Part shown: piece by piece, positions 1 to 60,408 of the stretch
Numbering within the stretch: position 1 is the first letter of the stretch
Layout of the letters: every line of letters begins with the position of its first letter
Source of the DNA: a virus
Taxonomy: Duplodnaviria > Caudoviricetes
DNA: 60,408 nt
IMG/VR virus record: IMGVR_UViG_3300021961_000099
Span: 1-60,408 of that record
Reading direction: 5' to 3' (one strand)
Made by a program: the position numbers and the translations under genes
Notes under the pieces: model-generated
Seen by the model: only the letters and a program-made list of their open reading frames with translations
What the model was told of the DNA's origin: nothing
Databases searched by the model: none

Positions 1-231
1 TTTTTCAACAGAGTCTTTAAATCTTTTTGATGATACCAATTCAACAAAGTCTCTATCCATTTTTGGCATTGCAGGAAAATTAGAATAGGGTGTTTGTTTC
101 CCTAATATTTTTCTTTCTACATCACCAGCCATTCTTTCAGGACCTTCGTAGTCAATTGGTGCTTCCATCAATTTGATGAACTCTTTTTTGGAAATTCCTT
201 CCGTATATAATTTCTTTTTGATATTTTTCAT
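1..231 (-). CDS. Hypothetical protein, 5' part only (runs off the left edge); MKNIKKKLYTEGISKKEFIKLMEAPIDYEGPERM...
   Basis: Read manually: ATG at 231-229 directly after the stop of 233..610, open to the window edge; absent from the ORF track. Confidence 0.75.
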   Translation of the reverse strand, partial: MKNIKKKLYTEGISKKEFIKLMEAPIDYEGPERMAGDVERKILGKQTPYSNFPAMPKMDRDFVELVSSKRFKDSVEK

Positions 232-232
232 G

Positions 233-610
233 TTATTCAAATTCTATTCCAAGTTCATCAAAGGTCAACCAATCTGGCATGTCACTTTTTCTTCTGGCTT
301 TGGGATCAGGTTTTGGACCTGGTTTTGGTTTGTAAGGAGTCTTAGGTTGTTTAGGTTTAGTTCCCGGATCAATTTTAATTCTTTCTTTTTCTTTTGTCCC
401 CGGTGACATGGTTGGCATGTCAAACTCTTCATCCATTTCACCTTTTAAATAATTAAAATCTTCGTCCTCATCTTCGTAATCTTCAATATCCGTGTCATCA
501 ATTTCCAAATTGTCTGACTCAAATTTTTCTTGTTCAGATATAACTCTACCTCTGTTGTAATTAAATAGATATTTGATATCTTTAATTTCCTCTATAATTT
601 GTTTTTTCAT
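233..610 (-). CDS. Acidic hypothetical protein with a Pro/Lys-rich C-terminal motif; putative internal head protein
   Basis: Leader ends in VISEQ, followed by an acidic middle and PKPGPKPDPKA; TATTTAT motif upstream (625-631). Confidence 0.7.
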   Translation of the reverse strand: MKKQIIEEIKDIKYLFNYNRGRVISEQEKFESDNLEIDDTDIEDYEDEDEDFNYLKGEMDEEFDMPTMSPGTKEKERIKIDPGTKPKQPKTPYKPKPGPKPDPKARRKSDMPDWLTFDELGIEFE

Positions 611-641
611 CTTAGTTTTTTTTTATAAATATCAAGGTTTT

Positions 642-926
642 TTATTCAGGCACCATATAGTACTGATAACCTAAAGAATAATATAAGAATTGTCCTTTAT
701 TCTTTAGTACAGAATTAATATCGGCTTGTTTTGTAACCTTAACCCCAACAATTTTTTTGTCTTTAGGTATTTTTCTTCCAGGATGTGTATTCAAAACATC
801 TTCAATTGGGTCAAGAAAGTATTTGAGTTTTTTGATTAAAGTTTTTTTATCACCTACAACACCAATTCCGTATTGTTTACAAAGTGATTTGATTTCGGGT
901 AGTTCAAGTTTATTTAAGTCTTCCAT
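642..926 (-). CDS. SAP/HeH-like DNA-binding domain protein
   Basis: LNKLELPEIKSLCKQYGIGVVGDKKTLIKKL fits the SAP pattern (L..L...EL+..L+..GL...G.K..LI.RL). Confidence 0.65.
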   Translation of the reverse strand: MEDLNKLELPEIKSLCKQYGIGVVGDKKTLIKKLKYFLDPIEDVLNTHPGRKIPKDKKIVGVKVTKQADINSVLKNKGQFLYYSLGYQYYMVPE

Positions 927-930
927 ATTA

Positions 931-962
931 CAAAGATACGAAATTAAACTCTATTTTCCAAA
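931..962 (-). promoter_or_regulatory. Bacteroidota-type primary-sigma promoter (-33 TTTG, 20-nt spacer, -7 TATCTTTG)
   Basis: Minus strand reads TTTG-N20-TATCTTTG-taat-ATG, matching the Bacteroides consensus TTTG-N19-21-TAnnTTTG. Confidence 0.7.
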
Positions 963-1184
963 TGCGTCCGTTTTGAAGTAGTTGTTGTATTTTGATGAGT
1001 GTTGGTCCCAAACAGGTTTTTTACCTCTTTCTTTATCGGTATAACCCTGATCGTAAGAAGAGTTAACTATTTGTTTTTCTAAGGGTTTGATCTCCTTTTG
1101 AAGATTTTCTAAAACTAAAAGTGTTTCTTGTGAAAGTCCTTCAGTTTTCAAATATTGGTCTATTTTTTTTACGATTGGTCCCAT
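951..1184 (-). CDS. Hypothetical protein
   Basis: 77 aa ORF co-oriented with its neighbours, typical composition. Confidence 0.65.
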   Translation of the reverse strand: MGPIVKKIDQYLKTEGLSQETLLVLENLQKEIKPLEKQIVNSSYDQGYTDKERGKKPVWDQHSSKYNNYFKTDAFGK

Positions 1185-1197
1185 GTTGTTAAATATA

Positions 1198-1806
1198 CTA
1201 ATCTAAATTTTCTAATTCCACTTCCACATCAATAGGAATTCCATATTTTTCTAATAATTTGTAGAAAAAATTATAACAGTGATAGTTTAGACCACCAAAA
1301 AAGTCTCCTGTTTCATAGGCTTGTTGAGCTTCGAAAAGAGCGTCCCAAAGACTTCCATTAACTAAACTTTGTTCTTCGGTTTCAGGATCAAGAAACTCAT
1401 AACTTACTGTTCCGTTACCGTCAATGTCTATTTGTAAATCAGCAACATCATACTTATAACCACCCATTGCGGTATTAGTCACATCAATAACTTTAACTGA
1501 AGTTTCTAAATCTAGTTCAGGAACAACAAGATCAAAAGTATTTCCTAGAACTTCTTCTTTTAGTTTTCCATATAGATTATTAAATCCACCGTTATATCTA
1601 TACCAAATAGGTCTGATTGTTGTAAAATCTTCGGTTGTGTTTTTTTTTATTCCTGAAATATCATAAATAACATCATCAAGATGAGGTTCTTCACCCATCT
1701 TTTTTTGTTTGTCCCAAACACTATAACACAACTTACGAAGATTTTCTTCGGTTATATTTTCTGTTATTAGTTTTTGTTGTCTTTCTGATATTATTATTTT
1801 CATCAT
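1198..1806 (-). CDS. Hypothetical protein with MKIIISERQ-type leader; putative internal head protein
   Basis: N-terminus MMKIIISERQQKLITE is similar to that of the adjacent gene; acidic. Confidence 0.75.
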   Translation of the reverse strand: MMKIIISERQQKLITENITEENLRKLCYSVWDKQKKMGEEPHLDDVIYDISGIKKNTTEDFTTIRPIWYRYNGGFNNLYGKLKEEVLGNTFDLVVPELDLETSVKVIDVTNTAMGGYKYDVADLQIDIDGNGTVSYEFLDPETEEQSLVNGSLWDALFEAQQAYETGDFFGGLNYHCYNFFYKLLEKYGIPIDVEVELENLD

Positions 1807-2177
1807 CCTATGTTTGCACCAGTAACCTCTTTTATCTCTACATCAGGGAACAATTCTTTGAAGTAGTCATATACAGCATTTTTTATATGTCTTGATACTA
1901 TGTGATTAGGTATTGATTCCTCAATCTCATTTTCAATCGAATAATTATAGTATAAGGTTTTAGACCCCAACATATGAATAAATAAAATATCACCATCAGC
2001 ATTTTTTAATTGTATAGATTGATGCCCTTCATAAGAATCGTCAACATCTTGTTTCAACATCTTTATAAACAACTTTTTATACTTTGGGTATTCGTCACGA
2101 TACTCAGCATCCCAACGATCTCTTTTATATTCCTCGTTGATTAAATGTAACTGATCTTCCGTGATTATGATTTTCAT
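1803..2177 (-). CDS. Hypothetical protein with MKIIITEDQ-type leader; putative internal head protein
   Basis: N-terminus MKIIITEDQLHLINEE; TATTTAT upstream (2182-2188). Confidence 0.75.
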   Translation of the reverse strand: MKIIITEDQLHLINEEYKRDRWDAEYRDEYPKYKKLFIKMLKQDVDDSYEGHQSIQLKNADGDILFIHMLGSKTLYYNYSIENEIEESIPNHIVSRHIKNAVYDYFKELFPDVEIKEVTGANIG

Positions 2178-2194
2178 AATAATAAATACCTTCT

Positions 2195-2227
2195 AAAACA
2201 AAAAACCCACCGATCAAGGTGGGTTTT
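2195..2227 (-). terminator. Intrinsic terminator (possibly bidirectional)
   Basis: Hairpin AAAACCCACC-gatcaa-GGTGGGTTTT with a U-tract on the minus strand. Confidence 0.8.
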
Positions 2228-2247
2228 ACATTAATTGTAAAGTAATA

Positions 2248-2595
2248 TTATTGTTCAAACATTTTTGAAGTATATGTGTTTAACATTTTTCTCAAACGAG
2301 GTGCATCATTCGGATGTTCATCCAAATAATCCATAATAATTTCCAACAGTTCCGAAAATTGTGAATCTTCATCATAAGACTTCATATCTTGTCTTTGTTT
2401 AGTATAGTCGGCAAATTGAGATGGGTCTTGATCGTAAAGAATTCTCATATTTTCAAGATCTTCTTGAGAGTATGCACTTCCATATTCGTCAAGTTCTTGT
2501 TCTTGATTTTCCACTAAATAATTTTTTGAAGTGTAGAACTTGTGCATGTTCAAAATTCTGTCGGCTTCGTTTTCTGTTATTAAAAAATTTTTCAT
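2248..2595 (-). CDS. Acidic hypothetical protein (likely start MKNFLITENE); putative internal head protein
   Basis: ATG at 2595 follows the stop of the upstream gene; leader has LITE/LVE motifs. Confidence 0.7.
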   Translation of the reverse strand: MKNFLITENEADRILNMHKFYTSKNYLVENQEQELDEYGSAYSQEDLENMRILYDQDPSQFADYTKQRQDMKSYDEDSQFSELLEIIMDYLDEHPNDAPRLRKMLNTYTSKMFEQ

Positions 2596-2596
2596 A

Positions 2597-3979
2597 TTAT
2601 ACAAATAAATTAAAGTCTTCATCTTCATCAGCTCTTCTTAAAACTGAATCAGGGATTATGTTTTTACCTTCAGCACCTGGTATATTTAACACCATTAGAT
2701 TTGGCATATCTCCAATACACTCAGGTAATCTTTGTAGATTTTTATTATCAACTAATGATAAATATTGTAGATTAGGTAATTGACAAACCGCTTCAGGAAG
2801 TGTCGCAATACAATTAACAAAGTTAAGTGCTTGTAATTGTTTGAATCTACTGATATCTTCAGGGATGTTTAGACTTATATTGTCACCACCTCTAGACGAG
2901 TTTTTGAATGTAAATCTTTTAAGGTTTTCAGGTAATGTTGCAAATAACTCATCAAACCCATAAAGTGCAACAAACTTAGACGCTGAGTCGCCAGGGTAAT
3001 CAATAACAACTTTATCACCTTTTTCACCCGCTAAGGATTTCATGAATTCAGGTTTGAAGAATTGTTTTAGTCCTTCCTCATTTGTATTTAAGAAGTCAAC
3101 AAGGTTAATTTGTCTATCGTCAGCATCCATGAATTGATTATCAGGGAAGTGGAATTGATATCTGTTTGCTGGTAATCCTGAAACTTCACCTGTTTCTTTT
3201 CCGTATGATTTGAATGTTGTTGGTTTGTTTGGAATTACAACATATAAAGGTCCTCTATTAATATATCTATCAAACCAACTTAATCCTGGTGATGATGTAC
3301 ACCATGTTGTTTCTCCTCTTCTTCCTTCACTGTGAGATCCACCATAAAAACAAGCTGCGTCTTTACCAAGTTGTCCTTTGTCTGAAATTTTAGCAACAGT
3401 CCAATCTTGACCTCTATAAACAATATCAGCACCAGGGTGAGCATATGTTTTAGAAGCCTCTTTTTTCTCCTCTTTAGTTGCTTTAGTTTTTTCCAAACTG
3501 AAATCTTTTACATTGTCATAAAGTGTTTCGATTGTCAAATTGTCGATGTTACGAAGTTCTAGTGGTAGTCTATTTTTAAACCTTTCGTACTTCTGTAGAT
3601 TGGTCGTAACTTTATACAAATCTTCCATGAACAAGTCTTGGAATTGTTTAAGTGCTGATCTATACTGACCTGATTGAGGATCTACAATATTTAATGGGTG
3701 ATCTGCAGGTAACTTTGGTGTTACATAGTTTTTCAATAACCACTGAGTGTATTTACCGATCTTAACTCGGTCCATATCTTGTGGTTTAAGATTATTAACA
3801 TCCATCCCTTCCGGAAGTTTTGAGGTTGGGTCTGCCGCAATCAAGGCCAACAATGTTTCAAACGGCATGATACCTTTTTTTCCCTTTTCTTTTGGTTTTA
3901 CAAACTTATCAAAAAGTACTTGAAATCTTGAACTTTCAACAATGAGATCTCTTAATAGACTGGTAAATCTAAGTGACAT
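2597..3979 (-). CDS. Protein with a central WCT-motif (PcfJ-like) region and C-terminal leucine-rich repeats
   Basis: LRRs: IPEDISRFKQLQALNFVN, LPEAVCQLPNLQYLSLVDN, LPECIGDMPNLMVLNIPG; AACFYG...TTWCT motif; TATTTAT upstream (3996-4002). Confidence 0.75.
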   Translation of the reverse strand: MSLRFTSLLRDLIVESSRFQVLFDKFVKPKEKGKKGIMPFETLLALIAADPTSKLPEGMDVNNLKPQDMDRVKIGKYTQWLLKNYVTPKLPADHPLNIVDPQSGQYRSALKQFQDLFMEDLYKVTTNLQKYERFKNRLPLELRNIDNLTIETLYDNVKDFSLEKTKATKEEKKEASKTYAHPGADIVYRGQDWTVAKISDKGQLGKDAACFYGGSHSEGRRGETTWCTSSPGLSWFDRYINRGPLYVVIPNKPTTFKSYGKETGEVSGLPANRYQFHFPDNQFMDADDRQINLVDFLNTNEEGLKQFFKPEFMKSLAGEKGDKVVIDYPGDSASKFVALYGFDELFATLPENLKRFTFKNSSRGGDNISLNIPEDISRFKQLQALNFVNCIATLPEAVCQLPNLQYLSLVDNKNLQRLPECIGDMPNLMVLNIPGAEGKNIIPDSVLRRADEDEDFNLFV

Positions 3980-4020
3980 ATATAATTATTTCTTAATAAA
4001 TATTTGAATGTATAAAAAAA

Positions 4021-4860
4021 TTAGTAATTCATGATAAGTAATTCTTCCCCCATGTTTTGTTTCTCTCCCTTTTTAGCCGCTGCTGCTTTTGCAAACTCTT
4101 TTCTTATCCAAGTGTACTGATCTTCGGGAAACCATTCATGGAGCAAGTCAAAGTCATAATATGATAACGAAAACTTACCTTGAACCCCATGTAAAACCTT
4201 TGCTAACCTTTCATGATCCTGTCTATCAAAATCATGATTTGAATAATAATTTTCTGTTTTCCAATAAGGTGGATCAAGATAAATGTATGTTGAAGGTGAA
4301 TCGTATTTTTGTATTACATCGGAGAAGTCCATATTCTCAACATCGGTAATTTTCAAAAAGTGATCTACCCACTCGGGTTTAGATAACTTATCACGAAATG
4401 TAAGATACTTCGATTTATACTTTCCTTTAAGATCAATAAAGTTGGATGTCTCAGGTTTTGATCCACTAAACACCTGAGTCAGAATATAAACATATTTAGC
4501 AGCAACCTCGTAATCGCCAGGTTCAAGGCTGAAACCTTGATTAAAAATTTCAGCCTGAAAGCTTACGAATTGTTCACGATAAATTTCAGGGGTAATATCA
4601 ACACCTTGTTTTTGACAATCAATATTATTAATTGCTCTTAATAATTCAGTTGGGTTTTGGACGCACTTGAATAGGTTGTAATTGAGTGGATTGAAGTCGT
4701 TATAGACAACTTTTTTTAGATTTGGGAATTGTTTGAGGTCCATATTATAAAAACACCAAAACATTCCTCCAAAAGTCTCTAAATAGACTTCCATATTCTT
4801 ATCATAGAAAGGGACAATCCACTTTCCAATTTTACTTTTTCCTCCAATATAACTTAACAT
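4021..4860 (-). CDS. dam: DNA adenine methyltransferase (Dam/D12 class)
   Basis: N-terminal SYIGGK, E-T-F-G-G motif I variant, YND, catalytic YLDPPY, C-terminal EELLIMNY. Confidence 0.9.
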   Translation of the reverse strand: MLSYIGGKSKIGKWIVPFYDKNMEVYLETFGGMFWCFYNMDLKQFPNLKKVVYNDFNPLNYNLFKCVQNPTELLRAINNIDCQKQGVDITPEIYREQFVSFQAEIFNQGFSLEPGDYEVAAKYVYILTQVFSGSKPETSNFIDLKGKYKSKYLTFRDKLSKPEWVDHFLKITDVENMDFSDVIQKYDSPSTYIYLDPPYWKTENYYSNHDFDRQDHERLAKVLHGVQGKFSLSYYDFDLLHEWFPEDQYTWIRKEFAKAAAAKKGEKQNMGEELLIMNY

Positions 4861-4866
4861 AGTTCT

Positions 4867-4895
4867 AATATACTATTTTTGATATTTATTTTCAA
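4867..4895 (-). promoter_or_regulatory. Sigma70-like promoter TTGAAA-N17-TATATT for dam
   Basis: Exact 17-nt spacing; the same pattern recurs before ssb, primase and 21923..22141. Confidence 0.55.
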
Positions 4896-4919
4896 CTAAC
4901 TAATAATTAAATTATAGGT

Positions 4920-5081
4920 ATGGAAAAAGAAAAAGCAACAGAAGTGAAATGTCACACATGTGATGAAAGTAAGCAAGTTAAAAATACTCAAAGATTTGTT
5001 TTAATTTTTGGTTCTATATTCACCTTTTTTGGAATTTACGGAATCATATCTTTTGTGAAAGATATAATTTCTATGTTTTAG
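4920..5081 (+). CDS. Small membrane protein with CxxC (53 aa: [53 protein letters not shown])
   Basis: Translated manually (below the ORF-track cutoff); fills the gap between dam and dnaJ; one TM helix; TATTTAT at 4883-4889. Confidence 0.65.
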
Positions 5082-5997
5082 TTTTCGAAAACTTAACAAA
5101 TTGGTTAATAATTAAATCTCCTACAGTTTCTAATCTAAACCCTTTTAATTTGACTCTCAAAGGTATTGATGTGTCTATATTTTCTGGTAGTTTAACATTT
5201 AAAGCACCTTCAGGATGTGGAACATTGATTGATCCTTGAAGTAGTTCGTCTAAAGTCATGAAAGCGTTAAACACCAAATTATTACCTAATTTGTCAAAGT
5301 TTTTTTCAGGTTTTAGATCAATTCTCACAATCAAATCACCGTGAATACCATTTTTGAAGTCCCCCATACCATTAACCCTCAAAAATTGACCATTATCTAC
5401 ACCGTGAGGTAAATTTATTTCTATTGTTTTCATTTCGGTGGAAGAACCATTACCGTTACATGAGAAACACATTTCTTTGAAATGGAATCCTCTACCTGAA
5501 CAACTTTCACAAGGTGTTTGGACAATCTGAACAAACATTCCACTTCCCATCTGTCTTACAACCATTCCCGATCCGTTACAAACTCTACAAGAAATTTTTT
5601 CACCACCAGTACCGTTACATGGTTCACATTTATTTTGTCTACGATAAGTTATATTTTGTTTTCCTCCTTTGTAAGATGTTAGAACACCAATTGGTATGGA
5701 TATATTTGTAGTATGTACTGGTCTTTGTGTATTTCTTCTTTGCCCAAACATAGAATTGAAAGCGTCATTGAAATTAAACCCTCCTCCGAAAGGGTTATTT
5801 TTGGAATTATCGTATTCTTTTCTTTTATTTTCATCTCCAAGTACATCATATGCTTGTGATATTTTTTTGAATTTGTTTTCGTCACCACCTGCGTCTGGAT
5901 GATTTTCTTTAGCCAACTTTCTATAAGTTTTTTTAATTTCTTCTTGAGAGGCGTTTTCTTTTACTCCTAAAACATCGTATAGATTTTCAGTATTCAT
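5071..5997 (-). CDS. dnaJ: DnaJ (Hsp40) co-chaperone
   Basis: J domain with HPD, short G/F region, four CxxCxGxG repeats, C-terminal domain (GDLIVRI). Confidence 0.95.
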
Positions 5998-6026
5998 TTA
6001 CTATTTTTGATTTGTATAATTTAGTT

Positions 6027-6662
6027 ATGGATTATTTAATTGTTTTATTTAAAAATAAAAAAAGAAAAAAAATAATAAACAAGTTTAAAACATTGGATCG
6101 TGCGAAACTTTTTTTCCAAAAAAAAATTGAGGAGAGTAACTCAGTGGTTTTCGAAAAATCGGTTGAAAACGCGTCTCCTTGTGATTACGAATTAGGATTA
6201 TTAAGTTCGTCGATTGAGGATTTTGAAAGTTACTTTATAAAGGATTCATTAGGTAGACAAATTAAAGTTGATATTGATAGTGGTTACAAAGTAATTGATC
6301 TAAAACCTTTTAAAGTTCCTGAAAGTTTATATGATGTAAATTTAAAAACTAAAATTACATTCGAAAAATTTATGAATCTATATCTTAAAGATAAGTCAAT
6401 AAAGTTGTTATCGAAATTAAACAACAAAGTTGTTTTACAAAATGATTCAGATGTTAAACTTTTTTCACTTAAAAATGAAATTGAGTCAAATCGATTTTTA
6501 AAAGAGTTAAATGATTATTTAATTTCTGAAAATAGAATGGATTGTATTATTGTCAATGACACTTCTAAATCACAAAAAAAATATCTTTATGATATTTTGA
6601 GTGATATGGGTTTGGAAAAAAAATTACTTTACAGAAGAACTACTACTTTTAAACCAAGATAG
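6027..6662 (+). CDS. Hypothetical basic protein
   Basis: Long ORF divergent from dnaJ; first ATG at 6027. Confidence 0.75.
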   Translation: MDYLIVLFKNKKRKKIINKFKTLDRAKLFFQKKIEESNSVVFEKSVENASPCDYELGLLSSSIEDFESYFIKDSLGRQIKVDIDSGYKVIDLKPFKVPESLYDVNLKTKITFEKFMNLYLKDKSIKLLSKLNNKVVLQNDSDVKLFSLKNEIESNRFLKELNDYLISENRMDCIIVNDTSKSQKKYLYDILSDMGLEKKLLYRRTTTFKPR

Positions 6663-6950
6663 TATTTTACTTCTTAGTGATTTTTTGTTTTGATATTCTT
6701 TTTTTGGTTCTTCGATCGGAGGTACATAATCTACATTAATAAATACATGTTCCGTACCAGACATGTCTACTGAGAACCTATTAAAATTATTATCTATTTT
6801 TCTGAAGTTACTTTGTACTTTTTTATAGTCTTCAGAATTTAATTCATAAACACAAATCATTTTACCTTGAGGGAAAAGCGTTTGCATCGCATCAGTGACC
6901 AAAGCTAAGTTTTCTATTATGTTAATAGGACTTTCTTGATTTTCTCCCAT
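6624..6950 (-). CDS. Hypothetical protein
   Basis: 108 aa ORF in an operon-like run. Confidence 0.65.
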   Translation of the reverse strand: MGENQESPINIIENLALVTDAMQTLFPQGKMICVYELNSEDYKKVQSNFRKIDNNFNRFSVDMSGTEHVFINVDYVPPIEEPKKEYQNKKSLRSKILSWFKSSSSSVK

Positions 6951-7117
6951 AATGTTTTTTTAGTAACAGGTTTGACAATTTTTTCTTTATCAATTTGTTT
7001 AATAGATTCAATTAAATCTTTTTTTTGTTTTTCTAACTCAACTTTGTCTTTTTCCACTTCACTTTTCAGCCATTCCATCGCCTGTTCCTCTCTCATTGAA
7101 ATCTTCTTCTCCATCAT
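6917..7117 (-). CDS. Hypothetical coiled-coil protein
   Basis: 66 aa, charged and helical, overlaps both neighbours. Confidence 0.55.
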   Translation of the reverse strand: MMEKKISMREEQAMEWLKSEVEKDKVELEKQKKDLIESIKQIDKEKIVKPVTKKTLWEKIKKVLLT

Positions 7118-7487
7118 TCAATTTTTCTTCAAATAATTCAAATTTTAGTGTTTGTAAACTTTCAAGTTTTCCGCCTTCAAAAAGTCTTTTCAGTTCGTCT
7201 ATTTTTTGTTTAAGTAGTCTTTCTTTTAACTCAATTTCTTTGTTGTAAGATATTATGTTTTTTATATTATTTACAGTTCTGTCTAAGTTTACCTGATTGA
7301 ACTCACTTACGAAAGAAAAAAATCTTTTATCATCGGTAACTTTATTGTTTTCCACAATTTTATCTTCCTCAACAAATCTTTTTGGTATTTTCCAAGTAGA
7401 TGGAAATTCTATATCAACACTCAAATAATTTTTTAATTTTCTTATTGATACTAAATATGTAAATATGTCTTTGAATTCGTTATACAT
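7059..7487 (-). CDS. Hypothetical protein
   Basis: 142 aa ORF with a C-terminal coiled coil. Confidence 0.7.
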   Translation of the reverse strand: MYNEFKDIFTYLVSIRKLKNYLSVDIEFPSTWKIPKRFVEEDKIVENNKVTDDKRFFSFVSEFNQVNLDRTVNNIKNIISYNKEIELKERLLKQKIDELKRLFEGGKLESLQTLKFELFEEKLNDGEEDFNERGTGDGMAEK

Positions 7488-7494
7488 TCTGTGT

Positions 7495-7680
7495 TTAAGT
7501 AAAAAGATAAGTTATTAGATAGGAAAGGAAAAAGTAATTGGATATTTTTTCCCAAGTACTAAAAGTTATTTGTTTAGGTTCATCACTGAAAATTGATCTT
7601 ACAAAAATCAGTATAAGGTTCGTTGCGTAAAGTATTGACAAAACGAAAACGAACAGAAAAAAAATATCCAATTTAAACAT
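7495..7680 (-). CDS. Small membrane protein (2 TM)
   Basis: 61 aa, two hydrophobic segments. Confidence 0.6.
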   Translation of the reverse strand: MFKLDIFFLFVFVLSILYATNLILIFVRSIFSDEPKQITFSTWEKISNYFFLSYLITYLFT

Positions 7681-7686
7681 CTCTGA

Positions 7687-7860
7687 TTACTTTTTTCTTT
7701 CTTCTAAAATTTCTGATCTCAACTGTTGGAGTAAATTTTTTAAGTCTTGTGATGACTTTCTTGCTCTAGTTCCTGCACTTTTGTTACCAGAGTAAAATTT
7801 ATTAACATCAACACTGAGTTGTTCAGTCAATTCTTTGATTTGTTCAATTGTACTACTCAT
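7687..7860 (-). CDS. Histone H1-like / Hc1-family nucleoid protein (57 aa: MSSTIEQIKELTEQLSVDVNKFYSGNKSAGTRARKSSQDLKNLLQQLRSEILEERKK)
   Basis: Translated manually; GNKSAGTRARK matches the GNKAAGTRARK signature of the short Bacteroidota Hc1-type proteins. Confidence 0.85.
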   Translation of the reverse strand: MSSTIEQIKELTEQLSVDVNKFYSGNKSAGTRARKSSQDLKNLLQQLRSEILEERKK

Positions 7861-7920
7861 TTTTAATAAAAATTATGGTTTATTAATGATAAGTTAGAAT
7901 CTATACTCTAAATGTAAAGG

Positions 7921-8394
7921 TTATAGTACAAGATTTTTATCAAGTGTTTTGTAGATATTATATATTAAATCTAAATCAACTTGAGTGAATGGTTTTTCTC
8001 GATTGAATAAATCATTGAAGAAAATGTCTATGGAGTTACGAACTACTTCTTTTTGTTGGTTGTAATATATTTCTTGGAAAAGTGAATAAAAGTAATCTTT
8101 ATGTTCTCCTTCTTTTTCGAATGATATATTTTCCTTTTGGAAGTTATCTAATATTTTATTCCAACACCATTCGAAATGTTTTTTATTGTCTTCAGTTGTC
8201 ATTTCTACTTTAGTTTCTGTACTATTTTCTGAACTTCCCAAATATGTTGATTTTATAAGAAAAAAAAGACTGAATGATAAATCATAATATAATTCCATTT
8301 TTTCGGGTATTATATTATTAACACGAAACCAAATGTCAACTTCTTCGGGATCTAAATTTTTGGTGATATAATTAAAAAAATTATCCATAGTCAT
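7921..8394 (-). CDS. Hypothetical protein
   Basis: 157 aa ORF, preceded by TTTACA-N16-TATAAT (8410-8437). Confidence 0.75.
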   Translation of the reverse strand: MTMDNFFNYITKNLDPEEVDIWFRVNNIIPEKMELYYDLSFSLFFLIKSTYLGSSENSTETKVEMTTEDNKKHFEWCWNKILDNFQKENISFEKEGEHKDYFYSLFQEIYYNQQKEVVRNSIDIFFNDLFNREKPFTQVDLDLIYNIYKTLDKNLVL

Positions 8395-8412
8395 GTCTAA
8401 CTATGGATAATT
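8379..8412. repeat. Perfect 12-bp inverted repeat over the start codon(s) of 7921..8394
   Basis: AATTATCCATAG-tcatgtctaa-CTATGGATAATT. Confidence 0.8.
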
Positions 8413-8437
8413 ATAGGGGTATAGAGTTTTTTGTAAA

Positions 8438-10318
8438 TTATTGAGTTTTTCTACTATAGTCCATCAATTTTTGCATTCTATCGAATTCCTCATTTAATTG
8501 ATTTTCTTTTTTTGAATTTACAGATTCTTCAACTTTGTTCAAAACTGATTTAGAAGTTTTTTTACCTCTTTTTGATTTCAAAGATCCTCTTTCGGTTGTT
8601 TCGCCAGCTTGATCAACAGGTTGAGGTTGTCTTTTATATGATGCATCTTGTTGTTCTTGTCCATAAAGATTTTCTTCAAAGTTTTTGTAAAATCTATCTC
8701 CAGTTTTACTTGGAACAACATTACCTAACGCATTTCCGTCTTTGTCAACCTGAGCATTACCATTGGTGCTATGACCTTTAATTTGTTTTTCAATCATTTC
8801 ATCATTTGGTTTAATCTCATCATAAACTAAATTTGTTTGACCAGGATATGAAAATGCTTCAATATAATCGTCTACAGCTTGTGATGGTGTATATTTTTTT
8901 CTTTTAGCATTAAGACCACCATTTTCAGTTGGGAACTTTTGTGTTCCTTTCATCTCGTATTTAGAGTCTTTATCTGAAGACATATCTTTCAAATAGTCAG
9001 TCATTTTTTTTGTGACAAGCTTCAAATAATCCTCGTTTTCTTTTTTGTCATTTTTGTGTACTCTTTCATATTCTCTATAACCTTTTGGTTCTTTCATTTT
9101 GAAAGAATTTTTTTCTGTGATGACTAATTTTTCAATTAAATCAATCAAATCTGATTCTGTGTATAGAATTGATTCAGTAACTTTAGCTTTACCTTTTTCT
9201 TTCCAACCTTGTTTAGCTCTCTTAGCAAAATATAACTGACTCATTTTTGTTTTGTCGGCGTGTGAAACTTTTTTCCCTGAATCCATTGTTTTGTCATTTT
9301 TAGCCTTTTGTTTTTTAATAGCCGCGTTCAATTCTTCAATTGACATGTCAGAGTATTCACCCGTTTGTTTAACATCAACTTCTTTATTCCATTTTTCCTC
9401 AAGTGAAGATCTGTCTTTATATTCTTTACCACCTAATTTGAAGGAATGCCCTTTAGGTGTTTTTTTCAACATACCTGTAAAAGCATTACCTTCTTCAGTT
9501 TCACCTTCTTTTTCAAATTCAACTTCATAAAGTTGTTCCTCATCTTGTTGTTTCCTCAACATTTTGAAGTCTTCTTTATCAAGTCTACCATTTTTATTTT
9601 TGTCTAACTTATGTTGTTTACCATGAAGTTTTTCTGTTATTTCATCTTCTTCACGATATCGGTATTTAGTTTTATAGGAGGGCATATCGTCAGGTATATT
9701 CAAACCATAATCTTCATCATCATCATCATCTTCTTTCTCTCCACCACTTACAAGTTTGTCTTGATATGCCTGTAATTCATCTTCATCACCTAAATTACGC
9801 ATTCTCTCATATTCATCATGTGAATACCAACTTTCATCTAATTCTAGATCAAACTCAACATCTTCAGTATCATCATTATGTTTTCTTTTTTTACTACGCG
9901 ATTTTTTAAGATCTGAATCATCATCATAATCTGAGAATGAAATTTCTTCAAAGTCATCATCAAATTTTTTTGATCTCATTTCATATGATCTATCGTTCAT
10001 CAAATCTTCTTTTTCTCTACGAGTCATTTTATTTAGATTTTTGTTACCAAATCTTGGGTGACCATCTTCCATTCCACCTAATTCCATAATTTCAGCCTCG
10101 TTTCTATATCCACATTCCGAACACTCACCTTCTCTCATTTCACCACCACACGACTCACACATACCCTTACCTTCTTGCACATAATCAAAAGAATTGTCTG
10201 AATAAAGATCTGTTTCTTTATCTAAATTTAATTTGTTCATAAGAGAGTGGGCTTTTTCTTGTAGGTCTTCCTTCAAAATTTTTCTGAAAGTTCTTGCTAT
10301 ATAATCTTTTTTGTCCAT
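8438..10318 (-). CDS. Large acidic protein with a Zn ribbon and an EF-hand-like loop; putative prohead core/internal protein
   Basis: CESCGG..ECSECG; LDKNKNGRLDKEDF; many [IL]-x-E sites; C-terminal LNEEFDRMQKLMDY; TATTTAT upstream (10333-10339). Confidence 0.7.
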   Translation of the reverse strand: MDKKDYIARTFRKILKEDLQEKAHSLMNKLNLDKETDLYSDNSFDYVQEGKGMCESCGGEMREGECSECGYRNEAEIMELGGMEDGHPRFGNKNLNKMTRREKEDLMNDRSYEMRSKKFDDDFEEISFSDYDDDSDLKKSRSKKRKHNDDTEDVEFDLELDESWYSHDEYERMRNLGDEDELQAYQDKLVSGGEKEDDDDDEDYGLNIPDDMPSYKTKYRYREEDEITEKLHGKQHKLDKNKNGRLDKEDFKMLRKQQDEEQLYEVEFEKEGETEEGNAFTGMLKKTPKGHSFKLGGKEYKDRSSLEEKWNKEVDVKQTGEYSDMSIEELNAAIKKQKAKNDKTMDSGKKVSHADKTKMSQLYFAKRAKQGWKEKGKAKVTESILYTESDLIDLIEKLVITEKNSFKMKEPKGYREYERVHKNDKKENEDYLKLVTKKMTDYLKDMSSDKDSKYEMKGTQKFPTENGGLNAKRKKYTPSQAVDDYIEAFSYPGQTNLVYDEIKPNDEMIEKQIKGHSTNGNAQVDKDGNALGNVVPSKTGDRFYKNFEENLYGQEQQDASYKRQPQPVDQAGETTERGSLKSKRGKKTSKSVLNKVEESVNSKKENQLNEEFDRMQKLMDYSRKTQ

Positions 10319-10342
10319 TTTTACTTTTTTTTATAAATATCT

Positions 10343-11119
10343 TTATTTTTGTCTTTTTCTAATTTCGTTGAATATAATCTCCGAAATAAAATTTCTATCA
10401 ATATTGTAACTGCTCGAGACACTATCAATAGCATTTTGGACAGACTCATTTTCAAATATTTTCAGAGCCCTTATATCTCCTTGATTACAATAAGGAAATT
10501 TTTTACATTTTTTCTTTACTTGAACTCTTTTAGCTCCCGGCATGTATTTTGTCGAAGCTCCTTTCCAATTTTTTTTACTCATCGACTTTGCCCAAATTGC
10601 TGGTTGTGAATACTGACCAGCGGATGCCGATGATGTTGCTTCAGTCGCCTCAACTTTTTCAACTTGTTCTCTAACAGTTTTAATTATATCCTTTTTTGCA
10701 ACTGATGATTCAGATTCGGATGAAAATAATGGCATACTATATCCACCTGCGGAAGCTGCCCCTGTTGCTTCAGTATTTTCTTCTTTTTTTTTCGTATTGG
10801 TATTTAATATTTTTTTGAAGAAGTTATTTAGTTCTTCGGGGTCTTTGAGGAATTCTTTAATTTTGGTTCTTTTTTCTCTTACTGAGTGTTTGGGACTTTT
10901 AATAATCTTATAAACATCAACGATGTCTTTTTTATCTTTCAAAAATTCTGTGTAGTGTTTTTTTTCTGAAGTTTCCTCCATTTGTTCTGACTTTTCAATT
11001 TGTTGGATCGCATTTCTCCTTTCATCAGGTGGTAACCCCGTAAATTTAGAAGTGATTGCGTCTTTCAATTTGCCTGTAACATTTGTTTCCATTATATATT
11101 TCTGAATTTTTGTTCCCAA
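10343..11119 (-). CDS. Hypothetical protein with a duplicated EAT(G/S)xASAGxY motif
   Basis: EATGAASAGGYSMP and EATSSASAGQYSQP; CKKFPYC near the C-terminus. Confidence 0.75.
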   Translation of the reverse strand: MGTKIQKYIMETNVTGKLKDAITSKFTGLPPDERRNAIQQIEKSEQMEETSEKKHYTEFLKDKKDIVDVYKIIKSPKHSVREKRTKIKEFLKDPEELNNFFKKILNTNTKKKEENTEATGAASAGGYSMPLFSSESESSVAKKDIIKTVREQVEKVEATEATSSASAGQYSQPAIWAKSMSKKNWKGASTKYMPGAKRVQVKKKCKKFPYCNQGDIRALKIFENESVQNAIDSVSSSYNIDRNFISEIIFNEIRKRQK

Positions 11120-11337
11120 AAACCTCTTTGTTGATACATCACCGTAAAGTACTCTTGGAAGGATTTAATTACAATATCTTTTACATTTTTTTTCAGTCCG
11201 CCTTTATTCATATCTTCAGAAACTTTATCTAAAAGTTTTTTTTCAAACTGTTTGGCGCTACTTGAATCAAAAAAGTCTTTTATTTCTTTTCTGATGAGAA
11301 CCTCTATCTCTTTTTTTTCTGCAGATGTTAAAGCCAT
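11092..11337 (-). CDS. Hypothetical protein
   Basis: 81 aa ORF, translationally coupled to its neighbours. Confidence 0.7.
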   Translation of the reverse strand: MALTSAEKKEIEVLIRKEIKDFFDSSSAKQFEKKLLDKVSEDMNKGGLKKNVKDIVIKSFQEYFTVMYQQRGFWEQKFRNI

Positions 11338-11756
11338 TATTTAAAGATTGCAATGTATGTTAATGGTGCTATAATGAGCCCTGAAATTATGTTATATAAT
11401 GTGTTTTTTGTTTTGAGTCTTTTATTTTCTTTTGCAAGATTTTTATTTTCTTCTTTATAAATTTCTAATTTTTCTTCAGTTTTAATTAATATTTGATTAC
11501 TTAACGAATCTTTTTGTTCCCAAGATTGGTTGATTTTTTCCAAAAACAAAACTTTATTGTTTAGTTCAATTATTTCTTGTTTGTCTAGTTTTGTTAATTC
11601 TTTTAGTTTATCATAATCATTCAACTCGATCAACATTTTTTTTGCAACATCGTATGGTATACAAACCTCACTTGTATCTTTTACATTTTTTGAATTTTGT
11701 GCCGAGAGATTGAACCCAACCAAAAAAAATAATATTATAATTAGTTTTGTTTTCAT
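11337..11756 (-). CDS. Exported coiled-coil protein with a C-terminal TM; spanin-like candidate
   Basis: Signal peptide (MKTKLIIILFFLVGFNLSAQ), coiled coil, C-terminal hydrophobic helix; near the amidase. Confidence 0.5.
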   Translation of the reverse strand: MKTKLIIILFFLVGFNLSAQNSKNVKDTSEVCIPYDVAKKMLIELNDYDKLKELTKLDKQEIIELNNKVLFLEKINQSWEQKDSLSNQILIKTEEKLEIYKEENKNLAKENKRLKTKNTLYNIISGLIIAPLTYIAIFK

Positions 11757-11757
11757 T

Positions 11758-12111
11758 CTAAAAGTTATATCGTTTCCTTAACAAACTATCAATTTGACCT
11801 TTATTAGCGTTTTGTATTTCCTCTTTTTTTTGAATGTAGTAATTGTTAACTTGTTTTTTTTCAAATTTGATGTTTGATATTTTTTCATCAATCTCTTTGA
11901 TTTTTTTTTCGTATGATTCTATGGAATCAGATAGTTGTTTTTGAAGTGTTTTAATTTCTTGAACTTTTTTGTCTATTTGTTCTAATTTATATTTGTTGAG
12001 TTCTGACATGTCTTTGATAGGTGTGAAAACACGCACTAACAAATAAAGAAAAATCCCACCCAAAATGATGAGAACAATAGATTTCCAATTTTTATTTAAA
12101 AACTCTGTCAT
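11758..12111 (-). CDS. N-terminally anchored coiled-coil membrane protein; i-spanin-like candidate
   Basis: One N-terminal TM followed by a long coiled coil; near the amidase. Confidence 0.5.
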   Translation of the reverse strand: MTEFLNKNWKSIVLIILGGIFLYLLVRVFTPIKDMSELNKYKLEQIDKKVQEIKTLQKQLSDSIESYEKKIKEIDEKISNIKFEKKQVNNYYIQKKEEIQNANKGQIDSLLRKRYNF

Positions 12112-12674
12112 TTTTTTTCCTGTCTTGATGCCACTATTTTACTCCACTTAATTTTGAACTTTTCGTAATAAGTTTGTAATTTGTTTATCATTTCTAAATA
12201 TTCTTCATCAACTTTGATCATTTGTCCATTGATGTAAATTCCGTTAGGTTCGTTGATTGTAAAAAAGAATTCAAGATCCAATTCCAAAATTTGGCCTGAC
12301 CATTCAACATTTTCAGAAAAAACATTCATTTTATCAAATTTTACAAGTTCCGCAACACCCGTCCTGAATTCGTCAACACTTTCAACAAATGCGTTTTTTT
12401 CATCAGTAGTAAGTTGTAAGTTAACTTCACTTTCCCCATGTAAGATCAAAACATTTCCTTGGATTTTATATCCCTTTTGTTTATCATGTTTTTTACCTAT
12501 CTCGTCAGAATCTTTTTTTTCATTTGCAGTTTCCATACTGTCTTTTTCCATTACAGGTTGTTCTGTGAGTAATGAGTATTTTTTTCTTATTTCGGATTTA
12601 GTTGACTCATTAATATTCGAAAATATTTTTCTAGAGCTATCAACTAATTTTTTTATTTCTTCGTAGTTATTCAT
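12108..12674 (-). CDS. Hypothetical protein
   Basis: 188 aa; N-terminal INE/LLTEQ motifs like the putative head-internal proteins. Confidence 0.7.
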   Translation of the reverse strand: MNNYEEIKKLVDSSRKIFSNINESTKSEIRKKYSLLTEQPVMEKDSMETANEKKDSDEIGKKHDKQKGYKIQGNVLILHGESEVNLQLTTDEKNAFVESVDEFRTGVAELVKFDKMNVFSENVEWSGQILELDLEFFFTINEPNGIYINGQMIKVDEEYLEMINKLQTYYEKFKIKWSKIVASRQEKK

Positions 12675-13260
12675 TTTCTAACAGTTTTTTAAATTTTTCA
12701 AAATCAAATGCGGGACTCAAATCAGTTGTGAACTCGTCAAAGTTAGATCTCGTTAGTATACCTAAAAATGACTCTACTCCTTTCACTTTGGTATTATGTC
12801 CTATACAGTTCAAACTAATTTCAAATTCTTCGGACAACTTTTTACAAAGTTCTGCAGTTTTTTCTAACTGTAGATCTGTGTAAGGTTGCCAAAAAAAATA
12901 GTCCCTCCATTTTTTGTCTACAACATTTCCTTTATAAATATTACCAATCCAGTTAATATGATAATTTTTGAGTGGAACCTTTTCCAACCAACCCAAATTT
13001 TCCAAACAAATTACTATTGATTTGGCGTTTACCCTCTCATTTGTTGTGAATTTCCCATTTTTCATGTCATCCATAACTTTGATCACTTTACCTTCTCGAT
13101 CAACTAAATAATGAGGTAACTTGAGAGGGTTCCCTGAAAATCTATATTTTAGAGAAACCATATAATCAATAATGTTTCTCGATGTGTGAGTAAGAAGAAT
13201 TTGAGACTTTTCTTTTTCCTCTAAGAAATTTGAATGTTTTATTTTTTCTATTATCTCCAT
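12667..13260 (-). CDS. N-acetylmuramoyl-L-alanine amidase (Amidase_2-like); putative endolysin
   Basis: ILLTHT, PHYLVDREG, SIVICLEN, YTDLQL, IGHN and DLSPAFDF motifs. Confidence 0.75.
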   Translation of the reverse strand: MEIIEKIKHSNFLEEKEKSQILLTHTSRNIIDYMVSLKYRFSGNPLKLPHYLVDREGKVIKVMDDMKNGKFTTNERVNAKSIVICLENLGWLEKVPLKNYHINWIGNIYKGNVVDKKWRDYFFWQPYTDLQLEKTAELCKKLSEEFEISLNCIGHNTKVKGVESFLGILTRSNFDEFTTDLSPAFDFEKFKKLLENE

Positions 13261-13263
13261 ACA

Positions 13264-14433
13264 TTATTTTGTGTATTTTAATACTTTTTTTTCTATTTCT
13301 TCTAACTTTTGGTTGAATAGTTTTTCGTCAACCATCTGACCCTTGTCGTCAAATATTTGTCCATTGTCATTAACATAGTACTTGAATGGGACTTCAACTG
13401 GTACCTCAACTACTTTTTCGACAGGTACTTCCCTTACCAATTCAACTAACTTTTCGACAGGTACTTCTCTTACCACTTCAACTGGTACTTCAACATATTT
13501 TACAACCTCAACTACTTTTTCTACAGTTTTTGGTTCTGAATTTGTAATGTCTTCAGGTTTAGTTAAATCGTATAAATAACTTTCTGGAACTTCAATTTCA
13601 TCATAAAAATCTTCAACTTTGTCTTCTTCTTTTCTTCTGAAATTTTTGAATGCTTGGTTTGTCGAAATTACAAGTGCTATTGCTAACGGGTCAAAAACAA
13701 AAATTAATGTAAGAATAAAAAAGTTTGCCGTTTTTTTGATATCCCAACCTGTAATTTCGCTCAAATATTTTATAGCTCCTAATTCTCCTGATTCTATTTC
13801 CTGTGATGTCAGATCTAAAACTTGTAAATCCAATTTTGTAATACTATCATTTAAGTATTCTATTTTTTTTGAAATGGTGTCTTTACTGGTCTGTGCCACT
13901 TTCAACTGTAGTTCAAATGCCTTTCTATTACCGCCATTAGCCCTTGTAATCACTTGACCTGTGGTCCTATCTACCGTTTGAGTTGTAGTGTTTGTTGAAA
14001 GCGCGTTTCTTAGATTTGTTATGTCTTTATCTAAAGATTCCTTTTCTTTTTGATATTCCCCTTTTATTTCCTCAAATCTTGTTTTTTTGATTTCTATGTT
14101 TTCAATTTTTTTATTATTAATCTCAAGTCCTGCGATGTTTTTTTGAAACCCTGTTGATAGTAAACCATATATACCTATCGAAGTAAGGATAGAAAGGGTT
14201 ACTAATGCTATTGTTAGATATATTTTAAGTATACCATATGTTTCCTTCCATTTGTCATGAAGATAAGTTGCGATCGCGATTTTTGAAATTTCCAAAAAAG
14301 ATCCCATTATAATAACAGGAAGAGCGACTGCTGAGAAAATTATTGATAAACCTACGACACTATAATAAGCCGCAGTTCCTGATAGTCCTATTGCACAAAA
14401 CAACAAAAACCAAGGTAAAAATTTTTTATTCAT
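13264..14433 (-). CDS. Multi-pass membrane protein with a coiled coil and C-terminal VEKVVEVP repeats
   Basis: About 3 N-terminal TMs, a coiled coil, a further TM (FVFDPLAIALVI), then EKVVEV/EVPVE repeats; TATTTAT upstream (14450-14456). Confidence 0.75.
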   Translation of the reverse strand: MNKKFLPWFLLFCAIGLSGTAAYYSVVGLSIIFSAVALPVIIMGSFLEISKIAIATYLHDKWKETYGILKIYLTIALVTLSILTSIGIYGLLSTGFQKNIAGLEINNKKIENIEIKKTRFEEIKGEYQKEKESLDKDITNLRNALSTNTTTQTVDRTTGQVITRANGGNRKAFELQLKVAQTSKDTISKKIEYLNDSITKLDLQVLDLTSQEIESGELGAIKYLSEITGWDIKKTANFFILTLIFVFDPLAIALVISTNQAFKNFRRKEEDKVEDFYDEIEVPESYLYDLTKPEDITNSEPKTVEKVVEVVKYVEVPVEVVREVPVEKLVELVREVPVEKVVEVPVEVPFKYYVNDNGQIFDDKGQMVDEKLFNQKLEEIEKKVLKYTK

Positions 14434-14498
14434 TGATTCAGTTTATTAGATAAATATTAAAATAACTGAATTGGGGTCAAATATAAACCCTATTAAAA

Positions 14499-14528
14499 TA
14501 ATAAAACCCCCACCGGTACCAGTGGGGG
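14499..14528 (-). terminator. Intrinsic terminator after the sigma gene and putative RNA
   Basis: Minus strand: CCCCCACUG-GUAC-CGGUGGGGG-UUUUAUU. Confidence 0.85.
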
Positions 14529-14629
14529 AGTGTAGTTTCATCCTACCGTATAGATAGAATTGAGGAGTTGCACCTTGGTGACTTCAGGCACCTTCTGCCG
14601 AGTTATAAGGGTAATCTCGGTTCAACCCT
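14529..14629 (-). ncRNA. Putative structured non-coding RNA of unknown family
   Basis: GC-richer than its surroundings, no ORF; stems GGGUUG/CAACUC, CCGAG/CUCGG, GGUG/CACC and AUUCUAUC/GGUAGGAU; followed by a terminator. Confidence 0.5.
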
Positions 14630-14631
14630 TT

Positions 14632-15432
14632 TTATAGATAGTCAAACAATTCGGAAGATTCGTTTCGTAGTCTTCGTAAAGCTTTTTCTTTAATCTGACG
14701 AACTCGTTCTTTCGTCAATCCGAAGTCTGATCCGATATCTTCTAATGTTCGGGGCGTTCCTGTTAACCCAAAGTAATCCGCAACTATAATTCTTTCACGA
14801 TCGTCTAACACATCCAACAATCCAACAAGTTTTTGTTTTAAGATATCTTTAGTGTCAAACACAGCGTCAGGCAACTCAGCATCTTTATTTTCAATCATAT
14901 CTAAGAGTGTATCACCATCTTCATTGATGTTCATATCAAGATCGATAATTGATGGTAGTGTCGAGAATTTATCATCAAGTTTTTTTCCTGACTGTTCTAC
15001 TTCTTTTTTAGCTTTATGTAAATCTTGCACTACATTAACCGGTAGTCGAATTGTTCTTGCGTTATCGTTTAGTGACTGAATTATTGACTGTTTGATCCAC
15101 CACACTCCGTAAGAAATAAATCGTAAATCTTTTTCCCAATCAAAGTTTTTTATTGCCTTCATTAAACCAAGATTACCCTCAGCAATTAAATCAGACAAAT
15201 CAAGTCCTTGATTTTGATATTGTTTTGCAACCGTGATCACAAAACGAAGATTACCCTGAATCAATTCTTGTTCAATTCGTTTCCTTTCCGACATTGGTGT
15301 GTCGTCTGACTTCATTTTTTTTGCTAGTTCTCTTTCACGCTCTGCGGTCATTACCTTAATCTTTCTGATGTCTTTAAGGTAGTGAGCAATTTCTTCTTGA
15401 TTGATAGGTGCACCTGTGTTTTTGTCCTTCAT
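14632..15432 (-). CDS. rpoD: RNA polymerase sigma-70 factor, Bacteroidota RpoD-like (lacks region 1.1)
   Basis: NLRFVITVAKQYQNQGLDLSDLIAEGNLGL, FISYGVWWIKQSI, RTIRLP; region 4 TLEDIGSDFGLTKERVRQIKEKALRRLR. Confidence 0.93.
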   Translation of the reverse strand: MKDKNTGAPINQEEIAHYLKDIRKIKVMTAERERELAKKMKSDDTPMSERKRIEQELIQGNLRFVITVAKQYQNQGLDLSDLIAEGNLGLMKAIKNFDWEKDLRFISYGVWWIKQSIIQSLNDNARTIRLPVNVVQDLHKAKKEVEQSGKKLDDKFSTLPSIIDLDMNINEDGDTLLDMIENKDAELPDAVFDTKDILKQKLVGLLDVLDDRERIIVADYFGLTGTPRTLEDIGSDFGLTKERVRQIKEKALRRLRNESSELFDYL

Positions 15433-15442
15433 ATATGTATAA

Positions 15443-15973
15443 TTATAGTGTTTTGGAATATTCGTCTAACTTTTGTTTTTCAATCTCAGATAATGAATCC
15501 ATACCATTGATACTAATTTTGTCTAACAACTCATCTAGTGTCATGTTACAAGTTTTTGGTTTTCTCAAGTTGAGTAATAGGTCTGCAATGTCCATAAAAG
15601 ACTCTTCACCTTTTGATGGTTTAAACTCGTAATTAATTTTTGGTGGTGTTGGTTTGTGCTTTGTTGGTTTGGTTTTTCTCAACGACAATAAATGTTTAAG
15701 GTTGTCTTTTGGCATGTTTGATTCATTACTTTTTGGTTTTGGAACTAAAAAGTACTGAAAACAGTCAAGTTCATCATTAATTATATTGATCCAATCTGCA
15801 AATTCAGTGATTGTCAAATCTGACGCAAAATGAAAAATTGCATGTTTGTCTCCGAACATAAATTTAGCCTCTTTTGAAGACATTTGTTCGGCAATTCGTG
15901 TTGCAATTTCATTAGTTGTGATTTCTGAGTTTTCAACTGTACTATCAAAATAAACAAAAAGTAAGTAATTCAT
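15443..15973 (-). CDS. Hypothetical protein
   Basis: 176 aa; C-terminal LDELLDKISINGMDSLSEIEKQKL helix; TATATTTG (15995-16002) upstream. Confidence 0.7.
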   Translation of the reverse strand: MNYLLFVYFDSTVENSEITTNEIATRIAEQMSSKEAKFMFGDKHAIFHFASDLTITEFADWINIINDELDCFQYFLVPKPKSNESNMPKDNLKHLLSLRKTKPTKHKPTPPKINYEFKPSKGEESFMDIADLLLNLRKPKTCNMTLDELLDKISINGMDSLSEIEKQKLDEYSKTL

Positions 15974-16011
15974 ATGTGATTTTAAAATGTTCTACAAATA
16001 TAATAAATAAA

Positions 16012-16650
16012 CTAACAATAAACCCAATTACCATCAAATTTATTTTTTAATGCAATTGTTTCACCTTTTTTGTTGAATTTCCTTTTGTCTTTAGAGGCCC
16101 CATTACAATATTGACATTGGGGTATGGTATTAGAGAGGTCTAATGGTAACTCGGGATCCATATGTCCTTTTTCTAGTTTACAAATCCCATTTGCTCTACT
16201 CATAGGTTCACCTTCTTTTGACCCGCAACAAGCGCATTCAAAATGATATTGAGATTTAAGAGTTGCCCATTCCTGTTCGGTGAGCGTCTCACTTTTTCTC
16301 AGTATAAATTCTGTATATGTTTTGTCAACTAAAGAATATCCCCTAATTCCATGATGATAATTAGATATATTATACCCAGTCCTATTTCCTATGTGCCTTC
16401 CCGCTTGGAAATCACTTCTATATTCAGGAAACAAATGTCTATACCCATCCGTAAGTTCTGCTTTAGAAACAGTTTGACCCAAATTAATCCATAAAAAAAG
16501 AAAAGCAAATGTGGTTTGTGATACACTTTTATTTATAACATTAGGTTTAGGAAATAAAACTATACCTTTCGATTCGAGTTCTTCCTGATTATACCACTCG
16601 GAATATTCATTCCAAACAGATTCTATGTTTTCCCAAGATAGATAATTCAT
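16012..16650 (-). CDS. HNH endonuclease (homing- or restriction-like)
   Basis: W..LK..Y...CACCG...LEKGHMDP...NTIPQCQYCN ββα-Me/Zn motif. Confidence 0.8.
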   Translation of the reverse strand: MNYLSWENIESVWNEYSEWYNQEELESKGIVLFPKPNVINKSVSQTTFAFLFLWINLGQTVSKAELTDGYRHLFPEYRSDFQAGRHIGNRTGYNISNYHHGIRGYSLVDKTYTEFILRKSETLTEQEWATLKSQYHFECACCGSKEGEPMSRANGICKLEKGHMDPELPLDLSNTIPQCQYCNGASKDKRKFNKKGETIALKNKFDGNWVYC

Positions 16651-19026
16651 TTAATTAAGTACTTTCGAAATGTTGTTTTCTTTTTTGATTTTAACTATGT
16701 TGTCCGCCCAATTATTGATTAGTGGATTATGCGAAATTACAAAAACTTTTTCAAAATAATCTTTAATCTTGATAAAAAATTCTGATACCATTTCTAAATT
16801 TTCATTTGATATCTTTCCAAAAACTTCGTCCATAACTACAAGATTAGGTTTTGGTAAGGTACAAATCTTAGTCAGTACCGATCTAAGAGCGAGTGATGCT
16901 ATTGTTTTTTCATAACCCGAACCACTTGTCATAAGTTTTTCAATACCAGTACTATTGTCAATCATCATAAACTCAACCTCATTCTTATCGTTGATTCTAA
17001 TTTCAAGTTTGAAGTAACAAGAATCTTCCATAAGTCTTTGAAGTTCGGAATTAATTAGTGGCATCATGGTTTTCATTATTATTTTTGAAACTCCATTTTT
17101 ACCATAAGCCTCGAGATAAATTTTATAAATTTTTTCCCTTTCCTCTTCTTCTTTGATTTTGACAATCATCTTTTTGTTGTTTTCAATCTTTTCTTCTAAC
17201 GAAGTAATTGAAACTTTGTTACCTGAAATCACAGAATTAATTTTTGTTTTTTCTCTTTCGAGTTCTTCAAGTCTCAAGTCGGCTTTAATCAACTGACCAT
17301 CAATCTTTTGATTTTCTTGAATCTTATCTTGGATCTCTTCCCACCTTTTGAGTTTGTCTTTCAACGCACTTATTTTCAAATCACAACTTTCAACTAAGAT
17401 CTCATATTTTTCTTTAACAAGTTTGTTTTTTTCATATTCGTCAAACTCCTTCTTTAACTGAACAAAACTTTGTTCTTTGCGGGATAAATCCTGCATAAGT
17501 GTTGTTTTTGTGGTTTTATGCACGATAAGTCCATCAAGTTCTGCGATTTTGGCATTGGTAATTGCCGCGTTCATTAACTCAATTCCACAGTGTTCACATT
17601 TGATTCCACCTTCAACCTCAGACTTTAGTTTGTTGATTGATGAAATTTCTGTATCAATCTGAACCACTTCTTTATAGATCTCGTTGTATTGTTCTTTAAC
17701 CTCATCGTGTTTATCCTCATGATAATACTCACTTGGTTCAAAAACTTTTAGTTCATTAATTTTAGAAATGTAACCTTTCTTTTCAAAGTCAATCGTGTTG
17801 ATTTCTTCTTGAACTTGAGTCGGATTTAATCTACTAATTTCTTGATCAATGTTGGAGTGTTTCTTTTTCAACATGTCGTCTCGGTAGTTTTTACCTTTAA
17901 AAATCGCTTCCTCAACATTTGTTAATTCTTTTGTATTATCTTCAATTTGAGTATTCAGTGTTTGTATTGACTCTTGGTGAGTTGTGATGTCATCTTTTAA
18001 TTGTTCAGATGAATACACATTTGACAACTTTTGTTTTGAAAACTCCCCGTAGATTTCTTTTGCAACCTCTTCTTTTTTCTTCAGGAACTCAAGACCCATA
18101 AATCTTGATAACACCTGACCACGAGCGGTTGGTTTCGACTCTAACAATTCTTCGAGGTTTGACCCTGTTGTTAAAATTGTCATTAAGAAGTCTTCTTTGG
18201 TTCCAATTGAAGTTTTAATAAACGCTTCAGTTTCTCTTCTTTGTTCTCCTGTAAAGTTCAATAATGTTCCATCAGATAGTTTTTTAAAGAAGTCCAACTC
18301 GGTTTTAACATTCCATTCACCTTTTTTGGACATCTTTCTTTCAATGTTTCTTACAATAACATATTCTTCACCATCAATTGTGATTTCACCTTTGACATGA
18401 ACTTTGTCTTTGTTTGAAAATCTATTGAATATTTCTTCAGCCTTTGTTGTCTTGGTTGTTTCATTAAAGAACAAGAACATTAAAAGATCCACCGTCAACA
18501 CGGTCTTACCACCAAAGTTAGGTGGATCTGACTCTACCACCACAATACCACTCAACTTATCAAAATCTAACTTTTGATTATCACCATACGATAAAAAGTT
18601 TGAGAACTCAATGTTTCTAATATACCACTTTTTAAACTGAGATTGGTTTTCTTCATCACCATTCATTTTGTTCTCAACCATTTTGTTGATTGACAAAATA
18701 TCATCAGTTTTTTCTTTGTAACCTTTCGACTCAATAAAATTCTTCAACAAGTCCAACTGGTAGTTTGCATCACTAATGTTTACTGAAACATCAATTGATT
18801 GCATGTCCTCAGTTTGAGTTTGTTTTGCCTTGGTTAAAACATTTACATTAGTTGTGTTATACTTTTTTGAAAAGTAATGTTTAACACTTTTAATTTTATC
18901 TTGTGTAAAGTTTTCTGGTAAATCTTCCCAAACAACTTGTATAATTGGGTTTTCGTATGAAGAAAAGTCCAAATCTTTTATCATAATTTTATAATTGTAT
19001 TGTTTTGGTGGATTGAATAAATCCAT
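16651..19026 (-). CDS. sbcC: SbcC/Rad50/gp46-like recombination ATPase
   Basis: IEFSNFLSYG, Walker A variant NFGGKT, coiled coil with CEHC zinc hook, signature SGSGYEK, Walker B VVMDE, VISH. Confidence 0.92.
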   Translation of the reverse strand: MDLFNPPKQYNYKIMIKDLDFSSYENPIIQVVWEDLPENFTQDKIKSVKHYFSKKYNTTNVNVLTKAKQTQTEDMQSIDVSVNISDANYQLDLLKNFIESKGYKEKTDDILSINKMVENKMNGDEENQSQFKKWYIRNIEFSNFLSYGDNQKLDFDKLSGIVVVESDPPNFGGKTVLTVDLLMFLFFNETTKTTKAEEIFNRFSNKDKVHVKGEITIDGEEYVIVRNIERKMSKKGEWNVKTELDFFKKLSDGTLLNFTGEQRRETEAFIKTSIGTKEDFLMTILTTGSNLEELLESKPTARGQVLSRFMGLEFLKKKEEVAKEIYGEFSKQKLSNVYSSEQLKDDITTHQESIQTLNTQIEDNTKELTNVEEAIFKGKNYRDDMLKKKHSNIDQEISRLNPTQVQEEINTIDFEKKGYISKINELKVFEPSEYYHEDKHDEVKEQYNEIYKEVVQIDTEISSINKLKSEVEGGIKCEHCGIELMNAAITNAKIAELDGLIVHKTTKTTLMQDLSRKEQSFVQLKKEFDEYEKNKLVKEKYEILVESCDLKISALKDKLKRWEEIQDKIQENQKIDGQLIKADLRLEELEREKTKINSVISGNKVSITSLEEKIENNKKMIVKIKEEEEREKIYKIYLEAYGKNGVSKIIMKTMMPLINSELQRLMEDSCYFKLEIRINDKNEVEFMMIDNSTGIEKLMTSGSGYEKTIASLALRSVLTKICTLPKPNLVVMDEVFGKISNENLEMVSEFFIKIKDYFEKVFVISHNPLINNWADNIVKIKKENNISKVLN

Positions 19027-19029
19027 TTT

Positions 19030-19311
19030 TTATTCTTCTGTTGGTAATTCTTCTTCAAATTCTTTATTAATTTTTGCAGATTCTTCTTCATTTGGAATGA
19101 ACATGAATGGGTTATCTACTATTCTATCTTGAACTATTTCCATGTTCAATTCTTGGTCTCCAAGTTGAGCCTTTAATTCATCTTCTTTTAGTTTCAATAG
19201 TTGTTCTTGAAATAACATGTCAAATGCTTTTTGCATTCCGGACTTTTGTTGTTTAAGTCTAGCGTTTCTTGCTGCAACTTTTTTTCTGTGTTCTTTAGCT
19301 TTCTTACCCAT
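19030..19311 (-). CDS. Hypothetical protein (basic N-terminus, acidic C-terminus)
   Basis: 93 aa ORF in the operon. Confidence 0.65.
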   Translation of the reverse strand: MGKKAKEHRKKVAARNARLKQQKSGMQKAFDMLFQEQLLKLKEDELKAQLGDQELNMEIVQDRIVDNPFMFIPNEEESAKINKEFEEELPTEE

Positions 19312-19322
19312 TTTTTTAGTTT

Positions 19323-19676
19323 TTAATTATTATTCGGTCTATTTTCTTCAAACCATTCAATGACACTGTTGATTGCCCATACGGCACCTGCAGATAACAT
19401 TCCATCGAAGAATACTGAAAAATATTTATTAAGTCCAATCATTTCATACCAAGGAGCAAAAAGTGTTAATGATAGGAAAAACCCTACCCATGTGGATGTG
19501 CATAACACACACTGTATCAAACTTGATACAAACTCAAATACTGGTCTTAAAATTAACCATCCCACATTTGGTTGTGCGTTTTTATGTATCCAATTTCTCA
19601 ACCCATTAAAGATTGATCCGTAAACTAGAATGTTTGTCATTCCATAGGCCGCGATAACCCACATTAATATAATCAT
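19323..19676 (-). CDS. Membrane protein with a CxxC motif (DUF1360-like)
   Basis: About 3 TMs with LIQCVLCTSTWVG, resembling the L..C.WC...W motif of DUF1360. Confidence 0.6.
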   Translation of the reverse strand: MIILMWVIAAYGMTNILVYGSIFNGLRNWIHKNAQPNVGWLILRPVFEFVSSLIQCVLCTSTWVGFFLSLTLFAPWYEMIGLNKYFSVFFDGMLSAGAVWAINSVIEWFEENRPNNN

Positions 19677-20518
19677 ATTCGTCTATTTAAATTTGATCCC
19701 CTCAGAAGGTAAGCTTGATTCGGTCCATTCAGAAGTTCTCGGTTTATTTTTTCTAATTCTTTTAATTGTTCATTCTTTTGTTGCAATTCACTTCTTAAAT
19801 TTTGTAAAGTTTCTTGAAGTAATTTAAGTTTTTCATTTAGTTGATTTTCTGAGTTTTCATCACGAACATATTCAATATTTGTGACAATTTTTTCAACAGG
19901 TACCTCGACTATTTTTTCTACTTCCTTGATTATTTCAATAGGTGGTTTATCTAAAAGTTCGTCTAAAGAATGTCTAAGTTCATCTATTTCCTCATCCTTT
20001 TTAGACATTCTATTTTGGAAAATATTTTCCATTTCTTCCATTTTAGTGGAAAATTCTTGTTTGTCAGATTCCAACTGTTGTATTTTTAACAACAGTTCAT
20101 TTACTTGTTTGTCATCTGTTATGTAAACTTCTTTTTCAACTACCTTTTCAACGGGAACTTCTTTGACAACTTCCTTAACCACGACTTTGTCTACAGGTAC
20201 TTCTTTTACTATCTCAACTACCTTTTCAACAATTTTTTCAACAGGAACTTCAACAATTTTTTCAACCTCTTTGATGACTTCAACAGGAATTTCTACTCGT
20301 TTTTCAACAATTATCTCTTTTTCCACCCATTTTTCTTGAACTCCGCTCGTTTTTAAGTCTTTTTCACCTTCATTAAGTGTTTTTTCCAAAAGTCCGTACT
20401 TCTTTATATCATAACCTTGTTTGAAGCAATCTTGTACAAATTTATTTATATCTGTAATGCCATTGTGCATACAGTACTCATAAATCTCCTTGTTATTTTT
20501 TATATCAATGGAGTACAT
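19673..20518 (-). CDS. Coiled-coil protein with EKIVEVP repeats
   Basis: Many VEKIVEVP/KEVPVEK repeats plus coiled-coil segments. Confidence 0.8.
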   Translation of the reverse strand: MYSIDIKNNKEIYEYCMHNGITDINKFVQDCFKQGYDIKKYGLLEKTLNEGEKDLKTSGVQEKWVEKEIIVEKRVEIPVEVIKEVEKIVEVPVEKIVEKVVEIVKEVPVDKVVVKEVVKEVPVEKVVEKEVYITDDKQVNELLLKIQQLESDKQEFSTKMEEMENIFQNRMSKKDEEIDELRHSLDELLDKPPIEIIKEVEKIVEVPVEKIVTNIEYVRDENSENQLNEKLKLLQETLQNLRSELQQKNEQLKELEKINRELLNGPNQAYLLRGSNLNRRI

Positions 20519-20524
20519 TGAATA

Positions 20525-21304
20525 TTACAGATTTGCAAGTTTTTCACTTCCTTCGGTTATGTCATCAAATGACTTGATTGTAAATTTTAAAAATGGTTTT
20601 GGGTTTGGTAGATCAACATAAGAATATTCTTTTTTTTCAACATCATAAATTCCATAACCGTGTCGTCCAACACTTTCTCCGATATTCTGTTGAATTGGTG
20701 AACCAATCATATACCCTTTACCTGTCTTGAATTTAAACTCTTGTCGTTTGTGAATATCTCCACATAATACGGTTTCAAGTCCATCGAATTTTTCAACATC
20801 ATATGCTTCTTCACCGAAGTCAAATCCAAGATCTGTTTTCATTCCCTGTATTGGTCCGTGAAACAAACCGATTCTCTTACCTTTTGATTCTGTAATGTCA
20901 GGTGGAATGTTTCCTTGGTATTGTGAATATACACACCAACTGATGTTTTCGTCTTCATACACACCTCTGTCTTTATAATATTTTATGTCAGGGTCACTTA
21001 AAGAATCAATGATTGGCGTAAGAGCGTCTAATCTCTCAGTGTTATTCACCAAGAAGTCGTGGTTACCGGGTATAATGATTGTTTTAGCAATAAAAGAACA
21101 TTCTGTTAGAACCCATCTAACCATCTCAATAAGTTCTGGTGTCATTTGGTTTTTAGAGTGTACTAAATCACCTGTAAACACGATACGATCAGGTTCTAAC
21201 TCTCTCCACTGATTAATAGCGGTTTTTAATATTGACTTATAAAGATCGTGATCCTTGAATAGTCGAATATGTAAATCAGAAAAATGTATTAGCTTTTTAA
21301 TCAT
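20525..21304 (-). CDS. sbcD: SbcD/Mre11/gp47-like metallophosphoesterase nuclease
   Basis: DLH, GDLVH, PGNHD, FHG, GDIH and GSPIQQNIGE motifs. Confidence 0.9.
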   Translation of the reverse strand: MIKKLIHFSDLHIRLFKDHDLYKSILKTAINQWRELEPDRIVFTGDLVHSKNQMTPELIEMVRWVLTECSFIAKTIIIPGNHDFLVNNTERLDALTPIIDSLSDPDIKYYKDRGVYEDENISWCVYSQYQGNIPPDITESKGKRIGLFHGPIQGMKTDLGFDFGEEAYDVEKFDGLETVLCGDIHKRQEFKFKTGKGYMIGSPIQQNIGESVGRHGYGIYDVEKKEYSYVDLPNPKPFLKFTIKSFDDITEGSEKLANL

Positions 21305-21305
21305 A

Positions 21306-21527
21306 TTACTTTTCGATTCTCATGTTTGTATTTGCAATTGGTACTCTGAAGACAGGAATTGATGTATATGATTCATCGTCAACTTTTTGCATTACTTCGT
21401 AGAAACCAAGTTCACTACATTTAACTGTTGATATATTACCAAAACTTTGTAATACATTTGATTTTCCTATTGAACCCTCTAATAGAGTTACTTCTTTTGT
21501 TGTTGTGTTAAAAATTAATGTTTGCAT
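21306..21527 (-). CDS. Hypothetical protein
   Basis: 73 aa ORF, tightly packed with neighbours. Confidence 0.65.
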   Translation of the reverse strand: MQTLIFNTTTKEVTLLEGSIGKSNVLQSFGNISTVKCSELGFYEVMQKVDDESYTSIPVFRVPIANTNMRIEK

Positions 21528-21528
21528 T

Positions 21529-21780
21529 TTAATCGTTTAATTGTTGTTTATCCCCACAATATATTTCGTAAGGTTTATAAAAAGGATCGTCACTTGGAAT
21601 AGGATTTACCGGAAAAGGATTCATTGGTATTGGGATTCTGAAAGGTTCTGTAATACCAAGTTTGGGTTCATCTTTAACTTGTCCCATTTTTTCAACGATC
21701 GGTGAAATATCAATGTGTTTGTTTTCAAGTTTACCATGAAGGTATCCTTCTAACCAAATATAAAATTCTTTATGTGTCAT
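21529..21780 (-). CDS. Hypothetical protein
   Basis: 83 aa; starts MTHKEFYIWLEGYL, Pro-rich tail. Confidence 0.65.
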   Translation of the reverse strand: MTHKEFYIWLEGYLHGKLENKHIDISPIVEKMGQVKDEPKLGITEPFRIPIPMNPFPVNPIPSDDPFYKPYEIYCGDKQQLND

Positions 21781-21923
21781 GCTGTTTCTCTACAATATAA
21801 TGTTGCAAGAATCATTCTTGCAAATCTGAAATGTTTAACTCTACCCAAATTAAGACCGTAGAGTAATGCGATACTTTCTAAGTATGGTTCAGCTTCGCTG
21901 ATGGTCATTTTACCAATTTCCAT
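21777..21923 (-). CDS. Small hypothetical protein (48 aa: MEIGKMTISEAEPYLESIALLYGLNLGRVKHFRFARMILATLYCRETA)
   Basis: Translated manually; fills the gap exactly, with TAATG and ATGA overlaps to both neighbours. Confidence 0.7.
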   Translation of the reverse strand: MEIGKMTISEAEPYLESIALLYGLNLGRVKHFRFARMILATLYCRETA

Positions 21924-22141
21924 TAGTCAATGAATAGTTCGAAGTCTTCGTTCACATGACCACACTCATTACACATATAGGTTGGGAATGGTACAATCGT
22001 GTCTTCAGCACTTCCTGTTAATAACTTAGGAACTTTTTTTAACATGGTCACTTCTTTGAAGAATCGTGAATCACATTTTTCACATTTGATAGTCTGTTGT
22101 TCTTTCAAATTAATTTTTGGTCTAATAATCTCGTCGCTCAT
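21923..22141 (-). CDS. Zinc-ribbon protein
   Basis: CEKC...CNECG; preceded by TTGACT-N17-TATATT (22156-22184). Confidence 0.75.
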   Translation of the reverse strand: MSDEIIRPKINLKEQQTIKCEKCDSRFFKEVTMLKKVPKLLTGSAEDTIVPFPTYMCNECGHVNEDFELFID

Positions 22142-22163
22142 AATTTTTTATTTTTAATATAGT

Positions 22164-23027
22164 TTATTTTTTTAGTTTAGTCAAATATTGTTTCATGTCC
22201 ATTTCAAGTATTGTATTCATAGTTTTCTTTGATACTCGATACTCGTGGAACTCTCTTTCTTCAGTTAAAAGGACCACAATACAACCTAAAAGTGGTGTAC
22301 CCTCATACTTGGTCCCTTCCAACATTTTTAATAACAATTTACCATAAAAAGGTAATTGTGTTTGATAGTGACCTAAAGCATTATCAGGTAAATCCTCAAA
22401 TGGTTTTTTCATATTCTTGGTATATCTTGTAACAGCAAAGTTTTTTGGTTTGTTTGTTTTCCAGTCTGTTATTAAAATACCTAACTTACCATTAGTCCCA
22501 ACAACCAACCAAACTTTATCGGGTTGTCCAGTATAACCAAGTTCGGGATGACCTAATACCATCTCAGTATCAATCAAGACACATCCTCTATCTTTAATTA
22601 GATCGATATATCTTTTTCCTGTGACAATCATAGTATCACTTTTAATTATTTGTTCAGCATCACATTCAAAGATCGGTTGACGAACTTCCTTCTCAACACC
22701 AAATTCTTTCAAAGTATGTTCTTCTAAAAAGAAGTGACATCGTGATCCGAGGTTGGTTGATATTCTACCAGCCTCAGCCCACTCTTCCATTAGTCTTTCT
22801 GCTTCATCAGGGTCTCCACCAGCCTTACTATATGCCGCTTGTTCTGTTGGAAATTCTTCGTAGAACAATTTCATTACTTTGGAAACTGATGGGAAGTCGC
22901 TTCTTAGATTTCCTTTATCATCCAACATGGTGTATTTATGTGACTCTTCCTCAAATGTTAATTGAAACTCTTTTTGTTTTTGTTCAATTATATCTCGTAT
23001 TTCTTGTGCAATCTGTTTTAAATCCAT
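22164..23027 (-). CDS. PD-(D/E)XK exonuclease (Cas4/RecB-like family)
   Basis: PSVS, GSRCH, E..GQPD..DWKT and YQTQLPFY motifs. Confidence 0.85.
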   Translation of the reverse strand: MDLKQIAQEIRDIIEQKQKEFQLTFEEESHKYTMLDDKGNLRSDFPSVSKVMKLFYEEFPTEQAAYSKAGGDPDEAERLMEEWAEAGRISTNLGSRCHFFLEEHTLKEFGVEKEVRQPIFECDAEQIIKSDTMIVTGKRYIDLIKDRGCVLIDTEMVLGHPELGYTGQPDKVWLVVGTNGKLGILITDWKTNKPKNFAVTRYTKNMKKPFEDLPDNALGHYQTQLPFYGKLLLKMLEGTKYEGTPLLGCIVVLLTEEREFHEYRVSKKTMNTILEMDMKQYLTKLKK

Positions 23028-23926
23028 TATCTTATTATATAGTAATATTCATCTTTTATTTCACCCCTAAGATCCGCGATGTCCTTTTCATCAGGTAACT
23101 TTATTAATTTAATTCTTCCCCATAACTCACCACCGTGTAACTCGTGATATAGGTTTACGGCGTTTTCCCAAGCGTCAGCATCTAAACAGATGATAATATC
23201 ACCTTTAGCCTTTTTGTAGATTGTATCAAACAAAAGTTCTGACATATGTTTACCTAACATGGGAATTGAGTTGTCCAAAAATAATCCGTCAAAGGCACCT
23301 TCAACTAAAAATATATCTTTATTCCAATCAATCAGACTTTCCCAAAAGATGATTTTGTCTTTTTCTGCTTCAGGGTTTTTATATTTGGCTCGGGACATTG
23401 GGTTCCAACTTCTTGCAATATAATAGTTCAATTCACCCTTACTGTCGTATGATGGAATTACAATACGACCAGCGTGATCACCTTTATCACAGAAACCAAT
23501 TTGATATTTTTCAATCATATAATCGGAAATTCCCCGATTATGTAGATAATTTATAGCCTGTTTTCTTACCGGATATACTGTGCTAGAATCTTTAAACAAA
23601 GTGTATCCATTTGGAAGTTTGAGTGTCTTTTTCTTTTTTTCTCTTTTAATAACGGTTTCTGGTTTGAAAACTTGATATAATTTTTTTTGTTTTTTGTTAC
23701 CATATTTGTCAAATATCTTACCTAAAGCTCCATGGGTTCCCTCACTATCACCGCAGGACCAACACTTATAGACATTGTCTATGTAGTTAACTTCCAAATT
23801 GTGTTTATTTCTTCCATCGTCACACACAGGACAGTTGAAAGAAATTTGTCCTCGGTTGGGGTAGTGAAGTCCATGGTCACCCAAAACTTCCTCTAATAAC
23901 TCAACCAATGCTTCATTTTCATCCAT
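23027..23926 (-). CDS. dnaG: DNA primase (Zn finger + TOPRIM)
   Basis: CPVC...CWSC zinc finger, YLHNRGI, RIVIP, KYKNP, VEGAFD, LDADA. Confidence 0.9.
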   Translation of the reverse strand: MDENEALVELLEEVLGDHGLHYPNRGQISFNCPVCDDGRNKHNLEVNYIDNVYKCWSCGDSEGTHGALGKIFDKYGNKKQKKLYQVFKPETVIKREKKKKTLKLPNGYTLFKDSSTVYPVRKQAINYLHNRGISDYMIEKYQIGFCDKGDHAGRIVIPSYDSKGELNYYIARSWNPMSRAKYKNPEAEKDKIIFWESLIDWNKDIFLVEGAFDGLFLDNSIPMLGKHMSELLFDTIYKKAKGDIIICLDADAWENAVNLYHELHGGELWGRIKLIKLPDEKDIADLRGEIKDEYYYIIR

Positions 23927-23933
23927 CCCTTAT

Positions 23934-23962
23934 AATATAAACATAAACTTTCAATCAATCAA
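23934..23962 (-). promoter_or_regulatory. Sigma70-like promoter TTGATT-N17-TATATT for primase
   Basis: Exact 17-nt spacing, just upstream of the ATG. Confidence 0.55.
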
Positions 23963-24001
23963 CTACACAAAGTTTTGTAAGTTTTTATATTTATTACTGA
24001 T

Positions 24002-24223
24002 ATGCCAACACAAATAGTCATTTCTAGTATTAATGGAGTCGCACCATTTGATGTATATACCTGTGACACTGGTTACACCACATGTGTGTATATTGATACA
24101 ATTATGAGTTTAAGTGATATTCCATATTCATTTTTCATCCCTGTGTTCATGGAACCTATGCCATCATGGGGTATAAAAGTCGTTGATGACACTAAATGTG
24201 TGATATCTCAAATTGTAACATAA
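24002..24223 (+). CDS. Small Cys-containing beta protein, paralogue of 33233..33463
   Basis: Shared pattern MPTQIV..G..PF....CD.....C.Y...F..P.....P.....D..C...QI; TATTTAT at 23988-23994. Confidence 0.75.
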   Translation: MPTQIVISSINGVAPFDVYTCDTGYTTCVYIDTIMSLSDIPYSFFIPVFMEPMPSWGIKVVDDTKCVISQIVT

Positions 24224-24224
24224 T

Positions 24225-25799
24225 ATGTCTTGTAGTACTTTAGGTTTATTTTCATCGGCTAGTGATCCAGTAATTTCTTGTAACACGATTGTTACGACAC
24301 CTTTATATGGAAGCGGTTTAACTATCGGTGATGTTGTATACACAGATTCGGGTTGTACAACACCATCTTTACTTTCTTTTTGGTCAAATGGTGTAAATGT
24401 TTATGATGTTGATGGTTCAGGTATTATCCAAGGTACATCGGGTTGTTCATGTAGTCAGTTTTTTTGTGTGGAAAATGACACAACATATGAAGATACTTAT
24501 CAATTAGCGGGTACTTATAGTGGTTATAATTATTTTACGGGTCAGTCAACAAATTATTTTATATTTTATTCAACAGGCGAAACACGATGGTGTTTAGCGC
24601 AAAATTTGGGAGATCCTTGTGATCAATTTGGGCCTTATGGTAGTACTTCAACATGTCCTAATTTAGATGATTCAGTTGCTTATAGTGGTTTTTGTGTAAC
24701 AACAACTACAACTATCAATCCATGTGCAACCTTTGACTACGAAGCAATTTTCGATTGTTATGTTCAACCAACACCTACAATTACAACAACACCTTCTCCC
24801 ACCCCAACTTTTACCCCAACACCGTCACCAACGGAAATATGTGGAGGAAAAACTATGTTATTAGTTGTTAACAAACTTTCACCCACACCTACCCCTACTC
24901 CCACACCTACCCCATCCGCAACTCCACAGGTAACAAGACCATGTAACTTCTCAGGTGAAGTAATTTTTAATTCTATAAACGAGATTATACAATGTGCGAA
25001 TAGTAAAAAATTCAGAGACTGTTTTACAGGTATTGAATATTATACTTCTGATATGGTTTTAGTTTCTGGAACAACTTCGCCTAAAGAAGGTTATGTTTAT
25101 AACGCAACAATTAACGGTCTAAACTATTGTGTAATATTTGAAGGTCTTTTTGAGAACATAAGTGGTGTTGACAATATTGAACTCACAAATGAAGTTGGTG
25201 CCTCCAACTTAGGGGCTTGTTTGGATTGTACTCCAATAGAACCGAGTCCAATTTTGGAGTGTATTGTCGTTCATTCAACTTGTGGTGTTGTGAATGTGAG
25301 CCCAAGTGGTTATTTAAACGGTAAACTTTTCTATCAGTGGTATTTTCCGTCTTTACCAGGAACTGTTTATAAAATATATTGGGATTCAATAAATTTGAGA
25401 TGGAATGCCGCTAACAATTTTTCAAGTATACCTGGATCTTACTTATACATTGATTCTCAGACACCTGTAGGTTCTACACTTGAATGGGTTGATTCTCCAT
25501 TGAATCAGAATTGTATCAAGAGTGTTAATAATTTTTATACAACTTTACTTGAGGTTCCTTGTCCTTCATTAACACCGACTCCAACACCAACCCCAAGTCC
25601 AACTCCTTGTGTTCAATATCAATATAGAGTTACTAACAATAGCCCTTCCAAATTAAGCGTTCAGTATACAAGTTGTCAAACGGGTTCTGAAAGTGTATCA
25701 CTAGCGGGTAATGTTTCCATAATAGTTTGTTCATCAACAACTCCTACATCAAACAATCCTCAGAATGTAGAAATTTCACAACTACCATATGTGTGTTAA
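24225..25799 (+). CDS. Cys-rich, Pro/Thr-repeat putative fibre/decoration protein
   Basis: Three (PT)n tracts, many Cys, and an NGK-x-Y...YxIxW module shared with 29217..31289. Confidence 0.7.
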   Translation: MSCSTLGLFSSASDPVISCNTIVTTPLYGSGLTIGDVVYTDSGCTTPSLLSFWSNGVNVYDVDGSGIIQGTSGCSCSQFFCVENDTTYEDTYQLAGTYSGYNYFTGQSTNYFIFYSTGETRWCLAQNLGDPCDQFGPYGSTSTCPNLDDSVAYSGFCVTTTTTINPCATFDYEAIFDCYVQPTPTITTTPSPTPTFTPTPSPTEICGGKTMLLVVNKLSPTPTPTPTPTPSATPQVTRPCNFSGEVIFNSINEIIQCANSKKFRDCFTGIEYYTSDMVLVSGTTSPKEGYVYNATINGLNYCVIFEGLFENISGVDNIELTNEVGASNLGACLDCTPIEPSPILECIVVHSTCGVVNVSPSGYLNGKLFYQWYFPSLPGTVYKIYWDSINLRWNAANNFSSIPGSYLYIDSQTPVGSTLEWVDSPLNQNCIKSVNNFYTTLLEVPCPSLTPTPTPTPSPTPCVQYQYRVTNNSPSKLSVQYTSCQTGSESVSLAGNVSIIVCSSTTPTSNNPQNVEISQLPYVC

Positions 25800-25828
25800 A
25801 AAAAAATATCGTCCCGAAAGACGATATT
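25798..25828 (-). terminator. Intrinsic terminator between convergent genes
   Basis: AATATCGTC-ccgaaa-GACGATATT with an A-tract on the left. Confidence 0.75.
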
Positions 25829-25854
25829 CACAATTATTGGTTATTTGACCGATA

Positions 25855-26460
25855 TTATTTCCATATACCTTTTGATCTCATAAACCCTAACGCACATGTA
25901 TACGCATCTGTTTGATCAAAATTTTCCTTCTTAAGGGTGTTATTTCTTGTGTATAACCACTTAATTTGTGGTTCTCTTTTGGCCACTTTATCCCAAATTA
26001 TCATTTTTTTATCCACATCTTTAGGTAAGCCACCAAACAAGACATGTTTTTTCTTATCGTTTTCTTGAACTAATTCGGGGAATGCAAATTTTCTAGAGTT
26101 ATAAGTCGAAATAAACTCAGGAACTATATCCAAGATATTATAAATCTCTTTGAATATAAAACTATTGAATCGAAGTAATGTTTGAATTGTATAAATATTA
26201 TTCGAATTCAACAACGGCTCCTCAATTATTACTCTAACAATACCCAAATTTTTATATTGTTTAAGTTTTTCTGAAAAGATTTCAGATTTCAAAAGTAATT
26301 CTTTCAATTTATCTTCATCTTTATCTACTTTCGGTCTTGGTGAAACATGTGTTAGTTCGAGTAATTCTTCTGTTTGGATGTCAAACAACGCCCAACCTAT
26401 GGTTTTAGTTGAAATGTCAAGACCCAAAACCTTGGGGGAGTTTTTAATATTTTTTGCCAT
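25855..26460 (-). CDS. ruvC: RuvC-like Holliday junction resolvase
   Basis: VLGLDISTKTIGWA, IIEEP and D..DAY catalytic motifs. Confidence 0.85.
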   Translation of the reverse strand: MAKNIKNSPKVLGLDISTKTIGWALFDIQTEELLELTHVSPRPKVDKDEDKLKELLLKSEIFSEKLKQYKNLGIVRVIIEEPLLNSNNIYTIQTLLRFNSFIFKEIYNILDIVPEFISTYNSRKFAFPELVQENDKKKHVLFGGLPKDVDKKMIIWDKVAKREPQIKWLYTRNNTLKKENFDQTDAYTCALGFMRSKGIWK

Positions 26461-26512
26461 AAGATTCTTTAATTAATTAATATATAAACAGATTGTTAAA
26501 AAATTGAATAGT

Positions 26513-29188
26513 TTAGAAATCTAACTTAATAACATACTGTTGTATACCTTGTCTGAGGACTGGCGATTGTAGTTTAGACATAACTAAAATATCTTCGTTT
26601 TCATCAAGTAACGCGATTTCGGTAACATATGATTGTGTACCAAATGTCCAAGTAGGATTTTGAGAAACCAAAAATTCAGAAGAACTAAGATTTATTTTGT
26701 ATTTCATCTCATAAATTGTGGCTTGAATGTCAGTTTCTAAATTACCATAGAAATAATATTCGTCACCAAAATTAAGTGATGTCGCACTATAATTTAAAGG
26801 TACTAAATCAATATAGTCATTCAAATTATAATACGGTGCTGCAGAATAATTCTGATCAGAAATAACAAATGTAGTCGCCGTAAGCGATTGTTGAGTAACA
26901 TATCCGTTAATGAACGAAGAACTAATCTGACTTGTGAAATCAATTAACTTCCAATTTTCAGGTACAGGCCTTTGACCAACAGGAACTTTTTGAGCTAAAA
27001 TTTGGAATTGTGTTGCGTAAAAACCTTGTGGTACAACACATGTTGGGCAGAAAGTTGGTGTCGGTGAAGGGGTGAATGTAGGAGTTTGAGTAGGTGTTGA
27101 TGTCGCAGTTGTAAATGGTGTATCTGTCGGAGTTTGAGTTGGGGTTAAAGTATTAGTTGGAGTAACTGTTTGAGTTGAGGTAATGGTTGGTGTTGGTGTT
27201 GGTGAAGAAAATGGTGACTCTGTTATTGATGGTGTTGGTGTATTAGTTGGTGTTGATGTATTTGTTGGTGTAACCGTTGGTGTTTCGTTTGGTGGCGGAT
27301 AAAATCCTGGTTGTACTAAACAAGGGAAATCACCACCAAACCTTACTGCAACATTCTTTGGTGTTTCAGGAGAACAGATGTTTTCCGTACCAACTATGTT
27401 AATATAATAATTACAGTGTAAAGAATTTGTAAAACCATTAGGATTAGACAATCGATAAGTAACCCACAGTGTTTCCGCTCCACCTGTTAGAACTCCTGTT
27501 GTGTCTGAAGTTCCACAAGTATTAGGTGTAATTAAAGAAACTTGAGGGGCGGGCAATGTCCAATTTCTATTTGACTTATAAGAAAGTGCCGCAATAATTT
27601 CTTCATCATCAATTACTATCATTTGTGAATCAGGATAAACCTTCCCTATTCTACTTGGAAGTCCGTTAGGTTGTGCAAATGTATCCCAAAGGTTGTAATA
27701 TCTCAAACCAGGTTGGTTCATATTTTCCGAAATTGACGATTTGGTATACTGTACTTGAAATAAGTTTTTGTTATCAAATCCTGGAGGATCAACATAAAAA
27801 GTTTGACCAAAGCAGCATTCAGGATTTTTATGCCACATTAGAGTTGGGATGTGTAGTCTAAAGTTTCTAGCCTGACCCTGTGTGTTAAGAGGGTTGGACG
27901 CATCGTATGGTTGCATTGCAAATTTTTCACCATAGAAGAAATCAATTGTTTGATTAGTATAATGAATAATAGCAATAGCCTTTTGGTTTGCCGGTGTAAC
28001 TACTTGTTTTTCACCAAATGAATTATAAAAATACACATCGTCCGTAGATGTCTGTGCACTTGTTGTATATCCCAAATATTCTTTAGATCCAAGATATTCT
28101 ATGGATCCAAATTTTGTATAGTTTTCAAATTGATTAGAAATTAAACCAGCGGGGCTTTCACTCCATGGAATATTCATATTCCATATTTTCACATCGAATT
28201 GGTCGGTATCACATACTGATTCAAAATCTATCACACTTTGACTCCAATGAGGTTCAGGAGTAAAACTATCGTACAATGGAACCATCTGTGGTGGATAGAT
28301 CAAAGCTCTTGCAACACATTCGCTAGATAATTCTGTAAAATCGGGAGTTGTTCTGTCTAGCGTTAATATGTTTCCACAAACAGCAACTATTCTATAAGTA
28401 AGGATTGGAAAGCAACTATAAATAACTTTTTGACAATCCGCTGCTGGTGGTACAGGACATATCGGACTGTTAGAAGGTGTTACACAAGGTGTTTTGGTAG
28501 GTGACGGTGTTGGTGTAAATGATGCACAAGGATCATCTAATGTAACCGATGGTGTTGGAGTAGATGTAGGTGTAAGATTAATTGTTGCTGTTGGTGTGGG
28601 TGTAGGTGTTGGGGTAGGTAAATTTTGACATGAACAATCACTTGCCGCATAACCATCATAATAAATTGTAATAAACTCCCCAACTTGTGGTGTATTATCT
28701 ATTGTTGGGTTGCAATCCAATCTATAAACTTCTATTTCGTTTGACCCACTCAAACTTGCCATATTTACAACATAATTTGGTGTAGATACATATTGACTTC
28801 CAGTGTGTGCACTCCAATTTATTGTTGTTGCGGTTGTATTACCTGTGAAAAAACCTCTTGGGGCCGCTCTGTTAAATACAGAATCAACTACAGAGTCCAT
28901 AAACGGAATACCATAAATATTTGTTTGTCCTTGATCGACAAGATAAGGGTATTTAATATATTGTCTGTTTGATTCTGGAACTCCACTACTATTTTGAGCG
29001 TTAAACTGAGGTTCCAAAATCATGGTATTTGATTGGTTATAAGTTGGGGGAAGAGTGTTATATGAAACTTCACTATCTCCTATCGCAAAATAAGCAATAT
29101 TGAACCTACCTTCAGACATTCTTTGTCTTCCTGTATCTGTTACTCTTGTGTTAACTAACCCCGAAGTGTTTTTAATTATGTAAGCCAT
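26513..29188 (-). CDS. Tail-collar/fibre-type baseplate protein with two Pro/Thr-rich tracts
   Basis: N-terminal [20 protein letters not shown] and C-terminal [20 protein letters not shown] resemble the two halves of the tail-collar (DUF3751-like) domain; TATTTAT upstream. Confidence 0.7.
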
Positions 29189-29216
29189 TTTATGATAAAT
29201 ATTCTTTACTCAATTT

Positions 29217-31289
29217 TTATGGGAAAATTGTTGGTTGATTTGGAATTGGGTTATTCAAAGCCACAAGACAACATTGACAATTAGACACCACAGGATTTGT
29301 TATATATACATCATAGTAACCTACAGCGTCTTTACACTTACCTGCGGTAAATCCTGTAATAATATCTGTTACACTTCCTGTGACCACTTGATTACTTGTT
29401 AATGTAATTGTGTTACTGTAAACTCTGTTAATTTGGAAGTAGTTCATTGGTGTTAAAGTTGTACATGGACCCGAAAGTGGTAATAAGTTTGTAGATGTAT
29501 TTACTAAGGTCATTTGATACGAACCATTTATAGTTGCGATATTATTATAAACAGGAACTGGATTCAAAGTTGTTGGATAATAACTTAACCATGATGACAT
29601 TCCGAGATCTACACTTATTGTCACACCCACAGGAAGGGTCGGTGCTGTAACGGTAAATGTGTCGTTAGCATAATTTGCATTCAAACTTACTGTATAAAGT
29701 GTAGGTGCGGTTCCATTTATTACAGTCTGAACAACTTGACTTGTTACTGAATTAGAATCTTTAACGATCACATAATATGTACCAGGTAGTAATCCATTAA
29801 ATATTGTTGAAAGTTGATAACTTTGTCCTCCGTTTATTGAGTATTCATATGGACCTACTCCGCCATCGGCATTCACTATTATACTTCCCTGTTGTTGACA
29901 TATCGCATCATTTGCGGAAATAGATAAATTGATTGTGTAGGCTGAAAAACATTCCCCCGATAAAACTAACATTTCATAAACAATCGGTGATCCTAAATTT
30001 TGCCAGTTTGTTAATGGTGGTGTTGTTGAGTCATAGTTGATCAAACTCACCCCGGGATATCCAGTCATAACCCACTGTACTGGTGTTGCACCTGAATTCC
30101 AATAAATAACATACTGTCCTGTAGACGAAGTCCAACTTGGTTGTCCATTGATTTCATTACTTGGGTCCATAGGTATCAACAAGTTTTCAGTCAGATAACC
30201 TGGTTTACTACTTCTTACAACTAAATTTACACAAAGTTCGCTGTCTACTTGAGGTTGTTCAGGTGGATTACATGGTCCTATGTAAGATTCTGTAATGTAA
30301 TACAGACTGTCGGCAATAATCTCCCAATCTCCTGTATTACCCGTCGCATAAAAGTTTTGTCCGTTGTCTAAAGTGTTATAAGCCGATCCTTGACATTGTA
30401 AATCAACACAGAAAGTCCATAAACCATTTGCACCATTCCAAAATACATACCCGAGATCTTCCAATCCGTTTTGTAAAAAATAATAAGGTTTACCATTTAA
30501 CAATCCTTGAGGTTGACTTGTTATGTACTCAACTTCACCAGTGAATAAAGTTTCAACAACAAAACACATTGCCGATAAAACTGTTGTTTCGGCACTTAGT
30601 ACACAGGTAGTAGTTGCCGTAAAATCACCATAATAATCAGTTACCGTAGCTGTATATGACCCAACTCCTAAATTTATTAGTGCTGGTGCAAAACTACCTA
30701 CTTCCCAAAAAACAGTGTATGGTGGGGTTCCACCCGTTATAATCAAGGTAGTTGACCCATCGAATGATTCACTATCGGAAGGTTGTTGTATCAAACACTC
30801 TACTGACATTGGAAATAATGTAATTACATCACATTCATTTGAAGGTTTAACTGAAGGGATTGTCGGTGGACATTGATTGTCTATACAGAAATCTGTAAGC
30901 TTTAATGGTATTTGAGTGTTAGTGTCAAATTGTGGATATACTTTACTACAAATATTGTAAGTGAATCCCTCTTCTATTGTTTCAACAACCAAATCATCAT
31001 TACAATCTACATATGTAACATCTGTGGTTTCATTAGCGGACCTTATGAAGTAACAATAACATGGACAATCACATGTCCCACCTGTCACTGAAGGGATTGA
31101 TTCTGTAACATCACATTCAATTTCACCCAATCCAAGAACATAAAAACATGTTTCAGGAACGACATTTGTAGAACCTGATATTGTGATTTGCACATATGAT
31201 GAAGAATGTGCACTCAAACCTGTATAGTTTGAAACTATTGGTTCGTAAGATCCATCACAAGAATATAATATATAACAATTTTCTACCAT
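29217..31289 (-). CDS. Cys-rich putative fibre/adhesin with SprB-like repeats
   Basis: ITGGTPPYTVFW...NLGVGSYTATVTD and ADGGVGPYEYSING...FNGLLPGTYYVIVKDSN; TATTTAT upstream. Confidence 0.7.
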   Translation of the reverse strand: MVENCYILYSCDGSYEPIVSNYTGLSAHSSSYVQITISGSTNVVPETCFYVLGLGEIECDVTESIPSVTGGTCDCPCYCYFIRSANETTDVTYVDCNDDLVVETIEEGFTYNICSKVYPQFDTNTQIPLKLTDFCIDNQCPPTIPSVKPSNECDVITLFPMSVECLIQQPSDSESFDGSTTLIITGGTPPYTVFWEVGSFAPALINLGVGSYTATVTDYYGDFTATTTCVLSAETTVLSAMCFVVETLFTGEVEYITSQPQGLLNGKPYYFLQNGLEDLGYVFWNGANGLWTFCVDLQCQGSAYNTLDNGQNFYATGNTGDWEIIADSLYYITESYIGPCNPPEQPQVDSELCVNLVVRSSKPGYLTENLLIPMDPSNEINGQPSWTSSTGQYVIYWNSGATPVQWVMTGYPGVSLINYDSTTPPLTNWQNLGSPIVYEMLVLSGECFSAYTINLSISANDAICQQQGSIIVNADGGVGPYEYSINGGQSYQLSTIFNGLLPGTYYVIVKDSNSVTSQVVQTVINGTAPTLYTVSLNANYANDTFTVTAPTLPVGVTISVDLGMSSWLSYYPTTLNPVPVYNNIATINGSYQMTLVNTSTNLLPLSGPCTTLTPMNYFQINRVYSNTITLTSNQVVTGSVTDIITGFTAGKCKDAVGYYDVYITNPVVSNCQCCLVALNNPIPNQPTIFP

Positions 31290-31306
31290 TAATTTATAAT
31301 AAATAA

Positions 31307-32287
31307 TCAGGATTCATATTTTTGTAGGTAAGATTTCATAACTTCTATATATTTTACCGTTGAGCTACTTTTTTCTATGTAATCAAAACAATTAGAATCT
31401 TGTTTAAGTTTATCTAATGGATCTACTTGTATAAAGTCTCCTTTAAAAAACTTTGTGTTTCTTTGGTCTGCAGTAACTCCTGCCATATGTAAAATTTGTT
31501 TTTTCTCGTAAATTTTAATATCATCAGTTGCCCAAGAAAAAGATAAATCATCAACAATTTCTGTTTTGTGTCCATGTGACCATAAATTCCAAAGAAGACT
31601 CCACATTTCTGCAGTCCAAAATTGAATCTCTCCTGGTGAGATTGGGAATCTTTGTTGGTAATCTAACATCTGAAGGTAAAGTTTAAATGAGTCTTCATAT
31701 ATTTTATCCCAAATCTTGAAGTCGGTATTTTTTATAATATATTGTCCACCACCAGAGTTTAATTGATTTTCTTTTATTAAATTTACATCAATACCAACAA
31801 CATTTGCCATTTCATTTATCAATTGATCTTTTTCAGAGGTTGGGTGGTGATGTTCGTATCTTCTACAACAATCTATTATATAGTCATAACCAATATACCC
31901 TATTGTGTCAGATAAATAAATCACATCGTCATTTATAAGTTTTTCAAAATCTGGTAACCGCCTGAAAATTATATCAGCATCATGGAGAAAAAAAAGTTTT
32001 CCATAATCAGGATTAGATTCAATCCATTTAGAAATTAAATAAGGTTTTACCGATGGAATATAGTTTTTCTTTGACCTGTCGTCATTAAAATGGTGGATGT
32101 TGACTCCTAATTCTTTCAATTTTAGGGACTCTTCGGAGGGTTTTCGGTCCCTATTAACAATTCCGTAAACAACATGAATTTGGTTTGGTTTAATTCCTTT
32201 TTCAATAAAATTATGGATGTAAATTTTTGTTTGCCAAATGAAATAAGGAACATCTGGTTGTGCTGTAACAAATAATATATCTTCCAT
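31307..32287 (-). CDS. GT-A fold glycosyltransferase resembling plant peptidyl-serine galactosyltransferase / hydroxyproline arabinosyltransferase (GT96/GT95-like)
   Basis: YFIWQ, YIPSVKPY..W, DxD motif LHDADIIF, GGGQYII, WTAEMW and ILHMAG occur in the same order as the SERGT/HPAT motifs (YFDWQ, YPAINKP..W, ILDADMI, WISEMY), as recalled. Confidence 0.7.
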   Translation of the reverse strand: MEDILFVTAQPDVPYFIWQTKIYIHNFIEKGIKPNQIHVVYGIVNRDRKPSEESLKLKELGVNIHHFNDDRSKKNYIPSVKPYLISKWIESNPDYGKLFFLHDADIIFRRLPDFEKLINDDVIYLSDTIGYIGYDYIIDCCRRYEHHHPTSEKDQLINEMANVVGIDVNLIKENQLNSGGGQYIIKNTDFKIWDKIYEDSFKLYLQMLDYQQRFPISPGEIQFWTAEMWSLLWNLWSHGHKTEIVDDLSFSWATDDIKIYEKKQILHMAGVTADQRNTKFFKGDFIQVDPLDKLKQDSNCFDYIEKSSSTVKYIEVMKSYLQKYES

Positions 32288-32321
32288 GTAAAAAGTATAT
32301 TTGTAAACTAATCAAAGTGAA

Positions 32322-33212
32322 TTAATAAACTTTATTCAATACTAAAAATTCTGAATAAATGAAATTTGATGCGTTTGTAGAACTGAATTGTGCCGTGATA
32401 TCCAAGGTGTTTGGAATTGTAGTGTTAAATGTTGTATTGTTTAATGTACTAAAACTAGCCGCTTCTAAATTACCAGAAGCATTTTGTGTGAAAGTAAAAA
32501 ATCCTGACGAGTTGATTGAGGCGACTCCTGCGGAACCAATTGATCTAATTGTAAATCCTATATCCAAATTAAAATGTGAGTTAGAAACTGAAGGCATCGT
32601 TATTGCACCTGTTGTACCAAGTATAACACTCCCACTTTTTATTTGAATGGTCAAAGTATTACCATTTTGTGCTCCTACATCACCAAACATTTTTACCGTG
32701 AATGAATCACCAACAGAAAATCCATTTGCAGGAACACTCAGACTACCTAAACCATTTCCAATTATAGTTGTTTCTGATGTTGTACCAGACACAGTGACAC
32801 TATTACCTGTTTGAGAAAATAATCCGTAAACATATGGGTATGGACTTACGGGTGAAGTACCGCTTGTTCCAGCACTACCACTAGATCCTGAACTACCACT
32901 AGAACCTGATGATCCCGAGCTACCACTAGTTCCGTTTGATCCAGAGGTACCACTTGATCCTGATGTACCATTTTGTCCACTCGTACCCGAAGAGCCACTT
33001 GATCCTGTCAAACCTGAAGATCCTGAACTACCTGAAGTTCCCGCTGGTCCTGTAGATCCGCTAAGAAGAGTTTTGATACCTTCAATTGGTGTGTAATAAG
33101 ATGACCCTTGAGGACTTTGACTTGTATCTCCTGTTATTACAATATGAATTATATCATTCAGAGTTACTCCTGAAGCTGGCTGTCGGTCCGTTAATCTTTG
33201 GTATACTGGCAT
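32322..33212 (-). CDS. Putative fibre protein with a (G-S/T-S)n low-complexity stalk and a beta-rich head
   Basis: About 24 consecutive Gly-X-Y triplets, mostly GSS/GTS; TATTTAT upstream (33221-33227). Confidence 0.75.
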   Translation of the reverse strand: MPVYQRLTDRQPASGVTLNDIIHIVITGDTSQSPQGSSYYTPIEGIKTLLSGSTGPAGTSGSSGSSGLTGSSGSSGTSGQNGTSGSSGTSGSNGTSGSSGSSGSSGSSGSSGSAGTSGTSPVSPYPYVYGLFSQTGNSVTVSGTTSETTIIGNGLGSLSVPANGFSVGDSFTVKMFGDVGAQNGNTLTIQIKSGSVILGTTGAITMPSVSNSHFNLDIGFTIRSIGSAGVASINSSGFFTFTQNASGNLEAASFSTLNNTTFNTTIPNTLDITAQFSSTNASNFIYSEFLVLNKVY

Positions 33213-33232
33213 CTTAATTTATAAATACTTTA

Positions 33233-33463
33233 TTATGTAATTATTGAACAGTAAATTATTTGTGTCAAAGTACACCCCGATGAATCAGTTATAGTAAGAT
33301 TGATAGATGGTGCCGTGTCAAATTGTGACGGTAAAACAAAAGTTATTGGTGTTGTTGTTCCACTTCCAACATAGGAACAATTATTCCCATAATAATCACA
33401 AGCAACTCCACTAAATGGTGGTGTCAAACCTGTAGTTCCTGTTAATACAATTTGTGTTGGCAT
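33233..33463 (-). CDS. Small Cys-containing beta protein, paralogue of 24002..24223
   Basis: Start MPTQIVL lies right after the stop of the SprB-repeat gene; ends LTITDSSGCTLTQ like a single SprB repeat. Confidence 0.75.
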   Translation of the reverse strand: MPTQIVLTGTTGLTPPFSGVACDYYGNNCSYVGSGTTTPITFVLPSQFDTAPSINLTITDSSGCTLTQIIYCSIIT

Positions 33464-33464
33464 T

Positions 33465-35654
33465 TTAAGTACACTCGACACAAGATATGTCGTAGTCTAT
33501 TATTAAATTTACTATGACCTGTGTATCTTGTAATGGATTTATTGTTTCTGTTGTACATGCCTTGGGTATTTGTTCACAGTTTGTAGTTATCAATACTCTG
33601 TTATTTGATATACTTACAGTTACTCCTGAAATACCGACATAAGATTCCAACGAATCTGTTATTGTTTGTGCCCATAAAACATCACTTGGAAAATCATCAG
33701 CAGTGGTTCCTGTATAAAACGCGGTCTGTGCCGATTGACTTCCTACTTGTGTATAAATTGAAAATATCGCCTCATTAACAATACAATTCGTATCTCCACT
33801 TGTAAGATCGTTGAATCCTTCATAATACATTGCTCTCATGTTCCTATAACCCAAAGTATTAGAGTTTTGAAACTGATCTTCGCAAATGTTAAAATATCTG
33901 TAAGATGTGAATTTTTTAGTACCTGCTAAACTAATACTTTTTGTAAGTGTACACCCACTAGAATCAGTTACCTCTAAAGAATAGACACCAGAAGTTAATC
34001 CTGTGACTGTCGATCCTGTTTGTCCACTTGCAACACCTCCTGACCACGAGTAAGAAAAAGGTGGTTCTCCTTGTGTTACATAAGCCGATATTGACCCATC
34101 ATTACCATCGAAAGGTTGGATAACTAAAAGATTAAAAAATACACTTTCACTTTGATCAATAAAAATCGCTTCTTGTTGTATACAACTTGGTGTGTTTGAA
34201 TCTTGAACACTTAAAATGTAGTTTCCATATTCCAAATTAGTAAAGATACCTATTGGTGAAACAACAGTGGTTGGATTTTGATTAGGCCCTTCCAATGTAT
34301 AAGTCATCGGTAATGTTCCACCTGTCGATACTACAACTTCTAATCTACCGTTACTCGATCCACATGTTGTTCCAGTTGTAGATGCAGTAAAGGTATATAA
34401 ATTTGTCGAAGATATTGTAGTAGTCGCCGTATAAGTACATCCTGGTGTTTGGACACTTATTTTGTAATTATCATTCGGTAAACCAAAGAATGTTTGATTA
34501 GCATCACCTAAAGTACCTATCTGTTGTGTACCTGAATCTCCTGTTAAAGAAATAAGAAGGTTAGGTTCAATAAGTAATCCTCCATCAACAATTACTTGTA
34601 TCGTACCATTATCGACGGAACAAGTTGATGGTGTTGTTACGATCTGAACTTCATTGAAGGAACTTGGTGTAACCACAGATACAGAATCATAAATTGTGCA
34701 CAGTCCTGCATCTGTAACCATAAAATTGTAACTTCCCGATGATAAATTAGTAAAAACACTTGATTGACTAAAAGTTATTTCTACCTGACCTGTTGATGCA
34801 CTAAAAAAATATGGTGGAGTTCCGCCTGATATTATAAACTCAACAGACCCATCAGAGTTGAAACATGTGGGTTGTTGTAATACTATAAAACCAGCCGATC
34901 CTAATGGGTCTACAACATTTACATCAAATATATTCGAGGTTAAACATCCTCTTGGATCGGTTATTTCTACACTATATGGCCCTGATGTTAAACCTGTAAC
35001 TGTAGTACCTGTTTGACCATTTACATCACTCAACCATGTTATTGTATAATCTGTTACGGGAAAAGTTAAACCTGTTATAAAAATTTTACCACTCGGGCCT
35101 CCAATACAACTACCGTCATCTACAACATAAGCTCCATATGTAAATGCTGAAGAAGGATCAATTATTACTGATGCCGTGATTCCCGAACAACCTCCCCCGT
35201 CATCTGCAACTATGTAATAAGTTCCCGCAGATAAACTACCAAAATCAAAATAATTATTTGGTGTTTCTCCTGAAGATATGTAGTTTGATGATCCATCGTA
35301 TAGATAATATGTACCTTTACCGTAAACAGCCGATGTAAATCCTGTAATTGAACCATTGTCCAAACCACAAGTTGTGGTTGTTGAATCTATAGTAACATTT
35401 GTTCCAGAAGAAATATAAACACTTACTACTATTTTGTTTGATGCCCCATCAACTACTTCTAAGAAATATGTGTCGGCGGATAAACTACTAGCACTGTAAC
35501 TATATGTAGATGCGGATGTTGGTAGTGGACATGATGTGTTCAAACAGTTAACCGCAAAAGGTCCTGTTGTTCCTGTAATATCAAATGATACTGAACCTGC
35601 CGATGTATTGGAACAATCGCCAGTAAGAATGTAATTATATATTGATATACTCAT
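33465..35654 (-). CDS. SprB-repeat protein (putative fibre/adhesin)
   Basis: About 7 repeats of C...DG.I....GGT.PY.Y.W...GLT.G.Y...VTD..GC. Confidence 0.8.
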   Translation of the reverse strand: MSISIYNYILTGDCSNTSAGSVSFDITGTTGPFAVNCLNTSCPLPTSASTYSYSASSLSADTYFLEVVDGASNKIVVSVYISSGTNVTIDSTTTTCGLDNGSITGFTSAVYGKGTYYLYDGSSNYISSGETPNNYFDFGSLSAGTYYIVADDGGGCSGITASVIIDPSSAFTYGAYVVDDGSCIGGPSGKIFITGLTFPVTDYTITWLSDVNGQTGTTVTGLTSGPYSVEITDPRGCLTSNIFDVNVVDPLGSAGFIVLQQPTCFNSDGSVEFIISGGTPPYFFSASTGQVEITFSQSSVFTNLSSGSYNFMVTDAGLCTIYDSVSVVTPSSFNEVQIVTTPSTCSVDNGTIQVIVDGGLLIEPNLLISLTGDSGTQQIGTLGDANQTFFGLPNDNYKISVQTPGCTYTATTTISSTNLYTFTASTTGTTCGSSNGRLEVVVSTGGTLPMTYTLEGPNQNPTTVVSPIGIFTNLEYGNYILSVQDSNTPSCIQQEAIFIDQSESVFFNLLVIQPFDGNDGSISAYVTQGEPPFSYSWSGGVASGQTGSTVTGLTSGVYSLEVTDSSGCTLTKSISLAGTKKFTSYRYFNICEDQFQNSNTLGYRNMRAMYYEGFNDLTSGDTNCIVNEAIFSIYTQVGSQSAQTAFYTGTTADDFPSDVLWAQTITDSLESYVGISGVTVSISNNRVLITTNCEQIPKACTTETINPLQDTQVIVNLIIDYDISCVECT

Positions 35655-38641
35655 TACCCTTTACAAAATACATCAAAGTTTATCCCAACATTGATCTGTA
35701 AGTCATCAAAGTTTGGTTGACAATCGTTAGTAAATACAACTATTTCATTAGCGGTTGTATCAATATTATAACCATACCCTGATGTTTGTAAACCATCGAA
35801 AGTTGTCTCTAATGCCGTTAACCACTGAGCGGCTGTTGGGTATTGGTTTGGTCCAACCCCATTAAAGAATTGGTATTGTGCTAAAGATACATTGTTTAAT
35901 CTAACATCTACAATCCACGAACTTTGTACTGTGTTCAATTGACAATTTACAGGTATATAACCTTGTTCAATAAAGTATTCATTCAATAAGGTATTCATTA
36001 CTACACCAAAATTTACCATGTTTGGATCAACATCCCATGGGTAAATTGCACATGTAACTTCTTGTGTTGGGCAGTCCAACACATAAAGTTGAGTAGTAAG
36101 TATACAAGGTTTACATGGTACAGGTGCAAACTTACAACCTTCTTGTCTTCTCCAAACAAATTTTTGTCTATGGAAAATTGAGTTTTCTAATCTTGTACCC
36201 GTATTCCATATTGTTGTTGCTGGTACCATCTGCTCAACTAGTCGGATCCAATAATCACCCATACCATTAACAAAATCAATCATAGTTTGATATGTAAAAT
36301 TATCGTTTGGTATTCCCGCCTGAGTTAAAGAATCTAAATATTTCCAATAGATTGATTGCAGAGTAGGATATCCACCAGTTTTACCATCTGTAATAAATTG
36401 ACGGTTTCTTGTGTTTATCATGTTTCTCCAAAAAGTTTGAGCGAATTCAAAAAATGTTTTTTGTTTTGGTTTTGGTATTATTACAGTCCAATCTATTCCA
36501 CCTAATTTAGGATAGGGATTTGGTATGTTACATGGTGAAGGTGGTGTATAAAATAATCCTTGTTCAGGTATTGGGTAGTTATATTGTCTAGACATTGTCC
36601 AAACATCATAAGCCAACCCTTGAGCAGGATTCATCATGATGTCAACATTTTTAACATTCAACACCAAACATTCCTCACTAACAGTGTAGTATGCATTGAA
36701 ATTACCTTCAAAACTTGTTCTTAAGAAAGGTGTCGTATCCACCCAACTTTTTTTGTTGTCTTGAAGTTTTCTAAGTTTATACCCTAAGGACATATAAGGA
36801 AAATACCTATATCTGAATAGATACTCCTCTCCATAATTGAATGGTAAAAGTTGTGTTTGATAATTAGGATTGTTGCCTGTGAAAACTAAATTTGTTGGTA
36901 CTGCAAATTCGGGCATCCTATGTTGTGGTGTCGATTCAAACCAACCTCCTCCAATTTGGAAGAAATAACTTTCATTAGGTATTGGCATTCTAGGACATCC
37001 GAATTCATCAACAGGATAATCATCTCTTGTTGTTGTTACTGTGAAATTTGTAGATGTTGTGGTAAACCCTGTATATTGAACTCCCTGAATTGAATAAACA
37101 TTACTTGTTTCCAAAACTGGAAGTTGTAGTGTCACATTACCTGTACTAATTTCTGCGAACTGTTGGTTGAATTCTGACATGTTAATTCTTTGATCCGCAA
37201 CATAAACATGTTCATTAAAATCGATTAAGGCTTCGGGAGCACCAACCATTCTTAACAAACATTCTATAGATTTTCTGGTACCTTTGGATTTGAACAGGTA
37301 AGCCGAATTAAGAATTAAATTTCTGTAAAATTGGTAATTAATTTCTTCGGGTGTTGGTCCAATCTGTAAACCCGTAAAAGTATTTGGTTGAGTTGTAAAA
37401 ACCGCTTGTAATAATTCGTCTTGAGATATTGGTGAAAAGTTTGTGACCCAACCTAAAGTTTGAGCTAAATTTTTTAAAAGTTGTGATGGTATATCATTTC
37501 CAACATTATAATTGACACTTGTCATATTACCAAGTGCGCTTATGAATGCCTTTGTTTCGTCAAAACTTCGTCCATATAATTGTAAAAGTTTTTCGAATCT
37601 TTGGTCAGGTGTGTCAAATTCTTTAAGAGCACCTGTTGTCAGGAATCTCGATATAATATTTGTACTATAGGTATCTAAACTTGCTGCATACTCATTTATT
37701 TTCGCCAAATAATTATCAAAACTTATTGATCTTATGTCTAAATTCCAAGGACCCGCTAAAGGCCAGCTAGCCAGCTCTTTTGTTATGATATAACTACCGT
37801 CTTCCTGTTCTCTTGGGACATAAAATTGTGCGGTGTAAGGTGGTGTAACTCTTCTGTTTAATAAAAAGTTTTCAACTTTATCTAAGTCCATGTTGAACAC
37901 CTTATTAGCCTCAAAATCGTTTGGTCTAATAACCAAATAATCCAAAGAGTAAGAGGCTCCTGTAAAAGGGTTACCGTCAACAATTAATTTAAGTGATGTT
38001 GAGGCACTTGTAGTTGGATATAAAAAGTTTACAGGGTATTGTAATCCATTAACATATAAGACATATTTTTTATAATTAACTTTCATGTTTCTCAAAGGAG
38101 AAACTTGAAACTCGTTGAATAAAAGATTTGTTTCCGCATTATCACTATAATCCAATTCGAATGGATTTTGTATTGATGAAAGGTATATTTCAAAAGTGGT
38201 ATCGTTTTCTATTGAATCATAAGCAATATTAAAAGCGGTTGCTTGTGTTTCAAATTTTGGAGTTTGTGGGTTTACCTCTAATCCTCCAGGAAAGAAGTTT
38301 ATAATTCTTGTGATAGAAACTGACATTCTTTTCACTAATGAACCATACTCTGTAAAGTTTGTTACTTGTGAAAGATCATAGTTTGGATAAACTCTGTAGT
38401 TGTTGGCTAAAATATCGGCAGCTTCGATATTGTTTTCAATATTAATACTTTCTAAATTTATAGGTTCAGAAAATGTACCGATATTGAAAATTCGATCTTG
38501 TTTCTCGCTTATTCCTGTAGTGAAGTTGAAATTCGCTTGCGTCAAACCTCCGCCAGTTACTAACTGAACTCCGACTAAATTGTTTGAGAACGAATTAGCG
38601 GCACTACTTTGAGGGGGGCAAGTGAATTTTGTTATAGCCAT
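35654..38641 (-). CDS. Baseplate wedge protein (P2 gpI / T4 gp7-like)
   Basis: LLKNLAQTLGW...YLFKSKGTRKSIECLLRMVG is the motif typical of gpI-like wedge proteins. Confidence 0.65.
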   Translation of the reverse strand: MAITKFTCPPQSSAANSFSNNLVGVQLVTGGGLTQANFNFTTGISEKQDRIFNIGTFSEPINLESINIENNIEAADILANNYRVYPNYDLSQVTNFTEYGSLVKRMSVSITRIINFFPGGLEVNPQTPKFETQATAFNIAYDSIENDTTFEIYLSSIQNPFELDYSDNAETNLLFNEFQVSPLRNMKVNYKKYVLYVNGLQYPVNFLYPTTSASTSLKLIVDGNPFTGASYSLDYLVIRPNDFEANKVFNMDLDKVENFLLNRRVTPPYTAQFYVPREQEDGSYIITKELASWPLAGPWNLDIRSISFDNYLAKINEYAASLDTYSTNIISRFLTTGALKEFDTPDQRFEKLLQLYGRSFDETKAFISALGNMTSVNYNVGNDIPSQLLKNLAQTLGWVTNFSPISQDELLQAVFTTQPNTFTGLQIGPTPEEINYQFYRNLILNSAYLFKSKGTRKSIECLLRMVGAPEALIDFNEHVYVADQRINMSEFNQQFAEISTGNVTLQLPVLETSNVYSIQGVQYTGFTTTSTNFTVTTTRDDYPVDEFGCPRMPIPNESYFFQIGGGWFESTPQHRMPEFAVPTNLVFTGNNPNYQTQLLPFNYGEEYLFRYRYFPYMSLGYKLRKLQDNKKSWVDTTPFLRTSFEGNFNAYYTVSEECLVLNVKNVDIMMNPAQGLAYDVWTMSRQYNYPIPEQGLFYTPPSPCNIPNPYPKLGGIDWTVIIPKPKQKTFFEFAQTFWRNMINTRNRQFITDGKTGGYPTLQSIYWKYLDSLTQAGIPNDNFTYQTMIDFVNGMGDYWIRLVEQMVPATTIWNTGTRLENSIFHRQKFVWRRQEGCKFAPVPCKPCILTTQLYVLDCPTQEVTCAIYPWDVDPNMVNFGVVMNTLLNEYFIEQGYIPVNCQLNTVQSSWIVDVRLNNVSLAQYQFFNGVGPNQYPTAAQWLTALETTFDGLQTSGYGYNIDTTANEIVVFTNDCQPNFDDLQINVGINFDVFCKG

Positions 38642-39546
38642 TAAGCAGTAATATTATTAAAAGCTTTAGAGAAATCGATATTATCACCACGATCCTGTCT
38701 AACCTCATAAAGAAGAGTATTGAACTGATCTTTAATTTCATAAAGATTGTACTGTTTGTAAATGTTGTTGTCAGCATCGTAAATGGTGTAGATACCATCC
38801 TCCATAGATTTAGTTTGGTTACCGTAAAGTGCAATTGCTAAAGTAGATATATCTTGATCCACAATTTCAATTTCAGTTGAGATTGGGTTGAAATAGGTGT
38901 TTGTTATGATTATACTTTGGTTTGGTTGGCCAATAAACGGAGTTGCACTTGGTTTGTTGGTAGGTGATGAAGAAGGTGAAAGCGTACAAAATAAAAGATT
39001 TGTTGCCCCTTCAACATAACGATATCTAATTGATTTTTGAATTGTGTTCGTTAGATTTTGGACTACAGGTTCACAATAAAAAGATGATGTTATTATCCTG
39101 AAAAAATTTGGTATTTTAGTACCGTCAGGATTCAAGTATTCAACTCTGAATCCCACTAATCCTTGATTTACAAATTTATTTCTATATTCTGTAGGAACAT
39201 TATTGAGGTCTATTACAATACCTTTAACATTTGGTAAAGCAGATAAAACCCCACAATCAGTAATTATAGTTCTAATTTCCGCAGGTCTTATCATGAGTGT
39301 ATATATACCTAGTCGAGTAAATTGATCTGCAGGTAATTTTAGATTGTACAACCCCCCTAAAATTTCAACCGAACTACCGCCAGTCTCCGCATTGTTAAAA
39401 TAGGGTCTCAGTACATCTTGAGCATTAAGCGTTGTTAATGTGAAGTTTTGTGTGTCATCTCTTGATTCTGTATAAACCAAAACGATTTGTACATCCTCAG
39501 GACTAACATCTGCTGGTCTTATCGTTCCGTAATTTCCTGTTGCCAT
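38641..39546 (-). CDS. Putative baseplate structural protein
   Basis: 301 aa within the structural block; TATTTAT upstream (39566-39572). Confidence 0.6.
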   Translation of the reverse strand: MATGNYGTIRPADVSPEDVQIVLVYTESRDDTQNFTLTTLNAQDVLRPYFNNAETGGSSVEILGGLYNLKLPADQFTRLGIYTLMIRPAEIRTIITDCGVLSALPNVKGIVIDLNNVPTEYRNKFVNQGLVGFRVEYLNPDGTKIPNFFRIITSSFYCEPVVQNLTNTIQKSIRYRYVEGATNLLFCTLSPSSSPTNKPSATPFIGQPNQSIIITNTYFNPISTEIEIVDQDISTLAIALYGNQTKSMEDGIYTIYDADNNIYKQYNLYEIKDQFNTLLYEVRQDRGDNIDFSKAFNNITA

Positions 39547-39573
39547 TGTAAGTTTCTACTTTTTAATAAATAT

Positions 39574-40749
39574 TTATGTTGATACTTTTTCTATCGTGAA
39601 AAACTTGTATCCGTATTTTTCTAAATCCCCAATGTTGTCAACTTCCCCCAATCTCATAACATATTCTAAAGGAGAATTTTTTCCTCTTTCAATAAAAACA
39701 TTAGTTATAACTTCGAGTTGGTCAATAACATTAATCAAAGCTTCATTTTTTGTTATCGCAGTTAGTTCCAAATCACCAGGAACTAAACCGTATGAATCCG
39801 CAAAATAAATTGTAAAATTTTCGTAATCGTGATAAATTACACCATTTATTGTATAAGCCGTATAGGTGTTTGTAATGTCGGGTCCATAATAAGTTCCCAC
39901 AACTCCTGTTGTTCCTGTAACTTGTATACCTAATTTAAATTTACCTTCGGCTAAATTGACTTTTGGTCCAAATTGTTCTAAGTCGTTGACTGTTGAAATT
40001 GTGAATCCTGTCACGGGAAATGGCACCGAGGTATAGTTGTAAGAATAATAATCAACTATGTTAGTGTTTGAGTCCCCAGTAAAAATGAAATCATAACTTA
40101 TAGGAGTTGCACTCCAACTGCCACCTGCAGGGTAAAAAGTCATATTACCAAACTGATTACTAATTACAACATTTGTGTAAGGAACTGTTATTGGTTTTTG
40201 AATTTTGGAAATGCCCCAAGGAGAATTTGCGGTTAAGGTTATTGTATAATCCGTCTGTGCACTTGGGTAAGTGTGTGTGATTGGGGTAATCCCTAAAACC
40301 GCCTGAGGTGGGGTTCCATCTCCCCAATCCAAAGTATATGTTACAAGTTGTAAAAATTTTATAAATTCTAAATCAGATGTGTTATAAAATGTATAAGTGT
40401 AGGGGTTCAGTGTACTACCCGTGACAATGAAATTGTTTAGAACATCTAATTGTAGAATCATGCCGTCTGTTGGGGTGTAATAACCTAAATCCACGGCAGA
40501 TTCTGTAATCATGATATTAACAGATAAACCAGTTAAAAAAGATGTCCCTCCTGTGTTTCCACTTAATAGATATGACATTGGTAAATACACACCTGTGGTT
40601 CCTGTGGTAACAGTAGTTGCCGTAGTGGCGGTTAAACAACAAGGATCTAAAATTGTTGTAATGTTTGTGTCACCAGTATATGGGACAAACACAATATCAC
40701 TTTTGATATTTTCAGGAGATACAATAAATTTATATTGTTGCAGTTCCAT
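39574..40749 (-). CDS. Structural protein with a PKD/Ig-like domain
   Basis: YTLDWGDGT...ITHTY....YTITLTA PKD signature. Confidence 0.7.
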   Translation of the reverse strand: MELQQYKFIVSPENIKSDIVFVPYTGDTNITTILDPCCLTATTATTVTTGTTGVYLPMSYLLSGNTGGTSFLTGLSVNIMITESAVDLGYYTPTDGMILQLDVLNNFIVTGSTLNPYTYTFYNTSDLEFIKFLQLVTYTLDWGDGTPPQAVLGITPITHTYPSAQTDYTITLTANSPWGISKIQKPITVPYTNVVISNQFGNMTFYPAGGSWSATPISYDFIFTGDSNTNIVDYYSYNYTSVPFPVTGFTISTVNDLEQFGPKVNLAEGKFKLGIQVTGTTGVVGTYYGPDITNTYTAYTINGVIYHDYENFTIYFADSYGLVPGDLELTAITKNEALINVIDQLEVITNVFIERGKNSPLEYVMRLGEVDNIGDLEKYGYKFFTIEKVST

Positions 40750-41555
40750 TATGGATTAACATATTCAAAAAAGATTATCGGTGAACTATTACTTCCAACT
40801 CTAAGTCCTGTAGATGTTGAGAACACTTCGTATGTTTTTTTACTGTAATCTAATTTCACTTTATAATAATAATAGTCGTTATGACTGAAGGTAAATTTGT
40901 CGGGTAAAATTAAATCTTGTCTTTTATTGGTCATTTGTTTGAAATTTCCTGTAATTGCGTCAAAAAATCTAGCAGACATGTAAAAAGTGTCAACATCAAT
41001 AAAATTTCTTTTTCTCAACCAATATATATAAAATCCTTCTTTATCTGTTCCAATGTAGTCTAATACCATTTCTGATTTCTTTATTTCTACAGGTGGTACC
41101 AAAGCAGAAAGAATTGCCGATTGAGTGAGTCCTTGTTGTACAGGTAATATAATTGATAAATAAAGATTTTGCACACTTTCATCGGGACTGTCATATAAAT
41201 CAAGTTTGAAAAATGATTTAGTAAAAGATTTCGAATAGTAATAAACATCTTGAACTGAAAACCCATTATTAAGGTAGCTTGTTGTCCAAGAACCTACGGT
41301 ATTTGCCGTAATTGGTACTGAGTAGTCATAAAAATTAAATATATATTTTATTGAGCTTTCTAAATTTGGATATATGTTATGAGCAAATCTTATGATTTCA
41401 AAATCCTGTGGTGATCCAATAACCTCATTTATAGCCTCAACTTGATATTCTTCGATACTGTCATCCCTACCCATGAAATCCCATTGCATGTTTACAGGAA
41501 TATTAACATATTTGTCAATATCTTGTTTTACAATTTTTATTCTAGTCGCATCCAT
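40749..41555 (-). CDS. Putative structural protein
   Basis: 268 aa, coupled within the baseplate operon. Confidence 0.6.
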   Translation of the reverse strand: MDATRIKIVKQDIDKYVNIPVNMQWDFMGRDDSIEEYQVEAINEVIGSPQDFEIIRFAHNIYPNLESSIKYIFNFYDYSVPITANTVGSWTTSYLNNGFSVQDVYYYSKSFTKSFFKLDLYDSPDESVQNLYLSIILPVQQGLTQSAILSALVPPVEIKKSEMVLDYIGTDKEGFYIYWLRKRNFIDVDTFYMSARFFDAITGNFKQMTNKRQDLILPDKFTFSHNDYYYYKVKLDYSKKTYEVFSTSTGLRVGSNSSPIIFFEYVNP

Positions 41556-43377
41556 CTATTGTAGGTTCTGCTATGGCGTTTATGATTGGTGGTATCTTCC
41601 CTCCTTGATAAGTACTATACTGTGAAGGATTTGTTGGGGTTGCGTAATCGTTTGGTATATTAAAGTTTTCAGGTGTGATTCTGAATATTGTATTTACGAA
41701 AGGATAATGAGCATTATTTAAAAAAGGATAATCAACGCCAACTCCGTCTGTACTTATAAAACCATATGAATACAGATCTCTCCATCTAAAAGAGGAAATC
41801 AAAGTTGAGTAATATGCATAGTCAGGTATACCCACAACATTTTCTGAGTTTGCTTCTTCTACATAATTTGAAAAAACTCTGAGTTGGATTGGATTGTGTG
41901 GTCTATAAAAATATCCATACTGATTTGTTGCTGTAAGAGTATTTGCAGATAGACTGAACCAAGTATTATTGTATGTTATTTTGTGTTGGTATATTGAAAT
42001 TACTCTTTCTAGTTGTTCAAAATTATTCCACTCACAATAGTCTCCATCCAAAGTATCACCACTACTATAAAAATCATTATAAAAAAATGGTCCTTGATTT
42101 AACAACGAATTGTATTGTAACTGTGGTATAGTTGTATTAGAATCTACATTATTTTGGTTCCACCATGTCTGTGGTTTACCATCGTCTAAATAATTATTAA
42201 ATTCCCAACCTTGTTTTACTTTCTGAGTCCAACCGAAATATCCCCTCCAAATTGTTGTAAAAAATAATTGAGTCAAAGGTCTATTTTGATTGTCTCTTAG
42301 ACCATTTATATCTATATCACAATTAAATGAAAGAGTATACGATCTCGACCCTTCTTTAACAGAGGTTCTTTTTCTTTGATTAGGAGTCAAAACTTTTTGT
42401 TCACACTTTGTTTTGTCACCATAAATATTCAATTCATATCCAGCATTTACTAAAACCGCACAATCTTGATTAGTAAGAATTTTATGTTGTCTGACATAGT
42501 ACTGACTAACAGTATCTGCAGAATTTGTGGCATCTAAAACTCTTCTGAAGGTACCCTGAATTGCAGTAATGAAAGTTGATCCCGTATAACCAACATTTCT
42601 GATATTGAAAATGTATTCTTCGGATCCTGAACCATTGTCTCCAAGACCATTGACTTGGAAAAAAGAATTCCCATTATAGTTAGTGGAAAGTAATACATAT
42701 TCACCGACCTGAAGTCCGTGTGCAACTGGGCATTTAAATTGAATAATATCGGTTACTTTCTCACTTCCAATTGTTATAATAAATGGGATTCCATCTGAAG
42801 CAACCCAATTCCAAGATATTTGTGTGTTGGGGATCAAGGCATACATTTTTTTGTTCGGTTCATTTTTATAAGGATAACTCATATAATGAGACCAATTATA
42901 TGTTGTCGCACTTACAGATCTGAAATTTAGATGTCTACCATTTCCAAAGGTATATCCCGATACATAGTTATCAGTTCTTATAAAATCAAATTCGGGATAT
43001 TGTGGAAACCCATCCCATGGAAGGTTCGGATTTGCCGGCTGAGGTGGTGATTGTGTAAAATTACCTGTTGGGAAATATGCTTGTGTGTTTTCTAATTCGT
43101 TGGTATAATATAGATTGTCTCTAAACGGAGGGTAAGAAGTTGATCCTGTATATGCGTTCTCGAATAGAATAGTAAACTTTGTAACGGGTCTTATAATTGA
43201 TGATGCTTGTCTTTCTTCATCAAACACGGCAAGTAAACTTAAATCTACAGTTCTGTCAAACTCAACCAATTCTTTCATGGTTTGAGCAAAAGGCACATTC
43301 AACTGTTGGTCACTCAAAGGTGCTGATTTATACCTCTGAGTAGATTCAATAATATTTGTTGTTGGGTCTACTATCAT
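41542..43377 (-). CDS. Putative structural protein
   Basis: 611 aa, aromatic- and Asn-rich, in the baseplate operon. Confidence 0.6.
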   Translation of the reverse strand: MIVDPTTNIIESTQRYKSAPLSDQQLNVPFAQTMKELVEFDRTVDLSLLAVFDEERQASSIIRPVTKFTILFENAYTGSTSYPPFRDNLYYTNELENTQAYFPTGNFTQSPPQPANPNLPWDGFPQYPEFDFIRTDNYVSGYTFGNGRHLNFRSVSATTYNWSHYMSYPYKNEPNKKMYALIPNTQISWNWVASDGIPFIITIGSEKVTDIIQFKCPVAHGLQVGEYVLLSTNYNGNSFFQVNGLGDNGSGSEEYIFNIRNVGYTGSTFITAIQGTFRRVLDATNSADTVSQYYVRQHKILTNQDCAVLVNAGYELNIYGDKTKCEQKVLTPNQRKRTSVKEGSRSYTLSFNCDIDINGLRDNQNRPLTQLFFTTIWRGYFGWTQKVKQGWEFNNYLDDGKPQTWWNQNNVDSNTTIPQLQYNSLLNQGPFFYNDFYSSGDTLDGDYCEWNNFEQLERVISIYQHKITYNNTWFSLSANTLTATNQYGYFYRPHNPIQLRVFSNYVEEANSENVVGIPDYAYYSTLISSFRWRDLYSYGFISTDGVGVDYPFLNNAHYPFVNTIFRITPENFNIPNDYATPTNPSQYSTYQGGKIPPIINAIAEPTIDGCD

Positions 43378-43379
43378 TC

Positions 43380-46300
43380 TTATTCTTCAAATGCAACATA
43401 TAGTTTATAGAATCTATCTATCGCGGTTTTTCCGTTGTTCAAACCAAAATAGAAATGGTAAGGAGCTCCAACGACTATTGCATCCGCAGGGTTTAAACTA
43501 GGATCCCCTTGTAAAATAGAGGAAAGTGGTGTGTAAGGTAATGGATTTCCGTTTAAGTCGTAACTTGCAATAAAACCTAGTTTAGTATTTGTTGTTTGAT
43601 ATTTCTGTTGACCTGATGTAAAGTCAAGTTCTTGATATTTCTTATTGAAGAATCCATTACCTCCATTTGCTGGTTGAGGTAGGACATTTGTAACCCAATT
43701 ATTATCTTCAGATCCAAATATATTGTTTAACCCAATTGACTGCGTTGGTTTAGCTATTTGCCATTTGTAATGAGGAACGACTTGAGATTTTGGGTATCCG
43801 AACAATTCTTGTATAAGTGGTGTTGTACTGTAAGTTTCAATCCCTGGTGACATTATTTTTCTGTATCTAGATTCAGAGGTAGATGAAGAAAAGAATAATC
43901 CAAAAACTGGTTTCACATCTATTGGTGATAGTGCACCTAATGACGCATTATTTGTGTTGTCACCAAAATAAATGTATTGATTTGGGTTTGGCTGTGGTAA
44001 GTTTTCTGTAATGAAAGGTGAAACTTCCCATTCAGAGTTTATTGACAACATTTGAGAAAAATCGCCGTCAATTCTTGAACCTCCTCTTGTACTATTGAAG
44101 AACTGTATAATTCCAAAACCTTCAGTTTGATTTTCTATGTTTTGTTTTGGTTGCATTCTAAATCTCGTACCTTCATTAAGAATTCGAGAAAGGAACCCTA
44201 ATTGGATTATGTCAGAGTTATCTTGATAGGATGTGGTTTTTAATTCATTTGCGTAATATGATCCAAATCCTTTTTCGGAGCTAGAACAACATATTTCGTT
44301 TATAAATGAATCTCTCGGTCCCAAATCTGTGATAGTCGTTGGGAATTGAATTTGTTTTTTATTGTACCCCCACATATCGGTTGTTAAACTTAAAGAATTA
44401 GTTAAAGGGGTTGCCGTTATGGTTGGCGAATCTTTACCTATAAAATTAACTCCATTCCAAGGAGAACTTCTATAGTGGAAAGTGTTTGTAATCTCGTTAA
44501 ACATGATTACATCATCACAGTAATCATATACAGGTTGAGCAAAAATATTGAAAGTAGTTTTTTTGTTGAAATTGAACATGTATAGAACACCATTTATCCA
44601 ATTGTTTTGAAACACTTGTCCAAAAACTCCTCTACAAGCAGCAAAGTTCAGAGTAAATCTTACTTTCCACTCCAAGAATAGTCTTAAATCATCCCAATAA
44701 GCATCTCTGATTAAATAGAAATTTCTTGGACCTAAAAATGGAATGTTTATTGGTGGTTTTGAGTCCTTATTCAGAAGACAATAACAACCATTGATCATCC
44801 TGTCTTCAGGTACAACACAGTCGCCTTGAGGTACAATTCCTACATTTGTCCCACTTCCTGTATAACATTGTAAAGGTACCATTCCCTCACAACTTAGAGT
44901 TTCAGTAAGTGCCGATAATACAGGATCTGAATCGACAGACTCACCATTAAATATGTCAAAACCAACGGAGAATGTCGGTTGAATCTCAGCACCGTTTGTT
45001 AGGTAAATTGCAAAATTATCATTTTGATGAAGGGCATAACCTGTGTTTGTTCCAGTAGGTCCATTTTGTACATATGTTGATGTTGGTAATCTATCACTTC
45101 TCATCACAATTCTACTTGATGAAGTGAAATTAACACCTGGTAGGGTGTATCTATAGTAAGCAGGTGAGTACAGTGCCGTCAAATTACCACCATTTTGACC
45201 GTTTAGTCCCGTATAAAAAGTATATTGTGTGTTAAAGTATTGTCCTTCTTGACAAGAAGCATTACATGGTGGTGTACTTGAGCTATTTCCTGTTTGTAAA
45301 AACATTTGTGTTGAGGTAGTTATTGAGTTAACCCACCTAATATAGGTTCCACCTACGGTATAGTAAGATACAGGACTTATAGGTAATTGATAATTACCTG
45401 TCAATAATGTTTGTTGTAAGTTAATTGTACTTTGTGCATTTGTTTGCCATTGTAATGGATAAGGACTATATGTTGCTGACAAACTATCATCAGTACTCAA
45501 ATAATAATATGGGTAGTTTGATGTAAATGCGGTATAACTTGAAGGGTTTGGCGTAAAAGTAAATGAGTTGAAATATAGGTTGTTTACAATGTTTGTTGTG
45601 GAGTCATGTTGTACAGGTTTTACACCCGTTGATAACCCTTGGATCGGGTAATTCAGATAGTAACTTCCACTCACAATTGGTCCTGATCCGAATGATTTAC
45701 CAAAAATTCTTGATAAGTCATATTCTATTGTAGGTTGTTTTGCGGTATGAGGATCTACCCCTCTTACAAAAATACAAATTTCATAATTTTGATAGTTGGG
45801 TAAAGAACTTATAATGTTTGGGTAAGTCAATGAGGATACACCACATCCATTTACTTGACAGGTTATATCATGGAGAAGATAGCTTGCCGGAAAGAAACCT
45901 GTATTTCCCGTATTTGACTGTGCAATAAAATTTGTGTAAGTCATTCCCGTTATAAGTTGGAAATACTCGGTATCGGTTGGGTACTGTAAGTATGATTGTT
46001 CCACATTCACATTTCCTTGAACGGGTAATTGACTAACTTGAGGAGAAACAATAATAACATTAGCAGCCAATGAACCTTGAGTTGGTCCTGCTGGATTTGC
46101 ATAATTTATTACAATTCCTGTTGTACCTGTAATTGTTGTACCAGTAATTGCATTATTTTCAAATTGGTTTATCGTTGCACCTGTTAAATTTGTTAATCGA
46201 TTCGCTGGGGTTGAAAAGTTTGGGTCAACATAGTTAGGGTCTTGGAAGACTACTAAGTTTCCAACACCGAGTTGTAATGTCGTACCTTGGGTCATCAACA

Positions 46301-49055
46301 TAACAACAACTTGGTCATAAAAAGGTTGGGAGCCAGGAATTTGTGGATTTACTAAAGTTTTTATTTTATTTACACCTGTGTTAGGTCCACTTTGTGTTGT
46401 GGAATAAAAATATTTATCCCGAGTGTTAAATTCGTTTAGTTTCTGAGAGAAGGTTACCGAAGTTGGGAATGCAAAAAGTCTGTCGTCAGCACCTGAGTTT
46501 TTATCAGCACCGAATAAGAATGGTTGTGGTGCTTTCAATAAATAAGCCTCGTTTGGTATGTATCTATTTGGATCTGTGGAACTTAATACATCATATCCTG
46601 AAGCAATTCTTTTAAAATCAACAACTGCCTTGGTAACCACTTCAACTGTAATATCACCACCGCTAAATGTTGTAAGGAGTGAATCACATGAAAAAGGTTG
46701 ACCTTCAAAATTTGGGTGCTCTAAGTCATATGATCCTGAATAATTTATTGGAGCTATAAGACTATTAGGTGTTGATAAAACCGTATCGAAATTGTCTATT
46801 GATTCTTGTGATGCGGCGTAGTCAGCTGCCGCAATATTCAATTGATTAGTAATACTATTAGTATCAAAGTCATCTCCTAAATCCAAATTATTACAACTAC
46901 ACTCACAACTATTACAATCAGGATATGAAATCATGGGTAATCCAATTCTTGGGAAACCTTTTACTTTTATCGCCAAAATTATTGTAAATGCGGTGAATAG
47001 CGCTGCCAAAACCACTGAAAATGCTGCCCTTAATACTAAAACAAATTGTTGTAATATTAACCTAATAGATTTTATTAAAGCCCCAACATCTACTGTTGGT
47101 CCACCTAAGTTTGCCGAAATTATACTTGCTTGAGCTTCTATAACATTTGCCGCGTTATCAATTGCGGTCGCAGTATCTACAATTGCATTTCTTGTTAATA
47201 CAATACCTAATATTATTAAAACAAATTTGAGAATTGGCCAAGTGAATGCGACAAAATGTGATACATATAATAAAACAATTAATGGTACCACTAAAATGTT
47301 GATCAACAAATTGAACGCAAAAAATAGAGGGTCAAAATTTCTAATAATATCATTAACAGGAAATGTATTAACCGTCGATTTACAAGTCCTATTATCTATT
47401 TCTTTAATTCCCAAATGTTTACCCCTACCAAATCCGTTCTTATATCTGTCCAAAAACATCGCGGTAGTATACACTTTATTGTAACCAAATTCATAAAATG
47501 TGTCCTCACAATCGATCGCTTCCTGTACATTTACATAATCATCCCAATCAGTACTAAACGCATAAGACCTCAATAAATCAAAATAGTCTTGAGGTACATA
47601 GTTAAACTTGATTATTTGAGATTGAAGAGGATTCAAAGGGGTTGCAACAATTAAAAAAGTATCCCCCGCGGTAACAGGAATTGATTGTATTGATCCCGTA
47701 TAATTTACACCATTAATATAAACCGTATAACTTTCAGTATTGTCTAAAATAGGATTAATGAAACCACCTGAAATAGGAACTGTCACAGTAGATCCTGTCG
47801 TTTGTCCGGCAGGTATTGCGGGGTATGTGTAAATAGATGTACTATTCGGGTCAAATGGATCTTGACTTGAATTAGTCCAACCGTATTCTTTTATGTTAGG
47901 TACCAAAAAATCAGCCCTTTGATAGTTATTTTGAAGTCCTTGTTGATTTTGCCATTTGAATTTAAATCTATATTTTCCTTTTGTTGGAATACCTAATTTT
48001 GGATCGGTAGATATAACTTGTTGTCCAAATTCGTTTGTATAAATGTAATCCAAATTCATCGGTACATTAAGTAAATAAGTTCCATCTCCATCTATAACTT
48101 TACCACCATTTTCAATATCCCACCTTTCGAGTATTGGTAAACCGTTAGTGTCTGAATAGATTGTTTGTCTTATTGCCTGAATTTGTCCTGGTCCTGCGAC
48201 TAATTCACATAAATTACCGGTGTCATTTTTAGGTTTACAACTTACTTTGAGAGCATCGTCGTTGATGTTTGAGATTATGGATCCCATAAAAACTGCCGAT
48301 GGTTGTATTGTAACATTCGCCAATTTACTCAAGTCAAAATCAACTCTTGTTATACCAATCTGACAAAGATCTTCACTACCCCAAAAAGGACGAACATCGA
48401 CATCGTAAACTAAATTTTTAATTTGTGGTAAATTGACTAAATTTGTTGAAGACTGAAATCTTGCACCATTAACTTGAGATTCGGTTGCTAAACCTTGTAA
48501 AATAAGATCCTGTGGTGACAATGAAAAACAACCCATATCAGATAGGTCGATATCCATAACTAATGTTTGTTCACCCACAGGAACACCAAAGATCATAAAA
48601 TCACCACTCTCATTGGTCGTTACTGTAAATCTATAATATTTATCATACACTTCAATGTACGACGAATCCATCAAAATATCTGATTTGTTTGGGAAACTTC
48701 CAGTTGAGACATGCCCATTGTATGATGGTAGTTTTGGTAGTAGGTTGTATCTATAACCCTCCTCTGTTGTCGTTGTAATCGTTTTGAACGGGTAAAGTTC
48801 TGAAATTACGGGATCAAGTTCATCATTCGTATCCAAAGGAATAAAAACAGAAACTTTAGCATTTGGTAATCCGTAACCCCCATTTACAAAAACTCTACCT
48901 GTTACAACACCATAATCAGCACAAAATCTTGTGTAGACATTATTAGCAAGGATCTTCAAAGAAAGGATTTCCAAAGAGTCCCAATCTTGTTCTAAATTTA
49001 CATTGATATACTTATCAACACCGACTTCGGTTCTTATTCTATATGATTTAGGCAT
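43380..49055 (-). CDS. Very large baseplate-associated protein (1891 aa) with an N-terminal carboxypeptidase-regulatory-like beta domain and an internal hydrophobic hairpin
   Basis: VVTGRV..G.GLPNAKVSVF...TTNESGDFMIFGVPVG; hydrophobic segments around aa 575-700; TATTTAT upstream. Confidence 0.65.
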   Translation of the reverse strand: MPKSYRIRTEVGVDKYINVNLEQDWDSLEILSLKILANNVYTRFCADYGVVTGRVFVNGGYGLPNAKVSVFIPLDTNDELDPVISELYPFKTITTTTEEGYRYNLLPKLPSYNGHVSTGSFPNKSDILMDSSYIEVYDKYYRFTVTTNESGDFMIFGVPVGEQTLVMDIDLSDMGCFSLSPQDLILQGLATESQVNGARFQSSTNLVNLPQIKNLVYDVDVRPFWGSEDLCQIGITRVDFDLSKLANVTIQPSAVFMGSIISNINDDALKVSCKPKNDTGNLCELVAGPGQIQAIRQTIYSDTNGLPILERWDIENGGKVIDGDGTYLLNVPMNLDYIYTNEFGQQVISTDPKLGIPTKGKYRFKFKWQNQQGLQNNYQRADFLVPNIKEYGWTNSSQDPFDPNSTSIYTYPAIPAGQTTGSTVTVPISGGFINPILDNTESYTVYINGVNYTGSIQSIPVTAGDTFLIVATPLNPLQSQIIKFNYVPQDYFDLLRSYAFSTDWDDYVNVQEAIDCEDTFYEFGYNKVYTTAMFLDRYKNGFGRGKHLGIKEIDNRTCKSTVNTFPVNDIIRNFDPLFFAFNLLINILVVPLIVLLYVSHFVAFTWPILKFVLIILGIVLTRNAIVDTATAIDNAANVIEAQASIISANLGGPTVDVGALIKSIRLILQQFVLVLRAAFSVVLAALFTAFTIILAIKVKGFPRIGLPMISYPDCNSCECSCNNLDLGDDFDTNSITNQLNIAAADYAASQESIDNFDTVLSTPNSLIAPINYSGSYDLEHPNFEGQPFSCDSLLTTFSGGDITVEVVTKAVVDFKRIASGYDVLSSTDPNRYIPNEAYLLKAPQPFLFGADKNSGADDRLFAFPTSVTFSQKLNEFNTRDKYFYSTTQSGPNTGVNKIKTLVNPQIPGSQPFYDQVVVMLMTQGTTLQLGVGNLVVFQDPNYVDPNFSTPANRLTNLTGATINQFENNAITGTTITGTTGIVINYANPAGPTQGSLAANVIIVSPQVSQLPVQGNVNVEQSYLQYPTDTEYFQLITGMTYTNFIAQSNTGNTGFFPASYLLHDITCQVNGCGVSSLTYPNIISSLPNYQNYEICIFVRGVDPHTAKQPTIEYDLSRIFGKSFGSGPIVSGSYYLNYPIQGLSTGVKPVQHDSTTNIVNNLYFNSFTFTPNPSSYTAFTSNYPYYYLSTDDSLSATYSPYPLQWQTNAQSTINLQQTLLTGNYQLPISPVSYYTVGGTYIRWVNSITTSTQMFLQTGNSSSTPPCNASCQEGQYFNTQYTFYTGLNGQNGGNLTALYSPAYYRYTLPGVNFTSSSRIVMRSDRLPTSTYVQNGPTGTNTGYALHQNDNFAIYLTNGAEIQPTFSVGFDIFNGESVDSDPVLSALTETLSCEGMVPLQCYTGSGTNVGIVPQGDCVVPEDRMINGCYCLLNKDSKPPINIPFLGPRNFYLIRDAYWDDLRLFLEWKVRFTLNFAACRGVFGQVFQNNWINGVLYMFNFNKKTTFNIFAQPVYDYCDDVIMFNEITNTFHYRSSPWNGVNFIGKDSPTITATPLTNSLSLTTDMWGYNKKQIQFPTTITDLGPRDSFINEICCSSSEKGFGSYYANELKTTSYQDNSDIIQLGFLSRILNEGTRFRMQPKQNIENQTEGFGIIQFFNSTRGGSRIDGDFSQMLSINSEWEVSPFITENLPQPNPNQYIYFGDNTNNASLGALSPIDVKPVFGLFFSSSTSESRYRKIMSPGIETYSTTPLIQELFGYPKSQVVPHYKWQIAKPTQSIGLNNIFGSEDNNWVTNVLPQPANGGNGFFNKKYQELDFTSGQQKYQTTNTKLGFIASYDLNGNPLPYTPLSSILQGDPSLNPADAIVVGAPYHFYFGLNNGKTAIDRFYKLYVAFEE

Positions 49056-49132
49056 TAAAAAATCGTTTTTTCATAAATAGTTTATTTCCTATTTTCCTAG
49101 AAAAATACATCTATTACTGAAAAAATAAATCA

Positions 49133-50974
49133 CTATGAGAAATTAACAGATTTTAAATTAAGAACTCGTATATTAATGTCCTTGTTTGGGTATCTAATTT
49201 GATAAATTTGAGTTGGTGTTGCAAATAAGGTATCAGCTGACGGTTGAATTTGTCTTGTAAGTGGGTCTGAATAAGGCATAGATGTTTGACTTGATGAATA
49301 CTGGCCTCCAACTTGATTAAAAAACGAAATGTCGTTAATTGATACAATACCATTTTCAGATTGTATTAATCTTCTCAATTCCGATATATTAACATTTTGT
49401 CCTAAATTTCTGACTAAAGGGTTGAAAAACTCACTTACAATTTGGATTGTTTTTGCAATTATTGCACCTTGGTTTTGACTATTATCCAACACAACATCTA
49501 CGGTCACCGCTAAATCAATTGTTTCCGCAGCCTCGATAGATATGTAATCATTTATCATTCTGTAATTTGATAAATAGTTTGCAACATTTTGTTTCAAAGT
49601 GTTTGATACAACATTAGTCAAAGTACCACTTGAGTCATATGATAACATTTTGATTCTAATCTTATTATTTTCTTCTGTAATCGCAACCTTAGCAGGTGCT
49701 CCAAACTGAGCGGGCATTGTTCTCAAAATAGAGTTGTAGTCGTTAACAGTAACCGCTCGATTTTGCGCCGCGAAGTTGAACGAAACCATGTTTCTAACAT
49801 CTTCAGTTGTTGGTGGATTAGCACCTCCAATAGCTGCAGTTACATTATTACATTGGAGACTGTTGATTACATTCACATTTGCACTTTGAGACGGTCCATT
49901 TACCGCAAATGACACCGTTCCAATTTGATTAATTGTATTAATACCAACATTACTTGATAGTCCTCCACCGATTCTGTATTGAACAAACAAAGTCGAGTTA
50001 GAGGTTAAAGCAGCTCCCATAGCATAGTTATTTGTGTATCGACTTAAATCGAAACCCTTACCATCTCGAGCAAATTCTCTTAATTGTTCTTCGGCCGAAA
50101 TATTACCACCCCCAAAAGTTAATTTACAGAAACCTTGTGGTGTATATTCAGAGATAAACTTATTCGATGTGGTTATGTATGTTCCAACTTTTATACCCGG
50201 TTGATCAGAAACTTTTGTTGGGTCTTCAACAAATACTCTGTCCTGAACTAGTGCATCCACTTCAAACCATCTTTCAGGTCCTATAGTTAAGAAATCTTGA
50301 GGATTAGGGATTGTTGAGTATTGTGTGCCAGGTTTTAACAATGCACTTGTAATACCTAATACATTTTTTTCAGGAAGAAATAGTTCCAAGTATGGTCTCA
50401 CATCATTAGGTGTGATTACTCTTTTAAATACTTTTGTAATACCGTTTACAACTACCTCCCTTTTAACAATCGTATAACTCAGAAGTTTACCGCTTGAATC
50501 AAAATTAGGGATTTTTACTCTATTGGGAGATCCCTCCGCATTTATAGGTGATGCAAAATCAATATCATAAACGGTTTCAAATGGTTGACCGGCACCATTT
50601 ACTTGTGATCCTCTCCTTAAAACACCACAATATCTAAGGTCTTCTCTATCTCCAAAAGCAGGTACCGTGATTGAAAAATCAACCAAAGCAACTGATGGTC
50701 TTTGTCCTGGTACTTTTAGACCATAAGTTCTCGCAATATTGAATACAGAATTTTTTTGTTGAGCAAACTGAAGTACGGTTTCCTGAATACTTCTATCGAT
50801 TTGATAATTAAGATTATCAGTTACCGCCGCATTCAAATCTAACATCACAGAAAAAATACCTGCGTCGTTGAAGTTTTGAACTAAATCTGGGTAGTAAGTT
50901 CTTGTAAAATTTATAAGTTCTGTTCTTACCCCTTGGAAGTCCCTAACAGTATAGGAAATCTTTTTTTCAGCCAT
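49133..50974 (-). CDS. Baseplate wedge protein (T4 gp6 / P2 gpJ-like)
   Basis: RDFQGVRTEL, LTFGGG, YRIGGG..SNV, GGANP and AQNRAVTVNDY motifs; next to gp25; likely start MAEKK. Confidence 0.88.
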   Translation of the reverse strand: MAEKKISYTVRDFQGVRTELINFTRTYYPDLVQNFNDAGIFSVMLDLNAAVTDNLNYQIDRSIQETVLQFAQQKNSVFNIARTYGLKVPGQRPSVALVDFSITVPAFGDREDLRYCGVLRRGSQVNGAGQPFETVYDIDFASPINAEGSPNRVKIPNFDSSGKLLSYTIVKREVVVNGITKVFKRVITPNDVRPYLELFLPEKNVLGITSALLKPGTQYSTIPNPQDFLTIGPERWFEVDALVQDRVFVEDPTKVSDQPGIKVGTYITTSNKFISEYTPQGFCKLTFGGGNISAEEQLREFARDGKGFDLSRYTNNYAMGAALTSNSTLFVQYRIGGGLSSNVGINTINQIGTVSFAVNGPSQSANVNVINSLQCNNVTAAIGGANPPTTEDVRNMVSFNFAAQNRAVTVNDYNSILRTMPAQFGAPAKVAITEENNKIRIKMLSYDSSGTLTNVVSNTLKQNVANYLSNYRMINDYISIEAAETIDLAVTVDVVLDNSQNQGAIIAKTIQIVSEFFNPLVRNLGQNVNISELRRLIQSENGIVSINDISFFNQVGGQYSSSQTSMPYSDPLTRQIQPSADTLFATPTQIYQIRYPNKDINIRVLNLKSVNFS

Positions 50975-50980
50975 ATACAA

Positions 50981-51439
50981 TTAAATATTTAATATTATAA
51001 AATCTTGTGATTCGAAAGCCGAGTCTGTAATTTTATAGTCAATTTTTATTCTTGCGGTGTGTTCCAAAGTTGATATGTTTGTGACCTTAAATTCTCTTTC
51101 ACCGTATTGGTTGAGTGTGTATCCTTTATTTTCTAATCCTAAAGATGCTGGTTCAACAGTAATATTTGTAACTTGTAAATTCGGCATATAAGTTGCTACA
51201 GTATCTCTAATTTCTGATTCTATATCGGAAAAAGTTGGTCCATCTAAAGGTTCAAAAATATATTCATACAACCTCGTACCAAAATCAGGTAAAAAATATC
51301 TACTACCTTTACGAGTTAATAATAGATGTACAAGATTAGATCTTATTTCACCCTCAGTAGTGTTTGTTACATCCAAATATCTTCCAGTGAATGAATCCAC
51401 GAAAGGAAAAGAAATACCATAAGTAATACCATTTGACAT
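50981..51439 (-). CDS. Baseplate gp25/GPW-like protein
   Basis: GISFPF...IRSNLVHLLLTRKGSRYFLPDFGTRLYEYIFEP. Confidence 0.92.
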   Translation of the reverse strand: MSNGITYGISFPFVDSFTGRYLDVTNTTEGEIRSNLVHLLLTRKGSRYFLPDFGTRLYEYIFEPLDGPTFSDIESEIRDTVATYMPNLQVTNITVEPASLGLENKGYTLNQYGEREFKVTNISTLEHTARIKIDYKITDSAFESQDFIILNI

Positions 51440-51474
51440 ATTACTTATAAATATAAGTCAGGCTTTTTTTAAGT

Positions 51475-51506
51475 AAAAAAAAAATCACTACTTTGATAGT
51501 GATTTT
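51475..51506 (-). terminator. Intrinsic terminator after nrdA
   Basis: AAAATCACTA-ctttga-TAGTGATTTT with a long A-tract on the left. Confidence 0.75.
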
Positions 51507-51517
51507 AATTTGAGATT

Positions 51518-53947
51518 TTAAGATGAACATCCAAAACATTCGAAATCAGAATTTTCAGGTCTTGGTGGTAAATTCAAATGTGAATAATCAATTTTTGGTA
51601 CTTCAATACTAGGTTTTGGTTTTTCTTTTTTGGATATATCTACAGCTAAATGTTTTGCCCCTGTTGAAATCGCTTTGGTTCTAACATAGTAACAAAGAGT
51701 CTTTAAACCACTTTCCCAAGAATGAAAATGTGATGAGGTTATTTTCGATAGTGTTGGATTGGACATATAGATATTCATTGATTGTGATTGATCTATAAAT
51801 GGTGCCCTATCTGCCGCCATATCAATTAATTGTTTTTGAGATATCTCCCAAATTGTTTTGTACTTAGGAATTAAATGTTCGATTCTTTTAACTTTTTTGT
51901 TATAATTCTTGTCCTCAGGATCTAAATAATTGTTGAAATTAATATTTTGAATAGACCCTTCGTTTAGAATTATTTCATTCTTGAGATCTTCACTCCAAAT
52001 ACCAATCTTTTCGAAATCATTAATTAGGTACTTATTAACAATCATAATTTCTCCACCAACAACTCTTCTATTGAAGATTGCTGAATGAGCCGGTTCTGTC
52101 ATTTCATAAGAACCTGTAATTTTAGCTGAAGACGCCACAGGCATTTGTGCTGTAAATAATGAATTACAAACCCCATAATTTTTAACATTTTCTTTCAACT
52201 TACTCCAATCCCATAATCCTGATAGATTTGATTCATCAACACCCCACATGTCAAACTGAAATTTTCCTTGCGACATTGGTGATCCATCAAAGAAGGAATA
52301 AGGTTTGTACTTGTTATTAATACAAAGTTGATTACTTTCATAAATTGCCGCGTAATAGATTGTTTCAAATATATCACGATTAAGTTTTTTTGCATCTTCA
52401 GAGGTAAAAATATAATCCATGAGATAGAAGACATCCGCCAAACCTTGCGTACCAATAGCAATTGCCCTTTGTTCCAAACCTCCTTTTCTACCTTTATCTG
52501 TAGAATAATTGTTTATATCAACAACTTTATTCAAAGATCTTACAACTTTTCTTACTTCAGTAAAAAGTAATTCAAAATCAAATTTTCCTGATTTTATGAA
52601 ATTTTTTAACACCATAGAAGAAAGTGTACAAATTGCTGTAGTTTCTTCATCAGTGTATTGGTAAATTTCATTACACAAGTTTGATTGTTTTATTACACCA
52701 ATGTTTTGATGGTTGGATTTTTTGTTGGCGTTGTCTTTAGAACATAAATAAGGTACACCAGTTTCAACTTGTGATTCAATAATTTTGGTCCAAATATCTT
52801 GAGCTTTAACTTTCTTACCTAAACCCATTAATACCGCTTGATTATAAACATTTTCATATTCATCACCATAACATTCTTGTAGTGGTTTTAAACCTGACTT
52901 TTTAATGTCATTTGGGCAAAATAGATACCAGTCTGAGTTATTTTTTACCGACCTCATAAAATTGTCAGGAATCCAAAGTGCCGTAAAAAGATCTCGTGCT
53001 CTCAACTCTTCAGCCCCCGTGTTCTTTTTTATGTCCAACAAATCAAAAATATCTTTGTGCCAAGGCTCAATGTAAATTGCTGCTGAGCCAGGTCTTCGAC
53101 CTTGTTGATTAAAGAATCTCAATGATTCGTTCACTATTTTTAGATATTTTAATAATCCACCTGCATATCCTCCTGAACTTGATATTCTACTTTCTTTACT
53201 ACGGATATTAGACATTGATAATCCAATACCAGCGGCATCAGATGAAAAAGTTGAGATATCTGTTAGTGTGTCCAACAAACCTTTTCTTGAATCCGCATCG
53301 TTATAATGTAATACACAAGATGCCAACTGAGGAACTTTCGTGCCTGAGTTAATCATGATAGGTGTTGCCTTTGAAATCAATTGGTTTGATAATGATTGGT
53401 AGTACTCAAGGGCATCTGTAATGTTTGTAGTGACCCACAACGCAACTCTCATATACATGTGTTGTGGTCTTTCGATTACTCTACCATTAGGTTTTTTTAA
53501 CAAGTACATTTCTTGTAAGGATCTCCATGCAAAATAATCAAAATTGTAATCATTATCATGATTAATTGCTGCGTCAATAGTATCTTCACCATATTCTTTG
53601 ATTGTCTCAATTAATTTTTCATTAATTATACCATCACTATATAATTCAAACATAGTTTCAGAAAAACTATCTTTAGTTTCTTTGTGATATGATGAAATTG
53701 CAACAGAAGATGCTAACCTTGAGTAGTCGTGGTGGCTACCAGTGTAAGATGCCGCAATCTCGTAAACAAGTTTATCTAACTCTTTTGTGGTAACTTCACC
53801 TTCTGTGGGTACTGATGTAATTACTTTGATGAATATTTCATCTGAATTAACATTTAAACCCTTAGATGATCTTTTAACTCTGTTATAAATTTTTTGAGGA
53901 TTGAATGATACTACCTCACCGTTTCTTTTGATTATTTTTAATGACAT
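51518..53947 (-). CDS. nrdA: Ribonucleotide reductase class Ia alpha subunit with ATP cone
   Basis: IIKRNG ATP cone, ATP..NSG..QLASC, SNLCNEI, TAQMPVASS, DQSQS, KTLCYY, C-terminal CFGCSS. Confidence 0.97.
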   Translation of the reverse strand: MSLKIIKRNGEVVSFNPQKIYNRVKRSSKGLNVNSDEIFIKVITSVPTEGEVTTKELDKLVYEIAASYTGSHHDYSRLASSVAISSYHKETKDSFSETMFELYSDGIINEKLIETIKEYGEDTIDAAINHDNDYNFDYFAWRSLQEMYLLKKPNGRVIERPQHMYMRVALWVTTNITDALEYYQSLSNQLISKATPIMINSGTKVPQLASCVLHYNDADSRKGLLDTLTDISTFSSDAAGIGLSMSNIRSKESRISSSGGYAGGLLKYLKIVNESLRFFNQQGRRPGSAAIYIEPWHKDIFDLLDIKKNTGAEELRARDLFTALWIPDNFMRSVKNNSDWYLFCPNDIKKSGLKPLQECYGDEYENVYNQAVLMGLGKKVKAQDIWTKIIESQVETGVPYLCSKDNANKKSNHQNIGVIKQSNLCNEIYQYTDEETTAICTLSSMVLKNFIKSGKFDFELLFTEVRKVVRSLNKVVDINNYSTDKGRKGGLEQRAIAIGTQGLADVFYLMDYIFTSEDAKKLNRDIFETIYYAAIYESNQLCINNKYKPYSFFDGSPMSQGKFQFDMWGVDESNLSGLWDWSKLKENVKNYGVCNSLFTAQMPVASSAKITGSYEMTEPAHSAIFNRRVVGGEIMIVNKYLINDFEKIGIWSEDLKNEIILNEGSIQNINFNNYLDPEDKNYNKKVKRIEHLIPKYKTIWEISQKQLIDMAADRAPFIDQSQSMNIYMSNPTLSKITSSHFHSWESGLKTLCYYVRTKAISTGAKHLAVDISKKEKPKPSIEVPKIDYSHLNLPPRPENSDFECFGCSS

Positions 53948-53957
53948 ATTATTTAAA

Positions 53958-54905
53958 TTAGAAGTCGTCTGTAAATGTTATTGTTTCGTTTAACTTAGCT
54001 TTTTGGTATTCCATGGTTCTCGATTCGAAAAAATTTCCTTTAGTTTCAACAGCAATTTGTTCCATGAACTTGAATGGTTGATCAACATTGAACTGTTTTG
54101 AGCAACCCATTTTGACAAGTAGTCCATCAACCACAAATTCAAGATATTGTTTCATAAGGTTTGAATTCATACCAATTAAAGAAACTGGTAGTGATTCAGT
54201 AATAAATTCTTTCTCAATCTCTAATGCGGATAATAAAATTTCTTTTATCTTTTTTTCAGATGGTTTATTTTCTAAATGATTATTCAACAAATGAATTGCA
54301 AAATCACAATGTAAATTTTCATCTTTGAAAATTAAGGAATTAGCGTTACACAAACCTTGCATGATACCTCTTGATTTTAACCAAAAAATTGAACAGAAAG
54401 AACCTGAAAAGAATATACCTTCGACTGCGGCAAAGGCCACTAACCTTTCAGCAAAAGAAGCTTTTTCAATCCAATCTAACGCCCACTTTGCCTTTTTTTG
54501 AACCGCCGGCAGTCTATCAATTGCGTTGAAACACTCGTCTTTTTCTTTAGGGTTACTAATGTAAGTATCAATTAATAATGAATACATCAATGAGTGAATG
54601 TTCTCCATTGCCAACTGAAAACCATAGAAGAACTTTGCTTCAGGATATTGGACTTCTCTATAGAAATTTTCTGCCAAATTTTCATTCACAATACCATCAG
54701 AAGCTGCGAAGAATGATAAAACATTTTTAACAAAATATTTTTCGTTTTCTGTTAAGTTTTCCCAATCTCTGATGTCATTAGTTAAATCTACCTCTTCGGC
54801 AGTCCAAAACGCTGCTTGGTGTTGTTTGTAATATTCCCAAATATCATTATGTTCGATAGGGAAGATGACGAACCGACCAGGATTTTCAACTAGTATTTTT
54901 TCCAT
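53958..54905 (-). CDS. nrdB: Ribonucleotide reductase class Ia beta subunit
   Basis: [47 protein letters not shown]. Confidence 0.97.
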
Positions 54906-54923
54906 TTTATTAAATTTTTTTTG

Positions 54924-56306
54924 TTAATTAGTTTGTGTTTCTTTTTGTTTTCTTTTTTCAAGAAGCTCTCTAACTCTTTGTCGTTGTCTTTCTTCTTTTT
55001 GCTCTTCTAAACCAAGGAAGGTCATTGAGCTTTCAGTATCAATATCAATCATAGCGTTGTCAAACTTACAATTTTCAAATACAACACCATCATCACCGAT
55101 ACGAGATTTAGTAATTGCAATAGTCGCCAACTTAAGTTCTTTTTGTTGTAGTGTTTTAGCCACCGATATGATGACATGACCTACTTGTGCTTTTTTGATG
55201 GATCCACCCATTTGATCTGTGGTTACCACTTCAGACGATATTGATGATCGGTTACCTTGTGTTGCGGTCCAACCAACTATATTCATCTCGTGACACATTG
55301 CTTCGAATGCTCTCATTACCGATCCCTCACTTTTCCATTCATCACCAAGATTCTTATCAGGAACAACACAGTCAATATAGTCTAATACTACCATATCAAT
55401 CTTAATTCCGTCAGAAACCATTTTTCTAATTTGATTTTTAATTTGTAACATCGTCATCGTATCAGATGGAAGTTTTTTCAAAATCAACTTATTCGGCATT
55501 GAGTCTTCAATCTCTTTTACTTTAGCCATGACCTCATCCTTTTTTTCTGACAAATCGTCAGGATGTATTTTGGTCCAAAGGGTAAAGTGTTTTCTTTGGA
55601 TTACCTTTGAGTTATCCTCAAAAAAGATTTGAAGGACATTAAAACCAAGATTAAATGCGTGATTTGCCATCTTAGTTAAAATTGTTGACTTACCAACACC
55701 CGTAGGAGCTAAGATAACGCCAATTTCTCCTTTTGCCAAACCTCCTTTCAATAATCTGTCGATACCTGGTATACCCATTGGGACAGGGTGTCTATAGTCC
55801 TCTTCAAGAACTTGATCGAGGTTTGAGAATACATCCAATATTGATGTATCTTTTGATCCCACTTGAAGTGCGGTTTTTACCATTTCTTCAAGGGTGTCAT
55901 AACTTTCAAACTCACCTCCATCGATTATCTTTTGAGCTTTACTCATAACCTTTTGAAGTTCTTGTTGTTTACAGAACTTTAAAGCCTTTTCTTGGACAAA
56001 ACCTACTCCGTCGATAGGAGCATCTTTAATTTTCTTAATTGTATCCAAAACAATCTTGGATGCGGTTGCTTGTTGTAACTCAGACTTAGTAATTTGTTCT
56101 AATGTTTCGAACGATGGTGTGTGATCATATTTAAGATAATACTCTTTCACCATTTGTATAATTATTTTGAAGTACTTGTTTTCAAAATAATTGTTTTCAA
56201 TAACATCAAGAATTGAGTGTGAAAAGTCTTTATCTACAACAATTTGATTTAATAATTGTAACTGAAATGTGTTCCCTAAATATTCAAAGTTTTTGCTAGT
56301 CGCCAT
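54924..56306 (-). CDS. dnaB: Replicative DNA helicase (DnaB / T4 gp41-like)
   Basis: Walker A APTGVGKS, VLDYID, WTATQGNR, KSRIG. Confidence 0.92.
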   Translation of the reverse strand: MATSKNFEYLGNTFQLQLLNQIVVDKDFSHSILDVIENNYFENKYFKIIIQMVKEYYLKYDHTPSFETLEQITKSELQQATASKIVLDTIKKIKDAPIDGVGFVQEKALKFCKQQELQKVMSKAQKIIDGGEFESYDTLEEMVKTALQVGSKDTSILDVFSNLDQVLEEDYRHPVPMGIPGIDRLLKGGLAKGEIGVILAPTGVGKSTILTKMANHAFNLGFNVLQIFFEDNSKVIQRKHFTLWTKIHPDDLSEKKDEVMAKVKEIEDSMPNKLILKKLPSDTMTMLQIKNQIRKMVSDGIKIDMVVLDYIDCVVPDKNLGDEWKSEGSVMRAFEAMCHEMNIVGWTATQGNRSSISSEVVTTDQMGGSIKKAQVGHVIISVAKTLQQKELKLATIAITKSRIGDDGVVFENCKFDNAMIDIDTESSMTFLGLEEQKEERQRQRVRELLEKRKQKETQTN

Positions 56307-56340
56307 ATTTTTTTTTCTCCTTTAGTAAAGATAAATAGTA

Positions 56341-56790
56341 CTAGTTTTTGATAAAGTTAGGATAAAAATAATTAAATTTTTGACCTGAAAAAATGTCAGT
56401 CAACTCGGCCATAATAGCTTTTAACTTTGGCCGTAGGTCTACGGTGTATCTGACCTTCGGAGGGTAGGGTTTAGCGTCAAACTGTCTATGACAAATTGTC
56501 ATATCACCAACCTTAATTATTAAATTAAAATTTTCGGGACCATCCGTAATTGATGTGTTTAAAAGTTCTGGGTTTTCTAAAATTTCGTATTGGTTGTCTA
56601 ACATATAAACCACAGATCTCATTTTTAAATCGTATTTCAACTCTCTTGAAAGTCTGTCAATATGGTCATAAAACTCTTCTGACTTATGGGCATTTTTGTT
56701 ATAACCTCTTACATTGAAGAACCTTTGAACTACAATGTTATCATTACACATTAACAAGAATTCTACTTTTGTTATATCCTGTTCTCTCAT
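56341..56790 (-). CDS. Hypothetical protein
   Basis: 149 aa ORF in the replication operon. Confidence 0.75.
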   Translation of the reverse strand: MREQDITKVEFLLMCNDNIVVQRFFNVRGYNKNAHKSEEFYDHIDRLSRELKYDLKMRSVVYMLDNQYEILENPELLNTSITDGPENFNLIIKVGDMTICHRQFDAKPYPPKVRYTVDLRPKLKAIMAELTDIFSGQKFNYFYPNFIKN

Positions 56791-56801
56791 TTGTTTTTTT
56801 T

Positions 56802-57812
56802 TTAATTTTTTTTGTTTCTAAATTTTGATTTTTCTTTTCTTGTTAGTTTGAGAAATGGTTTCAAGAAACTTACCCAAGCGTCGTCACCCTTTGGTAAGTA
56901 CTTGAAAAACCCGTCCTCCATCATCATTCGAATTAGATTTCTATGTCCTCTTCCGTCGGGATCCAACGACTCAGAGTAATATAGTCCAACTAACTCTTTT
57001 TCCTCTTCATTCAAAAGTGGGTTTTCCAAGTTAACAAGTTTTTCATTTATAGTGAAAAACTCATCACCAAAAATTCCCTCTTTTGTTTTCCCAGTCAATA
57101 GGTTTTGAAGAGCAATGTTTCCTTTTTCTTCTTTCAAGAGTTGTTCACTCTTTTGTAAAATATAAGACAATTCTACCCTTTCTTCAAGTAGTTCAGGAAA
57201 CATTTTCACCAAAGTCTTCTCACCTAGATAAAATATTCCGTCAATGTTGTCGGAACTATCACCGGTAAGAATTTTGATTGTTTTAACATTATAGTGAGGA
57301 ACTTCAATATCGTGAAGTTTAATTTTATCCCCAAACTTATAATATTGTTTTGTGGATGGTGAATAAATAGATACCTTTTCCCCAATTAATTGAGTTAAAT
57401 CTCTATCACTTGAGAAGATTGTTTTTTCTTCATCTGATGACACTTTACAGTAATGAGCAATCAAGTCATCAGCTTCTGCGTGTTCTGTCTCTAGCTGTCT
57501 TACAAACATCTCTTCAAGGTACTGTTTAACCCTTTGTTTTTGTTCCGCAAAAGATTCCTCTTTTGATTCTGTTTCAGATGATTTACGATTTAACTTATAC
57601 TTGGGGTATATTAACCTTCTCTGTACTGATGAGGTTTTGGAATCCCAACAAACTACAACTTTATTGTAGTTGTGTTCTTCTAAGAATTTTCGAAGAGTGT
57701 TTAGAAAGTGCCAAACTCCGCCCACATGTTTTCCATTGTGATAGAATTCTCTAACACCATGAAATCCAATCTTCAATAAATTATTTCCGTCTACTAATAA
57801 TGTTTTGGACAC
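56802..57812 (-). CDS. 5'-3' exonuclease / flap endonuclease (T4 RNase H / Pol I N-terminal domain-like)
   Basis: LLVDGNN, YKLNR, EADDLIA, SSDRDLTQL, LTGDSSDNIDGI..LGEKT. Confidence 0.93.
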   Translation of the reverse strand: MSKTLLVDGNNLLKIGFHGVREFYHNGKHVGGVWHFLNTLRKFLEEHNYNKVVVCWDSKTSSVQRRLIYPKYKLNRKSSETESKEESFAEQKQRVKQYLEEMFVRQLETEHAEADDLIAHYCKVSSDEEKTIFSSDRDLTQLIGEKVSIYSPSTKQYYKFGDKIKLHDIEVPHYNVKTIKILTGDSSDNIDGIFYLGEKTLVKMFPELLEERVELSYILQKSEQLLKEEKGNIALQNLLTGKTKEGIFGDEFFTINEKLVNLENPLLNEEEKELVGLYYSESLDPDGRGHRNLIRMMMEDGFFKYLPKGDDAWVSFLKPFLKLTRKEKSKFRNKKN

Positions 57813-57833
57813 TTCCTAAAACTTAAATGATTT

Positions 57834-58841
57834 CTACTCTACTTCTTCTTTTTCTGTTTTCAAATCAAAGTCACCATCAACTCCGATTATATCTTTCCAA
57901 TAGTCAGCATATTCTTTCTTATACTTTTCTATTGATACCTTCTCCTCAGTTGTGTCTTTACCAGGTAAAAATCCGTGTGGAGTTACAATGATTCTTCCGT
58001 CTTCAAAACCAAGTCCATTGATGTGGTTTTTCATAACCGACACTTTTGTCCTTGAAGCAAACTTCACAGTTCTCTTGTCTTTTGTTGCCGTGATCTTTGT
58101 TGTTCCCGCACCTTTCTGATTACCAAATAAGAATACCAAAGAAGAGTTTAACCAAATTGCTTCACCACCTTTTGCTTTGATCTTAGGTTGACCAAATGGA
58201 TTGTCAGGTAATTCTACCCAAGGTTGGTTAACAATGATTAGGGTATTTTCGTATTTAGAATCTGCTTTACGAGATCCCGAAATTCTTTGGTTAATACCCA
58301 TACCAATTTTGTCGGCCAAAACACTTGCATTGTGTTGTTTACCTCCTTTACCCTCGTAGGTCATCTTACAAGGAACCGATCCTACCGAATCCCACATAAT
58401 ACAAAGAGAATAATCTAATTCACCTTTTTCTTGAGCATCTAATAAGTCATTGATGTATTCTGTAATTTGTTCGATGTAGTCAAAATTATTATTGAAGAGG
58501 AAGAATCCGTCCCATGTTAATTCTCCTGTTTCTTCATCTACAACTTCTTCGCATTCAAGACCCATAAGTTTAGAGTGTTCAAAAGACCACTTTTGTTCTG
58601 TAATAATAAAAACAGGAAGGATCCCTTTTTTCTGAGCATCAACCGCAGTTTTAATAAGTGCCGTTGTTTTTCCTGTGTCAGAGTGACCAAGTAACATGTT
58701 TAAATGTCCAATTGCAGGACCAGGTAGTCCAACCGCATCAAGAAATTCGGACCCAAGATCAAAAAATCTCTGTGGTTTGTATTTTGCGTCCGTGGAGAAC
58801 TTTTTTTTGATTGAACTAAAGTCGTTTTTTTTGAGTGCCAT
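57834..58841 (-). CDS. uvsX: RecA/UvsX-like recombinase
   Basis: Walker A GHSDTGKT, WDSVGS, IVNQ, KGGEA, KNHI. Confidence 0.88.
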   Translation of the reverse strand: MALKKNDFSSIKKKFSTDAKYKPQRFFDLGSEFLDAVGLPGPAIGHLNMLLGHSDTGKTTALIKTAVDAQKKGILPVFIITEQKWSFEHSKLMGLECEEVVDEETGELTWDGFFLFNNNFDYIEQITEYINDLLDAQEKGELDYSLCIMWDSVGSVPCKMTYEGKGGKQHNASVLADKIGMGINQRISGSRKADSKYENTLIIVNQPWVELPDNPFGQPKIKAKGGEAIWLNSSLVFLFGNQKGAGTTKITATKDKRTVKFASRTKVSVMKNHINGLGFEDGRIIVTPHGFLPGKDTTEEKVSIEKYKKEYADYWKDIIGVDGDFDLKTEKEEVE

Positions 58842-59062
58842 TATAGTTCGTATATTTTGAAGTTTGTAATTGTTTCTAATTTATCTTTAGCATCTGTTAG
58901 TTGCCCGACTAAATTATCCATTTCCTCCGTGTGTTGTGGGTGTTCCCCAATACCAACAGGATTGGTAAAATAAACATAAAGTCTTGCTTCAGCATCTGCG
59001 ATTTCTGCCTCGTACTTTTTAACAAGGGCTTCTTTTAATTTTTCAGCAATGAAAGGTTTCAT
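58841..59062 (-). CDS. Small conserved phage protein (likely start MKPFIAEK)
   Basis: NPVGIGEHPQ motif recalled from T4-like phage hypotheticals; the longer start overlaps a terminator. Confidence 0.7.
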   Translation of the reverse strand: MKPFIAEKLKEALVKKYEAEIADAEARLYVYFTNPVGIGEHPQHTEEMDNLVGQLTDAKDKLETITNFKIYEL

Positions 59063-59087
59063 AATTTGTTTTTTTAAAAATATAGAC

Positions 59088-59118
59088 AAAAAAACGGGAA
59101 CAATAAACTGCTCCCGTT
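59088..59118 (-). terminator. Intrinsic terminator after ssb
   Basis: AACGGGAGCA...UGUUCCCGUU followed by a U-tract on the minus strand. Confidence 0.75.
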
Positions 59119-59136
59119 ATACTTTTTTTTTAAAAA

Positions 59137-59997
59137 TTAAAATGGTAAATCTTCATCAACTTCGTTATTCGCCTGAGGGTCTTCAATCTCGGTAATCGAC
59201 ACTGATTTTGATCCTCCCATAGAAACTTCAGAAGTTTCGTCGTTGGAATAAACATAGCCACCTTTTTCGGAATCCCATCTTGGTGTTTCTCCCCTTGCGA
59301 TTGCTTCCAAATATTCAACAGGTTTTTTAGAATAAACATCTTCCCATGTCATTTCATCTCCAACCCATTCAGACATTTGACTTTCGTCTTTTGAAATTGG
59401 TGATGGATCATCGTACATTACAGTTTGTATTACTGTGTAAGTCGCACCTTTTGGAGTTTTTGCCTTTGTTAATTCCAAAATTAAGTCACGACCATTGTCA
59501 GGATCGGTAATGTCACCTTTAGCTTTCCATATAGGAATAATTTTATCAAGAATACCTTCTTGTTTGTAATTGTGTTTGAAACGCCAAAATTTAACTCCGT
59601 CTTGTTCATTGTCACGGTCAATAACTTTAACAATATAAAACTTTCGAGCTTTGTATTGTTTTGCAAGTTCTTTATCGGATTCTTTACCTGTAGACATTAG
59701 TTCTTCGTAAACCTCGTTCAACGGTGATCTTTCATTATCGTTTTTCGAAGGGTCGTAAAATTTTTGCCATTTACCATCAACTTGAATTTCATGAAACCAT
59801 ACTTCTTTGAATGGTGAAGATCCGTCAGTTGTAGGTAAAATACGGATTTTTCTTTGTCCTTGTTTTTCATTGTCTTTGAGAAGTGCCGCGAAATACTTTT
59901 TCATTCGGTCTTCAGAAGACATTTTTGATGTAGTGTTTGAACTACTTTGTGATTTCTCGTACTGTGCTAGTACTGCGTCTAATGAATTTGTCGCCAT
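59137..59997 (-). CDS. ssb: Single-stranded DNA-binding protein (T4 gp32-like)
   Basis: IRILP..PF.EVWFH, VIDRD, GVKFWRF, DITDPDNGRDL, acidic tail ending DEDLPF. Confidence 0.88.
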   Translation of the reverse strand: MATNSLDAVLAQYEKSQSSSNTTSKMSSEDRMKKYFAALLKDNEKQGQRKIRILPTTDGSSPFKEVWFHEIQVDGKWQKFYDPSKNDNERSPLNEVYEELMSTGKESDKELAKQYKARKFYIVKVIDRDNEQDGVKFWRFKHNYKQEGILDKIIPIWKAKGDITDPDNGRDLILELTKAKTPKGATYTVIQTVMYDDPSPISKDESQMSEWVGDEMTWEDVYSKKPVEYLEAIARGETPRWDSEKGGYVYSNDETSEVSMGGSKSVSITEIEDPQANNEVDEDLPF

Positions 59998-60030
59998 GTG
60001 TAATTAAAAATTTAAAGTTTATGTGTTAGA

Positions 60031-60059
60031 ATTATAATTGTATTAAAAGTATTAGTCAA
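60031..60059 (-). promoter_or_regulatory. Near-consensus sigma70 promoter TTGACT-N17-TATAAT for ssb
   Basis: One mismatch to TTGACA-N17-TATAAT, immediately after a terminator. Confidence 0.7.
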
Positions 60060-60070
60060 ATAGTGTCGCC

Positions 60071-60104
60071 AAAAAAAAATTAAGGTCGATTTTATCGACC
60101 TTAA
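60071..60104 (-). terminator. Intrinsic terminator
   Basis: TTAAGGTCGAT-ttt-ATCGACCTTAA with a 9-A tract on the left. Confidence 0.8.
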
Positions 60105-60107
60105 AAA

Positions 60108-60408
60108 TTATGAATTATATCTGTTAAGTAGTAAATCATCTTCATCTTCCATAGGTTCGTTAAATGTTTTTTCTATTTCAGATGGGCTGTAATTTTCTAC
60201 TTCGTCTTTTGTAAGAACATATTCATTCTTACCTGTTTTTTCCATTTCTACCTCTTTGTCTTTGAAAAAGTCTGCCAAGTTTTGTTTAAATGGTCCTGAA
60301 TCCAAACTTCTAAGTTCTAATTTTTCTTGAGCTGTTTTAGGTCTGTATCTTTCAACTTTTGCGTCCAAAACATCTATTTTTTGAACTAGACTATCCATTT
60401 CGGCTAGT
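60108..60408 (-). CDS. Hypothetical protein, 3' part (probably starts beyond the right edge)
   Basis: Frame is open to the window edge; contains EKLELRSLDSGPF. Confidence 0.7.
   Translation of the reverse strand, partial: LAEMDSLVQKIDVLDAKVERYRPKTAQEKLELRSLDSGPFKQNLADFFKDKEVEMEKTGKNEYVLTKDEVENYSPSEIEKTFNEPMEDEDDLLLNRYNS

Follow-up and report, generated by a model that had tools for sequence, protein, structure and literature searches.

The stretch of DNA analysed here, the window, is a virus record of 60,408 nt with an estimated completeness of 21%. On its minus strand it encodes a sigma factor of the Sigma70 family, whose TAA stop codon lies at 14634-14632. This gene is separated by a gap of 198 nt from an ORF for a 389-aa protein, which is followed in turn by an amidase gene, and the genes surrounding the gap are all listed on the minus strand. 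The gap holds the core of a structured RNA and its terminator (Table 1). The sigma gene is the upstream neighbour of this RNA element and lies outside the element itself.

An earlier note, made from the sequence of the window, had described this interval as an unannotated minus-strand structured RNA that starts right after the sigma stop codon, encodes nothing and ends in a strong terminator, and these points hold. The interval is also richer in GC than the genome, as the note had remarked (0.45 at 14520-14639 versus 0.329 across the window), and is the only long GC-rich intergenic region: among the seven non-coding gaps of at least 80 nt in the window, a GC-rich 100-nt stretch (0.52) is present solely behind sigma, the others reaching at most 0.39. 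The longest ORFs over the ~135 nt behind sigma, on both strands, comprise 25-41 aa, and none spans the conserved core. Indels of 1-2 nt within the core separate relatives (columns 23, 43 and 91 of alignment A1); a small protein-coding ORF was considered and rejected, no open frame being kept across relatives. ARAGORN predicted no tRNA, tmRNA or tRNA-like genes in the window. By eye, the P4 loop UGAAAAU resembles a T-loop, which divergent members do not keep. No tandem repeats were found in 14350-14750. Searched by BLAST against 50,697 phage records, the region returned a single match of 78 nt, inside sigma, and no relative of the sigma protein above 40% identity was found in cultured phages.

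The stem of the intrinsic terminator (14528..14507) has nine pairs, seven of them G-C, and is followed by the tail TTTTATTATT; its sequence is near-palindromic, and the scan flagged the plus strand as well. Two covariance models were built, R1 from the core plus the terminator and R2 from the core only, and each matches the window once only (R1: 164.5 bits, E 7e-43). Fold energy is unremarkable: the minus strand has a z-score of -1.37, with 21 of 200 shuffles equally good, and the consensus nested fold reaches -35.0 kcal/mol versus -40.5 for the MFE. Support for the structure comes from conservation and covariation, not from energy.

Table 1. Features of the RNA element and its neighbouring genes in the window
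Feature	Positions	Strand	Basis
Sigma70-family gene, 266 aa	14632..15432	-	ORF list; Pfam Sigma70_r2 1.2e-16, r4 4e-16, r1_2 2.3e-07
Conserved structured RNA core, ~95 nt: pseudoknot domain, three hairpins, tail GAAAC	14535..14629	-	Models R1, R2; covariation
Pseudoknot stem AGGG (14629-14626) / CCCU (14611-14608), crosses P2	14608..14629	-	Pair counts in 62 sequences
P2, CCGAG (14620-14616) / CUCGG (14602-14598)	14598..14620	-	Invariant 62/62
P3 hairpin, GGUG (14592-14589) / CACC (14580-14577), 8-nt loop CCUGAAGU	14577..14592	-	Covariation, all 4 pairs
P4 hairpin, AGG (14575-14573) / CCU (14565-14563), 7-nt loop UGCAACU	14563..14575	-	Closing-pair changes
P5 hairpin, AUUCUAUC (14560-14553) / GGUAGGAU (14547-14540), loop UAUAC	14540..14560	-	Covariation, 4/8 pairs
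Intrinsic terminator, stem 14528-14507 then U-tract	14497..14528	-	Terminator scan; stem covariation in relatives
Downstream neighbour ORF, 389 aa	13264..14433	-	ORF list; no Pfam or PHROG match
Amidase_2 ORF, next after the 389-aa ORF	12667-13260	-	Pfam

Conservation and covariation of the fold

Pair counts were taken from A4, a MAFFT alignment of 62 distinct sequences. The proposed structure pairs 95.9% of cells in this alignment, versus 86.4% in shuffled alignments and at most 53% when partners are slid along the sequence. Its covariation score is 0.322, versus 0.155 for shuffles and at most 0.113 for slid partners, and none of 500 shuffles reaches 0.322, in a test whose controls ignore kinship and which relatedness inflates. 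Alignments A1 and A5, of 26 sequences and of 28 more diverse sequences, concur with A4.

Which helices carry this signal? P3 has changed on both sides at all four of its pairs, and occurs as GGUG/CACC, GAGA/UCUC, GGGA/UCCC and GAAC/GUUC. The 8-bp hairpin AUUCUAUC/GGUAGGAU, our P5, shows both-side changes at four of eight pairs and shrinks to a stem of only 3-4 bp in divergent members, and the terminator stem of relatives has both-side changes at five of ten pairs. The closing pair of P4 is A-U in 32 sequences, G-U in 20, G-C in nine and something else in one; the length of its loop varies among divergent members. All five pairs of P2 (CCGAG/CUCGG) are invariant in 62 of 62 sequences, which is consistent with pairing and uninformative. 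P2, P3 and the 8-bp hairpin had all been drawn in the earlier note and stand as drawn. G-U cells are frequent in the conserved helices (31 U-G at one P5 pair, and the 20 G-U at the P4 closing pair), and for this reason we assign the RNA to the minus strand, as G-U pairing in the window had already suggested.

The three-way junction into which these helices had been placed is wrong. Its P1, GGGUUG/CAACUC, pairs in 70.7% of cells, no better than shuffles, shows no compensatory change and has two pairs that are mismatched in 35 and 58 of the 62 sequences. P1 is replaced by a pseudoknot in which GGG pairs with the CCC situated between the strands of P2. The consensus of this domain is (A/U)GGG...CCGAG...CCC(U/A)...CUCGG with invariant loops UUGAA, AUUA and (U/A)NAYAA; after it come P3, P4 and P5, the GAAAC tail, a short linker and the terminator. 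Its three G-C pairs are invariant, and its outer pair is A-U in 33 sequences, U-A in 20 and other in nine, the A-U and U-A states each being seen on several P3 backgrounds. With one covarying pair and nine exceptions among 62 sequences, the putative H-type pseudoknot is the least certain helix. The alternative form of P3 that had been proposed, GUGCCU/AGGUGC, pairs in 52.2% of cells. The motif AAGGUGC does occur twice in the window (14570-14576 and 14588-14594), as had been reported; the alternative pairings it was thought to allow are not conserved, and the duplication is peculiar to the window's subtype. Two other candidates were dropped. A closing stem GUU/AAC predicted by RNAalifold shows no covariation and was left open, and a tertiary contact of the P3 loop with the base that follows CUCGGC (G-C 43, A-U 14, G-U 3, other 2) reflects essentially one lineage split and is not claimed.

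A movable RNA gene and its recurring neighbour

A search with the sigma protein gave 363 related stretches of viral contigs, and the best 80 of the 363 were fetched. The earlier note had looked to the region 3' of sigma in related phages for homologues and covariation: the element is present in 44 of the 80 sigma loci (R1, 113-169 bits) and covaries above shuffles, kinship ignored, the remaining matches being weak antisense terminator matches or noise. The other 36 loci have no copy within 3 kb. An exact-pattern scan found the element on 94 viral contigs, one copy apiece, and a looser pattern found it in at least 119 metagenome stretches; three of these (L192, L269 and L292) are GC-rich chance matches and were excluded from all counts, leaving at least 116 real ones. 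Four large records, two of them 93-99% complete, likewise carry one copy each. The core is conserved to the same degree as its flanking genes: its median nucleotide identity to the window, over 31 distinct loci, is 0.80, and the values for sigma and for the downstream gene (first 600 nt) are 0.78 and 0.75.

What lies between sigma and the 389-aa gene differs greatly among relatives: ~100 empty nt, the element alone, the element preceded or followed by inserted genes, or up to 3 kb of other genes. To judge by this content, the interval is a hypervariable insertion hotspot. Several of its ORFs resemble, as we take it from N-terminal motifs, cytosine methyltransferases and a GIY-YIG endonuclease. 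Outside the sigma locus, the element was found in at least five phage contexts. It lies beside a DnaJ-like ORF and a DNA methyltransferase (PHROG match) in L082/L090 and adjoins a glycosyltransferase in L162, and further contexts are represented by L124/L100, L207 and L204. Among 185,579 species genomes, the element was matched once, on a 5.7-kb contig from a metagenome-assembled genome (MAG) titled Crocinitomicaceae bacterium. There the element (L176) is located directly 5' of two unknown ORFs, its terminator is not obvious, and a PETase-like secreted hydrolase gene and a gene of the Mg-chelatase/ComM type stand on either side. A search of 151 genomes of this MAG's family with R2 and strict filters matched the MAG alone.

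The carriers are a lineage of uncultivated jumbo phages with records of up to ~292 kb, and the element is a self-contained, movable RNA gene. Because it moves between phage genomes as a small gene of its own, often together with the ORF described below, its link to sigma is incidental; its placement behind sigma in the window is, on this distribution, an accident of the hotspot.

The ~95-nt core and its terminator represent a new family of small structured RNAs. The earlier note could assign no known family, and the Rfam scan bears this out: at the gathering threshold, Rfam 15 (4227 covariance models) yields no match in the whole window and none in six related loci, and a permissive scan of 14400-14700 yields at best drum (18.2 bits, threshold 43) and L10_leader (19.2 bits, threshold 44), with E 0.31-0.44. 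A literature search found no description of the RNA or of the cassette; supplements and subscription journals lay outside its scope, so novelty is provisional. An RNA array associated with a reverse transcriptase, as described in one preprint, is unrelated to the element.

How is the RNA made? In 35 of 121 distinct 60-nt upstream contexts, a perfect TAnnTTTG box has its end 8-30 nt upstream of the initial GGG, versus 2.1% of random positions in the same loci, and TTTG often recurs ~19 nt further upstream. We take the box and the upstream TTTG to be the -7/-33 promoter type of Bacteroidota, and this promoter type together with the MAG match suggests a host in that phylum. Where, as at some loci, the upstream gene runs in the other direction, the RNA must have a transcript of its own. 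A stop triplet lies within the last 14 nt before GGG in 80 of the 86 box-less contexts, and inspection shows that many box-less copies directly follow the stop of an upstream ORF, which may encode sigma, a Zn-ribbon protein or a 184-aa protein.

The window copy is of the latter kind. It starts 3-5 nt after the sigma stop, and since the sequence upstream is the sigma C-terminus with only a partial promoter box, the window RNA is probably the 3' end of the sigma mRNA, ending at the terminator. Contigs from two metatranscriptome runs, one in each of two studies, cross from the sigma stop into the element (X6 record 17, 14570-14760; X7 record 24, 14599-14712). They weakly favour co-transcription with sigma, being contigs that do not show transcript ends and that DNA carry-over could also produce; differences in depth and uncovered parts are uninterpretable in such material. 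Metatranscriptome coverage, to which the earlier note had pointed, exists in this limited form. Another contig (X5) spans exactly 14483-14645, and its source library is probably DNA.

One neighbour of the element recurs. ORF-X is an ORF of ~140 aa that converges on the element, its stop lying at or inside the tail of the element's terminator, and its N-terminus resembles MSLLRESIRK.LLLEKKIAQ (alignment A3). On the 94 viral contigs it is convergent and adjacent in 39 cases, upstream and divergent in two, lacking in 49 and not evaluable in four. For the 116 metagenome stretches, among the matches listed, it is convergent and adjacent in 44, elsewhere in the locus in seven, lacking in 52 and not evaluable in 13. 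Away from the sigma locus, ORF-X adjoins the element in all phage contexts that could be evaluated (L082/L090, L124/L100, L162/L094, the L207 group and L204), and for this reason the two look like a moving unit.

The association can also be viewed from the side of ORF-X. Within the 80 sigma loci, all 23 ORF-X genes face a small RNA-like gene that converges on their 3' end: 14 face this element, eight a different conserved RNA of ~135 nt and one a third short RNA. The second RNA shares the promoter type of the element and also shows some compensatory pairs; the 184-aa ORF adjoining it has no detectable kinship to ORF-X. ORF-X of L007, which faces another RNA, is 53% identical to that of L075, which exceeds the identity of several ORF-X proteins paired with the element (31-44%). 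The type of RNA does not follow the relatedness of ORF-X, which disfavours a tight RNA-protein specificity.

ORF-X has 191 close relatives and 306 representative-cluster relatives, all unnamed and with no Pfam domain, and neither Pfam, PHROGs, PADLOC nor PDB sequence profiles identify it reproducibly. Assignment to DUF4258 (RelE-like) was rejected, one of 12 members matching at E = 1.1e-3, below the curated cut-off, and other counts being 0 of 10 and 0 of 56. A PBECR nuclease, suggested by a protein-atlas score of 0.77, was taken as a lead only. Ten longer relatives were scanned, and Zeta_toxin/AAA_33 and UPF0227 each turned up once; in one longer relative the ORF-X domain is fused to a Zeta-toxin-like kinase.

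Many copies of the element have no ORF-X beside them. At E <= 0.01, ORF-X is absent from two near-complete genomes that bear the element (291,867 nt, 99%; 272,576 nt, 93%), the positive control scoring 1.8e-58, and it was not found in the other six records searched, including that of the window. Since the two near-complete genomes carry none, the RNA must work in these phages without a phage ORF-X. All 26 copies of the subtype to which the window belongs (P3 GGUG/CACC, CUGA loop) lack ORF-X, and an ACGA loop is found in all 39 copies linked to ORF-X and in 23 copies without it; this split between loop subtypes may reflect one lineage event. Compensatory changes are present within the GGUG subtype as well. 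Because the fold keeps compensating in a lineage that has no ORF-X, the orphan RNA is functional.

Possible roles and relation to known systems

What might such an RNA do? Taken together, the data are best explained, though only tentatively, by a role in protein binding, possibly as an antidote, for the new RNA family of which the window holds an orphan copy. According to this account the RNA would act through its three-dimensional fold as a protein-binding RNA, a step in which our confidence is low. The convergent ORF-X would be the original protein partner, which the RNA might restrain or counteract in the manner of an RNA antidote. The window copy would have lost its own promoter, or never had one, and would be made as the 3' end of the sigma mRNA; it would have kept its fold in the absence of a phage ORF-X. 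As an orphan, it could target an ORF-X-like protein of the host or of a rival element, or it could have a second role that is independent of ORF-X.

A more specific version, which we consider unlikely, is that the two genes form a conflict cassette of a new kind. The convergent pseudoknotted RNA would neutralise ORF-X, phages like that of the window would keep the RNA alone as an anti-defence decoy against the ORF-X-like proteins of hosts or rival phages, and the interchangeable RNAs facing ORF-X would be alternative antidotes. The RNA in such a cassette would be neither a repeat array nor a simple antisense RNA.

Several other explanations were weighed against the protein-binding account. The element keeps invariant unpaired nucleotides (UUGAA, AUUA, ACAA, C-R-GAA, CAA and GAAA) while P3-P5 vary in length and loop, a pattern that would suit a catalytic RNA. 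The pseudoknot core would then be a candidate ribozyme acting as a selfish or processing element, for example by releasing itself from the sigma mRNA; the patchy, mobile distribution in phage hotspots is compatible with this, and release from an upstream mRNA would be useful to the 80 of 86 box-less copies that stand just behind a stop triplet. However, no Rfam ribozyme family matches, no cleavage site is definable, and catalysis is not required to explain either the consistent pairing with ORF-X or the promoter and terminator that the element possesses, so that we find a ribozyme quite unlikely. The arrangement with ORF-X admits a further explanation: convergent read-through would yield complementary RNAs that silence ORF-X in cis, as in type I-like systems, and copies lacking ORF-X would be leftovers. 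The convergent 3' ends overlap by a few bases, with the ORF-X stop inside the terminator tail in L060 and L075, for example, and the terminator scored on both strands. The same spot beside ORF-X is occupied by three small RNA genes unrelated to one another, in keeping with a mechanism indifferent to RNA sequence. The idea of leftovers fails, however, on the selection for the fold in ORF-X-less lineages and on its presence in two near-complete ORF-X-less genomes; moreover, the overlap is the terminator alone if the terminator is bidirectional, and ORF-X is unlike the small hydrophobic peptides of type I toxins. Antisense silencing is therefore very unlikely.

The stop triplets found no more than 14 nt before the element in those 80 of 86 contexts, behind three types of upstream ORF, could also mean that it is a nuclease-resistant stabiliser or processing element for the 3' end of the upstream mRNA, with no role in trans. 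For that purpose a plain terminator hairpin would suffice and the invariant loops would be unneeded; furthermore, 35 of 121 contexts have their own promoter, and where the upstream gene is divergent there is no mRNA to protect. This explanation is highly improbable. More improbable still is a riboswitch or attenuator, in which a pseudoknot aptamer would gate terminator read-through into the 389-aa and amidase genes. The window does present the expected order, an H-type pseudoknot with invariant loops, then a terminator, then a same-strand gene, and the bacterial copy L176 directly precedes an ORF with no obvious terminator. Yet the pseudoknot and the terminator are ~60 nt (three hairpins) apart, no Rfam riboswitch matches, and no antiterminator was seen by eye in the alignment or in MFE and centroid folds, nor any upstream stretch complementary to the terminator's 5' half. 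The downstream gene varies with context (the 389-aa gene, convergent ORF-X, others) with no conserved same-strand class, and among the matches listed 39 of 94 viral and 44 of 116 metagenome contigs have their next gene on the other strand. Finally, the position of the element beside the sigma gene in the window and many relatives had led the earlier note to propose an RNA that binds sigma or RNA polymerase, which could act like 6S RNA as a decoy for the phage sigma. The co-transcription with sigma which that note also proposed is probable in the window, but a functional tie to sigma or RNA polymerase is unsupported: 36 of the 80 sigma loci have no element, the element also occurs where no sigma gene is near, as well as in a bacterial MAG, the interval downstream of sigma is a general hotspot for many unrelated genes, and the Rfam scan shows no resemblance of the element to 6S RNA. 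The distribution largely refutes this idea, whose probability we put close to nil. Overall, the earlier observation is partly confirmed, and its interpretation partly supported.

The element adds to the known structured RNAs a well-supported class that shows clear covariation and numbers hundreds of natural variants. Its carriers are poorly known large environmental phages, probably of Bacteroidota, in which few regulatory RNAs have been described. The finding also corrects the obvious reading of the locus: no specific relation links the RNA to the sigma factor that it follows here. The repeated coupling of the RNA to one uncharacterised protein family provides a directly testable RNA-protein hypothesis and may point to a novel way for phages to employ RNA in genetic conflicts.

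How does the element compare with systems that are already known? The aptamers of the preQ1-II/III, SAM-II/V and guanidine-III riboswitches resemble it in having a short pseudoknot, invariant loop nucleotides and a terminator downstream. They differ in that the element has its own promoter and terminator, often has no same-strand gene downstream and shows no antiterminator evident by eye, and its Rfam matches at E <= 10 are at chance level only (L10_leader, drum and PyrG_leader). The type I toxin-antitoxin pairs par RNA I/RNA II, bsrG/SR4 and txpA/RatA have convergent antisense RNAs that overlap at their 3' ends, and they share with the element the convergence of an RNA gene and a protein gene on a common terminator region. 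ORF-X, in contrast, has ~140 aa and is not a short hydrophobic peptide, and what is conserved in the element is its fold, of which copies persist where the protein gene is absent.

ToxI, CptI and TenpI, the RNAs that neutralise endoribonuclease toxins by binding in type III toxin-antitoxin systems, are structured, have their own promoter and terminator and are located on phage DNA or mobile elements beside the gene of a small protein; orphan copies of ToxI RNA are known in phages. The element resembles them as a small structured RNA gene with a promoter and terminator of its own beside a small protein gene. Their RNAs, however, consist of tandem repeats of 34-47 nt upstream of the toxin on the same strand, whereas the element is free of repeats and ORF-X is convergent; ORF-X also has no PADLOC model or reproducible Pfam toxin match, and the type of RNA does not track its relatedness. 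Small RNAs derived from 3' UTRs, such as CpxQ and SroC, use the terminator of their mRNA and act by a short single-stranded seed. The window RNA is similar to these in occupying the 3' end of the sigma transcript and using its terminator, but the element differs in conserving a compact fold with its junctions and in being a free-standing gene elsewhere.

Genes and terminator around the element in the window

The terminator that follows the structured RNA element has a near-palindromic stem and a terminator-like score on both the + and - strands; because it separates two convergent genes in the relatives, it may be bidirectional. After the element comes the 389-aa downstream gene; the ORF right behind it is of the Amidase_2 type (N-acetylmuramoyl-L-alanine amidase), and the two may form a lysis-related unit that begins after the terminator. 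The ORF upstream of sigma shares 27-77% amino acid identity among relatives versus 67-96% for sigma, which is thus far more conserved.

Coordinates of features in the window and in related contigs
Feature	Location	Strand	Remark
Terminator stem	window 14507-14528
389-aa and Amidase_2 ORFs	window 12667-14433	-
ORF upstream of sigma	window 15443-15973	-	DUF6576 match at its end, E 2.4e-11
Element, single bacterial copy	L176:3022-3117 (genome handle G001)	+	MAG contig titled Crocinitomicaceae bacterium
RNA-B	L007:3836-3975	+
RNA-B	L008:3836-3975
RNA-B	L043:6240-6385
RNA-B	L051:5513-5658
Third promoter-plus-terminator unit	L068:5530-5640	+	short, ~60 nt; convergent with divergent ORF-X

Other settings of the element and of ORF-X

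The bacterial element lies 5' of two ORFs of 290 and 243 aa. A gene for a PETase-like hydrolase that bears a T9SS sorting domain flanks it on one side, and a gene of the Mg-chelatase/ComM type on the other. Its P5, the last hairpin of the element, is longer, and no terminator is evident. At loci where ORF-X, the ~140-aa ORF often convergent with the element, occurs without it, a second conserved RNA-like gene of ~135 nt, RNA-B, is convergent with ORF-X instead. RNA-B has the promoter TTTG...TATCTTTG and no match in Rfam; its two sequence groups share 73% identity and show a few compensatory pairs. At two loci (L008 and L010), a 184-aa ORF follows RNA-B on the same strand.

Hotspot genes and ORF-X fusions

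The interval between sigma and the downstream gene is an insertion hotspot (loci L034, L043-L046, L051 and L061-L064, region 3800-6800). It holds one to three tandem ORFs of ~270-300 aa with the N-terminus MNVLSLFDGMSCGQ, putative cytosine-5 DNA methyltransferases by motif; an ORF with the N-terminus MACIYKIEN...YIGQT, presumably GIY-YIG-like; and a Zn-ribbon ORF of ~150 aa with a weak Lar-like match (E ~1e-3). Among ORF-X relatives, the 379-aa protein P0226 joins an N-terminus matching Zeta_toxin/AAA_33 to a C-terminal ORF-X-like domain, and P0233 contains UPF0227. These fusions hint that the ORF-X domain could be a conflict-system domain.
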